Virus record (IMG/VR): IMGVR_UViG_3300050343_000159
DNA: 64,000 nt
Strand: one strand, 5' to 3'
Source of the DNA: a virus
Taxonomy: Duplodnaviria; Caudoviricetes
In this document: piece after piece, positions 1-64,000 of the stretch
Layout: each line of letters opens with the position of its first letter
Numbering within the stretch: position 1 is the stretch's first letter
The notes under the pieces: generated by a model
Databases searched by the model: none
Told to the model about the DNA's origin: nothing
Seen by the model: only the letters and a program-made list of their open reading frames with translations
Made by a program: the position numbers and the translations under genes

Positions 1-2
1 TA

Positions 3-242
3 ATGCATAAATATCAGCAGTTATTTTTAAACAATATGTCAGCAACAGGATCGGCAGCTAAGTCTGCTAGTGGGGCAGCAATGTCAAAGTATGATGTTGA
101 AGTAGAGGCGAGACTGAAGGCACTTGAGAAAGCAGTTAAGGAACTGAAGAGCCATTCTCATGAATCTTCAGGTGGTGGTGGAGATACCCAAGCTCAACTA
201 GATGATCTGGTTGAAAGGCTTGGTAGAAAGATGACCTTCTGA
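3..242 (+). CDS. hypothetical protein with short coiled coil (possibly 5'-partial)
   Basis: 79-aa ORF at the window edge; heptad-like EVEARLKALEKAVKELK. Confidence 0.5.
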   Translation: MHKYQQLFLNNMSATGSAAKSASGAAMSKYDVEVEARLKALEKAVKELKSHSHESSGGGGDTQAQLDDLVERLGRKMTF

Positions 243-268
243 TATAATAGAAACAACTACACTATAAC

Positions 269-1321
269 ATGGCACAATATATTAAAAAGGCACTTGTTCT
301 AGGTGCTGGTGGATTCATTGGTTCTCATATGGTCAAGAGACTTAAGTCTGAAGGCTACTGGGTTCGTGGTGTTGATCTTAAAGCCCCTGAGTTCTCTAAA
401 CTGAAGCAGATGAATTCGTTCATGGTGATTTGAGAGATGCATTTTGTAAAACGTTGTTTGAATATAAGGGAGACAGGGGAAACTTTCTATAACTCTGTTC
501 CCTATCGATACATTCAATCCTTTGATGAGATTTATCAGTTTGCAGCTGATATGGGTGGAGCAGGGTTTGTATTCTCAGGTGAGAATGATGCAGATATCAT
601 GCACAACTCTGTGAGTATCAACCTCAATGTTCTAGAAGAACAGAGAAAGAGAAACGAAGCTACTGGTAGAAATTATACCAAGATCTTCTACTCTGGATCT
701 GCTTGCATGTATCCAGAACATAATCAATTAGATCCTGACAACCCAGATTGTAGTGAAGACTCAGCATACCCAGCAAACCCAGACTCCGAATACGGATGGG
801 AGAAGCTCTTCTCCGAGCGTCTGTACTTTGCTTATCATCGTAATCACGGCATCCCTGTTCGGGTTACTCGATATCATAACATCTTCGGACCAGAAGGAAC
901 CTGGGATGGTGGTAGAGAGAAAGCCCCAGCAGCCATCTGTAGAAAGGTAGCACAACTACCTCCTGTTGGTGGTCACATTGAAGTGTGGGGTGATGGTGAA
1001 CAGACACGTTCATTCCTTTATATTGATGAGTGTATTGAAGCCTCCCGTCGTTTGATGGATAGTGAATTTATTGGTCCTGTGAATATTGGTTCAGAGGAAA
1101 TGGTAACTATCAATCAACTAACTGATATCGCTTCTAAGGTAGCAGGTAAACCTATTAAGAGAAATCATAAAATGGATGCACCTCTTGGTGTTCGTGGTAG
1201 GAATAGTAACAATGATGTAGTCCGTCGTGAGTTAGGATGGGACTACGAACAACCCCTTGAAGAAGGGATTCGTAAAACTTATGAATGGATTGAGGCAAGA
1301 GTCAATGAACAGAATCAATGA
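269..1321 (+). CDS. NAD-dependent nucleotide-sugar epimerase (GDP-mannose 3,5-epimerase-like); apparent indels near 400-437
   Basis: ATG 269 gives KALVLGAGGFIGSHMV (Rossmann GxxGxxG). The downstream ORF has FQFAADMGG, YSGSACMYP, YGWEK (YxxxK), RYHNIFGP and WGDGEQTRSF. Confidence 0.85.
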
Positions 1322-2051
1322 TTATAATCAACTCAAGGATGATATTTCTTCTTGGTTGAGTGAATATAAAGATACAAGTTCATCTGAATGTTTTGTAGTT
1401 GGTGTGTCTGGTGGTATTGATTCTGCCGTATCATCAACTCTAGCAGCTGAAACTGGATACCCTGTGTATGCTATAGGGATGCCTATTCATCAAAATGAAC
1501 AACAGAAAGAACTTTCTGAGACACATCTTGATTGGTTGGAAAGGATTTATCCAAATGTGGTTGTATTGAGATATGATCTCACTAATACATTTGAATCTTT
1601 TCGTTATACTATTGGTGTTGACAGTACCAATGTGGACAATCATTCCTTAGCGAATACACGTTCACGACTTCGTATGGTTACTCTGTATCAGATTGCGGGA
1701 AGACATAAAGGTCTTGTGGTTGGAACTGGTAACAAAGTCGAAGATTATGGTGTAGGATTCTACACTAAATATGGTGACGGCGGGGTGGATGTTGCACCTA
1801 TCGCTGATCTTTATAAGACTGAAGTATGGGAACTTGGTAAATTCTTGGGAGTTGACTCAAGGATTGTTGAAGCTAAACCAACTGACGGATTATGGGATGA
1901 TGGACGAACAGATGAGGATCAACTTGGTGCCTCCTATGCTGAACTAGAAGAAGCAATGGAGACTGGTAGTGGTCCTGGTTTGGAAGTTCTACAAAGGTTC
2001 AATAAAATGAACCAACACAAGATGCAACCTATTCCTACATTTACACTATGA
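1305..2051 (+). CDS. nadE: NH3-dependent NAD+ synthetase (single domain)
   Basis: VGVSGGIDSAV PP-loop, NTRSRLRM, GTGNKVED, FYTKYGDG, PIADLYKTEV, PTDGLW..TDEDQLG; likely start MNRIND at 1305. Confidence 0.9.
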   Translation: MNRINDYNQLKDDISSWLSEYKDTSSSECFVVGVSGGIDSAVSSTLAAETGYPVYAIGMPIHQNEQQKELSETHLDWLERIYPNVVVLRYDLTNTFESFRYTIGVDSTNVDNHSLANTRSRLRMVTLYQIAGRHKGLVVGTGNKVEDYGVGFYTKYGDGGVDVAPIADLYKTEVWELGKFLGVDSRIVEAKPTDGLWDDGRTDEDQLGASYAELEEAMETGSGPGLEVLQRFNKMNQHKMQPIPTFTL

Positions 2052-3202
2052 AAATTGGAGTTATTGGAGCAGGCAGATTAGGTATCTGTTTTGCCCTTCT
2101 TTGTGAACAAGCTGGTTATGATGTTCTAGTATCAGATATCCGTGAGGATTATGTAAACGATCTGAACCAGAAGAAGATCACAACTAATGAACCTGAAGTA
2201 GAAGATCTACTCAGAGTATCAAGAAACTTTAGAGCTACGACTAACAACAAAGAAGTAATTGATGAGTGTGATCTCATCTATACTCTTGTGCAAACTCCAT
2301 CTAATGATGATGGATCATATGATGTATCAGCTGTCTGGCAGGTTGTAGAAGAATTTAGTGATGTAAAGAAGAGAAAGTATCTTGTGATTGGTTGCACTAC
2401 CAACCCTGGTGATTGTGATCAGTTTACTTCACAACTTCCTAGTAATGTGAAGGTACTCTATAATCCTGAGTTTATTGCACAGGGTAGTATTGTGAGTGAT
2501 CTTAAGAAGGCCGATATGGTTCTTCTTGGTATTGATCAAACTATGGAGAACGATACAACCGTAAAGGATATCAATAATCTCTACAAGAAGATTCAAATCA
2601 ACAGAGCAATTGTTTGTACTATGAGTACAAAGTCTGCAGAGATTACTAAGATTGCAGTCAATTGTTTCCTTACAACCAAGATTAGTTACGCCAATATGTT
2701 AGGTGATGTCCTTCATATGGCAGGATGTGGTGATGAGGTTACTGCAGTCCTAAGTGCTGTTGGATGTGATAGTCGTATCGGTAAGAAGTATCTTGGTTGG
2801 GGTGTAGGTTATGGTGGTCCTTGTCTTCCTAGAGATAACAGAGCCTTCGCACACTTCGCTAAGGGTGTAGGACTGGAGTATAACCTAGGTTATGTTACAG
2901 ATGGTTTCAATAACGAACACGCGAAGATCGTATGTGATTATTGGGATACAATGAACTCACATAAACTCCCATACTACTTTGAGTATATTACCTACAAGAA
3001 GGGAACAGATATTCTTACAGAGAGTCAACAGTATCGTTTGGCTCTAGACCTCCTAGAGAGAGGACACAAGGTCTATATTCAGAATGACAGAAGGGTCACA
3101 CCTCAAGTGTCTGAATACCTTGACAAAACCTATGGTGATATGGTAAGATTCGTGGACAACAAGTTCAACATCACTGAAGACATCTTTATTGTAAACTTAT
3201 GA
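2048..3202 (+). CDS. ugd: UDP-glucose/GDP-mannose 6-dehydrogenase family
   Basis: IGVIGAGRLG, NPEFIAQG, AEITKIAVN, catalytic GYGGPCLPRD. Confidence 0.85.
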   Translation: MKIGVIGAGRLGICFALLCEQAGYDVLVSDIREDYVNDLNQKKITTNEPEVEDLLRVSRNFRATTNNKEVIDECDLIYTLVQTPSNDDGSYDVSAVWQVVEEFSDVKKRKYLVIGCTTNPGDCDQFTSQLPSNVKVLYNPEFIAQGSIVSDLKKADMVLLGIDQTMENDTTVKDINNLYKKIQINRAIVCTMSTKSAEITKIAVNCFLTTKISYANMLGDVLHMAGCGDEVTAVLSAVGCDSRIGKKYLGWGVGYGGPCLPRDNRAFAHFAKGVGLEYNLGYVTDGFNNEHAKIVCDYWDTMNSHKLPYYFEYITYKKGTDILTESQQYRLALDLLERGHKVYIQNDRRVTPQVSEYLDKTYGDMVRFVDNKFNITEDIFIVNL

Positions 3203-4107
3203 TTGGATATGATCGCCTAGGAACGAATGGTCGTTTCGGTAACCAACTCTTTCAGTATGCAGCACTGAGAGGTATTGCATCAAAACATGGGTATGATTGG
3301 TGTATTCCTCCTGATAGTCATGACACCTATGCTAACTATGGGATGCATCATCCCTTTGAGTTGGTTGGACTGAAACCAGACAACATTGGATTTGTGAATG
3401 AGAATGTCTCACCACAATCTATGTTCTCTTTCCAGGCTCTTAAGGAAACTAATCCTAATACTAAGAATGTAACTGAGGGTGCTTATTGTTTTGATGAAGA
3501 ACTATTCAATAACTTTGAGGACGGAACAAACCTAGATGGTTATCTTCAGACTGAAAAGTATTTCAAACACATCGAACATGAGATTCGTGCAGACTTCGCA
3601 TTCAAGCCAGAGATTCTAGAACCTTGTAATGACTTTATCAGTAATTTTGAGAACATTAATTTTCTCCATGTTCGTCGCGGAGATAATGTGGGTCGTGAAG
3701 ATTATTATCGGATGATGACCTTTGACTACTACACAAGAGCTCTGGAACTATTTCCTGACTCTCATGTGTTGGTATGTTCTGATGATCCTCAGTGGTGTTC
3801 TGAACAAGAGTTCTTTGATGATGAAAGGTTCTTGATTAATACTGATGTTCCTGAGTATGACCATATGTGCCTAGAAGGTGATGGTGGTCGTCGTCGTTCT
3901 AAGGTTCCTTATACTGACCTGTGTCTAATGTCTCTATGTAATGGAGCTATTCTCTCTTCCTCCTCTCTGGGTTGGTGGGGAGCCTGGTTGCAGAAGGGTA
4001 GGACTAACCCCGTAGTGGCTCCTGAACACTGGTATGGACCTGTCCTAGAGGCTGTCAATGATTGTAAAGACCTCTACCCTGACGAGTGGACCGTTATCCC
4101 TAACTAA
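3199..4107 (+). CDS. alpha-1,2-fucosyltransferase-like glycosyltransferase (GT11)
   Basis: GRFGNQLFQYA, GYLQTEKYF, LHVRRGD, SSLGWWGAWL. Confidence 0.85.
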   Translation: MIGYDRLGTNGRFGNQLFQYAALRGIASKHGYDWCIPPDSHDTYANYGMHHPFELVGLKPDNIGFVNENVSPQSMFSFQALKETNPNTKNVTEGAYCFDEELFNNFEDGTNLDGYLQTEKYFKHIEHEIRADFAFKPEILEPCNDFISNFENINFLHVRRGDNVGREDYYRMMTFDYYTRALELFPDSHVLVCSDDPQWCSEQEFFDDERFLINTDVPEYDHMCLEGDGGRRRSKVPYTDLCLMSLCNGAILSSSSLGWWGAWLQKGRTNPVVAPEHWYGPVLEAVNDCKDLYPDEWTVIPN

Positions 4108-4108
4108 T

Positions 4109-4930
4109 ATGAGACACGATCTTAAAGACACCACTTTCATCATTCCCATTTGTATCGAATCAGAAGATCGAATGAGGAATGTGATCACTACATTGTGTTA
4201 TCTCCTTGAGAACTTTGATACAAAGGTTATCCTCAAGGAGGTTGACACTGAATCAGTATTTCAACAACAGTGTCTCCCTCAGATCTCTGAGTATGTGGAG
4301 GATGGGATTGAGAACTTAACTCATATCTTTGAGAAGAGTGATCCTGCTGACAATATGTTCTATCGTATGAGATATCTCAATGAGATGTTGAGTATGTGTG
4401 AAACAGAGGTAGTTGCTAACTATGATTGCGATGTTTTACTACCTATTAATACATACCTAGAAGCACAAAAGTTTATTACTGAAGGAGGTTATGATGTCAT
4501 CTATCCTTATGGACAGGGACCATGGCAAAAGAAAGTATATGCTACCGATGAAATGGTATCTAAATTTCTATCTAACGACTGTAAGTTCTCACATCTAGAG
4601 AAGAAGGTAGAGATTGATAATGCAGAGAGTGGCCACGCACAGTTCATTCGTAGGTCAACATACATTGAAGCTGGTATGGAGAATGAAAACTTCATCTCAT
4701 ACTCACCAGAAGATAAGGAGAGACTTCATAGGTTCAATATCCTTGGATACAATGTAGGTAGGATTGAGAACTGGGTGTATCACCTAGAACATATGAGAAC
4801 TCATAACTCATGGTTAAATAATCCACACATGCAAAACAACTTTGCCTTGTGGGAGTTTCTCAAACCTTTGAGTGAAGAAGAACTTAGGCAATACTACAAA
4901 GAACAGAAGTATCTCAAGAAGTATACATGA
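4109..4930 (+). CDS. glycosyltransferase (GT-A fold, GT2/GT7-like)
   Basis: TTFIIPI, NYDCDVLL (DxD), GMENENF, YHLEH; likely start MRHDLK. Confidence 0.65.
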   Translation: MRHDLKDTTFIIPICIESEDRMRNVITTLCYLLENFDTKVILKEVDTESVFQQQCLPQISEYVEDGIENLTHIFEKSDPADNMFYRMRYLNEMLSMCETEVVANYDCDVLLPINTYLEAQKFITEGGYDVIYPYGQGPWQKKVYATDEMVSKFLSNDCKFSHLEKKVEIDNAESGHAQFIRRSTYIEAGMENENFISYSPEDKERLHRFNILGYNVGRIENWVYHLEHMRTHNSWLNNPHMQNNFALWEFLKPLSEEELRQYYKEQKYLKKYT

Positions 4931-5733
4931 TTGGTTTTAACTACCTAGGAAAACTAGGACAACTTGGTAATCAGATGTTCCAGTATGCATCACTCATTGG
5001 TGTTGCAGATAAGATTGGAACATCTTTTTGTATCCCACATCATCATGAAGTGATGGTTGACAACCTGGGAAATAGACTTAGGATAGAGTTGTTTGATGCA
5101 TTTGATATCAAACCAGATAGGGTTGGATTTATTCCTACTGATAAGAACTATCAAGAAGGAGAGTTCACTTTTGAAGAGGGAGCATTTCAGATTGACACTG
5201 AACATGACACATGTCTGATTGGTTTCTTTCAAACCGACAGATACTTTAGACACATTCAAGATCGTATCAGATCAGAGTTTACATTCAAGAATGAAATTAA
5301 AGAGGAGTGTCAGGATATCGTGGATTGTTTTGACAATCCTGTTGCTTTGCATATTCGTAGAGGTGATTATCTCATTAATAGTGGTAATCATCACAACCTT
5401 TCTGATGATTATTATGAACATGCATTGAAAGAGTTTGACGAAGATCGACAGGTTGTCATCTTTACTGATGACCCTGAGTGGGCATTGAACAACCCTCTCT
5501 TTGGAAGTGATAGATTCATCGTATCAGAAGGTAATGGTCCTTATCATGACCTGTATATGATGACACAGTGTAGTGATTTTATTATCTCTAACTCTACATT
5601 CTCATGGTGGGGAGCTTGGTTGGCTGACAAAGGTAAGGTGGTAGCACCCGAGACTTGGTTTGGTCCTAACAACTCAGATAAATCTACAAGGGATTTGTAT
5701 CCCGAACATTGGACAATTATTCCTCAATCATAA
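4927..5733 (+). CDS. alpha-1,2-fucosyltransferase-like glycosyltransferase (GT11), second copy
   Basis: GQLGNQMFQYA, GFFQTDRYF, LHIRRGDY, NSTFSWWGAWL. Confidence 0.85.
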   Translation: MIGFNYLGKLGQLGNQMFQYASLIGVADKIGTSFCIPHHHEVMVDNLGNRLRIELFDAFDIKPDRVGFIPTDKNYQEGEFTFEEGAFQIDTEHDTCLIGFFQTDRYFRHIQDRIRSEFTFKNEIKEECQDIVDCFDNPVALHIRRGDYLINSGNHHNLSDDYYEHALKEFDEDRQVVIFTDDPEWALNNPLFGSDRFIVSEGNGPYHDLYMMTQCSDFIISNSTFSWWGAWLADKGKVVAPETWFGPNNSDKSTRDLYPEHWTIIPQS

Positions 5734-7316
5734 TGACTTGGAACTTACTTACAGTATCATTTGGTAATAATAAGTATAGGAGAGGACAATCTTTTCTAAA
5801 CAAACTATCAAAACAGTTAGGTGTAAATCACTTTGCTGTTGATGAGGAGTCACTTTTTAACTCCGAGATCTACAAAGAGAATGAGGAGTGGTTCTCGAAG
5901 AAAAATAACTATGGTCACTTTGCTTGGAAACCATACTTTCTCCTACAGACTATGGAGAAGTTAGAAGAGGGTGATAAGATTCTAGCACTAGATGCTCTTG
6001 ATATCTTTCATCCTGAAATCTTTAAAGCTGTCGATGATATCTGGGAGGGTGACCCATGTCTCCTTCCATTAGGTAATTCAGTTCAAGGTGAATACACTAA
6101 GAGAGATTGTTTTCATTACATGGATTGTGATGAAGAGGATTACTGGGAGTCTAAACAACTCGAAGCTGGTTTTACATTCTGGAAAGTGTGTGATGAGTCA
6201 AAGAAGATTCTGAAAGACTGGTTGAAGTGGTGTCTAGATGAAAGAACTAATGGTGAAGTTACTACATTCTCTGGTAAGGGAGAGTTGGATGGATTCGAAG
6301 AGGTTCGTCATGATCAAAGTATCCTTACTAACATTGCTATTCGTGATGGACTCCCAGTAGTTGGTAGTGACATTCGTAACTTTATTGAGTGTAATGCTGA
6401 CTACTGGTATGAGAGATACAACAAAGGAATTGTTTCTCTCTATCGTCCTATTGATCAGTTCCTTGTAAGTATCAAAGACCAGGTTGATTATATAAAACCA
6501 GAACCAGTCGATAGTTTGATCCTTACAGTCCATAATCAAGAAGATATCATTGAGGATGTATTGAAAGGTATTGAGGATAATACTGATGGTAACTATGAGT
6601 TGATTGTAGTTGTGGATGGTTGCACTGATAAATCAGAAAAAGTCATCACAGACTATTTGAAAAACTCTGAGATTACTAATTCTGTAATCAATACACCAGA
6701 TGTATTTGAGACAAAGGCAAACAACGCTGGTCTCAAATTGGCTCAAGGTAAATATGTAACTATCATCCAAGATGATATGGTCATTCGTGAGAAGGGTTGG
6801 AATACTCGTATGAGGAAACCCTTTGAAGCGTTTGATGATGTGTTTGCTGTGACTGCTAGAACTGCACACAACTATAAGTTCAATCCAAACTCCACACATC
6901 TTGGAATGGAGGAAGACTTGGATAACTGTTGGTGTGATATTGTAGATCCATGTGACGAAGCAAATCAATCAAACATTGATAGAAACACATTTGCTGTAAG
7001 AGGTACAGTAAATCGTGGTCCTCTGATGATCAATAGTGAGGATCTTAGAAAGATGAATTACTTTGATGAGGAGTTCTCACCACAGGATATGGATGATCAT
7101 GATCTCATGTTCCGTATGAGAAAGAAACTCAATAAGGTTGTTGGTTGTTATTGGATTGATTTTGTATCAGATCCAAGTTGGGGTGGAACTCGTAAGGAGA
7201 CTGGAGAACCAGCACCATGGTTGTATAAATCACAACACAAAAACAGTAAAATATTCTACAAGAGAAACAAAGATAATCTTGAGAGAATCATTATTAACAG
7301 GGAGTTACCAGAATGA
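5733..7316 (+). CDS. two-domain glycosyltransferase (N-terminal RHDQSIL domain + C-terminal GT2)
   Basis: N-half has FAWKPY and RHDQSILT. C-half has LTVHNQE, VVDGCTD, ANNAGL, IQDD and FDEEF..DDHDL. Confidence 0.7.
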   Translation: MTWNLLTVSFGNNKYRRGQSFLNKLSKQLGVNHFAVDEESLFNSEIYKENEEWFSKKNNYGHFAWKPYFLLQTMEKLEEGDKILALDALDIFHPEIFKAVDDIWEGDPCLLPLGNSVQGEYTKRDCFHYMDCDEEDYWESKQLEAGFTFWKVCDESKKILKDWLKWCLDERTNGEVTTFSGKGELDGFEEVRHDQSILTNIAIRDGLPVVGSDIRNFIECNADYWYERYNKGIVSLYRPIDQFLVSIKDQVDYIKPEPVDSLILTVHNQEDIIEDVLKGIEDNTDGNYELIVVVDGCTDKSEKVITDYLKNSEITNSVINTPDVFETKANNAGLKLAQGKYVTIIQDDMVIREKGWNTRMRKPFEAFDDVFAVTARTAHNYKFNPNSTHLGMEEDLDNCWCDIVDPCDEANQSNIDRNTFAVRGTVNRGPLMINSEDLRKMNYFDEEFSPQDMDDHDLMFRMRKKLNKVVGCYWIDFVSDPSWGGTRKETGEPAPWLYKSQHKNSKIFYKRNKDNLERIIINRELPE

Positions 7317-7954
7317 CATACAGTAAAAGGTTTAGTAGTAAGTTCTTTGCTAAGATGTTACAACCAGCAGGACCAAATAATCCTGTAAGAGATAGGGCAA
7401 CTTCCCTCTCTATGGTGTTTGAGATCTTAGATGAGAAGAAGAATAAAGACTTCTTCATTGTAGAGACAGGATGTATGAGAGCAGACCATGGTCAACTTGC
7501 TCTTGGTGATGATGGAGCTAGTACCTACATCTTTGATGACTTCATTAACTACTATGATGGTGAAGTAGCTTCAGTGGATATCAATCCAGATAATGTGGCA
7601 CACGCTCAGAAGATGGTATCTGACAAGACACAGGTGTATTGTAGTGATTCAGTAGAGTTTTTATGGAACATTCCTGCGAAGAGAAAGATTGACCTATTGT
7701 ATCTTGACTCATTTGATTTTGAACCAGAAGATCCTATTCCTTCACAGAAACATCATCTTAAGGAACTCACAGCAGTCATGAAAAACTTGAGGAAAGGTAG
7801 TATAATTATAGTTGATGACAACCTTAATACCCCTGAGTTTGAATGGTTCACCAAGATTGCACAAGGTGGTAAGGCAGGATTCGTAAAAGAGTTCATGAAA
7901 GACATTGGAGCAGAACTCCTCCTAGACGAGTATCAAATTATTTGGAGGTTATGA
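7313..7954 (+). CDS. class I SAM-dependent methyltransferase
   Basis: IVETGC, SVDI, SDSVEFL, IDLLYLDS, IIVDD. Confidence 0.65.
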   Translation: MTYSKRFSSKFFAKMLQPAGPNNPVRDRATSLSMVFEILDEKKNKDFFIVETGCMRADHGQLALGDDGASTYIFDDFINYYDGEVASVDINPDNVAHAQKMVSDKTQVYCSDSVEFLWNIPAKRKIDLLYLDSFDFEPEDPIPSQKHHLKELTAVMKNLRKGSIIIVDDNLNTPEFEWFTKIAQGGKAGFVKEFMKDIGAELLLDEYQIIWRL

Positions 7955-8246
7955 TGGACGTAAAACTGTTTCGTATTGTCACTGGCGAAGAAGTAATTGC
8001 AGAGGTAGTTGAAGAAAACGCATCTACTGTAACTGTAAGAAATGGACTGGTTGTGATTCCACAGGCACAGAACATTGGGTTTGCACCTTGGGCTACTGTG
8101 GTTAGTAGAGAGAAACCAGAACTCGAAGTTTCTCGCACACATATTGTATATGTTGGTGAGGTAGAACATCTATCAGAGAGAAGTATGATTCTATCTACGG
8201 TAGTAAACTGGTAACACCTGAACCCAAGAGTTTGATTCTCCAATGA
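7951..8246 (+). CDS. conserved small phage protein (beta-rich); apparent indel near 8165
   Basis: GGAGG RBS; VKLFRIVTGEEVIAE; the alternative frame continues to KYDSIYGSKLVTPEPKSLILQ*. Confidence 0.6.
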
Positions 8247-8893
8247 GTTATTTTCAATTTGCTAAGAACTACTATTCTGCCAATGGTGAGGATGGTATCA
8301 CAGAACAACTATTCAAAGATCTCAATATCAATGATGGTGTAGTATGTGAGTTTGGTGCATGGGATGGATTTGACAATAGTAATACTGCATACTTCTGGTT
8401 CACCAAAGACTTCTCAGCTATTTTGATTGAAGGTCTAGAGAGTAGATTTAATCAACTTGTAGGTAACACAAAGGGATTTGATGTAACCTGTATCAAGAAC
8501 ATGATACAAGAGTCTGGTGATGATAGTATTGATAACATTCTTGATCGATCTATGGTGAAGTTGAACGATGATAACTTTGCTTTGATGTCTATTGACATTG
8601 ATTCATTTGACTATTATGTGTTTGGTAGTATCAAGAAGTATCGTCCTAAGGTTTGTATTGTAGAAACCAGTAGTGGATACACACCAGACCAAGACTTTGT
8701 TTCTCGTAACGCTGGTTGTTCTCTAAAGTCTGTAGCAGAACTAGGAGAGACTATTGGATATAAGTGTGTGATCCATACAGGTAATGCATACTTTGTTCGT
8801 GATGATCTAGTTCATCTTTTACCAGACTATGATTATAGTTTAGATGCAATCTATAGCTCTCCATCAGACATTGATTCTAGACAAGTTGTATGA
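8243..8893 (+). CDS. FkbM-like methyltransferase
   Basis: YSANGEDGI, CEFGAWDG, ILIEG, SIDIDSFDY, RPKVCIVE. Confidence 0.6.
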   Translation: MSYFQFAKNYYSANGEDGITEQLFKDLNINDGVVCEFGAWDGFDNSNTAYFWFTKDFSAILIEGLESRFNQLVGNTKGFDVTCIKNMIQESGDDSIDNILDRSMVKLNDDNFALMSIDIDSFDYYVFGSIKKYRPKVCIVETSSGYTPDQDFVSRNAGCSLKSVAELGETIGYKCVIHTGNAYFVRDDLVHLLPDYDYSLDAIYSSPSDIDSRQVV

Positions 8894-9323
8894 TTTTAGA
8901 CATCCTACATGATGGTGATGAGATACTGAAAAGATATCTTGTTCTGTCATTTTAGATGATGAAGTTAGAGAGTTCATTGGATCTATGAAAGAAACAATGA
9001 TCGATGCTAATGGTATAGGTTTAGCTGCACCTCAAGTTGGTAGAAATATCAGAGTCATTGTGGTTAAACTTCAGTATGGTGACATACAAGAGATGATTAA
9101 TCCGGCTATCAAATGGTATTCGGATCACACTGTCAATATTGAGGAAGGATGTTTGAGTATTCCTGGTAAACATATTGAACTTATCAGACCCAGTAAAATC
9201 TCAATATCATTTCAAGATTTGAGTGGTAAATATAAAAGGTGGAAACTAAAATCACTTGAAGCTCGTATAGTTCAACATGAGATCGATCACTTAGATGGAG
9301 TATTGATGACGGATTATGAGTGA
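8890..9323 (+). CDS. def: peptide deformylase; apparent indel near 8935
   Basis: All three PDF motifs: GIGLAAPQVG, EEGCLS and QHEIDHLDG. N-terminal MILDILHDGDEIL lies in another frame. Confidence 0.9.
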
Positions 9324-9346
9324 TAAAATTATTCTGAGGAAGAGAA

Positions 9347-10360
9347 ATGAAAGCTGTTGTTCTTGAAGAACTAAATCAACCTCTTGCACTTAGAGAAGTA
9401 GGATTAACTGAACTTAAGTTCGGTCAGGTATTAGTAAAAGTATTGGTAAGTGGGTTGTGTGGAGCACAACTTCGTCAGATTAAAGGTCATGAAGGTAACG
9501 AAAAGTTTCTACCACACTTGATAGGTCATGAAGGTTGTGGTATCGTTGAGGGTGTGGGTATTGGTGTCACTACCGTAAGACCTGGAGACAAAGTTGTTAT
9601 GCATTGTCACCTTGGTTCTGGTATAGAATCATCTTCCCCTTCATATACTTTGGATGGTAAGACTATCTCTAGTGGAAAGATTACTACCCTAAGTGAGTTC
9701 TCTATCGTATCTGAAAATCGTGTTACTAAGATTGATCTCAAAACCCCTTCGGTTCTCGCTGCTATGCTTGGTTGTAGTCTCACCACTGCTCTGGGTATTG
9801 TTGACAATGAATGTGAACTGAAGTTCGGTGAGTCTGTTGCTATTCTTGGTTGTGGTGGTGTAGGGTTGAACCTTATCCAAGCAGCCAAGATGAAGAATGC
9901 ATCACCCATTTATGGTGTGGATATAAACCAAAGCATGTTTGATCTAGCTTCACAACTAGGAGCAGACTGTTTTGTGTATGATATTCAATATCTTCCAAAT
10001 AAATGTGATATTATTATCGACACAACTGGTATTCCTGATGTTATCTCTGCAGCTTTTGAAAGATTGAAACCTGGTGGAAGATTGATCCTAACCGGACAAC
10101 CCGCACCAGACCGTCTTGTATGTCTTCCTAATGTTGTATCCATGTTTGATGGTGATGGTAAGTCTATTCGTGCCATAAGAGGTGGTGGGACTGATCCTGA
10201 GAAGGATATCCCTCGTTATATTAAACTTGCCCTCAAAGGTTTATTGGATTATGAGACCATACATACTCATACATTTACACTCGATGAAATCAATGAAGCT
10301 TTTGATTTGTTGAGGAGTGGAAGTGCTGGTAAAATTATGATAAAGATTAGCGAATCATGA
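9347..10360 (+). CDS. zinc-binding (MDR) alcohol dehydrogenase family
   Basis: GHEGCGIV, GDKVV, LGCSLTTALG, GCGGVGL Rossmann motif. Confidence 0.85.
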   Translation: MKAVVLEELNQPLALREVGLTELKFGQVLVKVLVSGLCGAQLRQIKGHEGNEKFLPHLIGHEGCGIVEGVGIGVTTVRPGDKVVMHCHLGSGIESSSPSYTLDGKTISSGKITTLSEFSIVSENRVTKIDLKTPSVLAAMLGCSLTTALGIVDNECELKFGESVAILGCGGVGLNLIQAAKMKNASPIYGVDINQSMFDLASQLGADCFVYDIQYLPNKCDIIIDTTGIPDVISAAFERLKPGGRLILTGQPAPDRLVCLPNVVSMFDGDGKSIRAIRGGGTDPEKDIPRYIKLALKGLLDYETIHTHTFTLDEINEAFDLLRSGSAGKIMIKISES

Positions 10361-10512
10361 AACGACTAGACAAAGAAACAGGTAAACTCATGACACAATT
10401 GAACATCAGTAATCTGGTTCAATCTCTTGAGGCTGAAGTAACTTATCTTACCTGTTGGGATTATAACGGTAAGAAGACAAGGAAAATTGTATTTGAGTAC
10501 ACTGATGAGTGA
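10357..10512 (+). CDS. hypothetical protein (51 aa)
   Basis: ATGA-coupled ORF MKRLDKETG...KIVFEYTDE filling the gap in the operon. Confidence 0.4.
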   Translation: MKRLDKETGKLMTQLNISNLVQSLEAEVTYLTCWDYNGKKTRKIVFEYTDE

Positions 10513-11239
10513 TGTAATCCTAGCAGCATGGCATGGAGGGTTGGGTGATAATATTCAATTCTCCACATTACCTGAAGAGTTCTACAAACAACAGGGTAGA
10601 GAAACATATCTGAAGGATGGTTCATCTTTCAGAAACGAAGGTATCTATGAATTGATTTGGAAATACAATCCTTATATCAAAGGTATCAAAGAAGGTGAAT
10701 GGAATGCAGGTGATATCCCAGAGATTGAATATTCCAATGTAGCTGGAACCTGTATTGCAAACTGGGAGAAGCTTCATGGGTTAGAACCAACCAATAAGTA
10801 TCCAAAGATATACTACAAACCTAAAGTATCTTCAGAATATAGTGGTGTTTATCTGGTTGACTTCACATGTATAAGTATTGATTATGATATGGGGAAGTTA
10901 ATCAATAAACTGAAACAACTTCAGAGTGAATATTCTGACATGAAGTTTGTTGAGGTAACATTCTCTGAAGACCTGAGTGGTGATGATGGGAAGTATAATC
11001 AGTATGACATGAACTTGGAGAAACTGGTTATCAATAATATCTTTGACTACTATGACATCATTTGTAGTTGCTCTGGTCTGGTTGCTCTCAGTAGTGGAGC
11101 CAGTCACATGTCCTCTGCAGCAAAGGAACATAACAAATCTCTAAACAGTATTTGCATTATGGAGGAATCGTGGTATAATTACCATGTGAATAAAGGAAAC
11201 CTCTTCATCTTTGACAACATTGACTATCAAGTAATATGA
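10505..11239 (+). CDS. hypothetical protein, possibly glycosyltransferase-like (GT9-like GGLGD start)
   Basis: WHGGLGDNIQFSTLP; SSGASH; operon context. Confidence 0.5.
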   Translation: MSDVILAAWHGGLGDNIQFSTLPEEFYKQQGRETYLKDGSSFRNEGIYELIWKYNPYIKGIKEGEWNAGDIPEIEYSNVAGTCIANWEKLHGLEPTNKYPKIYYKPKVSSEYSGVYLVDFTCISIDYDMGKLINKLKQLQSEYSDMKFVEVTFSEDLSGDDGKYNQYDMNLEKLVINNIFDYYDIICSCSGLVALSSGASHMSSAAKEHNKSLNSICIMEESWYNYHVNKGNLFIFDNIDYQVI

Positions 11240-12213
11240 AATTTTTAATCACAGGTATCACTGGGTTTGCTGGTCCACACCTAGCAAACCTTCTTCATGC
11301 ACGAGGTCATGAGGTTTATGGTCTTATTCGTAGGACTAATGGAATGGAGAGTGACATTCGTGATGTTGTTCCTGATGATGTGTATGAAGATATCACATTT
11401 GTATATGGAGAACTGACAAACTATCGTTCACTCGTTACTATCTTTAAAGATACTCAGTTCGATGGTGTCTTCCACCTTGCAGCTCAATCACATCCACCCA
11501 CAAGTTTCCGTGATCCTATCGGAACTATGGATACTAATGTGATGGGTAGTGCTAACCTGTTCCAAGTCATTCAAGACTTCCAGGATAACTGTAAGGTGAT
11601 GTTCTGTTCTACATCTGAAGTTTATGGGAATGTTGGATCCGATGGTCGTAAGATTCGTTGGGATGATACTATTCTTCCTTCTAATCCTTATGGTGCTTCT
11701 AAGGCAGCGACTGATGTTTATCTCCAAGAGAGATTTGCAAATGGATTCATGAAAGGTTTCATCACTCGTGCGTTCTCACACACTGGTCCACGTCGTGGTC
11801 GTATCTTCTCTATCTCCTCTGATGCTTATCAGATTGCAAGGATGATGAGAGGGTATCAAGAACCAACTCTATTGATTGGAAACCTCTCTACAACCCGTGT
11901 GGTGATGGATGTGAGGGATACAGTAAGAGCATACTACTTGGCTATGATTAATCCTGAAGTGAAGGATCAAATCTTTAATGTGTGTGGTGATACTCCTCGA
12001 CAGATGCAGTATTTTACTGATAAGTTGATTGAACTATCTGGTCTAAAGGATGTGAAACAGAAGATCCATCAACCATTCTGGAGACCACATGAGATTCACT
12101 ATCAACATGGTGACTCTACTAACCTTGTAGAGATGACAGGATTTGAAGAGGAGTATAATATTGACACAACTCTGATGGATCTGTTACGATACTGGTATGA
12201 CAAACTATCATGA
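11236..12213 (+). CDS. gmd: GDP-mannose 4,6-dehydratase family
   Basis: LITGITGFAG, FHLAAQSH, CSTSEVYG, NPYGASK, FSHTGPRRG. Confidence 0.85.
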   Translation: MKFLITGITGFAGPHLANLLHARGHEVYGLIRRTNGMESDIRDVVPDDVYEDITFVYGELTNYRSLVTIFKDTQFDGVFHLAAQSHPPTSFRDPIGTMDTNVMGSANLFQVIQDFQDNCKVMFCSTSEVYGNVGSDGRKIRWDDTILPSNPYGASKAATDVYLQERFANGFMKGFITRAFSHTGPRRGRIFSISSDAYQIARMMRGYQEPTLLIGNLSTTRVVMDVRDTVRAYYLAMINPEVKDQIFNVCGDTPRQMQYFTDKLIELSGLKDVKQKIHQPFWRPHEIHYQHGDSTNLVEMTGFEEEYNIDTTLMDLLRYWYDKLS

Positions 12214-12950
12214 AGAAGATTTTAATCATTGGTGATAGTTGTAAAGACATCTACACCTATTGTGATGTCAAAAGATTGTCACCTGAAAAACCTGTTCCTG
12301 TTCTTGAGGTAGATCATGTAGAGGAGATGCCCGGTATGGCTATGAATGTCTACCGGAATGTATGTCACATGATGCCAAGAAAGAAAGTAGATATTGTTAC
12401 CAATAATAATTGGAAGAGTGTCACGAAGAATAGATTTGTGGACCAGAAAAGTAATCACATGTTTAGTCGTGTTGATACCCCGCAGTTTATTGATAGGGTT
12501 GATGTATTTGAATTAAAGTTAGAGGACTATGAGTATGTCATCATTTCAGATTATGATAAGGGATTTATTTACTGGGATGATATTGAGTGGATTTGTTCTC
12601 GCCATAGTTCCGTTTTTCTTGACACGAAAAAGGAGTTGGACACTTGGGCATTTGATGCTAAGTATATCAAGATCAATAACTTCGAAGCTGAAAGAAGTTG
12701 TATTATGGTTGAACACTTGGGCGAAAAGGTGATTCAAACCTGTGGTAGTGATGGTGTATTTTGGAATGGTGATCTGTTCCCTGTGAAAGATAAGGTAGAA
12801 ACACTAGACGTTAGTGGTGCTGGAGATACCTTCTTAGCAGCACTTGTGGTAAGATACTCACAGGATAAGAAGATTGCAAGTTCTATCAAGTATGCCAATA
12901 GACAGGCAAGTAAGGTAGTATCTAAAAGAGGAACTAGTGTCCCAGACTAA
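12210..12950 (+). CDS. heptose-7-phosphate kinase, HldE/RfaE domain I (PfkB family)
   Basis: IIGDSCKD..RLSPEKPVPV, ISDYDKG, DVSGAGDTF. Confidence 0.8.
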   Translation: MKKILIIGDSCKDIYTYCDVKRLSPEKPVPVLEVDHVEEMPGMAMNVYRNVCHMMPRKKVDIVTNNNWKSVTKNRFVDQKSNHMFSRVDTPQFIDRVDVFELKLEDYEYVIISDYDKGFIYWDDIEWICSRHSSVFLDTKKELDTWAFDAKYIKINNFEAERSCIMVEHLGEKVIQTCGSDGVFWNGDLFPVKDKVETLDVSGAGDTFLAALVVRYSQDKKIASSIKYANRQASKVVSKRGTSVPD

Positions 12951-13356
12951 AACTATTTGGTTGAATGGATGTTATGACATTCTTACTCCTGCTCACATTG
13001 AGTTATTCTCAGTAGCCAGATCCCTTGGTGGGACTGAAGGGAGAGTTATTGTTGGTCTCGATTCTGATGATAAAGTCAAGAGAAGTAAAGGAGATCTGAG
13101 ACCTATCAATACATTCTCAGATCGTAAAATCATGTTAGAGTCTATTAGATACATAGATTTAGTAATAGGATTTGACGATCGTCAGGGATTAGAAAACTTG
13201 ATTGAGATGTTCAAACCCGATATCATGTTACTAGGCGGAGATTGGAGAAATGGGGATGTCGTCGGACGACAACATTGTGAAGATGTCAGATTTCTTGACA
13301 GGAGGGAAGGGTATTCCTCAACAGATATCATCGAAAGGTGCAAACGATCTAATTAA
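12937..13356 (+). CDS. heptose-1-phosphate adenylyltransferase, HldE/RfaE domain II (cytidylyltransferase family)
   Basis: NGCYDILTPAH, VGLDSD..V...KG..RPIN, GGDW, YSSTDII. Confidence 0.8.
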   Translation: MSQTKTIWLNGCYDILTPAHIELFSVARSLGGTEGRVIVGLDSDDKVKRSKGDLRPINTFSDRKIMLESIRYIDLVIGFDDRQGLENLIEMFKPDIMLLGGDWRNGDVVGRQHCEDVRFLDRREGYSSTDIIERCKRSN

Positions 13357-13693
13357 GTTTGTACCAAAAGGATGGGGATATGAGAAGTGGATTGTCAATT
13401 GTCCACTATATTGTGGTAAGATACTATTCATCGCTCAGGGTAAGAAGTGTTCATGGCACTATCATAAGGTAAAGGATGAGGTATTCTATGTCCAGAGTGG
13501 TGCAATAGAAGTTATCTTTTCTTATAAAGATAACCCAGAGGTTGCTGATAAAATCCTTCTAATAGAAGGAGATAAGTTTCATGTTCCTACAGGTATGAGA
13601 CATCAAATGTATGCATTAAAAGATACAGAGTTGTTTGAGTTCTCGACACAACACTTTGACTATGATAGTATTCGTTTACAGAAAGGAGACTGA
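13250..13693 (+). CDS. cupin-domain protein (sugar-phosphate isomerase-like); true start probably ~13330
   Basis: VPKGWGYEKWI, SWHYHKVKDEVF, VPTGMRH. Confidence 0.7.
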   Translation: MGMSSDDNIVKMSDFLTGGKGIPQQISSKGANDLIKFVPKGWGYEKWIVNCPLYCGKILFIAQGKKCSWHYHKVKDEVFYVQSGAIEVIFSYKDNPEVADKILLIEGDKFHVPTGMRHQMYALKDTELFEFSTQHFDYDSIRLQKGD

Positions 13694-14037
13694 TGAGGTA
13701 TTGTTTTGATATTGACGGTACAATCTGTACCCCAACTATAGGAAGGGCATACGATCAGGCAATACCTTATACCTCAAGGATAGATCGTATCAATGGATTA
13801 TATGATGAGGGACACTACATCATCTACTTTACAGCAAGAGCTATGGGTAGGTTTGCTGGTGACCCTGATGATAGACAGAAGGCCAAAGAAGCAATGGAAG
13901 ATATTACTACCGAGCAACTCAAGAAGTGGGGATGTAAACATCATGAACTTCTATTCGGTAAACCACACGCTGATGTGTTTATTGATGACAAGGGTGTAAG
14001 TGATTTGAATTGGTTTGATCAGGAAGGACTTCAGTAA
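13693..14037 (+). CDS. HAD-family phosphatase (capsule-biosynthesis type)
   Basis: FDIDGTIC, YFTARAMG, GKPHADVFIDDK. Confidence 0.7.
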   Translation: MRYCFDIDGTICTPTIGRAYDQAIPYTSRIDRINGLYDEGHYIIYFTARAMGRFAGDPDDRQKAKEAMEDITTEQLKKWGCKHHELLFGKPHADVFIDDKGVSDLNWFDQEGLQ

Positions 14038-14831
14038 TGGACAAGAACAAAGCAGTATTCAAGACTAAAAACATTGGTCCTATCTACTACATCAATCTGG
14101 ATGATCAACCAGAGAGGCGTGAGTTTATGGAGAACCAGTTTAAGTACTGGGAGATAGAGAACTACACCAGAGTATCTGCCTATGATGGTAGAGAAGATGA
14201 TCTGAGTGATATTATCAAGGGTAGATATCCTGAGATGATGTCGTCCGGTGAGATTGGTTGTACTACATCACACCTCAAAGCTATCAAACAGTTCTATGAT
14301 AGTGGAGAACCATATGCAATCATGATGGAAGATGATTGTAGTTTAGATCTAATCAAGTATTGGAACTTTACTTGGAGAGATTTCTACTGTAAGCTTCCTT
14401 ATGACTGGGATGTGTGTCAGATTGCAATCATCTGTACAGGAGATGTACATATCAAGATCCATAAGAGATTTGTAAATGAGTTCTCTACTGCTTGTTATCT
14501 AATCACAAGACACCATGCAGAGAAGATGATTCGTCTTCATTGTCGTGGTGAGAAATACAAACTGGACAATGGTGTAAGACCACGACCAGTTGCAGATGAC
14601 CTTCTGTATAACTCAGGTAATACTTACGCTCTCCCTCTCCTTCTATATCACATCCCATTGGGGTCTAGTATCCACCCAGAACACGTTGATGCCTTCCATA
14701 AGGGTAACTTTGATGCTCAGTTTAACTTCTGGTCACAGAAGGGTGCACAGATGAGTATCGATGAACTGATGGATTATGATCCATATCTTGGTAGAGTGTC
14801 AGAGTCTTCACACCAACCGAACCAAGCTTGA
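14037..14831 (+). CDS. glycosyltransferase family 25 (LPS biosynthesis)
   Basis: YYINLD..PERR, RVSAYDG, GEIGCTTSH, MEDD. Confidence 0.8.
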   Translation: MDKNKAVFKTKNIGPIYYINLDDQPERREFMENQFKYWEIENYTRVSAYDGREDDLSDIIKGRYPEMMSSGEIGCTTSHLKAIKQFYDSGEPYAIMMEDDCSLDLIKYWNFTWRDFYCKLPYDWDVCQIAIICTGDVHIKIHKRFVNEFSTACYLITRHHAEKMIRLHCRGEKYKLDNGVRPRPVADDLLYNSGNTYALPLLLYHIPLGSSIHPEHVDAFHKGNFDAQFNFWSQKGAQMSIDELMDYDPYLGRVSESSHQPNQA

Positions 14832-14861
14832 CGGGTTAGCAGTTTATTGATACAATAAATA
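14828..14861 (+). promoter_or_regulatory. sigma70 promoter overlapping a late-type ATAAATA box
   Basis: TTGACG 14828-33, 17-nt spacer, TACAAT 14851-56; ATAAATA 14855-61. Confidence 0.7.
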
Positions 14862-14862
14862 G

Positions 14863-15014
14863 ACTTGTGAGACGGTAATTCCTCACAAGATTTTTTTCAA
14901 CAGTGCCCTACCCTCGCAAACTTAGGTTAGGGGCATGTAGTTCAAACAAACAGAGACGAGTCGAGTCTCTTTCCATCCGTAGGTTAAACTCTACGAGACA
15001 AAAAGGTAAAACAA
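14863..15014 (+). ncRNA. structured 5' leader, candidate cyanophage manA-type RNA motif
   Basis: Four hairpins: CTTGTGAG/CTCACAAG, TGCCC/GGGCA, AGAGAC/GTCTCT and CGTAG/CTACG; family assignment from memory only. Confidence 0.45.
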
Positions 15015-15381
15015 ATGTTTAAATCTGTATTCGCAGCAACCGCTGCTCTGTCCATGTCCGCTGGCGCTGCCCTTGCAGGTCCCTACGTTAACGTCGAAAC
15101 CAATGCTGGTTGGGTTGGCGATGATTACACCGCGGCAACGACAGACCTCCACGTAGGTTTTGAAGGAGAAGCCGGTGCTGCTTCCTACTACATCCAGGCT
15201 GGTCCTGCAATCGTCGCTGTTGACGGCGAAGAGACTGACACCCAGTTCTCTGGTAAGGCAGGTGTTGGCGTCCCCGTTTCCGACCCTCGGAGTATATGGT
15301 GAGCTGTCCTTCCTGACCGCTGAAGACGATGCTGATGACTTCGGTGTTGGTGGTAAGTTGGGTGTTAAGTACAACTTCTGA
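15015..15381 (+). CDS. small outer-membrane beta-barrel/porin-like protein; apparent indel near 15285
   Basis: Signal peptide MFKSVFAATAALSMSAGAALA, alternating beta-strand pattern, terminal KYNF; two overlapping ORFs join. Confidence 0.65.
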
Positions 15382-15419
15382 TTGTTCATATAGACAAATA
15401 AATATCTAGATGTTATACT

Positions 15420-15447
15420 GGGGGTGCTACGGCATCCCCCTTTTTTT
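15420..15447 (+). terminator. intrinsic terminator
   Basis: GGGGGTGC-TACG-GCATCCCCC followed by T7. Confidence 0.8.
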
Positions 15448-15641
15448 ATGAAAAATTATTTTATAAAGATCATCACTCATCCTGCTACACACTTTAATCT
15501 GATTTCTATTGGAGTATTGATTACGATAGGGGAATGCTTCATAACCATGCTCACTATTCTATGGAAGTAGATGCTGATTCGTATGTCAGGCAATGGTGCA
15601 GTAAGCATCCAAAGAAATGCACGTATAATAGAGATTGGTAG
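15448..15641 (+). CDS. hypothetical small membrane protein; apparent indel near 15535
   Basis: MKNYFIKIITHPATHFNLISIGVLITIG / MLHNHAH..RQWCSKHPKKC. Confidence 0.45.
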
Positions 15642-15663
15642 TAGAAACCCTATGTTACAAATG

Positions 15664-15692
15664 TTGACAAATGTTAAGAAAACATATATAAT
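15664..15692 (+). promoter_or_regulatory. consensus sigma70 promoter for the hli cluster
   Basis: TTGACA 15664-69, 17-nt spacer, TATAAT 15687-92. Confidence 0.85.
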
Positions 15693-15719
15693 ATAACATA
15701 ACTTAACATAAAAGAATTT

Positions 15720-15930
15720 ATGACTGTAACTACTAATGAAAGAGGACAACAAAATTTGTTCGCCAAGGAACCTACAATGTATGTTTCTCAGACTGATGCT
15801 GAAAGATACGGTTATGAAATCCTATGCAGAAAAGGCAGAGAAGCTCAATGGTCGTGCCGCGATGGTTGGATTCTTCTTTGCTATTTTCTCATACTCATTG
15901 ACCGGTAACATTTTCTTCGGTCTTATCTGA
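15720..15930 (+). CDS. hli: high-light inducible protein with N-terminal extension; apparent indel near 15818
   Basis: MTVTTNERGQQNLFAKEP in one frame, AEKAEKLNGRAAMVGF (ExxNGRxAMxG) in the next. Confidence 0.85.
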
Positions 15931-16013
15931 TGACATTACTGGCATTATCTGGTATACTATTTGCGTCCTTCGTGGGCGCATCACTAATCACACAAACAGG
16001 AGAGGAATCATGA
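15930..16013 (+). CDS. hypothetical hydrophobic peptide (27 aa)
   Basis: Translationally coupled ORF MTLLALSGILFASFVGASLITQTGEES. Confidence 0.4.
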   Translation: MTLLALSGILFASFVGASLITQTGEES

Positions 16014-16117
16014 ACGAAAACGCAGAACGCATCAACGGTTGGGCAGCAATGCTCGGAATCATTGCAGCCATCGGCGCATATGCTACAACTGGTCAAATCA
16101 TTCCAGGCTTATGGTAA
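16010..16117 (+). CDS. hli: high-light inducible protein (35 aa)
   Basis: MNENAERINGWAAMLGIIAAIGAYATTGQIIPGLW, with the TGQIIPG C-terminal motif. Confidence 0.92.
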   Translation: MNENAERINGWAAMLGIIAAIGAYATTGQIIPGLW

Positions 16118-16242
16118 TCGAACAAACAATATTATTTTGTTTGGTTCCTCTAATCTTCATGTTATTGTTGGTAGAAGAGGAAGATGATGATAACGATATG
16201 GACGGGGGCATGATGGTTCCCGCATACCAAGGATCCCAATAA
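16111..16242 (+). CDS. small membrane peptide with acidic tail
   Basis: MVIEQTILFCLVPLIFMLLL-EEEDDDNDMDGGMMVPAYQGSQ. Confidence 0.55.
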   Translation: MVIEQTILFCLVPLIFMLLLVEEEDDDNDMDGGMMVPAYQGSQ

Positions 16243-16256
16243 GGGGTCCTTTTTTT
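16231..16256 (+). terminator. intrinsic terminator
   Basis: GGATCCC-AATAA-GGGGTCC followed by a T run. Confidence 0.65.
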
Positions 16257-16286
16257 CTAAATACTGGTGCCACACCAGAACCAATA

Positions 16287-16741
16287 ATGGAAAATAATCC
16301 AGAAGAAATTAAGAAGGAAGATCCAAAAAAGAAAGGTATCCTCGGTAAACTAAAAGAGGCAGCAGATGACAAAGAAGAACAACTTGCTATTCTGTCTACT
16401 TTTGTTAGGCTTGGGATCCTTGTTTGGAGTGGCGGAATACTCACGTTGGCTTATATACAACTCCCCCCAGCTCTTGGTATTCCCGAACAAAAACTAGATC
16501 CAACTTTTATTGCATCTGTATTCACTGGAGTGCTTGCAACCTTTGGTGTTCAGGCAGCTAAGAAGAATGGAGATGGAACCTACAAAGCACAAGCTGCAGT
16601 GCTGCTGGTGGTATCACTAAAGCTGATTTGAAAGAACTCATTGATGCTGCCAAAGAGACAGCACCAGCACAGGTGATTAGAGTAGAACAAGCTCCACTAG
16701 TTATTTCTGCAATTGATCCTAAAAAAGACTTGAAATCCTAA
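16287..16741 (+). CDS. conserved cyanophage membrane protein; apparent indel near 16595
   Basis: Two hydrophobic segments (LSTFVRLGILVWSGGILTLAY; PTFIASVFTGVLATFGV); preceded by CTAAATA. Confidence 0.6.
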
Positions 16742-16801
16742 CAAATAGTTGTCTTAAACACACTCCATATCTAATATAGATTATAGAGTTTTAAGAGAAA
16801 A

Positions 16802-16942
16802 ATGATCTCTTCACTAATGAACAATGGCCTCTTCTTAGGAGGTCTTTGTTATGCCTTAATAGTTGTGCCAGTAATAGGAATGCAACTAATCCATGAACAT
16901 GGATGGCAACACTGGCAACCCTTTGATAAGGGGCACAAGTGA
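16802..16942 (+). CDS. small membrane protein (46 aa)
   Basis: GGLCYALIVVPVIGMQLIHEHGWQHWQPF. Confidence 0.5.
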   Translation: MISSLMNNGLFLGGLCYALIVVPVIGMQLIHEHGWQHWQPFDKGHK

Positions 16943-17148
16943 ATCTAATACTAAGAACACATGAGAACTTCAACGATCCAGTATGGAGTGTGATATGGTG
17001 TATTATTATACTTTTGTTAGGAATTGGTTACTACATCTTATACATAATGAGAACTGCATTTTACGAGTTAGAACATGGGAGCCATGACACCACCCAGCAG
17101 AAAAAGCTGCTACAACTTTCGAGTCACGGAGATCAACCGTGTTCTTGA
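16939..17148 (+). CDS. small membrane protein (GTG start; C-terminus uncertain)
   Basis: DPVWSVIWCIIILLLGIGYYILYIM transmembrane segment. Confidence 0.45.
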   Translation: MNLILRTHENFNDPVWSVIWCIIILLLGIGYYILYIMRTAFYELEHGSHDTTQQKKLLQLSSHGDQPCS

Positions 17149-17533
17149 TGGCGATACTATCGATGTCACCATTGATCTTGGGTTTGATCTATACAAGAAA
17201 GAAAGAGTTAGAGTTGCAGGAGTTGATACGCCAGAAAAGAGAACGAAGAACTTAGAGGAGAAGGCTCTTGGAATCGAAGCAACCAACTGGCTCAAAGAGA
17301 AACTGGAGAGTACTATCGCTGGTGATGATGAGTTGTCTGTTAGGACTGAACTTGTTGGTGGCGTCGGTAAATATGGCCGTCTTCTTGGTTGGCTTTACAT
17401 TGGGGACGACAGTGTGTCCCTCAACGAACAAATGATTGAGGAAGGTTATGCTCACGCATACGACGGAGGAACAAAAGACATGGATCTCGAAGCACTCAGA
17501 GAGATCAGAAGGGCGCACGGCACGTTGGTGTAG
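17075..17533 (+). CDS. thermonuclease (SNase)-like endonuclease
   Basis: RVLDGDTID, RVRVAGVDTPE, GKYGRLLG, LNEQMIEEGYA. Confidence 0.8.
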   Translation: MGAMTPPSRKSCYNFRVTEINRVLDGDTIDVTIDLGFDLYKKERVRVAGVDTPEKRTKNLEEKALGIEATNWLKEKLESTIAGDDELSVRTELVGGVGKYGRLLGWLYIGDDSVSLNEQMIEEGYAHAYDGGTKDMDLEALREIRRAHGTLV

Positions 17534-17660
17534 AAGTGTTGTCTGTGGATCTACACCTTTTATCCCAGACTCCGAATTTGGAGGGGAAAACTGCGAACTA
17601 ACTTGTAGTATTGCTAAAGATTAATTCTAAACTATATACTTTTAATTAGGAAAAGTAAAA

Positions 17661-17906
17661 ATGCAAAAAGTAATTAATGTTTTAGCAGTCCTGTCGTTTG
17701 TGGGAACTGCGGGTATCATTGGAGGTGGTACTGCAGTGTATCTCAATAAGGATTCTATTATTGAGAATGCAAAGAACCAAATTGCAGCAGCTGCAGGAGA
17801 AGCAATTGCTGGACAACTTCCTGGAATGATGGATGCTGGTATGCCAGAACTTCCTAGTGCTACTGGTGGAGCTGTTCCTATGGGTGGAAGTGCACTTCCT
17901 TTCTGA
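17661..17906 (+). CDS. hypothetical protein with N-terminal TM helix
   Basis: 81-aa ORF; VLAVLSFVGTAGIIGGG. Confidence 0.55.
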   Translation: MQKVINVLAVLSFVGTAGIIGGGTAVYLNKDSIIENAKNQIAAAAGEAIAGQLPGMMDAGMPELPSATGGAVPMGGSALPF

Positions 17907-18716
17907 TGGATATCCCTGAAATCGTTATCCCTAATACGAGTGTCAATATTAGTGACATTCGTAATTTGAATATCGATGTAATGCCTGATTGGATGAGAGA
18001 TCCTCCTCAGGCATTACCAATTTACCCACCCGTGTCTACACAGGTGGGTGTTCCTATTGTTAATATACCTGGATGTGTTGAGTCACATAGAGATAGTAGT
18101 GAGAATCAAACACTCAAAGAAGAGGATAGGGATGGTGTCCAGGTATTTTGTGATGCAGGAACACCTAGTTATAGTCCATTAGATTATGATCCACGTAGAT
18201 TAGAAGATAACAACAACATCTCCACCACCTCCACCATATAAAGCACCTGATACAAAACCACCACCAACTCCTGATGCACCAGTCACCTCCACCAACTCCA
18301 CCTGCAAAAGCAGAGTGTCCGAGTAGAGCACAAGAATTAAAAAACCCTGTAGGAAAAGTATCCTAGAGGGTAATAAAAAGATTACTGGGTATGAGACAGT
18401 AGGAAAAGAATGTCTCCCCGTATTTGAAAATTTAAATATACCAGATCAGATTGTCCAGAACATACCATCAGCAGGTATGATAACTGTCACTGCATCTATC
18501 GCTGTGGTGGCAACGACCTCGGCACTGCTTGCAAAACCTCTTGCTGACCTTTTGTTAAAAGTGGTGAAACCTGTGACGAAGAAGGTTGTGAAGAAGATTG
18601 CTGCCTTACGGGGTAAGAAACCCCCGGTATTGTCTGCGACTGAGAGGAAGGCGGAGCAACGGGATAGGAACCGGGCGATAAAGATCCTACGTTCGGCACT
18701 GAAGCCGAAGGGATAG
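17906..18716 (+). CDS. conserved hypothetical protein (Pro-rich, Cys pairs, C-terminal TM); several apparent indels
   Basis: Fragments 17906-18241 and 18477-18716, joined by a Pro-rich region with ECP and ECLP. Confidence 0.55.
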
Positions 18717-19500
18717 AGTGACGATGTTGCTTAACAGTATTAACATTATTAACTACCACGTCCGCACATATTTTTCTATAAGGGCTGCGTGGATGAAAAG
18801 AAATTCCTTGCTGCATTAACTGACCACAATTCTTAAGTCTAGCCAATTCAAAGTCTAATCTTTTATTAGCAAGCATCTGTCCTTGTAAAGCAATCTGAGT
18901 ATCTGCTGCTTGCTTACAACGTTCTTGTAGTCCACCATCAAGTGGGAAAGATATTGTTGCAGATAATCCAAGACTGGTGCTGTAATTTTTAGTGTCACCA
19001 GTTCTTACTGGTTTCTCCCAAAGTTCTGCTCCAGGATTATCAGGCACACCATCACCCATCATTTCCATAACTGTGATGGGCATGTCTGCACCATCTTCAT
19101 AGGCACGAACAGTTTCACCTTCTGAGTTTGTATATGTCCTATCATCATAATGTTCAGACCAAGGCCAGTTCTTCACATTCTTCTGAACTTCTACTAACTG
19201 ACCTTCAAAATCTCTTCCATCATATTGAGGTTCCATATAGTGTGTTTCAAATGGATCCTTCTCATTACGAGCATGAGTAATGAATGGTGTGATGTTAGCA
19301 GTCGGTCCTTGACATGCAATACCCCCACCATATTGATTAGTGATGTATGGTCCTTGTAAGACCTGAATAGCTTGGTTGGTAACTGAGCCTGAACTATTTG
19401 CGATTGGGTTTGCTGTTGCAGAAACACCTCCCACATCAGCAGCACTGACAGGGGAGGCGATAAGAAGTGATATTACTGGGTAAAGATACTTGTGGTATCT
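18496..19500 (-). CDS. secreted/exported protein with signal peptide (start uncertain, ~19500)
   Basis: KYLYPVISLLIASPVSA|ADVGGVSATANP..; four C-terminal Cys; C-terminus overlaps the convergent + gene. Confidence 0.6.
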   Translation of the reverse strand, partial: RYHKYLYPVISLLIASPVSAADVGGVSATANPIANSSGSVTNQAIQVLQGPYITNQYGGGIACQGPTANITPFITHARNEKDPFETHYMEPQYDGRDFEGQLVEVQKNVKNWPWSEHYDDRTYTNSEGETVRAYEDGADMPITVMEMMGDGVPDNPGAELWEKPVRTGDTKNYSTSLGLSATISFPLDGGLQERCKQAADTQIALQGQMLANKRLDFELARLKNCGQLMQQGISFHPRSPYRKICADVVVNNVNTVKQHRHSIPSASVPNVGSLSPGSYPVAPPSSQSQTIPGVSYPVRQQSSSQPSSSQVSPLLTKGQQEVLQAVPRSLPPQR

Positions 19501-19943
19501 GTGATGCTTGTAACCTCTGTGGTTCTTTGGATCACAGTTTGATTCGTTACACCCGGTCCCATGTAGGTCTGAGAGAACTGAAATGCTGCTCCTGGATCTG
19601 CGATTGTAAAACTCTGTCCACTTAAATTTAGACCAGAGTTGGCGCTTGTTACTTGCCCCTCTGTTCCTCCTAATGGATTCACGATCACTGAGTTTGTCGT
19701 TGGGTTCGGACTGAGGGATTGTCCCCCGTTGGTCACGTTTGAACCCGATACTGAATATTGCCATCCTGTTGCATAATCTATAGAGTTGATAGTTTCAGTC
19801 ACCTTGGAGGTTGTCTCTGTGTGACTCGTCATGCTTCCCTGAGTGAAGTTTGGCACTACAGGGACCGCCAGGGCAGCGGCAGGAATAAGACTTACTCCCA
19901 CCGCAGACATCACAATATATATGATTGTCTTTCCAGAAGTCAT
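19473..19943 (-). CDS. secreted protein with signal peptide, Thr/Ser/Gln-rich
   Basis: IIYIVMSAVGVSLIPAAALA|VPVVPNFTQGSM. Confidence 0.7.
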   Translation of the reverse strand: MTSGKTIIYIVMSAVGVSLIPAAALAVPVVPNFTQGSMTSHTETTSKVTETINSIDYATGWQYSVSGSNVTNGGQSLSPNPTTNSVIVNPLGGTEGQVTSANSGLNLSGQSFTIADPGAAFQFSQTYMGPGVTNQTVIQRTTEVTSITDTTSIFTQ

Positions 19944-19963
19944 GTTTTCTGACCTCCATTTAT

Positions 19964-20460
19964 TTAGTGTAGAATCGTGAGCTCACTGACAAATTGACCA
20001 GTAGCATTTGTACCAGCACCACCAGCCGTCAAAGTAATTACACCAGCAGTTGTAGAGTACCACCATCAGAGATCGCCAACAACACCAGCAGCAGTGGATG
20101 TAATGTTTCCAAAGTTTGCTACATCACCAACAGTGGTGCAGAAGTTGGGATTGCATCTGCCTGTGTATAAGACTGAGAGAAACTAAAAGCACTACCAGGA
20201 TTATCCTGAGTGGCAGCGATTGTGCCTGGGGCATAAATTCCACTGGTAATTGCACCAGTAGAAATTGTATTAACTGTTGTTCCGTCAGTAGTATCTACAC
20301 CGCTACCTGAAATTGAGAAGTTACTACCAAGTCTTGTGACATTAGTAGCAGCTGCATCAACGGTTAATTGAACACTAGAAGATAACTTATGAGTAAGAGC
20401 ACCTGCATTTGCTGCTGGTGCGGTCATCAATAACATTATGAAAGGTAAAAACCGTTTCAT
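19964..20460 (-). CDS. secreted protein with signal peptide, Gly/Ser/Thr-rich; apparent indels near 20130-20060
   Basis: MKRFLPFIMLLMTAPAANA|GALTHKLSSSVQL; re-joined end SELTILH*; CTAAATA late box at 20486-92 on the minus strand. Confidence 0.65.
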
Positions 20461-20593
20461 AGTAAACCGAGAAGGGTATGTGTGCTATTTAGAAACTAAA
20501 TTTTTTGATACAATGTTAAAGTATCACTACAAACATTTCACATAATCAATTAAATAGATTAAATAGTTATTCACCAAAAACAAATTAAATAAA

Positions 20594-20860
20594 ATGTATT
20601 CCAAGGAAACATCTGACTTATTTGTCAGTCGAAAGGAATGTCCAAAATGTGGAGCAGTGTGGTTAAATGGTCAACACATATGGAGCACTGGTCGTAAAGG
20701 TGATGAAGAAACTCTAAGTAACCTTGTGTGTAGTATCAAAAATGATCCACAATGTATTAACTCAAAACATAAGGTAGGTCATGTCTATGGTGAAAAAGAC
20801 ACTTGGGAAAAAAGAAGTAAATTTGTTAAACAAAAATTGAAGGAGATTGACGATGCCTAG
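20594..20860 (+). CDS. hypothetical protein with CxxC zinc-ribbon-like motif
   Basis: RKECPKCGAVWLNGQH..LVC..CIN. Confidence 0.55.
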   Translation: MYSKETSDLFVSRKECPKCGAVWLNGQHIWSTGRKGDEETLSNLVCSIKNDPQCINSKHKVGHVYGEKDTWEKRSKFVKQKLKEIDDA

Positions 20861-21009
20861 AGGTAAAATGTTGAAGTATGAAATGGAATCTCATCTTTAT
20901 AGGTTAAAGAATGAACTACACAGTAGGTCAGGAGTTGTGTGAATCTAAAGGTCTAGCTGATGAGTATCTCAATAGGGTCTTAGATAAACTTCAAGAGTTT
21001 AGATACTAA
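20853..21009 (+). CDS. hypothetical protein; apparent indel near 20935
   Basis: MPRGKMLKYEMESHLYRLKNEL / LADEYLNRVLDKLQEFRY. Confidence 0.45.
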
Positions 21010-21199
21010 GCTAAGCCCAACCTTTATCGGTAACAAACCTATTGTAGTCAAAACCAATACCCTTGTTAAGTACCAGTTCTCTAAGTGGAACACCAACTTA
21101 ACAGGGGTATTTCTTTGTGGTATGATAACAGGGTAAACAAAACTTTACATAAATAAACCAGTTACTTGTGTTGGTTTCAACATAAGTGTTTATACTTAC

Positions 21200-21318
21200 T
21201 CCCCTTAAACCAAGACCTATAGGGAGTCTAAAAACGTCTTTAATACCTGTATCTAAGGGTGATACAGGAATAGTAAAACCATCATTTCCCTGATGATCTT
21301 ACTTTTAAGTACATTACA
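21200..21318 (+). ncRNA. structured psbA 5' leader, candidate PhotoRC-II motif
   Basis: Hairpins AGAC/GTCT, CCTGTATC/GATACAGG (21246-68) and CATCA/TGATG directly upstream of psbA; TATACT -10 at 21191. Confidence 0.6.
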
Positions 21319-22401
21319 ATGGCTTCAACACTTTCAAGACAACAACAATCACAATCCACATGGAATGACTTCTGTGACTGGGTGACCTCCACCAACAATC
21401 GTCTGTATGTCGGTTGGTTCGGTGTACTGATGATCCCAACTCTGTTGGCGGCTACCATCTGTTTCATTATTGCATTCGTAGGTGCTCCTCCTGTGGACAT
21501 CGACGGTATCCGTGAACCCGTTGCTGGTTCACTCATGTATGGCAACAACATCATCTCTGGTGCTGTCGTTCCTTCCTCCAATGCAATCGGTCTACATTTC
21601 TACCCCATCTGGGAAGCAGCCTCACTCGATGAGTGGCTTTACAATGGCGGTCCTTTCCAACTGGTAGTCTTCCACTTCCTTATCGGCATCTACGCTTATA
21701 TGGGACGTGAGTGGGAACTTTCTTATCGTTTGGGTATGAGACCCTGGATCTGTGTGGCATATTCCGCACCTGTAGCTGCAGCGAGTGCAGTATTCCTGGT
21801 CTATCCTTTCGGTCAAGGTTCTTTCTCCGACGCGATGCCCCTGGGTATCTCTGGTACATTCAACTACATGTTGGTCTTCCAAGCAGAACATAACATCCTG
21901 ATGCACCCCTTCCACATGTTGGGAGTTGCTGGTGTCTTCGGTGGTTCACTCTTCTCGGCAATGCATGGTTCACTGGTTACTTCTTCTTTGGTTCGTGAAA
22001 CGACCGAGCAAGAGTCACAGAACTATGGTTATAAGTTCGGACAAGAGGAAGAGACCTATAACATCGTCGCAGCTCATGGCTACTTCGGTCGTCTCATCTT
22101 CCAATACGCTTCTTTCAACAACTCTAGAAGTCTTCACTTCTTCTTGGCAGCCTGGCCTGTTGTAGGTATCTGGTTCACCGCACTTGGTGTTTCCACGATG
22201 GCCTTCAACCTGAACGGTTTCAACTTCAACCAGTCCATCGTTGATGGTCAGTCCCGTGTTATCAACACCTGGGCCGACGTTCTCAACAGAGCTGGACTTG
22301 GTATGGAAGTTATGCATGAGAGAAACGCTCACAACTTCCCACTCGACCTGGCAGCAGCTGAGTCTACTCCTGTAGCACTCACCGCTCCTTCTATCGGTTG
22401 A
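21319..22401 (+). CDS. psbA: photosystem II D1 protein
   Basis: Intact 360-aa D1: [39 protein letters not shown]. Confidence 0.99.
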
Positions 22402-22426
22402 TATAACACCTGATACGTGTTACAAT

Positions 22427-22453
22427 AAGAGGGACTTCGGTCCCTCTTTTTCT
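22427..22453 (+). terminator. intrinsic terminator after psbA
   Basis: AAGAGGGAC-TTCG-GTCCCTCTT followed by a T run. Confidence 0.9.
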
Positions 22454-22478
22454 TTATTCTTTAATGTGAAGTTTTATT

Positions 22479-22685
22479 ATGATTGAACTTTTAACTTACT
22501 ATGTTATTGGTGGAGCACTACTAGTTGGAGCTCCTGCTGTGTTCTTCCTTATCGCTTTTATGCCAGCCCTTCAAAATACGAAAGGTCGTATGGTTGGATA
22601 TAAGGATCGGAAAGCATATGGTGACATCTCTTCTTACGAGAACTCACCCACAGATCAAACTAAATTCTTTTTAGAACTGAACTAA
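22479..22685 (+). CDS. small membrane protein
   Basis: N-terminal TM; MPALQNTKGRMVGYKD. Confidence 0.55.
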   Translation: MIELLTYYVIGGALLVGAPAVFFLIAFMPALQNTKGRMVGYKDRKAYGDISSYENSPTDQTKFFLELN

Positions 22686-22687
22686 TC

Positions 22688-22921
22688 ATGTCCTGTAAAA
22701 CTTTAAGAACAGATATTCTCTCTGCACTTAGAAGTGCAGCAGAAGGAAATATTCAAAAGGCAAGGATCAACATTGAGGTTTACTTGCACAACCCTGTTGG
22801 TATCGGTGAACACCCAGATGTGTTAGGTGCCATTCAGGATCAACTCGATGTTATTGCACACGAAGAGGAACGTATTCAAGTAATTGAAAAGCACTTCTCT
22901 TCACATACTCACTCAGAATAA
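22688..22921 (+). CDS. conserved hypothetical phage protein
   Basis: NIEVYLHNPVGIGEHPDV helical hairpin. Confidence 0.6.
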   Translation: MSCKTLRTDILSALRSAAEGNIQKARINIEVYLHNPVGIGEHPDVLGAIQDQLDVIAHEEERIQVIEKHFSSHTHSE

Positions 22922-23977
22922 ATGGCAACATCTACACTTGCACCTCCCACTAGGGGGTGGTTCGATCTTTTAGACGACTGGTTAAAACGAGACAGATTTG
23001 TATTCATAGGATGGTCCGGTGTTCTTCTTCTACCTACTGCTTACCTTGCAATTGGGGGCTGGCTTACTGGCACAACTTTCGTTACGAGCTGGTATACCCA
23101 TGGTCTCGCTAGTTCCTATCTTGAGGGTTCTAACTTTCTTACGGCAGCTGTTAGTACTCCAGCTGATGCTATGGGTCATTCTCTTCTTCTCCTCTGGGGT
23201 CCAGAGGCTCAGGGGGATTTCGTCCGATGGTGTCAACTTGGGGGACTCTGGAATTTTGTGGCACTCCACGGAGCCTTTGCTCTCATTGGTTTCATGCTTC
23301 GACAGTTTGAAATCTCTCGTCTCGTAGGAATTAGACCATACAATGCTATTGCGTTCTCTGGGCCTATCGCTGTTTTTGTCAGTGTGTTTCCTCATCTATC
23401 CACTCGGTCAGTCCAGTTGGTTCTTTCGCACCGTCGTTTGGTGTTGCAGCGATCTTTAGGTTCCTACTCTTCCTACAGGGTTTCCACAACTGGACGCTCA
23501 ACCCATTCCATATGATGGGAGTTGCAGGTATCCTAGGTGGAGCACTACTCAGCTATCCACGGTGTCACAGTAGAGAATACATTGTATGAAGATGGTGAAC
23601 AGGCAAACACATTCAAAGCCTTTGACTCTACACAAGAGGAAGAGACTTACTCTATGGTTACGGCCAACAGATTCTGGTCTCAAATTTTTGGTATCGCTTT
23701 TAGTAACAAGCGCTGGCTTCATTTCTTTATGTTATTTGTTCCAGTTATGGGGCTCTGGACTAGTAGTATTGGGATTATTGGGCTTGCTCTTAATCTTCGT
23801 GCTTACGACTTTGTAAGTCAAGAGATCAGAGCAGCAGAAGATCCTGAGTTTGAAACCTTCTACACAAAGAACATTCTCTTGAATGAAGGACTACGTGCAT
23901 GGTTGGCACCAGTTGATCAACCACATGAGTCATTTGTATTCCCAGAAGAAGTATTACCTAGAGGTAACGCACTATGA
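22922..23977 (+). CDS. psbD: photosystem II D2 protein; apparent indels at ~23388-23550
   Basis: [21 protein letters not shown] ... [12 protein letters not shown] ... AIHG ... [10 protein letters not shown] ... [10 protein letters not shown] spread over three frames. Confidence 0.97.
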
Positions 23978-24219
23978 TTAAATCTCTATTCAGTTTGGTA
24001 TTTGCAGCTCTAATGTGGGTTCAAGTACCTCAGTGGAAAGATGATTGGTCTAAGTGTGCTGTTGATGTACCTGACACAGCATGTCACTGGTACATCGTGG
24101 CACCAGATAGCACCATGGGAGAGGGGTTCGATTGGGCCACCGCTCCCTGGTTCTCAGTCGAAGGATTGAGAGACATTGGTGAACTCAAAAACACAGTCCA
24201 GTCTCTACAGGAGGCATAA
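23974..24219 (+). CDS. hypothetical protein
   Basis: [21 protein letters not shown], Trp/Cys-rich. Confidence 0.55.
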
Positions 24220-24425
24220 TGAATAACTTCGAAGTCATTTTATACTTCGTCTGCTTCGCTGCTATTGGTGGCGGTGCCTTTGCTATGATGTGGTCTAACA
24301 TCCAATCTATTAACATAGAGATGGCAAAACCTAAACCACGTCACCCTGAAGCACCACAAGCAGGTGAAGAACTGATGTATGTGGATTTAAGTAGAGAAAA
24401 ACTAGAGGATTTGTATAATGATTAA
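24219..24425 (+). CDS. small membrane protein (DUF2973-like)
   Basis: N-terminal TM, then RHPEAP...GEELMYV. Confidence 0.5.
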   Translation: MNNFEVILYFVCFAAIGGGAFAMMWSNIQSINIEMAKPKPRHPEAPQAGEELMYVDLSREKLEDLYND

Positions 24426-24816
24426 GTCATTAGGATTCTTACTACTCCGTTTATCGATAGGCATCATGCTTATCCATCATGGATACGAGAAACTAGATAA
24501 CATTGAAAACTTTGCGGATGCATTTGTAAGACCATTACATCTTCCGTTTCCAATCTTCTTCTCATACGTTGCAGCTTTCTCTGAGATTGTAGGAAGTTGG
24601 TTGGTTATCTTTGGACTTGTTACTAGGTTGGGTGCCTTAGCAATCTTAGGCACTGTATCATTTGGAATCTATCACGCTTTAGTTACAGCTGGATTCAACA
24701 TCTATCTGTTAGAACTCTTAGTTCTTTACTGGGGAGGTGCAGCTTGTATCGTTCTCGGTGGTGGTGGTAACTTCTCAATAGATCATTTGATACTAAGAAG
24801 ACTTAAAGGAGTATAA
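24418..24816 (+). CDS. DoxX-family membrane protein
   Basis: LLLRLSIGIMLIHHGYEKL, AFSEIVG..L..GL.TR.GAL, G.G.FSID. Confidence 0.8.
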   Translation: MIKSLGFLLLRLSIGIMLIHHGYEKLDNIENFADAFVRPLHLPFPIFFSYVAAFSEIVGSWLVIFGLVTRLGALAILGTVSFGIYHALVTAGFNIYLLELLVLYWGGAACIVLGGGGNFSIDHLILRRLKGV

Positions 24817-24846
24817 ATTTATACCCTAATAACAGGAAATACACAC

Positions 24847-24880
24847 GGAGGGTTGACCCTCCTTTTTTTGTGTGTATAAT
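24847..24880 (+). terminator. intrinsic terminator overlapping a sigma70 promoter
   Basis: GGAGGG-TTGA-CCCTCC-T7; TTGACC 24853-58, 16-nt spacer, TG-TATAAT 24875-80. Confidence 0.75.
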
Positions 24881-24904
24881 TAGTGTATGTAATTTTGTTT
24901 TTAC

Positions 24905-25198
24905 ATGGATCATTCAGTAACACTACAATATCCTGACGGTCGTGAGGAGAAGTTCACTTGTCCAGAGGACGAGTACATCCTAGACGTGGCAGAAGAACAA
25001 GGATATGACCTTCCATATTCATGTAGGGCAGGTGCTTGTTCCTCATGTTGTGGAAAGATTGTTTCTGGAACTCTGGATCAAAGCGATCAATCCTTCCTAG
25101 ATGATGAACAAGTGGAAGCAGGGTTCGCTATGTTGTGTGTATCCTATCCAAGTTCTGATCTGGTAATTAAGGCAGAGGCAGAAGAGGAACTATACTAA
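24905..25198 (+). CDS. petF: plant-type [2Fe-2S] ferredoxin
   Basis: [13 protein letters not shown] ... LCVSYP. Confidence 0.96.
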
Positions 25199-25200
25199 AA

Positions 25201-25494
25201 GTGAAAACTCTTTATATTCATCCCTTAGGTGACACAAGTTGTCTAACACATGATGGATACATTCAAATAGGAGTATTCAATCATTCACTAGAGAAACACC
25301 TTGAACTTAATCCGACTATAAACTGGATTGAAACCTATTGGTATCCTGATGTATTTTCAAACAGATACAAGAGAGCAAACTTTCAACAAACAGAAAAAGC
25401 TAATGAAGGAAGTCCTAGGACTGACAATGCATTAGATAGTCGCCCAAGAGACTTTCCTGATCAAGCACAAACTAGACTAGACAGAACGTTATGA
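25201..25494 (+). CDS. hypothetical protein (GTG start)
   Basis: 97-aa ORF translationally coupled to petE. Confidence 0.5.
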   Translation: MKTLYIHPLGDTSCLTHDGYIQIGVFNHSLEKHLELNPTINWIETYWYPDVFSNRYKRANFQQTEKANEGSPRTDNALDSRPRDFPDQAQTRLDRTL

Positions 25495-25818
25495 AATTTC
25501 TATTCACACTACTCGCATCAAGTTCTATTTTTGGCTCTCCCAGCATGGGCAGTTGATGTAACTATGGGTTCAAATGGTAACCTAGTATTTGCACCCAATG
25601 ACATCACTATCTCAGCAGGAGATACTGTTCACTTTATTAATGAAGCACTACCTCCTCACAATATCATTGTAGAAGGTCGTGCAGACCTTTCCAGAGAAGC
25701 ACTATTGTTTGCTCCTGGTGAATCACAAGACGTTGTGTTTGCTGATGTAGGAGATTATAATTTCTTCTGTGGTCCCCATCAAGGTGCTGGTATGACTGGA
25801 GTCATTCACGTTCAATGA
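25491..25818 (+). CDS. petE: plastocyanin; apparent indel in the signal peptide (~25530)
   Basis: PPHNI, FFCGPHQGAGM copper ligands; signal peptide MKFLFTLLA..LPAWA. Confidence 0.93.
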
Positions 25819-25991
25819 TCGATTCTCCAGAAGCACCTATCGAAGGTGAAGTTGATAAGTGGGGGTTTACAATTAAACCCTCTATTACTGACGATGAGTT
25901 GATCCTCATGTGTCTTAAGAATGCTCCTTGTGGGGCAGATCGTAAACAAGCAATTGCTCTTATTAAAAAGTACGAAGACAAAGTAAAATGA
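25815..25991 (+). CDS. hypothetical protein (58 aa)
   Basis: ATGA-coupled on both sides; DKWGFTIKP..CLKNAPCG. Confidence 0.5.
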   Translation: MIDSPEAPIEGEVDKWGFTIKPSITDDELILMCLKNAPCGADRKQAIALIKKYEDKVK

Positions 25992-26635
25992 AAATCTTCT
26001 TAGACACCGCGGACACATACGCTATTAAAGATTACTTTGATACAGGTCTCATCGATGGTGTCACAACTAATCCCACTCTGATTATGAAGAGTGGTCGTAA
26101 CCCTGATGATGTGTATCAGAAGATCAAAGATATTGGTGTCAAGGATATCAGTATGGAAGTGATGGGTAACTTTGTTGAGATGTATACAGAGGCATCACGA
26201 CTCTCTCAGAAGTTTGGTGATGTGGCAACTATCAAAGTTCCTATGACCCGTGATGGTTTGAAAGTATGTTATCAACTTTCTCAGGTTGATAAAGTGAGAG
26301 TGAATGTAACTCTTATCTTCTCAGCAGCTCAAGCAGTCCTAGCAGCTAAGGCTGGTGCCACCTATGTGTCACCCTTCGTTGGTCGTTTGGATGACCAGTC
26401 TGTGGCTGGTCTGGAGGTGGTTCGTTCTATCTCTGAACTGTATCGTATTCATCGTATCCCTACACAGGTACTATCAGCCTCCATTCGTTCGGTACAGAGG
26501 GCTGTACGGTCCTGGTATAACGGAGCAGAGGTGGTTACGATGCCTCCTAGTATCTTTGAACAGATGTATGATCACATCTTGACTGATAAGGGTCTGGAGA
26601 TCTTTGAGAAAGATGCAGCTAATATCAAACAATGA
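25988..26635 (+). CDS. talC: transaldolase (TalC/FSA family)
   Basis: IFLDTAD, GVTTNPTL, ATIKVP, NVTLIFS, SPFVGRLDD, ASIR. Confidence 0.96.
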   Translation: MKIFLDTADTYAIKDYFDTGLIDGVTTNPTLIMKSGRNPDDVYQKIKDIGVKDISMEVMGNFVEMYTEASRLSQKFGDVATIKVPMTRDGLKVCYQLSQVDKVRVNVTLIFSAAQAVLAAKAGATYVSPFVGRLDDQSVAGLEVVRSISELYRIHRIPTQVLSASIRSVQRAVRSWYNGAEVVTMPPSIFEQMYDHILTDKGLEIFEKDAANIKQ

Positions 26636-26808
26636 ACAGATATTACTACCGAGTTTATTCTGGTAGACCAGAAGAACTAGAAGCCGGGTATTATCCACAT
26701 CTTGAAGCAGTCTTTAAAACCAAAGAAGAGAGCATTGAGTTTGTAAATACTTGGTTGGACTTATATCCAAAAGGTGATGTGACCTTTTGGTATGAAAATC
26801 CAGATTAA
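26632..26808 (+). CDS. hypothetical protein (58 aa)
   Basis: Coupled ORF ending in DVTFWYENPD. Confidence 0.45.
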   Translation: MNRYYYRVYSGRPEELEAGYYPHLEAVFKTKEESIEFVNTWLDLYPKGDVTFWYENPD

Positions 26809-26810
26809 AA

Positions 26811-26854
26811 ATTGTCATAACCCTGTTGATCTCATAGGTCAATGGGGTTATACT
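26811..26854 (+). promoter_or_regulatory. hairpin-associated promoter (TGTCATA + inverted repeat + TATACT)
   Basis: ttgtcata-accc..ttga..tcaa.ggggt-TATACT, ~20 nt upstream of ATG 26875. Confidence 0.45.
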
Positions 26855-26874
26855 ATGTGTATCGGAAAACAACT

Positions 26875-27217
26875 ATGAACGGATCACTGGACCCAGAAGA
26901 AAGAGTTATGGAACCACCTCACTGTAAACGAACAGGTTGCCTTTATCGCTCAAAAATATGGGTGGGAAGAAGGTGACGAAATTGTAGTTGAAATGGCAGG
27001 TACTCAAGTATCTGGCATCGATGTTGGTGAAGTGTATAACAAGAAGTGGCAGTCACCTATTGGTACTCGAAAGTACAACAAAGATGCGTTTATCATTATT
27101 AGTAATCAATCCCGTAGAGATTTGACTAGATCTCAACCTATGGATAGGGAACATAAACCCCAACACCCATACACTCCCCCATCTCTAAATATTTCTGAAG
27201 AAAAGAAAACAAAATGA
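26875..27217 (+). CDS. conserved hypothetical protein; apparent indel near 26915
   Basis: MNGSLDPEERVM / GTQVSGIDVGEVYNKKWQSP. Confidence 0.5.
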
Positions 27218-27408
27218 GTTTCCCATTCAATCATGTTGTTCTTGAGGATCGTAAAGAAGTTTGGATCAAAGGTGGGTATCCTGGGTGTATGGCAGTACCA
27301 AGGTTGATGGAAAAGTTTTATCCTGGATATGAAGCCAAGTTGGCTAAGAATGAATTTATTGAGAAACTCAAAAAAGATTACACATTGAGGGCTACATTAG
27401 ATGCCTGA
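27214..27408 (+). CDS. hypothetical protein
   Basis: 64-aa coupled ORF. Confidence 0.5.
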   Translation: MSFPFNHVVLEDRKEVWIKGGYPGCMAVPRLMEKFYPGYEAKLAKNEFIEKLKKDYTLRATLDA

Positions 27409-27498
27409 TCACAGTATTCGCCCTCTACTTGAACAGGTAGGGGGTTTTACTATTACAATATTGATGTTTCTAGTTCCTATTTTAATTTTAATTTTACT

Positions 27499-27750
27499 AT
27501 GACTTTCCTTGTATTCTCTAAAGACGGTTGCCCTTACTGTACTAAAGTTGCACAGGCACTTAAGCTCGCTGAAATGAAGCATGTCATATATAAACTTAAC
27601 CAAGACTACACTCGACAAGAATTTTACAAAACATTTGGAGATGGTTCTACCTTCCCACAGGTTAGAGTATTCACTGAAGAAGAAGGTGAAAGAACTATTG
27701 GTGGTTGTAGTGAAACGGTTAAGTATCTACGAGAAAACAAACTGATCTAA
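27499..27750 (+). CDS. glutaredoxin (NrdC/NrdH-like)
   Basis: CPYC active site, TFPQV, IGGC. Confidence 0.9.
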   Translation: MTFLVFSKDGCPYCTKVAQALKLAEMKHVIYKLNQDYTRQEFYKTFGDGSTFPQVRVFTEEEGERTIGGCSETVKYLRENKLI

Positions 27751-28107
27751 TGGACAACACCTGGGAACTTCTAAACATTGTTGAGAGGACAATTGATAGT
27801 GCATTCCAAGGCAAACAGATGCTCAACATGTATGAGTATCTGAAAGTCTATCAAAGCAACTAAGAGAGATGCTACTGAATTTATTGATAGTTCTGTAGCC
27901 AGAGAGATTCAACTTCTTGTTATGGATCTTGAGGATTATCTTGAAGGTGGTAATGATGAACAACACAAACAACTGAGAGAAGGTTATGGTCATCTGGGCA
28001 AACCCGAAGCCAGAAAGATAAAAGATTATCTCTATTCTATACTAGAGGATGCATGGAAATATGAGCAAGAAAAAAGACCAGGAAGAAGGAGGAAAGCTTC
28101 TAAATAA
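27750..28107 (+). CDS. conserved hypothetical protein; apparent indel near 27848
   Basis: Re-joined; LREGYGHLGKPEARKIKDYL. Confidence 0.55.
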
Positions 28108-28285
28108 CAAAACAAGTAACCTACCATCAGAGATAGATAGAGGTGTTGAGTTACTATTAAGAAATAAAAAAGGGAGGGTTGGATCAAAAACTTTTCAGAT
28201 TAAATTTGATAAGATGATTTCTCTCTTCAAAAGAGAGTTCCACTTGAATATCGATTTTAGTTTCGATATAAAGAAGAAACCCTAG
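28049..28285 (+). CDS. hypothetical protein (start uncertain)
   Basis: IDRGVELLLRNKK..REFHLNIDFSFDIKKK. Confidence 0.45.
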   Translation: MHGNMSKKKDQEEGGKLLNNKTSNLPSEIDRGVELLLRNKKGRVGSKTFQIKFDKMISLFKREFHLNIDFSFDIKKKP

Positions 28286-28294
28286 GAGGTTAAG

Positions 28295-28519
28295 ATGTTA
28301 GCAGTTACTCTCACGTTCTCAGCATTGTTTTCAGTCATGTTCCTTGTGTTAGGAACAGTACTTGGTTGGTTAGCTAAAGACTATGTACTACAAAGAGACT
28401 CTAAGTACATTCCACTTCACCCTGAGATGTTTGATGAGAATGGACAAGTTATCCCTGATGAAGTATTGGCAGTAAGGTTTGAGAATGATATGCTTGATCC
28501 CGATGATCCTTTGAACTAA
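28295..28519 (+). CDS. small membrane protein (DUF2973-like)
   Basis: GGAGG RBS, TM helix, HPEMFDENG. Confidence 0.55.
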   Translation: MLAVTLTFSALFSVMFLVLGTVLGWLAKDYVLQRDSKYIPLHPEMFDENGQVIPDEVLAVRFENDMLDPDDPLN

Positions 28520-28560
28520 CTCAATAAATACGATATACTGAAACGAGAAAGAAAATTACT

Positions 28561-29019
28561 ATGGCTACATCAACAAAACTCCCACCTAATGCTTTTGTGC
28601 ATGAGATTCTTGCACATGTATCTAAACAAAAAAGTGTTGCAAAGAAAGTAGAAGCACTGCAAGAGTATCGTAATGATGCTCTTACTGCAGTTTTGATTTG
28701 GAACTTTGACGATACTGTTTATAGTCTTCTCCCTGAAGGTGAGGTTCCCTTTAACAAGAATGAAGTACCTGTAGGGACTGACCACACCTCCCTGAGAAGG
28801 GAGTGGAAGAACCTCTACCACTTTATCAAGGGTGGTAACGACAAACTCTCCAAGACCCGTAGAGAGTCCATGTTCATTCAGATGTTGGAAGGTCTTCACC
28901 CAGAAGAGGCAGGTGTCATTTGTCTGGTGAAGGATAAGAACCTTGGGACAAAATACAAACTGACCAAAGACCACGTAGCTAAAGCCTTTCCTGATATAGT
29001 ATGGGGAGGTAGATCGTAA
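28561..29019 (+). CDS. conserved T4-like phage hypothetical protein
   Basis: ATAAATA late box at ~28524; LPEGEVPF, RRESMFIQMLEGLHPEEA. Confidence 0.65.
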   Translation: MATSTKLPPNAFVHEILAHVSKQKSVAKKVEALQEYRNDALTAVLIWNFDDTVYSLLPEGEVPFNKNEVPVGTDHTSLRREWKNLYHFIKGGNDKLSKTRRESMFIQMLEGLHPEEAGVICLVKDKNLGTKYKLTKDHVAKAFPDIVWGGRS

Positions 29020-29024
29020 ATCCT

Positions 29025-29276
29025 ATGAAAATCGTTCACGAAAACTGTGATCTTGAAAAGTGTAACAACATCAAGTTACCAAACACTGCTTATGTTGTGA
29101 CTTACAAGGTCGATGGTAAAGAGTGTAATGACATTACCATCTCACAGAAACAGGTTGAGATCTTTGACCAGTATTATGACAAGTATAAGAAAGATCTAAT
29201 TAAAATTGTTCAATCAAAAGGAACAGCAAATCCAAAACTATGGAAAGGAGTGGAGAAAGATGTCAAAGGGGTTTGA
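29025..29276 (+). CDS. hypothetical protein
   Basis: 83-aa ORF in operon. Confidence 0.55.
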   Translation: MKIVHENCDLEKCNNIKLPNTAYVVTYKVDGKECNDITISQKQVEIFDQYYDKYKKDLIKIVQSKGTANPKLWKGVEKDVKGV

Positions 29277-29447
29277 TATTAACTTCGAAGGTCTTGATAT
29301 GAGCCAAGAGGTGTTCAAGAACTTGTCAAGAAGTATAAGAAGATCAAGAAGTATCAGAAGTCTTCACTGTTTGCGGTGAAGACTATGGATGGTACAGAAG
29401 AGATCGTTTCTAAGATGGTAGAGGAAGCCCGTGAAGGAGGGTTCTAA
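29260..29447 (+). CDS. hypothetical protein; apparent indel near 29310
   Basis: MSKGFDINFEG / KKYKKIKKYQKSSLFAVKTM. Confidence 0.4.
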
Positions 29448-29519
29448 TCCTGTTGATGTCCTCAGGTTGATATCAGAACTTGAGGGTAGTTCACAAATGC
29501 TCAATACTATTGGAATGTT

Positions 29520-29729
29520 ATGATGACAAAGAAACGATCGACGAAATCAAAAAGAGGTTTTACAGAATTTACTTCGACCTCAAACGATCCCTACGACAGA
29601 CACAAGTATAGGATGAGGTTTGTTGATACGGATAAAGCTATTATCTTTGATGACTATGAAACTATGAGAGTATTTTGGTTTCAACACGCTGGTATGAAAA
29701 GACCTTGTGTTGTTGATGTAATCGATTAA
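29520..29729 (+). CDS. hypothetical protein
   Basis: DPYDRHKY..IIFDDYETMRVFWF. Confidence 0.5.
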   Translation: MMTKKRSTKSKRGFTEFTSTSNDPYDRHKYRMRFVDTDKAIIFDDYETMRVFWFQHAGMKRPCVVDVID

Positions 29730-29765
29730 ACTTTGTTAAATAAATATTCGAAAGGTTAGTAGAAT

Positions 29766-30080
29766 ATGCTATCGACCAAGTATCGGCTTCGGCTTGAATT
29801 TATCTGTAAGTGTATTGCTAGTGGTGAGGAAGTAAAACTAGATGATATGGTTTGGGCACAGAAACTTGCTAAAGCAAATACATCTGCTAATGAGATGTTA
29901 AAGAAAGCAAGACGACAATCTTCTCAAGATATTGAAGAAGGTAGTACCGACGATTTTCTGAATAGGATGGGTTTAGGAGACCCCGATCCATCCAATCATA
30001 AAACGGGGTTTAGTAGTGCTGATGATATCAAGGACTGGTTTAAACAAGACAAACCTAAGGATTGGAGACAGAGGGACTAA
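29766..30080 (+). CDS. conserved hypothetical cyanophage protein
   Basis: MLSTKYRLRLEFICKCI..WAQKLAKAN..DWRQRD. Confidence 0.65.
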   Translation: MLSTKYRLRLEFICKCIASGEEVKLDDMVWAQKLAKANTSANEMLKKARRQSSQDIEEGSTDDFLNRMGLGDPDPSNHKTGFSSADDIKDWFKQDKPKDWRQRD

Positions 30081-30313
30081 TGCAATCAGTAATCTATTCG
30101 AATAAAAGTCAAGAGTGTGAGAGAGCTATCATGCTTCTTTCAAATGTCCATGAAGATTTTCATGAGTATATTCTAGATGAAGACTTTACTGACAAACAAT
30201 TTCATGCAGAGTTCGGTGATACAGCAGAGTATCCACAGATTTCTATTGGGCTGAAACACAGAGGTGGATTGAAAGAAACCCTTCAGTTCATGAAAGATAA
30301 CAATATGTTCTAA
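30080..30313 (+). CDS. glutaredoxin-like protein (degenerate active site)
   Basis: QECER in place of CxxC; EFGDTAEYPQI; HRGG. Confidence 0.6.
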   Translation: MQSVIYSNKSQECERAIMLLSNVHEDFHEYILDEDFTDKQFHAEFGDTAEYPQISIGLKHRGGLKETLQFMKDNNMF

Positions 30314-30315
30314 CC

Positions 30316-30345
30316 TTGACATAAATAGTGTAGAAGTGTTATAAT
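30316..30345 (+). promoter_or_regulatory. consensus sigma70 promoter with extended -10 (also contains ATAAATA)
   Basis: TTGACA 30316-21, 18-nt spacer, TG.TATAAT 30340-45. Confidence 0.85.
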
Positions 30346-30351
30346 AACACT

Positions 30352-30400
30352 GTCGTTCATCAGAGGTAACTCTGACGCAAGTAAGTTGACTCGGAACGGA
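30352..30400 (+). ncRNA. glutamine riboswitch-like aptamer 1 (glnA/Downstream-peptide type)
   Basis: P1 CGTTC(30354-58)/GAACG(30394-98); P2 TCAGAG-GTAA-CTCTGA; CGCAAGTA junction; short AG/CT P3. Confidence 0.65.
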
Positions 30401-30585
30401 GCGTTCATCCTATGGTTGATTTCTTTTTATATACAACACTCAGTTGTTCTGATGCCGATAGCATTATGCTACGGATGAGGAGTAATGATGATCTTAACGC
30501 TCAAGTTAGGATTGAATTGGTGGAGGTTCTAAAAGAATCTACACCAGAGTGTCCATGGGACGCAAAAGGCAACTGAAGGAACGGG
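30401..30585 (+). ncRNA. glutamine riboswitch-like aptamer 2 with expanded, coding P2 loop
   Basis: P1 CGTTC(30402-06)/GAACG(30579-83); P2 TCCTATGG(30408-15)/CCATGGGA(30553-60); CGCAAA junction; AG-GCAA-CT P3; GAAG. Confidence 0.6.
30412..30576 (+). CDS. 54-aa hypothetical protein nested in aptamer 2
   Basis: MVDFFLYTTLSCSDADSIMLRMRSNDDLNAQVRIELVEVLKESTPECPWDAKGN; GGAG RBS at 30398-401. Confidence 0.6.
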   Translation: MVDFFLYTTLSCSDADSIMLRMRSNDDLNAQVRIELVEVLKESTPECPWDAKGN

Positions 30586-30617
30586 GCCTAAAAATCCAAC
30601 TACTTCAGGAGTATCAA

Positions 30618-30752
30618 ATGAAAGTCACGTATCGTGGTGTGTCGTATGACACAGTTGAGTATCAGAACAGACCCCAAGTTACCAAAAAAGTAACTGAAGT
30701 CTATCGTGGTATCAATCACACCGAAACTGTAAAAGTGGAGGTATCAAAATGA
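30618..30752 (+). CDS. DUF4278-like small protein (two YRG motifs)
   Basis: MKVTYRGVSYD...EVYRGINH; AGGAG RBS at 30607-11. Confidence 0.75.
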   Translation: MKVTYRGVSYDTVEYQNRPQVTKKVTEVYRGINHTETVKVEVSK

Positions 30753-30856
30753 ATATACTTGCCATCGAGCAAAGAAAGATTCTCAAGAAAAAAGCTATCA
30801 AGGTAGCTCAACTTGAGTTGACTAAGAAAACACTTGTTTGTTCTAACAACAAGTGA
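30749..30856 (+). CDS. basic 35-aa peptide
   Basis: ATGA-coupled; MNILAIEQRKILKKKAIKVAQLELTKKTLVCSNNK. Confidence 0.5.
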   Translation: MNILAIEQRKILKKKAIKVAQLELTKKTLVCSNNK

Positions 30857-30864
30857 TATAATTA

Positions 30865-30888
30865 AGGGAGGTAATACTCCCTTTTTTT
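30865..30888 (+). terminator. intrinsic terminator
   Basis: AGGGAG-GTAATA-CTCCCT followed by a T run. Confidence 0.75.
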
Positions 30889-30889
30889 A

Positions 30890-31051
30890 ATGGAAAAAGA
30901 TAAACTCAAACTAATAACCAGAAACCTAAGACTGTTGGTAGATGCGCTGGAGTCTGAAGTTTATTCTGATGTAAAGGCTTATACTGAACGAATGGAAGAG
31001 ACACTTCCTCCTCTCCCAGATTATGATGAGGTATTTGAAGATGATGAATGA
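30890..31051 (+). CDS. conserved hypothetical protein (53 aa)
   Basis: KLKLITRNLRLLVDALESEVYSD..DYDEVFEDDE. Confidence 0.55.
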   Translation: MEKDKLKLITRNLRLLVDALESEVYSDVKAYTERMEETLPPLPDYDEVFEDDE

Positions 31052-31256
31052 TTGGAGATACACCGATGAAAGAATGAAACTAAGGGGTGTTTGCTTATCG
31101 ATTCTTCTAAATAAGTATGGTGGAGCAAGGATTGAAGAAGCCTCCTACTCAACCAAAGATATTTACGAATGCGTTGATACCTGGGTCAGTCAAGGGAATA
31201 AAATCTCTCATGGTATCGAACCTTACTTTAAGACTTATTTTTCTAACACCACTTAA
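31044..31256 (+). CDS. hypothetical protein
   Basis: DWRYTDERMKLR..IYECVDTWV. Confidence 0.55.
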   Translation: MNDWRYTDERMKLRGVCLSILLNKYGGARIEEASYSTKDIYECVDTWVSQGNKISHGIEPYFKTYFSNTT

Positions 31257-31432
31257 TGTATACATTTACTAATTACGAAAGAGCTTTAAGACAATTTAGT
31301 ATTCAAGTTGAATACATATGTGCAGCGGAGATGGCTGGTAAGATTGATTCTGAGGAAGCATACCAACGAATCAAGACCCAACTTAAGACAGTCAAGAAAG
31401 TTAGAAAGTCTGTTAGAACAGGCGTACAATAA
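31256..31432 (+). CDS. hypothetical protein (58 aa)
   Basis: FERAL-like YERALRQFSIQVEYIC..EMAGKI..EEAYQRIK. Confidence 0.5.
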   Translation: MYTFTNYERALRQFSIQVEYICAAEMAGKIDSEEAYQRIKTQLKTVKKVRKSVRTGVQ

Positions 31433-31496
31433 GAGTCATTCTGAATATCCAAACTCGATATTCTTTGTTTAATACCGTGAGTGGAAAGAAACCCTA

Positions 31497-32150
31497 ATGG
31501 ATCAATCAGAACAGATGAAACCCGGAGCTAAACTGGTATCAGTTACACCTGATGCTGAAAAACATATAGCATTCTGTGCTAGGGTGAGTAATCCAAACAA
31601 CCAGGACAACGAAAAGTTTTCTGGCCTACTAAAGTATTGTATCAAGAATCAACACTGGAGTATTTTTGAACAGGCGTTCATGACTCTAGAGATCACAACC
31701 AACAGGGGTATCGCAGCTCAAATCCTGCGCCACCGTTCGTTCACTTTCCAGGAGTTCTCACAGAGGTATGCCTCTACAGATTTCCTAGGTGAGATTGAAC
31801 TGCCTGAACTTCGTCGTCAGGATGATAAGAATAGACAGAATAGTATTGATGATCTTGATCCTGAACTCATTGATAAACTTGAGAGACAGATGGTAACTCT
31901 CTTTAGTTCTGCCAACTCTCTGTATCAACAGATGTTGTCAGCAGGTGTTGCTAAGGAGTGTGCACGCTTTGTGTTACCTCTCGCAACACCAACTAAAATC
32001 TACATGACAGGCTCAATTCGCAGTTGGTTACATTATATTGATCTGAGATCTTCCAATGGAACTCAGAAAGAACATATGGATATTGCCAACAACTGTAAAG
32101 AGATCTTTGTAGAACAGTTCCCATCTATTGCAGAAGCTATGGAATGGTGA
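31497..32150 (+). CDS. thyX: flavin-dependent thymidylate synthase
   Basis: HWSIFE, RHRSFTFQEFSQRY signature, ECARFVLP, LRSSNGTQKEH. Confidence 0.95.
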   Translation: MDQSEQMKPGAKLVSVTPDAEKHIAFCARVSNPNNQDNEKFSGLLKYCIKNQHWSIFEQAFMTLEITTNRGIAAQILRHRSFTFQEFSQRYASTDFLGEIELPELRRQDDKNRQNSIDDLDPELIDKLERQMVTLFSSANSLYQQMLSAGVAKECARFVLPLATPTKIYMTGSIRSWLHYIDLRSSNGTQKEHMDIANNCKEIFVEQFPSIAEAMEW

Positions 32151-32181
32151 TACATAAATATACACACTGAAAACGGATATT

Positions 32182-32427
32182 ATGGCAAAGTATGATGTGG
32201 TAAACACAGATACTGGGGAAACTAAGATCATTGACGTTAGTGTTCATGAGATTACCCAGTGGTATGAAGACAACCCTGAGTGGAGAAGGGATTGGTCTCA
32301 AGGAGCAGCACCATCGATTGGTATGGTTGGAGAAGTTTATGATAAACTTAAGAAGACTCATCCAGGTTGGAATGATGTTCTTCATAAAGCATCTAAAGCT
32401 CCCAAGTCAATTGTCAAACCTATTTGA
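32182..32427 (+). CDS. conserved T4-like hypothetical protein
   Basis: ATAAATA late box at ~32154; 81-aa ORF preceding phoH. Confidence 0.55.
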   Translation: MAKYDVVNTDTGETKIIDVSVHEITQWYEDNPEWRRDWSQGAAPSIGMVGEVYDKLKKTHPGWNDVLHKASKAPKSIVKPI

Positions 32428-32432
32428 ATCAC

Positions 32433-33192
32433 ATGCCTAGAAAGAGTAAGTCCGGTATTGGTACGAACCCTGTCCCCTTTGGTACAAGTAATAGGGCAAT
32501 GAAAAGAAAGAAACCAATCAATTTAGATTACATTAAAAAGATTGAACCTCTCACTGAGAACCAACAAAAGTTCTTTGAAGAGTACAAAAGATCAGAACTT
32601 GGTTGCATATGGTGTAGCTGGTACAGGTAAAACCTTTATCACCCTTTACAACGCTCTTCTGGATGTCCTAGATCCTAAGACACCCTATGACAAGATCTAC
32701 ATCGTCAGGTCTCTTGTGGCTACCCGAGAGATTGGGTTCCTTCCTGGCGATCATGAAGATAAATCATCTTTGTATCAGATTCCATACAAGAACATGGTAA
32801 AATACATGTTCGAGATGCCAGATGACAACTCCTTTGAAATGTTGTATGCTAACCTCAAGGCACAAGGAACTATTAGTTTCTGGAGTACATCATTCATTCG
32901 TGGTACCACGTTTGATAATGCCATCTTGATTATTGACGAGTTCCAGAACTTGAATTTTCACGAACTTGACAGTATCATTACTAGGGTAGGTGAGAGTTCT
33001 AAGATCTTCTTCTGTGGAGATGCCACTCAGTCTGACTTGACTAAGACAGCTGAGAAGAATGGTATTGTTGACTTCATGTCTATCATCAAGAACATGCCTT
33101 CGTTTGCTACGATTGAGTTCCAGGCAGAGGACATCTGTAGAAGTGGATTGGTTAAGGAATACATCATTGCAAAACTTGAATTAGGTCTTTAA
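32433..33192 (+). CDS. phoH: PhoH-family ATPase; apparent indel near 32588
   Basis: GVAGTGKT Walker A, REIGFLPG, FIRGTT, IIDEFQN, LTRVGE-like ITRVGE, CGDATQSDL, RSGLV. Confidence 0.93.
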
Positions 33193-33869
33193 TGTTTACA
33201 CATAGTGATGTACCTTTCGTTCCCATTGAACGAGAGACGATTGATGGAGTTCGTTACTACAAAGTATTCGGAACAGAAGAACTAGTAAAGATGCCTTCGA
33301 TCACTTCTGTGATTAGTTGGAGAAATCGTAACAAGTTTAAAGCCTGGAGAAAGAAAGTTGGTGAGACTGTTGCCAACAACATCACTCGTAAGGCCACACA
33401 TCGTGGTACTGATGCTCACACATTGATTGAAGAGTATCTGAATAACTCAGAGACCTTCTCTGATGTTCTTCCTCTATCTCAGTTCCTATTCAAACAGGCT
33501 AAACCTGAACTGAATAAGATTGATAACATTCTTTGTCAAGAGACGGCACTTTACAGTACCCAACTTGGTATTGCTGGTAGTGTTGATTGTATTGCTGAGT
33601 TTGATGGTGAGTTGGCAGTGATTGACTTTAAAACATCAGCTAAACCCAAACCACGGGAGTGGATTGAAGACTACTTTGTCCAGTGTGCAGCATACGCTTG
33701 TATGTTGTATGAGATGAAGGGTATAATGGTTAAGAAGTTTGTCATTATCATGACATGTGAAGACGGTGAATGTGTAGTCTATGAAGAACGAGACAAGAAA
33801 AAGTACATCAACCTTCTCTCCGAGTATATTAGAGAGTTTGTTGAATCTAAATTACAGGAATATGCTTAA
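33192..33869 (+). CDS. PD-(D/E)XK exonuclease (Cas4/RecB-like) of T4-like cyanophages
   Basis: PSITSV, RGTDAH, AGSVDCIAE, IDFKTS, QCAAYA. Confidence 0.8.
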   Translation: MFTHSDVPFVPIERETIDGVRYYKVFGTEELVKMPSITSVISWRNRNKFKAWRKKVGETVANNITRKATHRGTDAHTLIEEYLNNSETFSDVLPLSQFLFKQAKPELNKIDNILCQETALYSTQLGIAGSVDCIAEFDGELAVIDFKTSAKPKPREWIEDYFVQCAAYACMLYEMKGIMVKKFVIIMTCEDGECVVYEERDKKKYINLLSEYIREFVESKLQEYA

Positions 33870-34131
33870 TCCTGAAGAGAAGAAACTAAACGAAATCTTT
33901 GAGAGCAAGTTCTATTGTCCTCAGAGATTTGCCGAAGAGATCGAGAAGTTAGTTCACAACTCAAAGGAGATGAAGTATGTTGATGCTATCATTCACTTTT
34001 GTGAAGAGAACAACTTGGATGTAGAATCAGTTCCCAAACTGATATCCAAACCATTGAAAGAGAAGATCAAGGTGGAAGCCATGGAAAACAATCTTCTCAA
34101 GCGTACATCACATGCTAAACTCCCATTATGA
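33862..34131 (+). CDS. gp33: late promoter transcription coactivator (T4 gp33)
   Basis: FAEEIEKLV..YVDAIIHFCEEN..LISKPLKEKIKVEA..N.L; synteny with gp59/gp32. Confidence 0.85.
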   Translation: MLNPEEKKLNEIFESKFYCPQRFAEEIEKLVHNSKEMKYVDAIIHFCEENNLDVESVPKLISKPLKEKIKVEAMENNLLKRTSHAKLPL

Positions 34132-34733
34132 TTCCTAAAGTGACAGACTACGAAGTTTATAAAACATACCTTGGTATATCAAGACACTTTACAAGTGAGT
34201 CTTATGACTATCAAAAGTATCAAGGTAAAGTGAGATGTAGTCTGAATAGCTTTTACAAAAACAAACAGAGGTTCTGGTTCGAGAAACTCTCTAGGAAGTA
34301 TGATGATCAGGAGATAAAAGAATTATTCATCTCCAACTATGCCTTGTCTGATGATAACTCTAAGATTTGGATTGGTAACTTGGTAAGAGAAGGTGAGACT
34401 CTCTATCAAGAGTGGAAGAAGCAACAACAAAGTATGAGTTATCTTTTCAGAGAGGAGTGTGAAAAGATATTTGATGACAATAAGATTGATGATGTATTTG
34501 ATTGTGCCAAGGGACATCCTATCATCCTGAAGAAACACCTTAGTAAGGAAGTCTCTCTTGAAACTTTGATCATCTGTGATAGAATACTCTCATATAAGAA
34601 CAGGTTTGATGGTTCTCTCAAAGATCCTGTATGGGAATCAGTGAGTATGAAGATGAAAAAGTACTCACCATTTATGAATATAGATACATTTAAGTACAAA
34701 AAGATTTTAAAAGAAGTTGTATTAGGAAGATGA
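34128..34733 (+). CDS. gp59: helicase loader (T4 gp59)
   Basis: YKTYLGISRHF...YDYQKYQGK, FEKLSRKY, ETLII. Confidence 0.85.
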   Translation: MIPKVTDYEVYKTYLGISRHFTSESYDYQKYQGKVRCSLNSFYKNKQRFWFEKLSRKYDDQEIKELFISNYALSDDNSKIWIGNLVREGETLYQEWKKQQQSMSYLFREECEKIFDDNKIDDVFDCAKGHPIILKKHLSKEVSLETLIICDRILSYKNRFDGSLKDPVWESVSMKMKKYSPFMNIDTFKYKKILKEVVLGR

Positions 34734-35062
34734 GTTTTTTCAATTCAGAGTTTGTTCAGGAAGAATTAAAAGAGATCTCTACCCTACAAGAAGAGATCTA
34801 TGAGAAGATGTATGCCTTCTCTGATATGAATAAGGAAGATAAACTCTATCATGTTGAAGTATTGGAAAAACTTCTGACTAAACAAAGGATCCTATATACT
34901 AGGATGAGTTTGTCTGATGATCCTGATGCAAAGAGCATGAAGGAAACTATCATGAGTCAAGCAGTAATGTTGGGGTTCCCACCTAACACAGACATTTCAT
35001 ATGTGTTTGCTAACATGACAGGTATTATTACCAACATGAAGAAGGCAATCGCTGAAAGTTAG
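34730..35062 (+). CDS. conserved hypothetical protein (DUF1825-like)
   Basis: MSFFNSEFVQEEL..KQRILYTRMSLSDDPDA. Confidence 0.65.
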   Translation: MSFFNSEFVQEELKEISTLQEEIYEKMYAFSDMNKEDKLYHVEVLEKLLTKQRILYTRMSLSDDPDAKSMKETIMSQAVMLGFPPNTDISYVFANMTGIITNMKKAIAES

Positions 35063-35136
35063 ACTATAATAATACTGGGCTGGACGATCCCTAAGCTAAG
35101 TCACACAAGCCAAATACAAAACATACGAGGTACAAA

Positions 35137-36084
35137 ATGGGTTTCGGAGACCTGAAGAAGCAGTCTTCTCTTGGTAGTCTTACTGCCAAACTTGTTAAAG
35201 AAGTAGAGAAGCAAAATGGAGGTGGCCAAGGCGGAGCTGATGAACGCCTATGGAAACCAGTCATGGATAAGAGTGGTAACGGTTACGCCGTCATTCGATT
35301 CCTCCCAGCACCTGATGGAGAAGATCTCCCTTGGGCAAAGATGTTCTCTCATGCCTTCCAAGGAAACGGTGGATGGTATATCGAGAACTCACTCACCACT
35401 ATCGGACAGAAAGACCCTCTGGGTGAACTGAACCGTGAACTGTGGAACAGTGGTAATGATTCTGATAAGGACACAGTTCGTAAACAGAAACGTAAACTCT
35501 CCTTCTACGCCAACATTTATGTTGTCAAAGATCCTGCTAATCCTCAGAATGAGGGTGGAGTATTCCTCTACAAGTTCGGTAAGAAGATCTTTGATAAGAT
35601 CATGGAAGCAATGCAACCTGAGTTTGAAGATGAAGAGGCAATCAATCCCTTCGACTTCTGGCAAGGAGCAAACTTCAAACTGAAACTGAAGAAGGTTGCT
35701 GGTTATTGGAACTATGATTCCAGTGAGTTCGCAAACGTTGGTCCACTCTTGGACGACGATGATGCTATGGAAGCCATCTGGAAGAAAGAGTATTCACTTT
35801 CTGCCTTGGTTGCACCAGATCAATTTAAATCCTATGATGATCTGAAGAAGCGTCTTGATAATGTATTAGGTACAACATCAACACGTCAAGCAGCACAAGA
35901 AACACAGTATGATAACTACCAAGCAACAGAACAGAAGCGAGTCACAGAAGAGGAGGTCATGCAGAAGCTTGAAGACTCTTATCAGGCAGCCAAGTCAACA
36001 CCCACTGCTAGTGTCAGCAATACTAGTGACGGAGATGACGAGGAAGATCCTATGAGCTACTTCTCTAAGTTGGCTGATAGTTAA
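35137..36084 (+). CDS. gp32: single-stranded DNA-binding protein (T4 gp32)
   Basis: DERLWKP, AVIRFLPA, GWYIENS, KRKLSFYANI, FGKKIFDKI, GANFKLK, YDSSEF, acidic tail. Confidence 0.96.
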   Translation: MGFGDLKKQSSLGSLTAKLVKEVEKQNGGGQGGADERLWKPVMDKSGNGYAVIRFLPAPDGEDLPWAKMFSHAFQGNGGWYIENSLTTIGQKDPLGELNRELWNSGNDSDKDTVRKQKRKLSFYANIYVVKDPANPQNEGGVFLYKFGKKIFDKIMEAMQPEFEDEEAINPFDFWQGANFKLKLKKVAGYWNYDSSEFANVGPLLDDDDAMEAIWKKEYSLSALVAPDQFKSYDDLKKRLDNVLGTTSTRQAAQETQYDNYQATEQKRVTEEEVMQKLEDSYQAAKSTPTASVSNTSDGDDEEDPMSYFSKLADS

Positions 36085-36117
36085 ACCAAAATCAACTATT
36101 GATTTCATTTACCTAGG

Positions 36118-36156
36118 ATAAAAAATCCTGGGTATTTTTTTGCCCTATTACTTTTT
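36118..36156. repeat. 39-bp dispersed intergenic element, copy 1
   Basis: ATAAAAAATCCTGGGTATTTTTTTGCCCTATTACTTTTT; 33/39 identical to 55392-55430. Confidence 0.75.
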
Positions 36157-36822
36157 ATTGATACAATCTGATGTTGTCACCACGGACAAGTGATCTACCA
36201 ATGTATTGAGTACTACCTTCTTTATATGGCATCAGTTGTTCGATCTCATTGAGAATCAAGGAAGATGTAATCTGATCTGAGTAGATAGATATTCTTTTCT
36301 TTTCTTGTATCTATCTTCATATACAAGATTGGATACCTCACCTGTAACATTAGTTGCAATTTTTTCAACACCATTATCAAAGTAAGTGATTGAAAAATCT
36401 TGTGGTACTTCTAATCCTTTAGGAAGAATTACATTCTTATTTGTATCAAGAACCTCTATTGTTTCATAGTGATGAACACCATACATGTTTTCATAAGAAC
36501 CATACTTATTCATCAGATAATTGTTGTATGAGATCTGATCCATAGGCCACTCTGTCTGTAGATTGATAATATTATTGGAAAGCATTACCAACCAATCAAG
36601 ATTAGAGTCTTCATATACCTTATAAGCTACAGAGTCAGGTCTCTCTTGATTTTTAATGGTATACTTATTGAAGAATGTGAGATCACCAAAGATTTCATCA
36701 GACAGTTTTACTCTCTTGAAGAGGTTCTTTGTCTTAACATAATCATTAATAAGTTTTGAATTAGGAAGACGACTTACATAGTCGAAGTCTGGTACATGTT
36801 TGAAATAAGTTTTGCTAGCCAT
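36155..36822 (-). CDS. gp53: baseplate wedge subunit (T4 gp53); apparent indel near 36290
   Basis: YFKHVPDF, ERPDSVAYKVY.DS.LDWLV, NNI..L..EWP. Confidence 0.85.
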
Positions 36823-38184
36823 TAGAATCCAGTGCCTCCTGCATTTTGTTGTTCGTCTGCGTAGATAGGAACGATTTCTTGGAACGTCATAGTTACATCG
36901 TATCCAGTCATACCACCATCTTGATATGTCATGTAACTATTATCTGGAGTGTATAGTTAACATTGAACCCTGATAACATACAAGGTTTCATCCTATTCAT
37001 AAATGGGTGATCTTCTCCACTATTGTGGATGTATTTGATAGTGAAGATGTTTGGAGTGAGTAGGAACATCTCTGTAGCTGATCTTTGAACAGCCATATTT
37101 CTTTTAAAGATTCTAATAATCTCTTTAACTGCTACTGATTCATCTTCAAATCTAGGTCTAAACTGAAAAGCGAAATTAAAAGTTCTCAGGTTTGGACCTT
37201 TGAATAACAACTCCATATTTGGATTGAGAACAGAACCTGTGGCTCTAGTAAGAAGACCTGGAGCCTGTGCTGCTTGTCCAGCAAAATAAGCTATAATAGC
37301 AGACTTGTTTTCTCCTGTCTGCTTTTAGAAGTTTATCTAATTCTTCTTTACTTTGACTAGCAAATGTTTAAGTGACCAGCAACCATTCCTTCACCACTAG
37401 TACATTCAGAGTATCAAGTGCAATTCTTCCAGCAGCTGCTTGAATTGCATTCATACTATCAGCACCAAAACCAACAGAGTTAGATTCTTCTCTTCCAGGT
37501 AACATTGGGAGACTGATAGTTTCCAATGCTCCACCTACTCTTTCTGTCCACTTGAAGTAGTTAATTGATCAATATTTCCAGCAGCTTTATATTCATGAGC
37601 TGTGAATGTAACAAAATCATATCCAAGATTTGGAATTTGTCCCAGTGGATATCTTAGATTCTGTCCAGCGACAGAACCAATAGGTTTTTCTGATATCGGT
37701 CTTAATTCAAAACTATTACTACCACCTTCATCTTCTCCTTGATTTTTATCAGGATCTCTACACTACTACCCTGACTATTATTCTTCTCACCTGTTTCTGG
37801 ATTCTTTACACCTGGTATTCCATTCTCAGAAAAAGATACTTGATTTCTTACAGCTCCTGATATGCCACTATAGTTTTCATCGTTGTTTAGAACAGCAGCT
37901 CTGTCATTATTGAATAACTTTGTTCCTTCTGTAAAAAACTTTTTATTAAAATCTTCTTGTGTAAGAGCAGGTTTGCCCTGAGTTCTTTGTTTGTTATTAT
38001 ATCTGCGACGAAATCCTGCTTGATCATTGTAAGACCACTTTCCTTTTGCATCACCAGTCGCTAAAAGATCTCCCTGAATTCCAAGAAAGGAACCAGATCT
38101 AAGTTCGATAACACCAGTGTCGGTATCAGTGGTTTCTTCTACTGGTAGACCATTCCAAACTCTAGTGGTCTTAACTTTGGCCAT
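36822..38184 (-). CDS. gp48: baseplate tail-tube cap (T4 gp48); several apparent indels
   Basis: NLRYP, NPNMELLFKGPNLRTFNFAFQFRPR, PNIFTIKY, KPCMLSGFNVNY. Confidence 0.8.
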
Positions 38185-38196
38185 TTGGATTATACC

Positions 38197-38592
38197 TTAC
38201 GAGTTATTTATCTTGTAGTTTTGATATGGAATACTTCTCAGGTCTTCCAACTCTGATGGATACACTAGGTATGGGTTAGTAACTAGTTCTTCCCAAGTAT
38301 AATTACGATAGTCTCCCCAGTGATAATTGATACCTGAGAACCCCCACTGATATACACCAGTACAAGCTATGAGAGGATTTGAATCATATTCAATCCTAGG
38401 TGTCTTTGGTTTATAGGAGAAGGTGTAGTATGCACCAACCTGTGGTATTGGTGCAGGTGTATCAGTAAGAAGAGTGAGGATGGCTTCCATCATTCTGTCA
38501 GATTCTCTTAAAATTCTGACATCATCTACGAGGCCGTTTATTCGACTGTCTTCTCCGTTGTACTCCTCCAGATCCAGTGCGTCTACTATCAT
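38197..38592 (-). CDS. conserved T4-like hypothetical protein
   Basis: YYTFSYKPKT..YDSNPLI..WGFSGINYHW. Confidence 0.6.
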   Translation of the reverse strand: MIVDALDLEEYNGEDSRINGLVDDVRILRESDRMMEAILTLLTDTPAPIPQVGAYYTFSYKPKTPRIEYDSNPLIACTGVYQWGFSGINYHWGDYRNYTWEELVTNPYLVYPSELEDLRSIPYQNYKINNS

Positions 38593-39037
38593 GTTGTTTG
38601 ATACCTAACTCATCCTCTGTGATGATTCTAAATTCAATACCATTATCTTTAGCAAACTCTGTAGCTGCTGCCCACTTAGCCATATTCTTTTCATACATTG
38701 AAGCTTCATAAAGAAATGATTTGGTAACACGAACACCTGGTTTGGGTGGTTGTGTTTGTTTCTTTGGTTTAACTTCTATAATTTGTTTCTTTACCTTACC
38801 AGATGAATCACGAAATTCAATCAGATAGTCTGGATAATATCTATGTAATCTATTATCTACTGGTGAGATATAGGGGATACTAAACTCTTCTGAAGCCCAC
38901 CTAAGTATGTTGGGATTGGTATCACACCACTTACAAAACACCCTTTCCCATGAGGAACGACAGATGATGTTATTGGGATTGCCTTGATACTTCTCAGGGT
39001 GAGAAGGTTTATACTTTGACTTTACGAATTGTCCCAA
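38522..39037 (-). CDS. gp4: head completion nuclease (T4 gp4)
   Basis: KYKPSHPEKYQG, RSSWE, WASEE, RYYPD, IEVKP, KWAAA. Confidence 0.9.
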   Translation of the reverse strand: MGQFVKSKYKPSHPEKYQGNPNNIICRSSWERVFCKWCDTNPNILRWASEEFSIPYISPVDNRLHRYYPDYLIEFRDSSGKVKKQIIEVKPKKQTQPPKPGVRVTKSFLYEASMYEKNMAKWAAATEFAKDNGIEFRIITEDELGIKQHDSRRTGSGGVQRRRQSNKRPRR

Positions 39038-39068
39038 AACTCATATACATAGTAATAGTAATCAAGTA

Positions 39069-39076
39069 TATTTATA
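39069..39076 (-). promoter_or_regulatory. T4-type late promoter
   Basis: Perfect TATAAATA on the minus strand upstream of gp4. Confidence 0.7.
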
Positions 39077-39077
39077 G

Positions 39078-39742
39078 ATGGCTATCGGACCCATCAAAAC
39101 ATCAGAACTGAAGAGTCGTATACTTCAGTCTTGCTCAGACATCCGTATATCAAATCAAGTTATCACCTCCTGATGCTGTCCTAAGACTCACCTTAACTTG
39201 AATGGATTTAATTATGATAATGATGGTGAGGATATAGAACTGTTATGTAATAGTGCTGTGTTACCTGGAACTAGTTTGTCAACACATGAAGTGATTGGTG
39301 ATTACCAAGGTGTTCGTGAGAGGATGGCCTATCGCCGTCAGTATGATGATACAGTTGATCTAACATTCTATGTTGATCATGACTACAAGGTTGTAGATTT
39401 CTTTGATGGTTGGATTGATTATATTTCTGGACAAGGGAATGGTCAGAGACTAAGTAATACTAATGCAAGGAAGTTTGGAGCAAACTACAGGATGAATTAT
39501 CCTGCTAGTTATAAAACTAATATGTATATTGTCAAGTTTGAAAAAGATGTATCGACAGTTCGAGAGTATTTGAATCTGATGATGACATCATATCAACTGA
39601 CATATACACTAGTCAATGCCTTTCCCTCAACATTATTAGTACTCCTATTTCATATGAGGGAAGTCAGATTCTTAAGTATTCAGTATCAATGAGTATGCAG
39701 AGATATACAATTGATAAATCTCAAATTGTCGCTCTAGTTTGA
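39078..39742 (+). CDS. tail-tube/baseplate initiator-like protein (gp54/gp19 family); several apparent indels
   Basis: LLCNSAVLPG.SL.T, ERMAYRRQYDD, TFYVD, FFDGWIDYI, NAFP. Confidence 0.65.
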
Positions 39743-39777
39743 CCGATAAATATACACACTGAGGTTTTTAGAATATT

Positions 39778-40497
39778 ATGCCTTTACCAAAAATTGCAAC
39801 ACCTACCTATGAGTTGGTGTTACCTTCTACAAAGAAGACTATTAGCTATCGTCCTTTCCTTGTGAAGGAAGAGAAACTTCTTGTTCTTGCTTTAGAAAGT
39901 GAAGATAGTAAACAGATCACAACTGCAGTTAAGGCTGTAATTAAAAATTGTGTGACAACAAGAGGTGTCAAAGTAGAACAACTACCTACATTTGATATTG
40001 AGTATCTGTTCCTCAACATTCGTGGTAAGTCTGTTGGTGAAGAAGTAGAAGTCAACATCACTGCCCCTGATGATGGTGAGACACAGATCCCTGTAACTAT
40101 TTCTCTTGATGAGATTAAAGTTGTAGAGAGTGAAGATCACAACAAACAGATCAAACTTGATGATGAGTTGATGATGGAGATGAGGTATCCTTCATTGGAT
40201 CAGTTCATTAAGAACAACTTCTCTGATACTGATGAGTTGAATATTGAGAAATCATTTGAACTGGTGGCAAGTTGTATTGATAAGATCTACAATGAAGATG
40301 AAGTATGGTCTACTTCTGACTGTACTAAGAAAGAAGTTGTTGAATTCCTTGAGGGTATGAACTCAATTCAATTTAAACAGATTGAGAAGTTCTTTGAGAC
40401 AATGCCTAAACTTTCACATACAGTTGAGGTAGTCAATCCTAAAACTAAAGAGAAGAGTACTATCGTATTAGAAGGTCTCTCAAGTTTTTTCGCGTAG
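39778..40497 (+). CDS. gp26: baseplate hub subunit (T4 gp26)
   Basis: MPLPKIATPTYEL, YRPFLVKEEK, FDIEYLFLNIRGKS, FFETMPKL, LEGLSSFF. Confidence 0.9.
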   Translation: MPLPKIATPTYELVLPSTKKTISYRPFLVKEEKLLVLALESEDSKQITTAVKAVIKNCVTTRGVKVEQLPTFDIEYLFLNIRGKSVGEEVEVNITAPDDGETQIPVTISLDEIKVVESEDHNKQIKLDDELMMEMRYPSLDQFIKNNFSDTDELNIEKSFELVASCIDKIYNEDEVWSTSDCTKKEVVEFLEGMNSIQFKQIEKFFETMPKLSHTVEVVNPKTKEKSTIVLEGLSSFFA

Positions 40498-40499
40498 CC

Positions 40500-40673
40500 A
40501 TGATCCACATGGATCTTGAGGCTTATTTTAAACTCAACTTCGCTTTGATGCAGTACCATAAATACTCATTGACAGAGATTGAAAATATGATGCCTTGGGA
40601 GCGTGATGTTTATGTCGCACTTCTCCAACAACACCTTGAGGAAGAAGAAGAAAAGGCTAAACAGAGGAGTTAA
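40500..40673 (+). CDS. gp51: baseplate hub assembly protein (T4 gp51)
   Basis: YFKLNFALMQYHKYSLTEIENMMPWERDVYV. Confidence 0.88.
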   Translation: MIHMDLEAYFKLNFALMQYHKYSLTEIENMMPWERDVYVALLQQHLEEEEEKAKQRS

Positions 40674-43376
40674 TGGCTTTAACAATCTACGAAGGAATTA
40701 AAGATGATCAACAAGTCGATGAGAATATCGATGAGGAGATCCTTCGCCTTCTTGGATTGGAAGATGTAAGTGACTTAGATTATGATGAATATAAAACTCT
40801 TCTGAAGGAGAGGATGGCTGCCGGTAGAATGCCAGGTAATGATATCCCTACAGAAGATACAGAAAGACTTACGGAAGAATTCAAAAGAGTAAAGAAAGAG
40901 ACTGGTAAATTTAAGGTAAAGAATAATAAGATCAAGTTTAATTCTGTAGTTAAAGCAACAGAAAAAATCAAGACCAGTATCTAATCCTACCAAGACATTG
41001 ATGGGTAGTGATGTAGAACCTGAAGAAAAAGAAACTGAAGTTGAAGGTGAACCACAAGAAATGATGGGGTTTCTCACTGCAGTGGTGGCTCCTAGTCTCT
41101 CAAAGATTGAAACAAGTCTTTTTAATATTCTTTCAAATCTAAGTAGTCAGCAACAAGCAGAAGATAAAGCCTCAGAAAAGGGTAGAGTTGCTGGTCAGAA
41201 GGCAAAGAAAAGAGATAAGGAAGAGAAACAAGAGTCAGGAAAAGGTCTCTTAGATGGTTTGGGAAATATAGGCAAGAAAGTTTTATCACCTCTGTCTGGT
41301 CTTTTTAGTTCTATCTTTAAGTTTCTTTATAATATTGTTCTTGGTATGTTGGCACTTGGGGTGCTTGAGTTCCTGAAAGATCCTGGTAAGATATTCAGAG
41401 ATATTGGTAATTCAATTATTGATTTCTTCAATGGGTTTATAAAAAGTATATTTGATATTATATTTTTCCCCTATGAATACTTTTATCAACTTATTAAATG
41501 GTTCTATCAATGAATTTGAGTTTGCTATAAACAATACTATAGGTAAGATACCTGGTATTCCTGATCTCAAACTTCCAGACATTCCAAATATAGAAGCCCC
41601 ACAGATACCAAGGATTGAACCTCCCCAGAGAAGACTGAAAAACCAAAAGATCCTGCATCAAAAGTACCTATTCCTGCAACTGCCATGGCAGGTGGTGGCG
41701 AAGTTACTAATGTCACCAATAATAATACTACCAATAATAATATTATTGATGGTAATACCAATAAGTATTACCAACTTATGGAAGGTGGTGGTAAAGTTAG
41801 AACTGATAGTGGAGAGAAGGTTACAGGTGCTGGTCCTGATACACAACTGGTAGCACTCCAACCTGGTGAATTGTGATGCAGGTAGATGCTTATGGAAAGA
41901 CAGATAGACTCTACTGGGTATGAACGCAGCTGCTGGTGGAACTAATGCCAATCACCTAAGATGGCAAAGGTTCAGAGTGCCTCTGGTGGAGGGTTGATTC
42001 CTGCTATGTCTGGTGGTGGTTATGTTGGAGCGAGTAATGTTGTTGACACTGGATATCAAGACTACAAAGGTAGGCCAGTTATGTTGGCACCACCTGCAGC
42101 ATCTGCATTCAAACAGATGGTTAGTGATGGAATGCCATACAATCCTGCTGATGTCGCAAATGTTTATAGAGACAAAGCTGAGTACAATAGATTAAAAAGT
42201 CAAGGATATAGTCCAGCTTCAAATAGTTTCCACAACCATGGTGAAGCTGCTGATATTCATGGTGCAATGAACACCTGGATTAGAAAAAATGGTGCTAAGT
42301 ATGGGTGGAGAGCTAATGATTATAGTGGATCACATGGTGGTCACTTTGAATACAAAGGTGGTGGTAGTGGTAAAACTCAAGTAGATCCTCAAGAGACTGT
42401 AACAGGTAAACCTAAATCATCTAGTGGTGGAGGAGGAAGTAGTAAAGGAAGATGGGGTCCTATTCTTGACCTAATCGCTGAAGGGGAATCAGATACATCT
42501 GGTGGATATGATGCTATGAATCCTGGTAGAAATACAAAAGCTGAGGGTAAACCAATCACTCAGATGACTATGAAACAGGTCAGAGATATGGCTATGAGTT
42601 CTACCAAGGGAACAGGTGCAGCTGGTAGGTATCAAATTATGCCAGTATATAATGGTGTGAATGTATTCAAACAATTAGTAGAGTCTGTTGGTCTAAACTA
42701 TGAGACAGATTTATTCTCACCTGCAAATCAGGACAAGATGGGAATCTATCGTTTAGCAGTGACCAGAGGAGGAAATGATTGGTTATCTGGTAAGATGTCA
42801 GATGAAGCTTTTGGTAAAGGAATATCTTATGAGTGGGCAGCACTCAAGAGTAAGTCTGGTGGTGCCTATGATGGTGATGGTAGAAATAAATCTACCATTG
42901 GATATAATAGAGTACTCAAAGCAATGGGTGATGTAAAGAGTGGTAAGGGTGTTAGTACAGAAGATTTGAGAACTCCAAATCAGACACCTGGATCTTCTGG
43001 ACTACCTCAAGTAGACACTTCAACACCTTTGCGCCCGCATGGACATTCTCACCCATTGCTGAGATGGCAGGAACACCTGGTGCTAATAATCAATCATCAG
43101 GACCAAGTACCTCAGACTCTGGCTGTTCCAAGTATGACACCTGGTAGTTCTTCACTACCAATAGTATCACCTAAAGTAAAACCATCATCAAGATCTAACA
43201 TACAACCACCCAAGTCTCGAACTGGATCAGGTGGTATTGTTCCTATACCTATACCAGGACAAAAACAACCAACTTCTAGTTCTGGTGGAAACCAAACAGA
43301 TGCACCTATGTTCCCATCAACAGATCAGAATAATCCAGAGTTGTTGGTCATCAAATCCATTTATAATATCGTATAA
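40673..43376 (+). CDS. large baseplate/tape-measure-associated protein with M15-like peptidase and lysozyme-like domains; several apparent indels
   Basis: Re-joined fragments. SFHNHGEAADI..WIRKNG.KYGW..HFEY (peptidase); ILDLIAEGES..AAGRYQ..QD..EWAAL (lysozyme-like). Confidence 0.65.
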
Positions 43377-46300
43377 TGGCTGTAATATCAGGATCTATAG
43401 CGGCAATCGCAGCCGCATCTAAAGTCTTGGCCGGAACGATGACCAAGAAGGCAGTGATGGATGGTGCCAAGAAGTTTATAAAAGGTAAGGCTAAGAATGC
43501 TGTAAAGAATAGAGTTACTGGTAAGGGTAGAAAGAAAAAGAAAGGAAAGGGTGGAGAAGGTGGAACTGATGAACCTGGTGCAATCACAAAGGTTGGTCCA
43601 TCTGATATCATACCAACATCACCTATGTTTGGTGGGTTGGCTCTTCCTGATCCTGTAGAACCAAAAGTTCAAACAGTAAAACCAGTAGGTAAGGTTTCAT
43701 TCACATCCATCACTAATCAGTTGGATAGTATTGTATCTCTCACTGGATCAATTGAATCTGTTACTGGAAAAGGTATTGCGTCCAAGAAGAAGAGGGCAGC
43801 TACTGCAAGAAAGGATAGAGAGAAGGCAAAGAAGAGAGAGAAGGAGAATAAGAGAGAGGGTATTCTGGCTGGTGTTGGTGGTTTCTTATTGAACCAAGGT
43901 AAAAAAGCTGGTGAAGGGTTAGGTATCTTTAACTTCTTTACACAGTTATTCTTAGGGTTTGTTGCACTCTCATTACTCAAGTTTGCCAGACCAATCATGT
44001 CTGGTATTGAGTTTGCAACTAAAAATCTTCACCTAACATTCTTAGGATTTAAAGGTCTGAATGAAACATTCAAACTACTTGGACCTAAGGTATCTAAGTT
44101 CTTCAAAGATGGTCTTACTAAGTTAAAGAACTTCAAACCAAATATCTGGGGTAAGATTGGGAATGGTATTAAGGCTACCTTTAAAGCTCTAAGTAAAGTT
44201 CTTCCTGGTTTTATTACTAGGGGAGTAGAGAAGATTGCTGATATATCCAAGGCAATCGGTAATGCAGCAAAGGCAGCAGGTAGAGCTGCTACATTCAATA
44301 CAAGAACACAACAACTAGGAAGAACATCAGGAGCATTAGATAGACTTACTAATAGAGGTGGTGCTGGTGCTGGTCGTAACCTTGGTATTGGTGAAGGATT
44401 TAGAAGACTTCCTGGTGGTTCTGGAAAAATAACCAATACTCTGAGTAATAAAACCTTACAGATAAGAGCACAGTATGGTGATGAAGCTGCCAGAATGTTC
44501 CAAGGCCTGCTTGATAATGGTTTAGATTCTAAAAGAGCACTAACAAATGTTAACAAGGCAATAAGTTCAGGCAAACTAACATCTGCCCCTATGAAGGGAT
44601 CTCTTGGTGGTGGGATAAAAGGAAGCCAACTCTTTAAGGGTGGTGCTAATAGATCTCTGAACAGAGGTTTGATTAAAACCTTTGGAAAGAATAAGGCCAC
44701 GAGTTTTATTACCAAACAGGGTGGATTACTGGCAACCAAGTCAGGTATGTCTAGAATACCTATCATTGGTCCTCTGATTGTTGCTGTCACTACTTACTTT
44801 GAAGATGCTGATGGTGATGGTAAACCAGATAAGAACCTTGATAAAGCTTTGTTTAAAGCTGGTGGTACCCTGTTGGGTGGTTTCTTAGGAACCTTCCTTC
44901 CTATTCCTATTATTGGAACCATCCTTGGTGAGTTGATTGGTGAGTATGTTGGTGAGTTGTTTTATATACTTACTTAAAGGTGGTGGAATTAGTGAGGTTG
45001 GTAACAAGTTAAAAGAAGATATTGCGGCTGTTCTTCAAACAGGACAAAAGGTTCTTGGTTGGGCTGGTGATGGTTTTAAGAGAATGTATGAGGGATTGCC
45101 AAAGTTGAATATTCCTTTTGTGGATTATGGAATTGTTAATTTCCCTGCATTGATGATCAATCCACTACAGATTGCCCCTATTATGATGAAGGCGTTCTTC
45201 AGTAGAGATCCAATGTTACCTGGTGACGAAGAGAAAGTAGAGAAAGTAGATCAAGGAGATCTAACCAATGCCTCTGGACAGACTGGTGTTATGTCAGAAC
45301 AGGCTAAAGAGATATCCGAAGGTAAATACTATCTTCAACCGGGAGTTGGATACTTTAGAACTGGTGGAGATGGTGGTTTCGTAGGTAATACTGAAGAGGA
45401 AGCCATCAGTAATACTTCTCCTGATAGTCCACCTGCTTCAACAGAAAGTAGTTCAACAGATCAGAGTGGTAGTCCCACTATGCAGGGAGATAGACCTGGA
45501 TCTGATACTGCTGGATTGAAAGCTGTTGCTCCAAGTTCTAGTCAATCAGTCACACCATACAATGCATCTGGTGGTGATAAGAATAGAAAGATGTTCCTTC
45601 ACTGGACAGCTGGAGGTCACAATACACCTTACTCTTACTATCATACTACCTTCCTTGGTAGTGGTAAGGCTGTGAGATATACACCTTATGGTAAGGATAA
45701 AAACTCACACACAGCAGGTGCTAATACTGGTTCTATTGGTTTGAGTGTCGCTGCTATGTACGGACCAGACAATCAAGACAGAGCATCAACATGGCCTACA
45801 CCACCCACATCTGCACAGATGGATGCTATGGTTACTGAGGCGGCACAGATTGCTTTGGATTGGGGTTGGGATGCATCAACTGTTGATAAGAATGTAAGAA
45901 CTCATGGTGAGTGGGAAAGAGAAGCTACATCTACTGGACGTATTGTCAGGTGGCCCACAGAGATGGGATCTTGATAAACTAAAACCATCTGATCCTAACA
46001 TCAATGTTTCTAGAGTATTGAGCCATGGTGGTAATACTATGAGATCTAGGATTAAAGCCAAGATGGCCTCACTGAAAGGTGGAGCGGATCCAGAACAGAA
46101 GGAAGAGAAAGGATCACCTAATCCCCCACCAACTGTTGCTAAAGTATCACCAGTTGATCCATCTGAAGAGATGAAGAAACCCGAAAGGTCTGAATACACA
46201 GGTAGATCTGGTGCAGCTCAATATGAAAAAGATCTTAAGAAGTATGAGGCCAGACAGGGTACTCCGGTAAAAGCAGAAGTTACTCCTACAGAAACTATGA

Positions 46301-46725
46301 CTGGTCAAGATGTAAAACCAGTTGATCCTCCTGAGATGAAGAAACCTGAAAGATCTGATTACACAGGTAGATCTGGTGCAGCCAAATATGAAGAGGATAT
46401 GAAAGAGTATAACTCACAACAGAAGGAAGAACCAAAGATCACTCCAACTGATACACCAGAAGCTCCAGGTCAAACACCAGAACCATCAACACCTACAATC
46501 ACACCACAAAAGGCACCAACTCAGAATATTGGTAGTGTTGAGAAACAAGCTTCATATGAAAACCCTGGCGAAGGGTCACCAACTATTGTTCCATTACCAC
46601 CCCCACAACAATCATCAGGAGGTGGTGGAGGTGGTAAATCCTCTACTGGATCAACAGGTTCTGGAAACCTGTTAAATAGTTATTATGAAGCACAACTCTT
46701 AGGGTCCTTGTATAAAGTAGGTTAA
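43376..46725 (+). CDS. large tail/baseplate protein with amidase-like domain; apparent indels near 44970 and 45960
   Basis: Basic Ala/Gly-rich N-half; MFLHWTAG..YH..HTAGANTGSIGLS; late-gene context. Confidence 0.65.
46150..46413 (+). repeat. internal duplication (~33 aa x2) in the tail protein
   Basis: PVDPSEEMKKPERSEYTGRSGAAQYEKDLKKY at 46150 vs PVDPPEMKKPERSDYTGRSGAAKYEEDMKEY at 46318. Confidence 0.85.
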
Positions 46726-48024
46726 TGTCAGAAAAAGATCTTATCACAACCAGGTAATATTGAACAATTTCAGATCAACTCCAATACTGGAGGTGGATCT
46801 GTAGATTTGTCTGCTGGTGTGGTAGATTATAATTATTATGAGAGTGTTCTTTCAAATACAATATCTGCCAGTGCAACTATTGTTGAAACAGGCAATGAAG
46901 CCGATGGTCCTGGTAGAGGATCTTTGGATGGTCTACCCATCAGAGGTGGTGAGAGAGCACAGATTAAGATAAGTGATAATCAGGGTGGAACACTAGAGGT
47001 TCCTTTGTATGTGAACAGAGCAAGAGATGCTATCCCTGGAACACAACAGGACTTGTATGTTCTTGACTTCGCCTCTCAAGAATACTTTGCTAATACACAG
47101 ACCAGAGTTACTAAAAGATATGAAGGTAAGATATCTGATCACATCAGTTCTATTCTAGGTGATGTTCTTCCTGTGTCTGGTGAGGTTGATGTAGATGAAA
47201 CATCACTGGAGTATAACTTTATTGGTAATGATAGAAAACCATTTTATGTTTGCACTTGGTTAGCATCAAAATCTGTTCCTGCACAGGGTGTAGGTGGTGC
47301 AGCTGGTTTCTTATTCTTTCAAACCAGAGATGGATTTCACTTTAAATCTATTGATAATTTCTTCAGTGGGATCATCAGTAAAGAAGTTTAATTTAACAAT
47401 AACACTGGTAATAAAGTTAAAGGTAATGATAACAACATTCTAAACTATACTATTGAAAGTGATACTGAGTTACATCAGAACCTAACACTGGGAACTTATA
47501 ATAACAAATCAATCTTCTTTGACTTCTTATAATATGAACTTACAGGAGAAGGTTTCATATAGTATTGAAGCAACAACGAGTGATGTTGAAGGTTGCTGGT
47601 CAGAAGGGTGACAAGCTTTAACTTTGTGGCAAAGGAATTCACAAGAACACCATCTAGATTTATGACTCACATTCTAGACATTGGTGTGGACCCAAAAGGA
47701 ACTGGTGATAAACAACTTGATAATCAGAAAGCCAATCCTGAAGAACCAAATTTCCAAGCTGAAGATACAATGGTTCAGAGTATCATGAGATACAATCACT
47801 TGTTCAGTGTAAAGGCACAGATAACTATCGCTGGTGACTTCAGTATCAAAGCAGGTGACCTAGTTGAATGTGAGTTTTCCTGAGTTGTCCGGTGCTCAAT
47901 TAACTAATACTAAATGATCAAAGTGGAGGCATATATATGGTAGCACATGTGTGTCATAGGAATTACACCTGAAAGTTGTTTTACTAGTCTTGGTTTGGTA
48001 AGAGATTCTTATGGTAAGAGGTAA
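46725..48024 (+). CDS. baseplate hub/tail protein (gp27-like position); many apparent indels
   Basis: YYESVLSNTI, GLPIRGGE, FIGNDRKPF, GFLFFQTRDGFHFKSID, G.Y.V..VCH..L.LVRDSYG. Confidence 0.6.
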
Positions 48025-48037
48025 GCATTTTTAATGA

Positions 48038-50809
48038 TTGATCGAAACTTTATTCAAAAAACATTTCGTAGGTAGAGATGGTTTCCAATGGTGGATAGGA
48101 CAGATCCCACCTGAGGAATCATGGCGAGAAAATATAACTGGAACAGAGACAAGTAATAACAATCGGGCAGCAAAAGGTTTTGGTGAGAGATACCGTGTTC
48201 GTATCATGGGGTATCACACTGCCAACGCAGATGATATTCCTGATGATGAACTGCCATGGGCATATGTGATGTATCCTGTCACTGCCGGTGGTGGTGGTAG
48301 AGGTTCATCTCAGAGTGCAAACCTAACACAAGGAACATTTGTGTTTGGTTGGTTCATGGATGGTGATGATGCACAACTTCCTATCATCATGGGTGTTCTA
48401 GGATACAATGATTATACTGCAGTGATGAAGAACATTACTCCAACTAGGTTTATTCCTTTTGATGGATATCCAGCACAAGATCCAGTGTTTGGTTCAGAAA
48501 GATCTACACTTCAAATAAGAAAAGAGTGGTGGTGACTAATGATCATTACTCACAGGATAATGCTACTGGAAGCTTTACCAATAATCAATAACATCTAGTG
48601 CTCAATGGCAATACATCTGTTACTAAGATGTAGCAGATGCAAAACCAGAACCAAAAGAACCACTTCCAGTAACATCTGAATGTGATAAGGCACCAACAAA
48701 TGCCATGATTTCAGTTGAAACTAAGAATGTGATGAAGGAGATTCAACGATCAATCAAATGATATATGATGCACAGAGCAGCAATTACAGCTGGTCTTGCA
48801 GATGCTCAGGCATATATTGAAAACTTAATTAAAAAGGCAACTAATGCAGTTAGTGGAGTGATGAAGTGGATCTTCACTGAGATACAGAAGTTTGTTCTAA
48901 TAAACTAAACTTTGTTATAAGAAATACATTCTCTATTATTCCTCCAGATCTAAAAGAGACTCTTAGATTGGCTGTTGAACCGTCAAATGACGTTATGGCT
49001 TGTCTTTTCAAAAGACTTATTAATGAACTACCTGGTATGATTGGTGGGTTCCTTGGTGATTTGTTTGGTTTACTCTCTAGTGGTGGTAGTATTGATATTG
49101 GTCTTGGTATTCCAACTAAGGCTGTAAATCTTCCTCAGTGTTTCTTAGAAAACTTTATTGGAACAACTATTGGTAATATGCGAGTGTCCTTACAAATGCT
49201 GGTCAATGTTGCATTTGATGCTGTTACTGGTATTGTTGGAGAAGTTGCTGGTATTCACTTGGTGATGTGTATCGGTTTCATAGACAGTATTATTGCATTC
49301 CTACAGTGTTTAAAAAACCCCAAATGTCCTACAGTTAAGGAGTGGAGTATACAAGTTCTGGTGCTAGATAATGGTGGTTCTTTTGATATTGATAGTATCA
49401 GCAGTAGGGCTGAGAGTGTAACTGGTTCAGTCACTCAACTAGGGAAGGTCACTTGATGATATTGATTTCTCTGGTGTATTTGATGAAGTTCAGCATGTGA
49501 TCTTGGACCAAGGTCTTGTGGTCCTCCAACAATTCAGGTTATATTGGTGACTGGAGAAGGTGCAAAATTAATCTAATCATATCTGGTGGTGGTGAGATTA
49601 TGGGCGCAGATATTATCAGTTCTGGTTTGGTTTCAGTGATAGGAAACTTCTTCTCTCAATGTATATGATGATTGTGGATATAGGACAAGGTGGTGTTATT
49701 GAACCTGTATTTGGTCCTGTTGATTTCAAACTACAACATTCTTGGTGGTGATCTTCCTGATGATATCATTGTGAGACCTGAATATGGTACTGTACCTGTT
49801 CCTGAAGGTTTTGATAGTTCATTCTCCGCTAACTTTATTGGTGATCTTGTTTCTGGTTCAAATGTAATTACAAATATACAACCTGGATCTGTTCTTGAAG
49901 GTTTAGTACCAGGACTTTCTATAAAATTGATTGGTAATGGAGGAAGTGTCACACTCTCTGGTACTGCTACAATTACTTCTATTGGATCTATTGTTTTGGA
50001 TAGACCATTTGAAGGAACTGGTGAAGCTCTTGGTGCTTCCCTTAATGCTAGTGGTACATCAGTACAAACTGGTATTATAGATGTAATTGTTGTCAATCCT
50101 GGTTATGGTTATCTACCATCACCTGATGGATCAAGTGGTGGAGATGGTAGTATATGGAAACCTGCAGATAATACTATTATAATTGGTGATGGTAGTTTTA
50201 ATCCTGGAAATGGTTCAAGTAGTGGAGATGATGATGGAAGATTTGGTACTGATTATTATCCACCAATTCCACCAGGAAATACTGTACCTATTCCACCAGG
50301 AGCAACAGTAACCACACCACCTAACTCAAATCTGACTGAGGGTTCTGATAATGAAGGAAACGGTGTTGAAATATTACCCGGTTCACCACTGTTCTTCCCT
50401 AATGGTGGTAGTATGACTTCACCAACAATTATGGAGGACATTGATAAACTTATTGTTCTTTATCCATCAACTTCTTCTTATCCAGTTATCATGTATCTGT
50501 GTGAGTTGATTGTTGATAAATCTGGTGTGGATTATCAACCAACTGATGAGGTTGTAATTGAACCTGATATGGGAGCAACAGCTACACCTAAGTTTGATAG
50601 AGTTTGGTAGATTACTTTCTATTAAAGTAACTGCTGGTGGTGAAGGTTTCAAACAAATCCCTGAGGTTTATATCAAAACTAAAACTGGATTTGGTTCTAA
50701 GATTACACCTAAGTTCTGTATAGATAGACTAGGAGAAAATGATCTTGAAAGGGAACCAGGTTTGCAGGACAAAGTTATATCTGTTGTTGATTGTGTAGGT
50801 GCTGTCTAA
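48038..50809 (+). CDS. gp5: baseplate hub / cell-puncturing protein (T4 gp5-like); many apparent indels
   Basis: OB-fold N-terminus FVGRDGFQWWIGQI, YRVRIMGYH, LPWAYVM.P, VFGWFMDG..AQLPIIMG. Confidence 0.8.
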
Positions 50810-51472
50810 TGTCAGAAACGGAAAAATTATCATACAATTAGATACGGAACCGCTGAGGGTGAGATCAAGTTTGGACATGTCCATACTGATAATGTAAGAC
50901 TCAGCAGTGATGTTGAGGAGTGGTCACACCTTACGAACATTACATGACCATGGATGGTCCTGGTGGAAAGAAGTTTAGAACACATAGCACAAATTTCAGA
51001 GGACCAGGATCTTTCCAAGTTAAACATGGTGAAGGTGTTCCTGATGAACAACCAGGAATCTACTTGGATGCAGAGAATGGTGATATTGTAATCAGAGCAG
51101 CCAATGGTCGTATCAGGATGGAAGCTCTTGATATTGACATTAGAGCCACTGGTGGTGATGATAGAGGAAACATTGTCCTTGATGCAAACGATAAAGGTTA
51201 TTACAATGCTCAAATATTCTTGAATGCAAAAGTGACCGCGGCTAGGTTTTTCTCTGACAAAACTGTTGAAGTTGTTGGAAATAATGTGTTAAATATGTAT
51301 GGTGGTTCACCGATGGGCTGATGGTTCTACTGCTGTTGTAAAGGTTCTAAGAATACAAGTCAAGTACCTGCTACAGGACTATTGCTTGGACTGTTTGGAA
51401 CAAGTTGGGAACAACAAATGAAACTAGGATGGAGCTCCAGGTGGTCTTAGTGAGTTATTTACTTTCTTATAA
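50809..51472 (+). CDS. putative virion structural protein (gp5 C-terminal-like beta repeats); apparent indels
   Basis: IRYGTAEGEIKFGH, DAENGDIVIRAANGRIRMEA.DI; follows gp5. Confidence 0.5.
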
Positions 51473-51477
51473 TTATC

Positions 51478-51813
51478 ATGAGAATTAATCATCCCGTAGA
51501 AGAAGGAAAGAGTTTAGTTTATGGTTCACTAGATGGACCTGAGAACTCTGTATATTGTAGAGGAAGACTGAAAGGTGGTAAGAAGGTTATCAATCTACCT
51601 ATTGAGTGGGTTGAACTTGTGAGACCTGGTTCAGTCACAGTTAGTATTACACCTGTTGGAGCCTTTCAGGATATAATTATCAAAGGTGTAAGTGACAATC
51701 AAGTGAAACTAGAGGCTAGACCTGGTGTTCCTATTGATTGTCATTACTTTATTATTGGCGAAAGACAAGATGTTCCTAGATTGGAGGTAATACAAGATGG
51801 CATCGTTACCTGA
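51478..51813 (+). CDS. putative tail-associated protein (LxGPE..Y.RG domain)
   Basis: SLDGPENSVYCRGRL..INLPIEW..LV..SVTVSITP..GER.D. Confidence 0.55.
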   Translation: MRINHPVEEGKSLVYGSLDGPENSVYCRGRLKGGKKVINLPIEWVELVRPGSVTVSITPVGAFQDIIIKGVSDNQVKLEARPGVPIDCHYFIIGERQDVPRLEVIQDGIVT

Positions 51814-52768
51814 CGTATAGGTGTTGGTAAAAGATTATTTGTTGGTATAGCAGTCCCCCCTGCTGCCAACTTAGGAATTGGACCTGCTGAGATTAGAGGT
51901 AGTGCCTTCATTGAAGGACCATTAGATGTTGGTAGTCCTATCTTTGCTCCTGGTGAAAGTAATGTGTGTATCAGTAGGTGTATCAATCCTGATGCCATTC
52001 CACTACCAATCTCATTGGTTAAGATAAGAAATACTCCACTAGTTCCAGCACTACCAACTGATGTGATCATTGGTGATCCTGCTGGTCCTGTTGGTGTGAC
52101 TGTATTCTGTGGTCCTTCATTCTTTACAGTTCAAGCAACAGCAATAACTTTGTTGGAGGCAGCATATACCAACACGAGTATTTAAAAGACGACATCGCAG
52201 CTCTCTATACAGATATTTCAAACAAAGTCTTCGCACTTTTTAAGTCTGAGATTGGTGTTAATAAAAACATTGCTCTTGACTTAAAGGACTCTCCAGTTAT
52301 AGGTGCAGCTCCTATGTATGCACCTGATTTTATAACAACAGGTGCTGCGTCCTTGAATGCACTTTTGCTATGGCCGTCGCGGCGTTAGCTAAGAAGGGAT
52401 TTGATATTCCACACCCAACCAAGGAAAATCATAGACTGAGACATATTTGTCTTGAAGGTCCAGACGCTGAGGTATTCTATCGTGGTAGAATGGAGAATAC
52501 TACAACCATCAACCTACCAGATTACTGGAGAGAGTTAGTTGATCCTGATAGTATTGGTGTTCATCTGACACCCATGGGTTCTTATCAAGAACTATATGTT
52601 GAGAAGATTGAATGGGGAACTAAAGTGACTGTGAAGAATGCATCAGGTGGTCCTATCAAGTGTAGTTATGTTGTATTTGGTGAGAGAACTGATGTTGAAA
52701 AAATATTCCTGAGTATGAGGCTTAGACAACTAATGACTATCCAGGTGATAATAGTGAGTATAGATTGA
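51797..52768 (+). CDS. putative structural protein with C-terminal LEGP..Y.RG domain; apparent indels
   Basis: FDIPHPTKENHRLRHICLEGPDAEVFYRGR..INLPDYW..LV..GER.D. Confidence 0.55.
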
Positions 52769-52778
52769 ATGATAATGG

Positions 52779-53451
52779 ATGAGTAAAGTTCATGAGATAT
52801 TTCCTCTGGTTGTTTATCAGGGGAATATTGATTGTCATAGCGAGTTCAAACAATATACTGATGAACTGAAACAATATTGGTTCAATGGTTATGAGAATGA
52901 AAGTCCTGAGTATTCAGGTCGTATCTTCTTACATACAGAAGAAAAGTATGAACCTTTCTTTGATGATCTAAAAAAGAATATTGATGACTATATGACTCAC
53001 TTGAATGTGGATCATGAGAAGTTGAGTTACTTTGTATCTAAATCATGGGTTGGATATCACAATAAAGAAGTGCCTGCACTGAATGTTCATAGTCACAATG
53101 AGGCAAATATAAGTTTTGTTTACTACCTCAAGTCAAGTGACAACTCAGATAAATTTCTGTGTGTCACAATCTAAAAATGTAAATGAGAATACTGGTGGAT
53201 TATTTGAGACTAGTAAGCAAAGAAATATAATCAAAGGATTTAACAAATACAACTGTAACAACTATACTATTACACCACATGAAGGTAGTGTTCTTATCTT
53301 TCCAAGTAATGTTCTTCATTCTACTCTGAAGGTGTCAGAACAAGAGAATGAAAGAATTGTAATTGCTGGTGATGTAAGAGTGACTTTGAAACCAGAGTAT
53401 CAAAATTATCATCAAGGGTGCACTCATCCCACAAAGTGGTTAGAACTGTAA
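52779..53451 (+). CDS. 2OG-Fe(II) oxygenase-like protein; apparent indel near 53160
   Basis: SWV, HSHNEANISFVYY (HxH), ITPHEGSVLIFPSNVLH, RIVIAG. Confidence 0.7.
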
Positions 53452-53472
53452 ATAAATAACTAAAAACTTATA

Positions 53473-55055
53473 ATGGATGAATTATATACAGATCAAATGT
53501 CCAGTGGTGTTTCTGGTATCAGTACAACTGCTAGAAATACTGTTGAGCAGGCAAAATTGAAGATTACTGTTAAGTGATAATGAAAAGATTCCATTTGATG
53601 AAGCTATCAAGAATGTAGATAGGAACCTGCAAAATATTATTGTTGAAACAAACAATACTCTTGAGAAAGTAAGAGATGAATATCAAAAGAGGATTGATGT
53701 TCAGAATTGTAGAAGTGATCTCTTCTGGAGAGTAACTGGTATTTCTAGTGAATGTTACTAGTGGTGAATTGTCTATCATCTGTGTATGTGTCAAACTATC
53801 TCCAACCTATCCTAAGTACTTGAGAATAGTGGCACTAATCCTCCTATGAGAGATACAGGTGAAGTTGATGATAGTGATGACCCCATACTAGAACCTGCCA
53901 TTGGATTTTCTACTTCAGCTTTGATGTGGTATACAGGACCAGTTTCAGTTGGAGGTGGAGTTACTGCAGGAATTACTTCAGTTGCTATGGGTGGTGATGA
54001 AACACTAGTCAGTGCTGGTTCTGCATTTGATACTTATCTAGAACCCGACAACCTCCATGGTCTTCTATTGTATAATGAGCCATATGCTAGAGATATCGGT
54101 GATTTATTCGTAGCTACTGGTATTGGAACTATTTCTGCAGGGTTTAATACACTCACATTATTAACACCTAATCTTAATCTTGGAATTAAACCTGGCATGG
54201 TTGTAACACCAAGTAGATTTGGTATTTTTGCAGAAGCTGGTAATGTTGTTGTTGGTGTAAGTTCTACCACCATGGATCTTAGACCTTATAGTGATGTTAT
54301 TAGTGTGGGAACTACATCAATATATACTGTTCCACTAATTACACTACAAGATCCGTCTGTTTCTGCTGTAACTGCACCAGGCAGTGATGGTAATTATACA
54401 TATTTTGATTTTAGTAAAGATCCAAACTTAATTAGTGATAACCTAGCGGTTGAAATAACTGATCAGGCTTATGTTCCTCAAGTGATCAGTTTAATGGTTT
54501 GGTAGTGGTCGTAATTTTGGTAAAGGTGTTAAGATTAAGTATATCAATAATGGTGCAAGTTCGGCTCTCAAGAGTGGAATAAGTTTATGGAGGGTGTACC
54601 AGATCCTGATCTGTTACCTGATGATATTGTAAATGTTGAGGAACCAAAGGTTGGTGCTGATAAGATCTATTATCCTGTTGGATTTGGACAGAAACCAATT
54701 CTAGCCTTGGTGGAGCTAATGCATCAGAAGGTGATGTCAGAACATTCCAAGGAACCGCAGGATTTGCTCAACAAGCATACGCATCTCTATCTGCTTGTAA
54801 TGATAGTGCATCTGAATGCCGCTATTAGTGCTAGAAATACTGCAGAAGCTGCATTATCAGGTAGTAACTCATTTCCTGAGAAAGTATCATTGGTTAATTC
54901 ATCAGGTCAAAGAGAAATGAATCTCAACATTACAATCTGGGCATATAGAACACATGATTGGTAACTCAGAAAATGAATTCACTGCAAACAATAGTTTTAT
55001 GAATGAAATTAATAGCTCCCCATATAAAAATCTGATGAACACAGGGACCGAATAG
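53473..55055 (+). CDS. putative virion structural protein; many apparent indels
   Basis: ATAAATA box at ~53454; fragments 53846-54505 and 54587-54964. Confidence 0.5.
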
Positions 55056-55059
55056 GAAA

Positions 55060-55102
55060 CTGTCACAAGACCCTCACCACAGGGGTCTGAGTGTGTTATA
55101 AT
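55060..55102 (+). promoter_or_regulatory. hairpin-associated promoter (CTGTCACA + inverted repeat + extended -10)
   Basis: CTGTCACA-AGACCCT-caccac-AGGGGTCT..TG.TATAAT 55097-102. Confidence 0.55.
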
Positions 55103-55124
55103 ACTAAGGTATCAAAAGAACTCT

Positions 55125-55376
55125 ATGACGGACTACAACCCAGAAGACTTTGAACTTGAAAACGAAGACGATGAGTATCTAACAGATGTCATGGTCAATG
55201 TTGGTGCAAGAACCTTTGTTATGTTCTCTAATGAAGGAACAGAACGTAAGGTAGAGTGTGATACGGTTGATGAGTTTATGGAAGTCCTGGAGATGGTCAG
55301 GGTTCTTGTTGATGATGAGATTGTTAGATACATATCACCAGTAGTATCAGAACCCACAGGGAAATTGGACTTTTAG
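55125..55376 (+). CDS. acidic hypothetical protein
   Basis: 83-aa ORF behind a promoter; RTFVMFSNEG..VEC. Confidence 0.6.
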   Translation: MTDYNPEDFELENEDDEYLTDVMVNVGARTFVMFSNEGTERKVECDTVDEFMEVLEMVRVLVDDEIVRYISPVVSEPTGKLDF

Positions 55377-55391
55377 TTTCAAAAAAGTCGA

Positions 55392-55430
55392 ATAAAAAAT
55401 CCCTGGTATTTTTTGACCCCTTTACTTTTT
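55392..55430. repeat. 39-bp dispersed intergenic element, copy 2
   Basis: ATAAAAAATCCCTGGTATTTTTTGACCCCTTTACTTTTT. Confidence 0.75.
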
Positions 55431-55434
55431 TTAA

Positions 55435-55614
55435 ATGAGAAAAGCAACTAGAGAAGCCATGGAAAACCTTTTCATCGCAAGATGGAATGTTCCTAAAGCT
55501 GCCAAACATTGTGGTTTGACAGTAAAAGAACTTAAGATCTGTTTCCACAACTACGTCGAAACTCATGATGTAACATACATAGAGGAAACTAACACCCAGT
55601 TACATCTTTTCTAA
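55435..55614 (+). CDS. small HTH-like protein (59 aa)
   Basis: LFIARWNVPKAAKHCGLTVKELKICF. Confidence 0.5.
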   Translation: MRKATREAMENLFIARWNVPKAAKHCGLTVKELKICFHNYVETHDVTYIEETNTQLHLF

Positions 55615-55773
55615 TGGTAGTAAACCTATGGTATTCGAAAGACTTAGAATTGTGGAGATGGACACTTACCTCGAATGAAGATAGTTATCTATGCAGGAGA
55701 GTGGTAGTCAGAGAGATTTGAGAGATGCTATGGACGATATTGCTAACACAATTGAATACCTTCTAAATATATG
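55614..55773 (+). CDS. hypothetical protein; apparent indel near 55688
   Basis: NLWYSKDLELWRWTL / RDAMDDIANTIEYL. Confidence 0.4.
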
Positions 55774-55874
55774 AAGTGTGAAGGAAGTGCCACTCTGTGG
55801 TAATCAAAACCACCTTATAGGTGGTTTCTTTATGCATACTAAATAAGGTTAATAGAAGTAATTGTGCGAGTAAG

Positions 55875-58800
55875 ATGCCACTCAGTCGCTTAGATAATTT
55901 CCTAAAGAACGTTCGTGGTAACATTCTTTATGTAAACCCAAATGACCTGGATGCCACTGATAGTATTGAGAATCAGGGCAACTCGATGGGTCGCCCGTTC
56001 CTTACAATTCAGAGAGCACTTGTAGAAGCAGCTAGATTCTCATATCAGGTTGGATTAGACAATGATCGTTTTGCAAAGACGACGATCATGTTGTATCCTG
56101 CAGAACATGTTATTGATAACAGACCAGGATGGATTCCTGATGGCACAAATAACTATCAGTTGAGGGATGGCACTACCTCTTCTGATTTTTCACCTTTTAA
56201 CTCCACATCAAACTTTGATCTTACTACCACTGATAATGCACTCTACAAACTGAACTCTATTCACGGTGGTGTCATTGTTCCCCGTGGTGTTTCGATTGTT
56301 GGACAAGATCTGAGAAAGACAAAGATTCGTCCTCTATATGTTCCCAACCCTGAGAACGATAGTATTGAAAGAACTTCTCTATTCAGACTGACAGGTGGTT
56401 GTTACCTGTGGCAGTTCTCGATGTTTGATGCTGATCCAAATGGATTAGCATATAAGGACTATACAACTGCTCAGTTTGTTCCTAACTTCTCACACCACAA
56501 ACTCACTTGTTTTGAGTATGCTGATGGTGCAAATGGTGTCAATATTGCTGATGACTTTGTAACCTACTCATCTGCCAGAACTGATCTGGATATGTATTAT
56601 GAGAAGGTTGGTTTGGCCTATGGTTCTGCATCTGGTAGAGCAATCGAACCTGATTATCCTTCAGGAACACTTGATATTCAAACCAAGGTTGATGAATTCC
56701 GTATTGTCGGACCAACTGGTGGTGAAGTTGGTATTACAAGTATCAAGGCTGGTGATGGTTCTACATCTACTGCTATTGTTACTGCAACAATGTCATCTGG
56801 TGTTGCTGGTTTGGATGTAGATACCACATTCATTGTAAATGGTGTTGCAGATAGTGATTATAATGGTAGTTATTCTGTTCAGGAAGTTCTGACTAGTAAT
56901 TCTGATGGTGAAACACTATCATTTACTTATCAAATTCCTGATATTCCTGTCGATGCACTTCCTGCTGTAACTGGTGCTACTGTTGCATTGGATACTGATA
57001 CAGTTACCTCTGCATCTCCATACATCTTTAATATCTCACTGAGATCAGTGTATGGTATGTGTGGTATGCACGCTGATGGATCAAAAGCCACTGGATTTAA
57101 ATCCATGGTTGTTGCTCAATTCACTGGTGTATCTCTCCAGAAGGATGACAATGCATTCCTGAAGTTCAACCAAAGCACAGGTGGATTTGATGATTCCACC
57201 ACTGTAGATAACCTCCATAGTGATCCTAACGCTATCTACAAGCCTTCATATTATAACTTCCATATGAAGACATCGAACAACTCTGTAACTCAGCAAGTTT
57301 CGATCTTCGCTATTGGTTTTGCACAACAGTTCATCAACGAATCTGGTGGTGATACCAGTATTACAAACTCCAACTCTAACTTTGGTCAGAACTCACTGAT
57401 TTCGAAAGGATTTAGAGAAGAAGCATTTACAAGAGACGATGTTGGTTATATTTCACACATTATTCCACCAAGGGAGAGTGTAACACAGAATGTCAATCTA
57501 GAATTTAATTCTATTGATGTAGCAAAGACTGTTGGTGTTGCATCCACTGGTCATCTTTATCTGTATCAGGAGACAAACGAGTCTTCTATTCCTGAAACTG
57601 TTATTCAGGGTTACAGAGTTGGTGCTAAAGTAGAATGATAAGTTGAATGTTATCATCTCACAAGGTGGAACTCCAACTAACTACTTTGCTCGTATCGTGA
57701 TGCCTGATACAGACAAGAGTTCTGTAAAGGCATACAATATTGGTAGAAATGTAGGAACAGGTAATAGTATTGCATCTTCTACTATCACCTTCACTGAGAA
57801 TCATGGATTTATTAATGGTGAAAGTGTTAGAATTCTGAGTGATAATGCTAGACTACCTGATGGTCTGGATAACAATAGACTATATTTCGCTATTACTGAT
57901 GGTGTTGCTGCTAACCAGATTCAACTGGCAACCACACTCAATGATTCTCTAGATGGTTCGGAAACCAGTTTCAACAACGCTGGTGGTAACCTGGTAATTG
58001 AATCTAGAGTATCTGATAAGATCGCTGGTGATATTGGACACCCTGTTCAGTATGACAATACTCAGAATCAGTGGTTTGTTAATGTATCTACTGCTACCAC
58101 AGAGAATACCATCTATGGAACAGTAGCTTCTCTTGGTGTGGCTGGTCTTGGAGATGCAACACCAAGAACATTCATCACTAGAAAACCTGATACCAGAAAG
58201 AATAACGAGAAGATTTATACATTCAGATATGTAGTTCCTGCTGGTAGTGGTATTACCTCTGCTCGTGCTCCTAGAGTCAATTATGTTCTTCAGGAATCAA
58301 ACAAAGTAACTGGTGACAGTAATGTTGAGGTTGCACTTCAGTATAACCCAAGTTTGGTCACCATGACCAACGAAACTGAGATGAGAAACTTCAGTTTCTT
58401 GAGAGAAGCTAATTGGGCTGGTGGTACTTCATATTTCACTTCTGAACAACCACATGGTTTGATTGAAGGAACACAAATTAGAATCAAGAATGTTCAGTCT
58501 AGCAATAATACAACTGGTGTTGCTAACTCAGCATTCAATAATAAATTCACAGTTTCTGGTATCTCAAGTGCTAACACCTTCTTTGTAAGTGGTCCTGTAG
58601 CTGATCCTGGTTCATTCCAGAACAACACATCACTGAGAACCACATCTCTACCTACATTCCAGAGAACACAATCTAAGGATACTTTCTTCATCTATGATGT
58701 TAATACTCTAAGAGAGTATGTGACTGGAGAACAAGATGGTATCTACTATCTGACTGTTATTGATTCTTCTAACACTCCTGTTGTATCACCATTCAATGAT

Positions 58801-61714
58801 AAGGAACAATTCTCATTCCCATCACCTATCAGAGATCTGTATCCACAGTATGATAGAGATAATCCTCAGTTTGATCCTAATGGTTCTAAGACATATGCCA
58901 AACCAACTCCTCTTGGTGAAGTTGTAGTTGATGATCCTAGAAACAGTATCACCAAAAAGACTATTGATACCGCTTTACTTGACTTTGGTGTGGGTCTTGG
59001 TGTTACTGATATTATCTCCAACCCAACAGGAACAGCTCATACCATCTTCACTCAACATGATCATGGATTGAATAGAGCTTCTGTTGTTAGTGTTGCTAGT
59101 AGTGGTGCTGGATATGGTAATGGTACTGGATCTATTGAGAACCTTTATAACGCAATCCTCGTTAATACAGGAAGTGCAAGAGGAGTAAGTGCTACGGCAA
59201 GAATCACAGTAGATGGTTCTGGTAGTATCTCAGGTGTTGAGGTCATGAACAGTGGTTCTGACTATCAAGTTGGAGATGTTCTGAATATAACTGGAACGGC
59301 TACAACTACAGGATTCTCACAAGCAACTGTAACTGTAACACAAATCAGTAGTAATGTTGGTGATACAGTTCGTATTTCTGGTATTCAATCTACTTCATAT
59401 GAAGGATATAACTCACTCTATCGTATTACTGGTATTACTACCAATAATGCCTTTGAAGCTTCATCCGTTGTAGCTATCAGTGGAGCTAGTGTAACTGGTG
59501 TTGGTGTAACACTTTCTACAAACGCGTTCACTCATGTAACTGGTAAGACACTGGATGTTTCATCTATTGTTTATGACAATGTAAGTGGATTTGCAACTGT
59601 TGTTACATCTCAAAATCATGGTTTGAGACCTAATAATAAGATTGTGTTTGGTGGAGCTGATACTGAACTGGCTAATGGTGATTTCTTGGTTACAGAGATT
59701 ACCAACCTCACAACATTCACAGCAAATATTGGTATTAGTACCCTATCACCAACCATTGGTGGAACTATCAAGGCATATCTTCCTGGATTGACTTCACAAG
59801 AAGGTCCAGCTGTCCTATATGGTGAGAACTTTGGTGGTAGAGTTCAGGATATCTACGCTGGTATTACAACTACACTTTCTTCAGCTGTTTCTTCTTCGTC
59901 TGATGATGAAGTTGAAATCCTCAATATTGAAAATCTAGATATTAACATTGGTGATTATCTGAGAATTGATGATGAGGTTCTTAGAGTTAAGAGAACTGTA
60001 ACTGGAAACCCAGTTCGTGTATTCAGAGGATTGTTTGGAACAAGAGCTTCTATACATGACGCTGGTTCTGTTGTAAGAAGAATTAAAGTCAATAGTGTTG
60101 AGTTTAGAAGACCTTCTATTGTTAGAGCTTCTGGTCACACCTTTGAGTATCAAGGTTATGGACCTGGTAACTACTCAACTGCACTTCCTGACAGACAGGA
60201 TACTTCACCTACACTGACTGAACAGACACTATCCCAGTCCTTCAGGTCTGATGGTGGTCTCAGTGTTTACACTGGTATGAATGATAAGGGTGACTACTTT
60301 GTTGGTAACAGAAGACTTTCTTCTACTACTGGTAAGGCTGACATCTATAATACACCTGTACCAACGGTTACTGGTGAGGATGTTGCATCTGTAGATAGAG
60401 ATGTAAGTGTTGATATTGTTGAGACATCAGCAGCTGACATCACTGGTTCTATCAAGGTTAGTGGTGGTATCAATAATAACTTTGTATCAGAGTTTGATGG
60501 TCCTGTTGTACTGAACAAGAAGGTAACTTCTACTTCTGAAGATGGTTTGGAAGCTGTAAGTCTCTTCCTTCAGGGTGATGCCACTGTTTCTAGAAAATAT
60601 ACAGTTGGTATTTCTACTCCAGTGAACGCTGGAAACCCTGGTGATGTAGTTTATAACGCTAATCCAACACCTGGTGGTATTCTTGGTTGGAGTTACACCA
60701 CTGATAATAATTGGAATACCTTCGGTGCTGTATCACTTGACCAGTATGGTCAGAGTGTTCTGTTTGATAAGGTTGGTATTGCAACTGATGCACTCGGTGA
60801 GATGACCGTATTGGTTGGTTCTGGTTCTACACAGGTATCCATTGATGGAACAGGTGGTGTAGGTATTGGAACCACAGCTAATGGATTCAAACTTCATGTC
60901 TTTGGTGGAAACATCAGAGGTACATTTGAGGGTGATGGTTCACAACTTTCTAACCTTGATAGTATCTGGACTAATAACTCCACCAATGAGTGGGCATATA
61001 CCAAGGACAATCCTGACCTTAAAGTTGGTATTGGAACATCACTGGGTGTTACTTCACAACTGAAGATCGCAGGTACAGCTACTACTTCACTGTGGGTCGC
61101 CAATGAATCACAATTTGATGGTAAAGTATACTGAACAAATGTTGTAATTGGTTCTGGTGTCACACTATCTGTTGGTGATATTGAAACAACTGGTGGTTCA
61201 TTGAATGTTGGTCTGATGACCGTTCAACTCAACTACATGTTGGAACTGGTGGAACGATTCTTTCTCCACCGCGTAAATGGTGAGTTTGTTGGTGTTGGTA
61301 TTGGAACCACAGCAGCTAGAGCATCACTTGACATTGAAGGACAACTAGATTTAAATCATATCATGAAATAGCAAAAACTGTTACTAGTGATAGTGGTGTT
61401 GTAACTCTGAATCTCTCAGAGGCTCAATCATTCCTTCTCACTACTTCTGAAAACATTACTTCCTTCACTCTCACAGGCGGCAGTGATAACTCTACTACAG
61501 CATTTACAGTGAAGATTCTTCAAGGTCTACAGCTCGTGGAGTTGGTATAGATACATTCAGAACAAGTGGTGGTAGTGCAATTCCGGTATATTGGCCAGGT
61601 GGTGTTACACCTCCTGTAACACCAACAGCAGCTAAAACTGATATCTACTCGTTTATGACTTTTGATGGTGGTGATTCGTTGTTCGGTGTTGTTGGAGGTC
61701 AGAACTTCTCATGA
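55875..61714 (+). CDS. very large virion structural / tail-fibre-like protein (~1950 aa); apparent indels at ~57635 and 61135-61560
   Basis: MPLSRLDNFLKN..ILYVNPND..ATDSI.N.G...RPF.TIQRAL; beta-helix-like SGHTFEY.GYGPGNYSTALP; C-terminal DIYSF.TFDGG..VGGQNF. Confidence 0.8.
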
Positions 61715-64000
61715 TAGGGTTTCACTATAATAGGTCCATTCCTACAACTCTTAAGTTGAATGGACCTTCACCTTAGCATACTCTAACACAACCAGTTGAT
61801 ACATCAGAATCAATCACTGGTGTTGCAACTTTTACTGGAATTGCAACTGCAACATATCCATCATCTCCTGGTGATATTATTGAGGGTACCTTTGATTTCA
61901 TTGGTTTCTTGATAACACTGAGATCTTTCAACTCTTCTGGTATTACTATTGTAAGTAGTGGTAATATTTCCACATGCACATTCTCAAATATTCCATCAAC
62001 TAGTGATGGAAAAATTAGTAAAGATGGTTACAGATTATATTCCTGGAACAAGTGAATCAAATGCTATTAATGATGATCTCAGATCAAATTCAGCTACACT
62101 CACATTGATTCCTGGTATTCAGATTATTACACAACCACAATCTGTTGAAGTTGCTTGCAGGAAGTGTTGATGCAATATTCTCTGTTGATGCTCAACTTGA
62201 TCAATGGAACAACTGATGGTAAGGATCTTATCCTATCAATGGTATTTCTGATAATCAACCAATCACTGATGCCGGTGATAATCAATGGATATACTTATAG
62301 TGGATCTGGAACTTATACTCTTACTGTGCTGATGTTGGTAATGATGTTTCTGGTGGTGGTAGATCTATTGTAAGAGGTGTAAATGGTGGTAGTGGTGGTT
62401 CTGCACAAGGTATCACAACATTCTATTCAGGAGAAACATATATCCTGAGAATTGGTGGTGCTGGTCAGAATGGAGGATCTGGTGGGTTTTCTGGTGGTGG
62501 CAATGGTGGAGGCGGTCACGGAAGAGGTGGTGGCGGTGGTGGATTCACTGGCCTTTTCAAGGGATCTGTATCACAATCTAATGCTATTATCATTGCTGGT
62601 GGCGGTGGTGGTGGTTCCAATGACCCAGCTACTGGTGGCACTGGTGGCGGAGAATCAGGAGGTAGAGGATCTAATGGTGGTCGTGCCGGTGGTGGTGGAA
62701 CACAATCTGGTGGAGGATCTGGGTCTGGTGGAGGACAATCAGGATCTGCACTTCAAGGTGGAACAGGTGCCGCAGGTGGCGGTGGTGGATACTTCGGTGG
62801 TGGAGGAGGCCAGTATGTTGGTGGATGTTGCGCTGATGGTGCAGGTGGTGGTGGATCGGGTTTCCTATCTCCTACACTACTTAAGGAATCAAGTTTTAGT
62901 TCATCAAACAGTGCAGGTGGAGGAAGCCCAAGCAATGATGGAACATTTAAGATTGATAGAGTTTCCATTGTTAAACAGATTGTTGTTGATGCATCTGGTG
63001 TAAACTCACCAAATCTCACTCTTACTACAGATGATTCAAACTTTGGTGGTGTGGCCAGATGTGTGATGAGTGCATCAAATGTACAAAATTCTCCATTAGA
63101 ATCTAACCCAGTATCTTATGAAGTTGTAGATCCTAGAAACATTATCAACTTTGAATCATATACGTTTGACAATCAATATAAGACATCAATTGTAAACTTT
63201 GATAGTACATCCAACTATACAATTGATAGTAGTACCTTTGGAACTGATTATTCTATTCTCCAATTCCACTCTACGGAACAGAGTGTTCCTGTAACTCTAG
63301 AGATGTATTCATCTAAAGGTGCAGATAATGGATCTTATATTGGAGGAGAAGGTGGTGTATCTACTATTGAGTTTACTATAGACCGTAATGTTGAGCACAC
63401 ACTGATCGGTATTGCTAATAACTCCGCATTGTTCCTCTATCGTGGATCTAACTTGATCGCAGTGGTTGGTGAAGGTGGAGACGCTGGTACATCAGGCGAT
63501 GGTGGTGCTGGTGGTGGTATCAATATTCCTGGTGAAGATGGTGGTGGTAGATTGGGTGGATCTGGTGGATATAAAGTTAACTCTGGAACCCTATCACTGA
63601 GTGGATCATATGGTTCAGTATATGAAACCTCTGGTATTACACTTTATCCTGGAGATTCAGTAGCACAATCACCTGATGGTGGTAAAACAATTAGTTGTAC
63701 TAAGGGTTCTTATTGGATCGATCAAGGTATTGCTGCTTGTAGTGATAACAGTTCTTCAGAGATTAAATTTGTGAATGTTGATGGTACTACCATGATAGTA
63801 GCTCCAGTATTATTAGAGGGTTTAAACCTGGATACACTATGAGCAACACCTCAGGTTTAGAAATCAACAATGGTGGTAGAGGTGGCAGTGGTGCAACTGG
63901 TGGAGGTGGAGGTACTTCCGGTTCAGGTGGTGGTGGTGGATCAGGATATACTGATGGGTCTGTTACTGTAACTACATCTGTTCTTGGTAGCAGTGTTGGT
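61711..64000 (+). CDS. glycine-rich tail fibre/structural protein with Ig-like repeats (3'-partial; many apparent indels)
   Basis: ATGA-coupled start; IITQPQS (Ig-like), long GGGGG tracts, GGEGGVS. Confidence 0.6.

Follow-up and report, generated by a model that had tools for sequence, protein, structure and literature searches.

Among the RNAs known to report nitrogen status in cyanobacteria, glutamine riboswitches are the principal sensors, and doublets make up a substantial share of them. Among other amino-acid sensors, the tandem glycine riboswitch has consecutive aptamers that touch each other through tertiary contacts. Glutamine riboswitches of T4-like cyanophages, their association with DUF4278 genes and their frequent tandem arrangement have been described previously (PMC2864571, PMC9964418, PMC6212724, PMC9481103). 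The published tandems comprise 157 doublets and 4 triplets and were termed 'pseudo-cooperative' (PMC9481103). Their aptamers are reported to be adjacent and a few nucleotides apart, and no expression platform, cooperativity or benefit of the arrangement was identified (PMC5066625); Ruff et al. 2016 (PMC5066625) state that, in the hands of Ames and Breaker, in vitro binding by tandem constructs showed no cooperativity. In solved structures, the nucleotides in contact with glutamine and the bound metal ion are C1 and G2, the linking-strand G and, in GGAACG, the C and G. A long-range closing pair X:Y connects nucleotide 3 of the linking strand with the nucleotide after GGAACG (C19:G41 in glutamine-II and its equivalent in glutamine-I) (PMC6698751). 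The crystal form of glutamine-II is a domain-swapped dimer (PMC6698751), which shows that two copies of this fold can exchange strands.

The window analysed here is a 64,000-nt stretch of DNA from a marine T4-like cyanophage (IMG/VR record IMGVR_UViG_3300050343_000159), which also carries a PhotoRC-II RNA. The locus of interest (30316-30888) lies between a glutaredoxin-like ORF (30062-30313) upstream and ThyX (31497-32150) downstream. An initial annotation, made from the sequence alone, had described it as a promoter followed by two consecutive glutamine-riboswitch-like aptamers, a DUF4278-like YRG peptide, a coupled basic peptide and a terminator. Every feature it named is present where it had been placed, and its reading of the locus as a glutamine-riboswitch-family RNA that precedes a DUF4278 gene within a promoter-to-terminator unit of its own is supported. 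As regards the architecture of the RNA, the best explanation of the whole, and in our judgement a probable one given the comparison of related sequences, is that the two aptamer cores are interlocked, enclose a protein-coding gene and act as an ON switch for the DUF4278 gene. The features of the locus are as follows.

30316-30345, plus strand: sigma70-type promoter (-35 TTGACA 30316-21, -10 TATAAT 30340-45)
30354-30358, plus strand: a1, CGUUC, 5' strand of the outer P1, pairing with 30579-30583 (covariation)
30360-30375, plus strand: P2 hairpin of the outer core, 6 bp with a GUAA loop (covariation between phages)
30376-30383, plus strand: linking strand CGC (X1 = C30378, pairing with Y2 = G30584), then AAGUA, 5' half of the E-loop
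30384-30391, plus strand: s1, strand of the shared P3, pairing with 30567-30574 (7/8 pairs, one A.G)
30393-30401, plus strand: d1, GGAACG (30394-98 pair with 30402-06 as the inner P1), Y1 = G30399 (pairing with X2) and linker AG
30402-30406, plus strand: a2, CGUUC, second strand of the inner P1 (covariation; RNAalifold)
30408-30415, plus strand: 5' strand of the inner-core P2, pairing with 30553-30560 and containing the AUG of ORF1
30412-30576, plus strand: ORF1, 54 codons, phrog_504 (E 1e-24), UGA stop 30574-76 in the outer P3/E-loop
30561-30574, plus strand: linking strand CGC of the inner core (X2 = C30563, pairing with Y1), AAA and s2 (30567-74, second strand of the shared P3)
30575-30584, plus strand: GAA (3' half of the E-loop), d2, GGAACG (30579-83 pair with a1), and Y2 = G30584
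30603-30611, plus strand: putative expression platform, CUUCAG (30603-08) overlapping the Shine-Dalgarno (SD) sequence AGGAG (30607-11) of the DUF4278 gene
30618-30752, plus strand: ORF2, 44 aa, DUF4278/YRG, IF17-like (Pfam; phrog_5049, E 2e-12)
30749-30856, plus strand: ORF3, basic peptide of 35 aa, overlapping ORF2 by ATGA; doubtful as a gene
30864-30888, plus strand: intrinsic terminator (7-bp stem 30864-83 plus T-run)

The module is predicted from its sequence to be bracketed by a sigma70 promoter and a rho-independent terminator. The promoter claimed in the initial annotation does match the consensus at 12/12 positions; it has an 18-nt spacer and a TG before the -10 box (extended), places the predicted transcription start at ~30352, and its layout is common to most homologous loci. 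At the other end, where a terminator had also been claimed, the stem at 30864-83 with its T-run is the only terminator-like site in 2 kb. Six RNA runs contain the module stretch, as contigs without start, end or strand information, and in one metatranscriptome contig the outer P2 stem shows compensatory changes. The region 30374-30654 is conserved at ~72% identity in 354 records of Synechococcus and Prochlorococcus phage isolates, and this conservation is therefore far beyond chance.

The only credible Rfam match in the region is that of unit 1 (30352-30402) to the glutamine riboswitch RF01739, with 29.4 bits (E 3e-4 for a search space of 701 bases), whereas gathering requires a score of 35; at the gathering threshold, RF01739 has no match within the window. 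The covariance-model search gave no match to RF01704 at E up to 10. Of the two families to which the locus had been likened, glnA and Downstream-peptide, the former is thus supported by this sub-gathering match and the latter is not. The RF01704 pseudoknot helix, with GGAACG in its loop, was not found either, the next CGUUC coming after Y1, and membership in glutamine-II was rejected on the grounds of wrong topology and of no model match. Unit 2 repeats the core words, with CGTTCATC at 30402-09 and GACGCAA..CTGAAGGAACGG at 30559-84. In a compact relative, L017, the RF01739 model aligns the stretch from a1 to d2 as a single aptamer with 43.6 bits, above the gathering score of 35, and places the inner unit within P3 as an insertion of 38 nt. 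The 185-nt insert of the copy in the window exceeds the tolerance of the model. In another relative, L021, the model chooses the local unit 2 instead.

All ligand- and metal-contacting nucleotides are present in both cores of the window copy and are invariant in two alignments of relatives. Both units read ACGC...GGAACGG, as against the family consensus ACGG...GGAACGC. Because X pairs with Y, this change is a flipped pair and not a broken pocket. On the basis of the Rfam match of unit 1, the DUF4278 gene downstream and these contact nucleotides, we assign the RNA to the glutamine-I (glnA-type) riboswitch family and predict that it binds glutamine.

In the proposed fold, the outer core would be a canonical three-way-junction aptamer to which unit 1 contributes its 5' half (CGUUC 30354-58, the P2 hairpin, the linking strand and AAGUA) and unit 2 its 3' half (GAA, GGAACG 30578-83 and G30584). 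The inner core would be a circular permutation of the same fold, in which GGAACG 30393-98 meets CGUUC 30402-06 across a 3-nt loop. A single helix (30384-91/30567-74) would serve as P3 for both cores, so that the RNA would form a dumbbell with a glutamine site at each end, and the closing pairs C30378:G30584 and C30563:G30399 would each join the two units. Outer and inner core alike have a P2 hairpin that follows CGUUCA immediately and has U:A and C:G as closing pairs. Among 91 unique ORF-bearing loci, the five basal pairs of the inner P2 are conserved in 86-100%, with exchanges between CG, UA and AU; this stem spans 150-210 nt across loci and is kept with covariation over the ORF. The outer core has both halves of the E-loop (30380-83 and 30575-77), but its P3 is an inter-unit helix and not a hairpin, and the inner core has AAA and a single C in place of the E-loop. 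The inner P1 is closed by only 3 nt (G-A-G), one of which must form the long-range pair; this possibly cramped closure and the missing E-loop speak against the model.

Doublets were gathered from IMG/VR by exact-pattern scans, and 157 unique loci from viral metagenomes were parsed. All counts given here are of sequences and not of independent events; the events that can be identified are about 2 per P1, 2 in the long-range pairs and several in P3. The covariation in these sequences establishes the nested pairings themselves. Position 5 of a1 and position 2 of d2 are C:G in 150 loci and U:A in 7, and the fifth base of CGUUC in a2 and the second G of GGAACG in d1 are C:G in 116 and G:C in 41; neither pair is mismatched in any locus (0/157). 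The within-unit reading of P1 is mismatched in 41/157 loci. Hence P1 does have covariation support, but for pairing across the units. Two independent scans of IMG/VR, one for a2 other than C with d1 left free and one for d1 other than G with a2 left free, returned the identical 70 loci, in which the G-to-C change of d1 is always accompanied by a C-to-G change of a2; the P1 covariation is therefore not a selection artefact. GCAACG in d1 is combined with CGUUG in a2 and with canonical a1 and d2 in 49 unique loci, and a subset of the GCAACG/CGUUG loci has CGUUU in a1 with GAAACG in d2.

The closing ('linchpin') pair likewise covaries, but between the units. X1:Y2 is C:G or G:C in nearly all 157 loci (16 G:C; one C.A), and the within-unit alternative X1:Y1 is mismatched in ~20. 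X2:Y1 is C:G, flipped to G:C in L147 and L182. In the flipped loci, the within-unit long-range alternatives are G.G or C.C.

The E-loop and P3 are also distributed over both units. The AGUA half of the E-loop is confined to unit 1, where it follows X1, and the GAA half to unit 2, where it precedes the second GGAACG. A complete E-loop therefore requires the far halves to come together. The segment 3' of AAGUA is complementary to the segment 5' of GAA, as AGUUG/CAACU in the window and as AGUCG/CGACU, AGUCA/UGACU, AGUCU/AGACU or GGaCGG/CCGaCC in variants. In the common 'CCGAC' type, the shared P3 has C.A and A.C mismatches, and 2-bp local hairpins are a possible alternative. The local P3 (AG-N4-CU) proposed in the initial annotation could form in that type and in the window, but is absent from the commonest, AGUCGC type; such 2-bp hairpins have no covariation support, and we rejected them.

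In an alignment of 19 compact doublets, 94% of the cells of the nested structure are paired, 9 of its pairs have double changes, and 5/8 pairs of the shared P3 have changes on both sides. The nested paired fraction, the number of cells with both-sided changes and the covariation score were matched by 0/500 shuffles, and the number of pairs with double changes was equalled by 4/500. For pairs found only in the side-by-side structure, there are no double changes, and the informative rows break them. RNAalifold predicts the inner P1 hairpin without a hint. With the helices enforced, the nested fold of the window copy has -73.3 kcal/mol vs -68.1 kcal/mol for the side-by-side fold (~5 better). In the unconstrained minimum free energy (MFE) fold, unit 1 forms its local P1, and the anti-SD helix is also present. 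Since all four P1 strands of the window copy are canonical, the side-by-side fold is also possible there.

The literature on tandem glutamine riboswitches (PMC9481103, PMC5066625) would make this locus two ordinary side-by-side aptamers (unit 1 30354-98, unit 2 30402-583), that is, a pseudo-cooperative or redundant tandem. Every core word does stand in canonical order within each unit, Rfam aligns single units locally (unit 1 in the window, unit 2 in L021), and the window permits both within-unit P1 helices and within-unit long-range pairs. Across the relatives, however, it is the cross P1 pairs that are kept in all loci, against the 41/157 mismatched within-unit P1 and the ~20 mismatched within-unit long-range pairs; neither unit has a complete E-loop, many unit-1 sequences (AGUCGC type) have no local P3 at all, and pairs specific to the within-unit arrangement lack double changes. 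We consider two side-by-side aptamers very unlikely, and the earlier description of two consecutive aptamers is not borne out, the covariation of relatives pairing halves across units.

It is conceivable, although we regard it as unlikely, that both folds are used. Unit 1 would then fold locally first and isomerise later to the nested form, and a strand exchange gated by the ribosome on ORF1 would be part of the switch. The identity of the four P1 strands in 116/157 loci, including the window, makes both topologies available; the MFE fold combines the local P1 of unit 1 with the anti-SD helix; and the order of transcription favours the local fold initially, the 3' half of unit 2 following ~180 nt later. 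Yet 41 loci have orthogonalised P1 helices, all in the sense that allows only the nested fold and 0 in the opposite sense, which looks like selection against the local fold and not for it. A variant aptamer for a ligand other than glutamine (ACGC for ACGG, GGAACGG for GGAACGC) would fit both the sub-gathering Rfam score of unit 1 and the position of the G-to-C change, in the region of the ligand pocket, but we hold it to be extremely improbable. The change is half of a flipped pair whose partner changes too, and was rejected as a sign of a new ligand; the C:G orientation is found in the glutamine-binding glutamine-II riboswitch (PMC6698751), one clade has the G:C form at the same position, none of the nucleotides that contact the ligand has changed, and the gene that follows is DUF4278, as usual.

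The interlocked doublet that we favour shares with glutamine-I riboswitches (glnA, RF01739; PMC6212724) the core words CGUUCA, ACG-N, AAGUA and GAAGGAACG-N, an outer core with a three-way junction, P1, P2, E-loop/P3 and long-range closing pair, the association with DUF4278 and a probable translational ON control by SD release. Unlike glutamine-I, the aptamer in the window combines the two distant ends of a doublet, and in place of a hairpin its P3 is a helix that also serves another core, which is circularly permuted; in most phage copies the closing pair is C:G and not G:C, a P2 loop contains an ORF predicted to be translated, and the local unit of the window scores 29.4 vs 35. Glutamine-II riboswitches (RF01704; PMC6698751) resemble the locus in the C:G long-range pair, the CGUUCAUCC...GGACGC wording, DUF4278/YRG downstream and an identical pocket. 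The locus differs from them in the absence of a pseudoknot topology and, as compared with the crystal dimer, in that its swap would be in cis, is conserved and is apparently functional. Like the window doublet, the tandem glycine riboswitch has two homologous amino-acid aptamers, one expression platform and inter-aptamer contacts, whereas the cores described here would exchange whole strands and have a common helix.

The published tandem glutamine riboswitches resemble the window doublet in having two sets of core words 2-3 nt apart and in coming mostly from marine metagenomes, and they are almost certainly the same objects as the doublets studied here. They were described as adjacent; the doublets here appear instead to be interlocked by a shared P3, with one platform after unit 2. 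A scan for compact triplets matched only a protein-coding repeat. Searches for the doublet junction gave only chance matches among all 120 matches listed for genome contigs, and in 401 cyanobacterial genomes they gave no more matches than the reversed control and no doublet-like match, which is not proof of absence.

The putative expression platform follows unit 2. CUUCAG 30603-08 is complementary to CUGAAG 30573-78, and the resulting helix is found in the MFE fold of the window and in a de novo prediction by RNAalifold. It covaries: the A of its 5' strand faces U in 30/30 loci and C in 0/30, whereas G faces C or U. In the outer core, the CUGAAG strand is part of P3, of the E-loop and of the margin of P1, and this core and the platform helix are therefore mutually exclusive. 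The platform of a clade with Y2 = C differs: UAAGGAG there pairs with CUCUUUA, the sequence that immediately follows P1. Glutamine ON switches were shown experimentally for gifB and for a Prochlorococcus DUF4278 gene (PMC6212724), and by analogy the platform described here is likely to be a glutamine-ON control of the DUF4278 gene. At high glutamine, the interlocked fold would be stabilised and CUGAAG 30573-78 held in the outer core; CUUCAGGAG 30603-11, with the SD of the DUF4278 gene, would thereby be freed and translation of ORF2 switched ON. At low glutamine, CUGAAG would pair with CUUCAG and the SD would be occluded.

The product of ORF2 matches Pfam DUF4278 (PF14105) with 28.7 bits, above the cut-off of 25.3, and E 1.8e-6, in agreement with the YRG peptide claimed at 30618. 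It shares DUF4278 and the YRG motifs with IF17/IF7 (gifB/gifA) and with picocyanobacterial IF17-like DUF4278 proteins and, as gifB, it lies behind a glutamine riboswitch. At 44 aa it is much shorter than IF17. Binding and inactivation of glutamine synthetase (GS) were shown for Synechocystis IF17 only, and the C-terminal residues for GS binding in Synechocystis were reported to be missing even in Prochlorococcus homologues (PMC6212724). The ORF2 product probably acts on host nitrogen assimilation, possibly as an IF17-like inhibitor of glutamine synthetase, and this is the least certain step of the proposed mechanism. By analogy with the system studied by Klahn et al. 2018 (PMC6212724), it is plausible that the phage senses host glutamine and tunes GS.

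The inner core encloses ORF1. What the initial annotation took for unit 2 does contain the same core words, but its 'P2' of ~150 nt proved to be a conserved gene of 54 codons that had been missed. In phage isolates, ORF1 has been annotated as a coding sequence (T4-like gene cluster 430, 'gp197'). Pairwise comparison of 42 homologues gives differences of 0.44/0.23/0.58 at the three codon positions in the body of the ORF and uniformly low differences in the last seven codons, which encode the RNA core; by this pattern ORF1 is coding. An AlphaFold2 model (37 homologues) is a two-helix hairpin with pLDDT 76, and Cys12 and Cys47 are invariant. The stop codon is the U(G/A)A of CU(G/A)AAGG in 83/89 loci. 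From ACGC to the stop, the segment has 8 or 11 nt in 136/138 ORF-bearing loci, i.e. the frame is kept; the same segment from ACGC onwards has 7, 8, 9, 11, 12 or 14 nt in ORF-less doublets. Compact doublets with an ordinary short P2 in unit 2 exist (L017, L068, L021, L064, L099 and others), and ORF1 is thus an insert in the P2 loop. A small ORF is likewise found within P2 of unit 1 in ~35 further loci.

GGAG at G30398-G30401, made up of the last G of d1, Y1 and the linker, is the likely SD of ORF1. It is present in 89/138 ORF-bearing vs 0/19 compact loci (Fisher 2e-8, relatedness ignored). With its SD in d1 and the linker and its AUG in the P2 stem, the initiation region of ORF1 would be buried when the inner core folds. 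Translation of ORF1 would then probably occur mainly at low glutamine, the SD (30398-401) and AUG (30412) being buried otherwise. A ribosome terminating at the UGA 30574-76 would have to open P3, the outer P1 and the anti-SD helix. Because ribosomes that end on the ORF1 stop would unwind both the outer core and the anti-SD helix, ORF1 and ORF2 may be coupled. The model leads us to expect reciprocal or coupled control of the two ORFs.

We speculate that the phage tandems are a strand-swapped two-site sensor enclosing a gene, in which glutamine and ribosome traffic compete for the same strands and so set reciprocal or coupled expression; this is a serious possibility, but one that we advance tentatively. 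If true, ribosomes would read through the aptamer of this riboswitch, and the failure of side-by-side models to find a platform or a benefit of the tandem would be explained. The interlocked fold would account for the 2-3-nt 'linker', supply the missing platform and predict obligatory two-site behaviour. It would be a natural example of a circularly permuted, strand-swapped riboswitch, with a protein-coding gene inside an aptamer helix and its start and stop codons in the predicted ligand-binding cores. The cyanophage unit (354 isolate records) would link host glutamine to YRG/DUF4278 and to a second family of small proteins, and phage manipulation of host nitrogen assimilation would become directly testable. 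Full-text literature searches, with Ames & Breaker 2011 and Ren et al. 2015 outside their scope, found no nested or permuted glutamine riboswitches. The interlocked architecture appears to be new relative to the accessible literature, an earlier mention in either of these two papers being possible.

The second small gene after the riboswitch had been described as a coupled basic peptide (30749). The ORF and its ATGA overlap with ORF2 exist, but as a gene ORF3 is weakly supported. A similarity search found no significant relatives; a relationship to phrog_545 was considered and rejected, BLASTP giving nothing and the resemblance being limited to the N-terminal pattern. We treat ORF3 as doubtful because what speaks for it is a positional analogue in phage S-CAM7, without significant similarity, that has the same length, the same ATGA overlap and a similar N-terminal pattern.

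A small ORF is also housed by P2 of unit 1 in approximately 35 of the homologous doublet loci of other phages. This ORF begins directly 3' of CGTTCATC(C) and extends to GGACGC in the linking strand, and its product has a hydrophobic N-terminus and a conserved C-terminal pattern, Y-L-K-x-K-V-x-G-x-C. Therefore, either core of the doublet can house a gene.

Loci with an ORF in P2 of unit 1 (about 35 in total): L010, L011, L015, L018, L023, L033, L107, L115, L116, L118, L125 and others

The outer P2 occurs in a naturally varied form on a metatranscriptome contig (run X17), at the equivalent of positions 30362-30373 of the window. It carries five changes, two deletions and three substitutions, that turn UCAGAG/CUCUGA into UCUAG/CUAGA, and the pairing of the outer P2 is thus kept.

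The outer long-range pair is G:C in one clade, and the expression platform of this clade differs. Here CUCUUUA lies directly 3' of GGAACGC and is complementary to UAAGGAG, the Shine-Dalgarno region of the DUF4278 gene.

Loci of the G:C clade: L108, L110, L123, L124, L019, L025, L050, L066, L091, L097

The doublet of phage S-CAM7 is compact, with four nucleotides after Y1, the nucleotide following the first GGAACG, between the units (usually two) and GAAAGG in place of GAAGG in the second unit. It may help to gauge how tightly the inner P1 needs to be closed.

L445 (phage S-CAM7), 547-655: compact doublet

The gene 3' of the doublet in most phages is phrog_545, which has a basic helix at its N-terminus (MNTLxxIKKQI...) and, after it, two YRG motifs. 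The window and S-CAM7 instead encode a YRG-only protein (phrog_5049), followed by an overlapping basic ORF of 34-35 aa. The start of this ORF resembles the N-terminal helix of phrog_545, a similarity that is not statistically significant; the two modules of phrog_545 seem to have been split and their order reversed.

Downstream genes compared:
Window, 30749-30856
L005 (homologous locus), 843-1007
L002 (homologous locus), 872-1036
L445 (S-CAM7), 820-921

The promoter of the riboswitch unit carries two further elements.

30335-30351: inverted repeat AGTGTTA/TAACACT, straddling the -10 hexamer
30320-30327: T4-late-promoter-like motif CATAAATA, overlapping the -35 hexamer

The inverted repeat ends 2 nt short of the riboswitch. 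Of 110 unique homologous loci, 72 have a perfect inverted repeat of at least 5 bp at the equivalent position, against about 11 expected from shuffles. The stems comprise 42 different sequences, and the element is therefore a covarying hairpin. If CATAAATA is used, the transcript would start at approximately 30333, and the hairpin would then lie at that RNA's 5' end.

In the window as a whole, only one Rfam family scored above gathering.

21187-21281: PhotoRC-II RNA, 71.1 bits (Rfam)

Follow-up and report, generated by a model that had tools for sequence, protein, structure and literature searches.

In T4-like phages, the group I introns of td, nrdB and sunY carry mobile endonuclease ORFs in their peripheral loops, and dual-function RNAs such as RNAIII/hld and SgrS/SgrT both encode a small protein and act through their structure. 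The glutamine-I riboswitch (glnA RNA motif, RF01739) is reportedly the subject of Ames & Breaker 2011 and Ren et al. 2015. Both glutamine riboswitch types are ON switches for DUF4278/IF17 genes, and ligand binding has been proposed to compete with a structure that occludes the ribosome-binding site (PMC6212724; PMC6698751). A tandem arrangement of glutamine riboswitch cores has been remarked on (PMC2864571), and translated upstream ORFs (uORFs) occur in riboswitch leaders of M. tuberculosis (bioRxiv 10.1101/2022.06.01.494293). Phages are described as using riboswitches rarely, the Breaker-lab survey counting only two glutamine riboswitches in cyanophages (PMC5473149), and genome papers merely list the glutamine riboswitch among cyanophage ncRNAs. 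Aptamers are usually viewed as compact non-coding domains. At the locus described here, a whole gene shares codons with what is probably the ligand-binding core of a glutamine riboswitch.

The window, a stretch of 64,000 nucleotides, belongs to a marine phage of the T4-like cyanomyovirus type and contains a PhotoRC-II RNA at 21187-21281. Between a thioredoxin/glutaredoxin-like gene, whose 3' end is at 30313, and a ThyX-like ORF (31497-32150) lies a self-contained module composed of a promoter, a structured leader, small ORFs and a terminator, all on the + strand. The promoter (TTGACA-18-TATAAT with an extended TG, 30316-30345) is of the sigma-70 type, matches the consensus at 12 of 12 positions and predicts a transcript start at ~30352; its position is the same in S-SKS1, SynMITS9220M01, S-SSM7 and Syn9. 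Further downstream, the Shine-Dalgarno (SD) sequence AGGAG (30607-11) stands ahead of a 44-codon DUF4278 gene (30618-30752; PF14105, 28.7 bits against a Pfam gathering cut-off of 25.3), the peptide of which carries two YRG motifs, TYRGVSY and VYRGINH. A YRG peptide gene is found 3' of nearly every element among the relatives and, to judge from the published link between DUF4278 and IF17 (PMC6212724), the gene of the window is related to the IF17-like inactivating factors of glutamine synthetase. A 35-codon ORF follows, joined to the DUF4278 gene via ATGA, and the module ends with an intrinsic terminator (30864-30883) made of a 7-bp stem and a T-run. Metatranscriptome contigs cover the module, one of them (624 nt) corresponding to 30281-30906, a kind of record that cannot prove transcription, transcript ends or translation.

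Positions 30352-30611 are probably the leader of this small phage operon, folding as a glutamine riboswitch with two nested aptamer cores. In the same joint explanation, and with the same measure of confidence, the outer core would be a complete type-I (glnA) aptamer, and the inner core would be circularly permuted and placed within the "loop" of the outer P3. The closing helix P1 of RF01739, CGUUC:GAACG, is found at 30354-30358 and 30579-30583. The P2 hairpin, which in this family comes right after CGUUCA and is followed by ACG, is found twice, as the outer hairpin UCAGAG-GUAA-CUCUGA (30360-30375), which the RF01739 model aligns as P2, and as the inner hairpin formed by 30408-15 and 30553-60. 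The P3 flanked by AGUA and GAAG is found only when the cores are read as nested. The core-1 junction CGCAAGUA (30376-30383), including the AGUA strand of loop E (30380-83), matches the RF01739 consensus CGGAAGUA and leads into the 5' strand of P3, AGUUG (30384-30388). The partner of this strand, CAACU (30570-30574), gives its last base as the first base of the stop codon of the enclosed ORF, and the second loop-E strand, GAAG (30575-30578; RF01739 consensus GAAGGAACG), supplies the GA that completes TGA 30574-30576. The 3' strand of the outer P1, GAACG (GGAACG 30578-83), follows directly and covaries with the first CGUUC. The inner P1' hairpin, GAACG-GAG-CGUUC (30394-30406, with 30394-98 paired to 30402-06), shows covariation in relatives, and its closing G and triloop are the GGAG SD (30398-30401) of the enclosed ORF.

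At the level of family models, RF01739 gives the window 29.4 bits for 30352-30402 only, short of its gathering score of 35, and no family spans the split part; the window falls below the threshold because the model penalises insertions of 137 nt and ~180 nt. Glutamine-II (RF01704) was considered for core 2 and rejected, with no match at E <= 10 in 30250-30800. A flanking helix was likewise rejected as glutamine-II P2 by comparison with the structure paper (PMC6698751), being distant and overlapping core residues. Taken as a whole, the features of the leader favour its assignment to the glutamine riboswitches, which we hold to be likely together with the rest of the explanation.

The inner hairpin encloses a gene. 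Its 5' strand (TCCTATGG / UCCUAUGG, 30408-30415) holds the start codon (30412-30414), its 3' strand (CCATGGGA / CCAUGGGA, 30553-30560) is read as the codons Pro-Trp-Asp, and the eight pairs, one of them U.G, surround a 137-nt loop (30416-30552), with CGTTCA (30402-07) immediately 5' of the helix. The ORF (30412-30576) encodes 54 residues with the C-terminus CPWDAKGN and ends with TGA inside the aptamer core. A first-pass annotation, made from the sequence of the window, had drawn this helix and its loop and placed the ATG, the TGA and the GGAG, and all of its coordinates were exact when checked on the sequence. Its proposal that a glutamine riboswitch encloses the ORF in a long-range helix that is conserved is borne out by the relatives, since among 79 distinct sequences the four basal pairs of the helix are 100% paired and show compensatory changes. 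Two of these pairs show double-sided changes, with 13 and 21 sequences carrying them: pair 3 is C-G in 61, U-A in 13 and U.G in 5, and pair 4 is C-G in 50, A-U in 13, U-A in 8 and U.G in 8. The covariation score of the helix is 0.141 against 0.058 for shuffles, with 0 of 500 reaching 0.141 and slid controls scoring lower, and an anchored analysis of 95 sequences concurs. The conserved portion amounts to only 4-5 bp, pairs 6-8 of the 8-bp helix being lineage-specific and paired in ~35-55% of relatives.

From this helix, the reading frame continues into the core. The core-2 junction CGCAAAAGG (30561-30569), the linking strand of the inner core with the linker CGCAA, is read as Ala-Lys-Gly, and the last five codons of the ORF with its stop coincide with the nucleotides of the core-2 linker, P3 and loop E. 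The ACGCA of this junction is invariant in 79/79 sequences, and the synonymous sites of the codons TGG GAC GCA are invariant as well. The terminal Asp codon is GAC in 38/38 family members, compared with GAT 94 : GAC 11 for interior Asp, and the terminal Ala codon is GCA in 38/38, compared with ~37% for interior Ala. The ORF of S-CAM1-type phages ends 17 nt early, and the GGGACGCAAACGACUGAAGGAACGG core is retained there as non-coding sequence, as it also is in relatives that have no ORF. To judge from these codons, the overlapped end of the gene is frozen by RNA constraint as well as by protein constraint, in agreement with the dual RNA and protein coding that had been claimed for it, and the C-terminal WDA(N/K)xD tail is the aptamer core read in frame. 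In about 20 of 120 loci with the junction pattern, the same core carries a compact UNCG-capped hairpin (e.g. UCCC-UUCG-GGGA) in place of the ORF; because these ORF-less relatives share the core, the ORF-bearing hairpin is homologous to an ordinary aptamer hairpin. Across the sequences compared, the ORF-in-hairpin layout is far beyond chance. The stems of the sensor close around a whole conserved gene, and therefore folding and translation must compete for one RNA.

The 3' part of the leader can also form an alternative anti-SD helix (30573-30608), in which CUGAAG (30573-78) pairs with CUUCAG (30603-08) and which shares nucleotides with the SD of the following gene, with outer P3 and with the loop-E strand. 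CU(G/A)AAG takes in the ORF stop together with the loop-E strand and the two final bases of P3, and its partner CUU(C/U)AG abuts or overlaps the DUF4278 SD. The helix is paired at six of six positions in 83 of 98 unique leaders, and the partner base is U in 32/32 leaders with a UAA stop, and C in 31 and U in 25 with a UGA stop. In the window it belongs to the minimum free energy fold, and this anti-SD state (-79.6 kcal/mol) lies ~6 kcal/mol below the nested fold (-73.5 kcal/mol), both energies being for secondary structure only, without tertiary or ligand energy. This predicted order fits a switch that needs its ligand to adopt the aptamer fold, and the anti-SD arrangement fits the published ON-switch behaviour on DUF4278/IF17 genes.

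Because the start codon is located in the 5' strand of the hairpin and the last codons and the stop are aptamer-core nucleotides, we infer that the folded sensor and a ribosome on the ORF must exclude each other. Our tentative proposal is that the nested double-glutamine sensor may work as a translational switch that is coupled to ribosomes and reciprocal in its outputs. When glutamine is high, the bound and folded sensor would hide both initiation signals of the nested gene, its SD within the loop and closing pair of P1' and its AUG within the strand of the hairpin, and would pull CUGAAG out of the anti-SD helix so that the DUF4278 SD is free (ON). At low glutamine, a ribosome on the nested ORF would cover the two strands of the hairpin as well as P3, loop E and the linker of core 2. 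With these strands occupied, the hairpin, P3 and outer P1 of the sensor could not close, and the ribosome, on reaching the stop codon, would also melt the anti-SD helix in which that codon lies. Through these steps, the inner and the downstream gene would respond in opposite ways to one sensor, which ribosome traffic would reset. A ribosome terminating within the anti-SD helix could activate DUF4278 through coupling, and the toggle would then be less clean. The mutual exclusion may amount to reciprocal switching, to coupling, to a kinetic reset or to no more than tolerated interference.

Alternatively, the gene might be a passenger in a tolerant hairpin loop, translated co-transcriptionally or from unfolded mRNAs, with the sensor working on the remaining molecules and no selected cross-regulation between the two. 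We regard this as unlikely, though it has to be taken seriously. The loops of peripheral aptamer hairpins vary freely, and the compact UNCG-capped forms are ordinary aptamers by their Rfam scores. The same loop is home to several ORF families that look unrelated, ORFs occur in both hairpins and in varied frames with respect to the core, and ORF gain and loss appears frequent among close relatives, all of which a passenger would explain. A gene merely tolerated in the loop would be harder to reconcile with the way in which it enters the core. Among the 101 nested loci, that is, the metagenomic and isolate loci parsed that have the long hairpin, the ORF runs into the core and ends at the same UGA/UAA within the anti-SD helix in 94. 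Its AUG always lies in the helix strand, 3-10 nt past CGUUCA, and its SD always lies in the P1' loop. This interdigitation is maintained across S-SKS1, Kyanoviridae and Prochlorococcus phages, and physical interference would therefore be unavoidable, even if it was not "designed".

The first-pass annotation had placed two aptamers in series, the first (30352-30402) gating the nested ORF via GGAG and the second (30402-30585, split by the ORF) gating the DUF4278 gene. This serial tandem wiring is contradicted by the covariation and is improbable. In its favour, RF01739 aligns 30352-30402 as an aptamer (29.4 bits, E = 2.4e-4), and the serial P1 pairings are compatible with the sequence of the window and could form transiently during transcription. 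Against it stands the comparison of 162 unique elements from relatives. The inner pair is GAACG:CGUUC in 126 elements and CAACG:CGUUG in 36, with no mixed case, and the outer pair, which joins the first 5' strand to the last 3' strand, is CGUUC:GAACG in 127 and CGUUU:AAACG in 7. Read as nested, no element has a mismatch; read as serial, 31/162 do, with CGUUC or CGUUU facing CAACG. The same holds for loci picked out by scanning for a first 3' strand that is CAACG: in all 63 riboswitch loci found, the adjacent second 5' strand is CGUUG, and the first 5' strand is still CGUUC (or CGUUU) and the last 3' strand still GAACG (or AAACG). The one-sided pattern GGAACGGADCGTTGATC had no match in a riboswitch context.

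P3, in which the five bases after the core-1 AAGUA pair with the five bases before the core-2 RAAG, spans both cores as well. It is paired at five of five positions in 133/162 elements, as AGUCG:CGACU in 99, AGUCA:UGACU in 17, AGUUG:CAACU (the type of the window) in 8 and AGUCU:AGACU in 2. A scan of position 5 found U facing A in 22 of 23 AGUCA loci, exactly UGACU in 20, and among cores of the 21-nt type no sequences with P3 changed at position 3 or 4 were found. In addition, the halves of loop E are split in every locus, core 1 alone having AGUA and core 2 alone having GAAG, which also counts against two self-contained aptamers. Together with P3, serial P1 helices would make a double pseudoknot, and the serial fold (-71.4 kcal/mol, again for secondary structure only) is 2 kcal/mol less stable than the nested one. 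In compact relatives, RF01739 itself picks the nested alignment, with P3 opened by a 38-nt insertion, at 43.6 bits in L051, 40.3 in L094 and 39.6 in L073 (gathering score 35).

Since the covariation of P1', outer P1 and P3 in relatives spans both cores, the cores are nested rather than serial, and, as far as the alignments go, the four helices all covary. The P1 and P2 covariation named as a check in the first-pass annotation was found for P2, in its four basal pairs, and for P1 in the nested instead of the serial pairing. The GGAG, which had been assigned to the 3' end of a serial aptamer-1 P1, is part of the inner P1' hairpin, in its apical loop, and the first half of the proposed logic, the gating of the ORF by aptamer 1, was built on a wrong pairing. 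All four P1 strands of the window itself are the common CGUUC/GAACG, so its own nested wiring rests on homology and on its perfect AGUUG:CAACU. P3 is mismatched in ~29/162 elements, where each core could form a 2-bp local P3 instead, and compact second cores of this class reach the gathering score alone (L055 40.3, L079 40.2 and L045 35.5 bits); some lineages may therefore be nearer to serial.

In the nested leader, the enclosed ORF is, by all comparisons of its codons, a genuine gene under protein-level selection. Profile search and tblastn place it in the family of PHROG 504 and Syn9 gp197, a two-cysteine protein. The phrog_504 match (E = 1.2e-24) aligns residues 1-52 with profile positions 1-52 of 53, and tblastn finds the ORF in 321 phage records, which include Synechococcus and Prochlorococcus myoviruses and the divergent S-SKS1. 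In these records it is annotated as a CDS, under the names hypothetical protein, Syn9 gp197 or "T4-like GC 430". A word-based protein search returned 36 close relatives, none with a functional name, and in 185,579 bacterial and archaeal species genomes tblastn confirmed no relative. The frame is open over the whole loop in 101/101 nested loci. The median dN/dS is ~0.27, with synonymous sites near saturation (mean pS 0.67). When 38 non-identical members of the family are aligned by codon, codon position 2 is the most and position 3 the least conserved, and the invariant Cys12, Glu, Leu, Val, Pro and Cys48 use 2-4 synonymous codons each. The protein-level conservation named as a check in the first-pass annotation, with dN/dS below 1, two fixed cysteines and a conserved WDA, is found in the family, and the nested ORF is the real gene that it was taken to be. 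Indels in the family come only in multiples of three, and the SD-to-start spacing is proper.

It is very improbable that the ORF is untranslated and that the 137-nt insert is conserved for its RNA, perhaps as a structural spacer, and is merely gene-like, since, although the region is more stably folded than shuffles (z = -2.99), the low dN/dS at near-saturated synonymous sites, the codon-position pattern, the invariant residues written with several codons, the triplet-only indels, the open frames and the well-spaced SD all argue against it. The encoded protein is predicted to be a helical hairpin with a disordered, RNA-dictated tail: AlphaFold2, run with 48 sequences, gives two helices (residues 12-24 and 30-43) at a mean pLDDT of 75.6, with the last residues disordered. 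A role as leader peptide in attenuation was rejected because conserved Gln codons are absent, and a lipoprotein or signal-peptide reading of the gp197 N-terminus was rejected, that segment lacking a lipobox and being too short.

The inner hairpin holds distinct families of ORFs, with C-termini WDAND, WDAKAD, IDAKAD or QDAND and two cysteines in 49-66 residues. In Syn9 (gp196), S-CAM1, Sf-FR1 and many metagenomic phages, the outer P2 hairpin also contains an ORF, of 66-75 codons, and has its own covarying helix (UCUUA:UAAGA, UCUCA:UGAGA or UCCAA:UUGGA). The frames of these outer ORFs relative to the core differ. Some other nested ORF families do resemble signal peptides. Comparison of the gp197 and gp196 families by hhalign gives a probability of 4.6% and E = 0.009 with both cysteines aligned, which is only suggestive of homology.

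The element is carried by 321-354 sequenced cyanophages, and that of the window goes unreported by Rfam at the gathering threshold. These numbers shift the riboswitch census, which stood at two for cyanophages (PMC5473149). If our reading is true, phage riboswitches would be far commoner than surveys report, split aptamers escaping covariance-model scans, and protein-coding genes would be integral, regulated parts of a riboswitch aptamer. The locus would be a natural case of competition between translation and ligand sensing on one RNA. Nested cores, one of them circularly permuted, would be a new topology in a riboswitch class with solved structures. Phage infection would also be tied to the nitrogen status of the host via glutamine, the IF17-like peptide and the unknown two-Cys proteins. 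In the literature searched, genes in aptamer hairpins, overlapping codons and nested cores were not found described. The same search returned no description of the arrangement, of which the first-pass annotation had known no description either. The riboswitch class itself is known; the gene-in-aptamer layout would be new for any riboswitch.

Among known systems, glutamine-I (RF01739; Klahn et al. 2018, PMC6212724) shares with the phage element the P1 CGUUC:GAACG, the P2 hairpin right after CGUUCA, the junction ACG(G/C)AAGUA, the P3 between the AGUA and GAAG of loop E, a DUF4278/IF17-like gene nearby and control that is likely a translational ON switch. In contrast to glutamine-I, the phage P3 is long-range and encloses a second, permuted core, the hairpin contains an entire gene (two hairpins do so in some phages), that gene takes its SD, start codon, last codons and stop from aptamer nucleotides, and the window scores below the threshold of the standard model. 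Glutamine-II (Downstream-peptide motif, RF01704; Huang et al. 2019, PMC6698751) resembles core 2, which has the GGGACGCA linker without AGUA, the same binding-site nucleotides and a position just 5' of the YRG/DUF4278 peptide gene. It differs in that RF01704 has no match at E <= 10, and in that CUGAAG:CUUCAG by GGAACGG overlaps the residues equivalent to A33-G35 and lies 20-50 nt off, which makes it anti-SD-like and not a P2. With the published tandem arrangement (remark in PMC2864571), the phage leader shares two ligand-binding cores of the same class. Its outer strands pair across the inner core instead of the cores standing side by side and, because the cores are nested, the description "tandem" does not fit the phage elements.

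The group I introns of T4-like phages are likewise structured RNAs with an ORF in a hairpin loop, in which translation and folding can interfere. The phage leader would be a ligand sensor rather than a ribozyme, and its two-Cys ORFs of 50-75 residues share codons with the ligand core. As in the dual-function RNAs and the leaders with uORFs, one RNA encodes a small protein and acts via its structure. In those systems, however, the ORF is placed next to the structure or within the expression platform, whereas the phage ORF is enclosed by the aptamer and reads through its core.

Many phages also carry a whole ORF inside the outer P2 hairpin, the other hairpin of the glutamine riboswitch leader (30360-75 in the window), namely at locus L038:454-690 of Syn9, at L039 (S-CAM1), L036 and L035, and at ~23 further IMG/VR loci. 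Examples include Syn9 gp196 (66 aa), a family ending in 'IGRK', in which the core is read as GGA CGC AAG UAA, and a signal-peptide-like family of 68 aa. These ORFs have no SD, and only ~12-15 nt separate their AUG from the position where the transcript is predicted to begin. The same hairpin varies naturally in a metatranscriptome contig (X11 record 4), as seen on comparison with window 30362-30373. Relative to the window, this contig has G>T, T>A and T>A substitutions and two 1-nt deletions, all within the outer P2 hairpin, with identical flanks. Judged from the sequence, these changes remodel both the stem and the loop.

Many leaders, including those of L109, L032, L037, L044 and Syn9 (L038:870-925), contain an additional conserved hairpin, GGAUCC-AGCGAAAGCU-GAGAAGGUU..., between GGAACGG at the 3' end of the element and the anti-SD strand; it is absent from the window's lineage. 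At locus L234, ~130-260 nt past its junction, GAAGGAAC is followed by a second CUGAAGGAAAC... and then by one more CGUUCAUCCCAUC. This stretch may be a third core, or the element may have been rearranged. Elsewhere in the window, a 35-codon Lys-rich ORF with no Pfam match (30749-30856) overlaps the stop codon of the DUF4278 gene via ATGA and ends just upstream of the terminator. PhotoRC-II RNA (21187-21281, 71.1 bits) is the sole Rfam family at the gathering threshold in the 64-kb window.

In S-CAM1 (L039:692-900) and L074, the homologue of gp197, the ORF enclosed by the inner hairpin, stops 17 nt short of the aptamer core with the C-terminal tail ...CDWYWSDHE. The core is retained despite this earlier end. 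These two relatives are natural cases in which the end of the ORF and the aptamer core are uncoupled.
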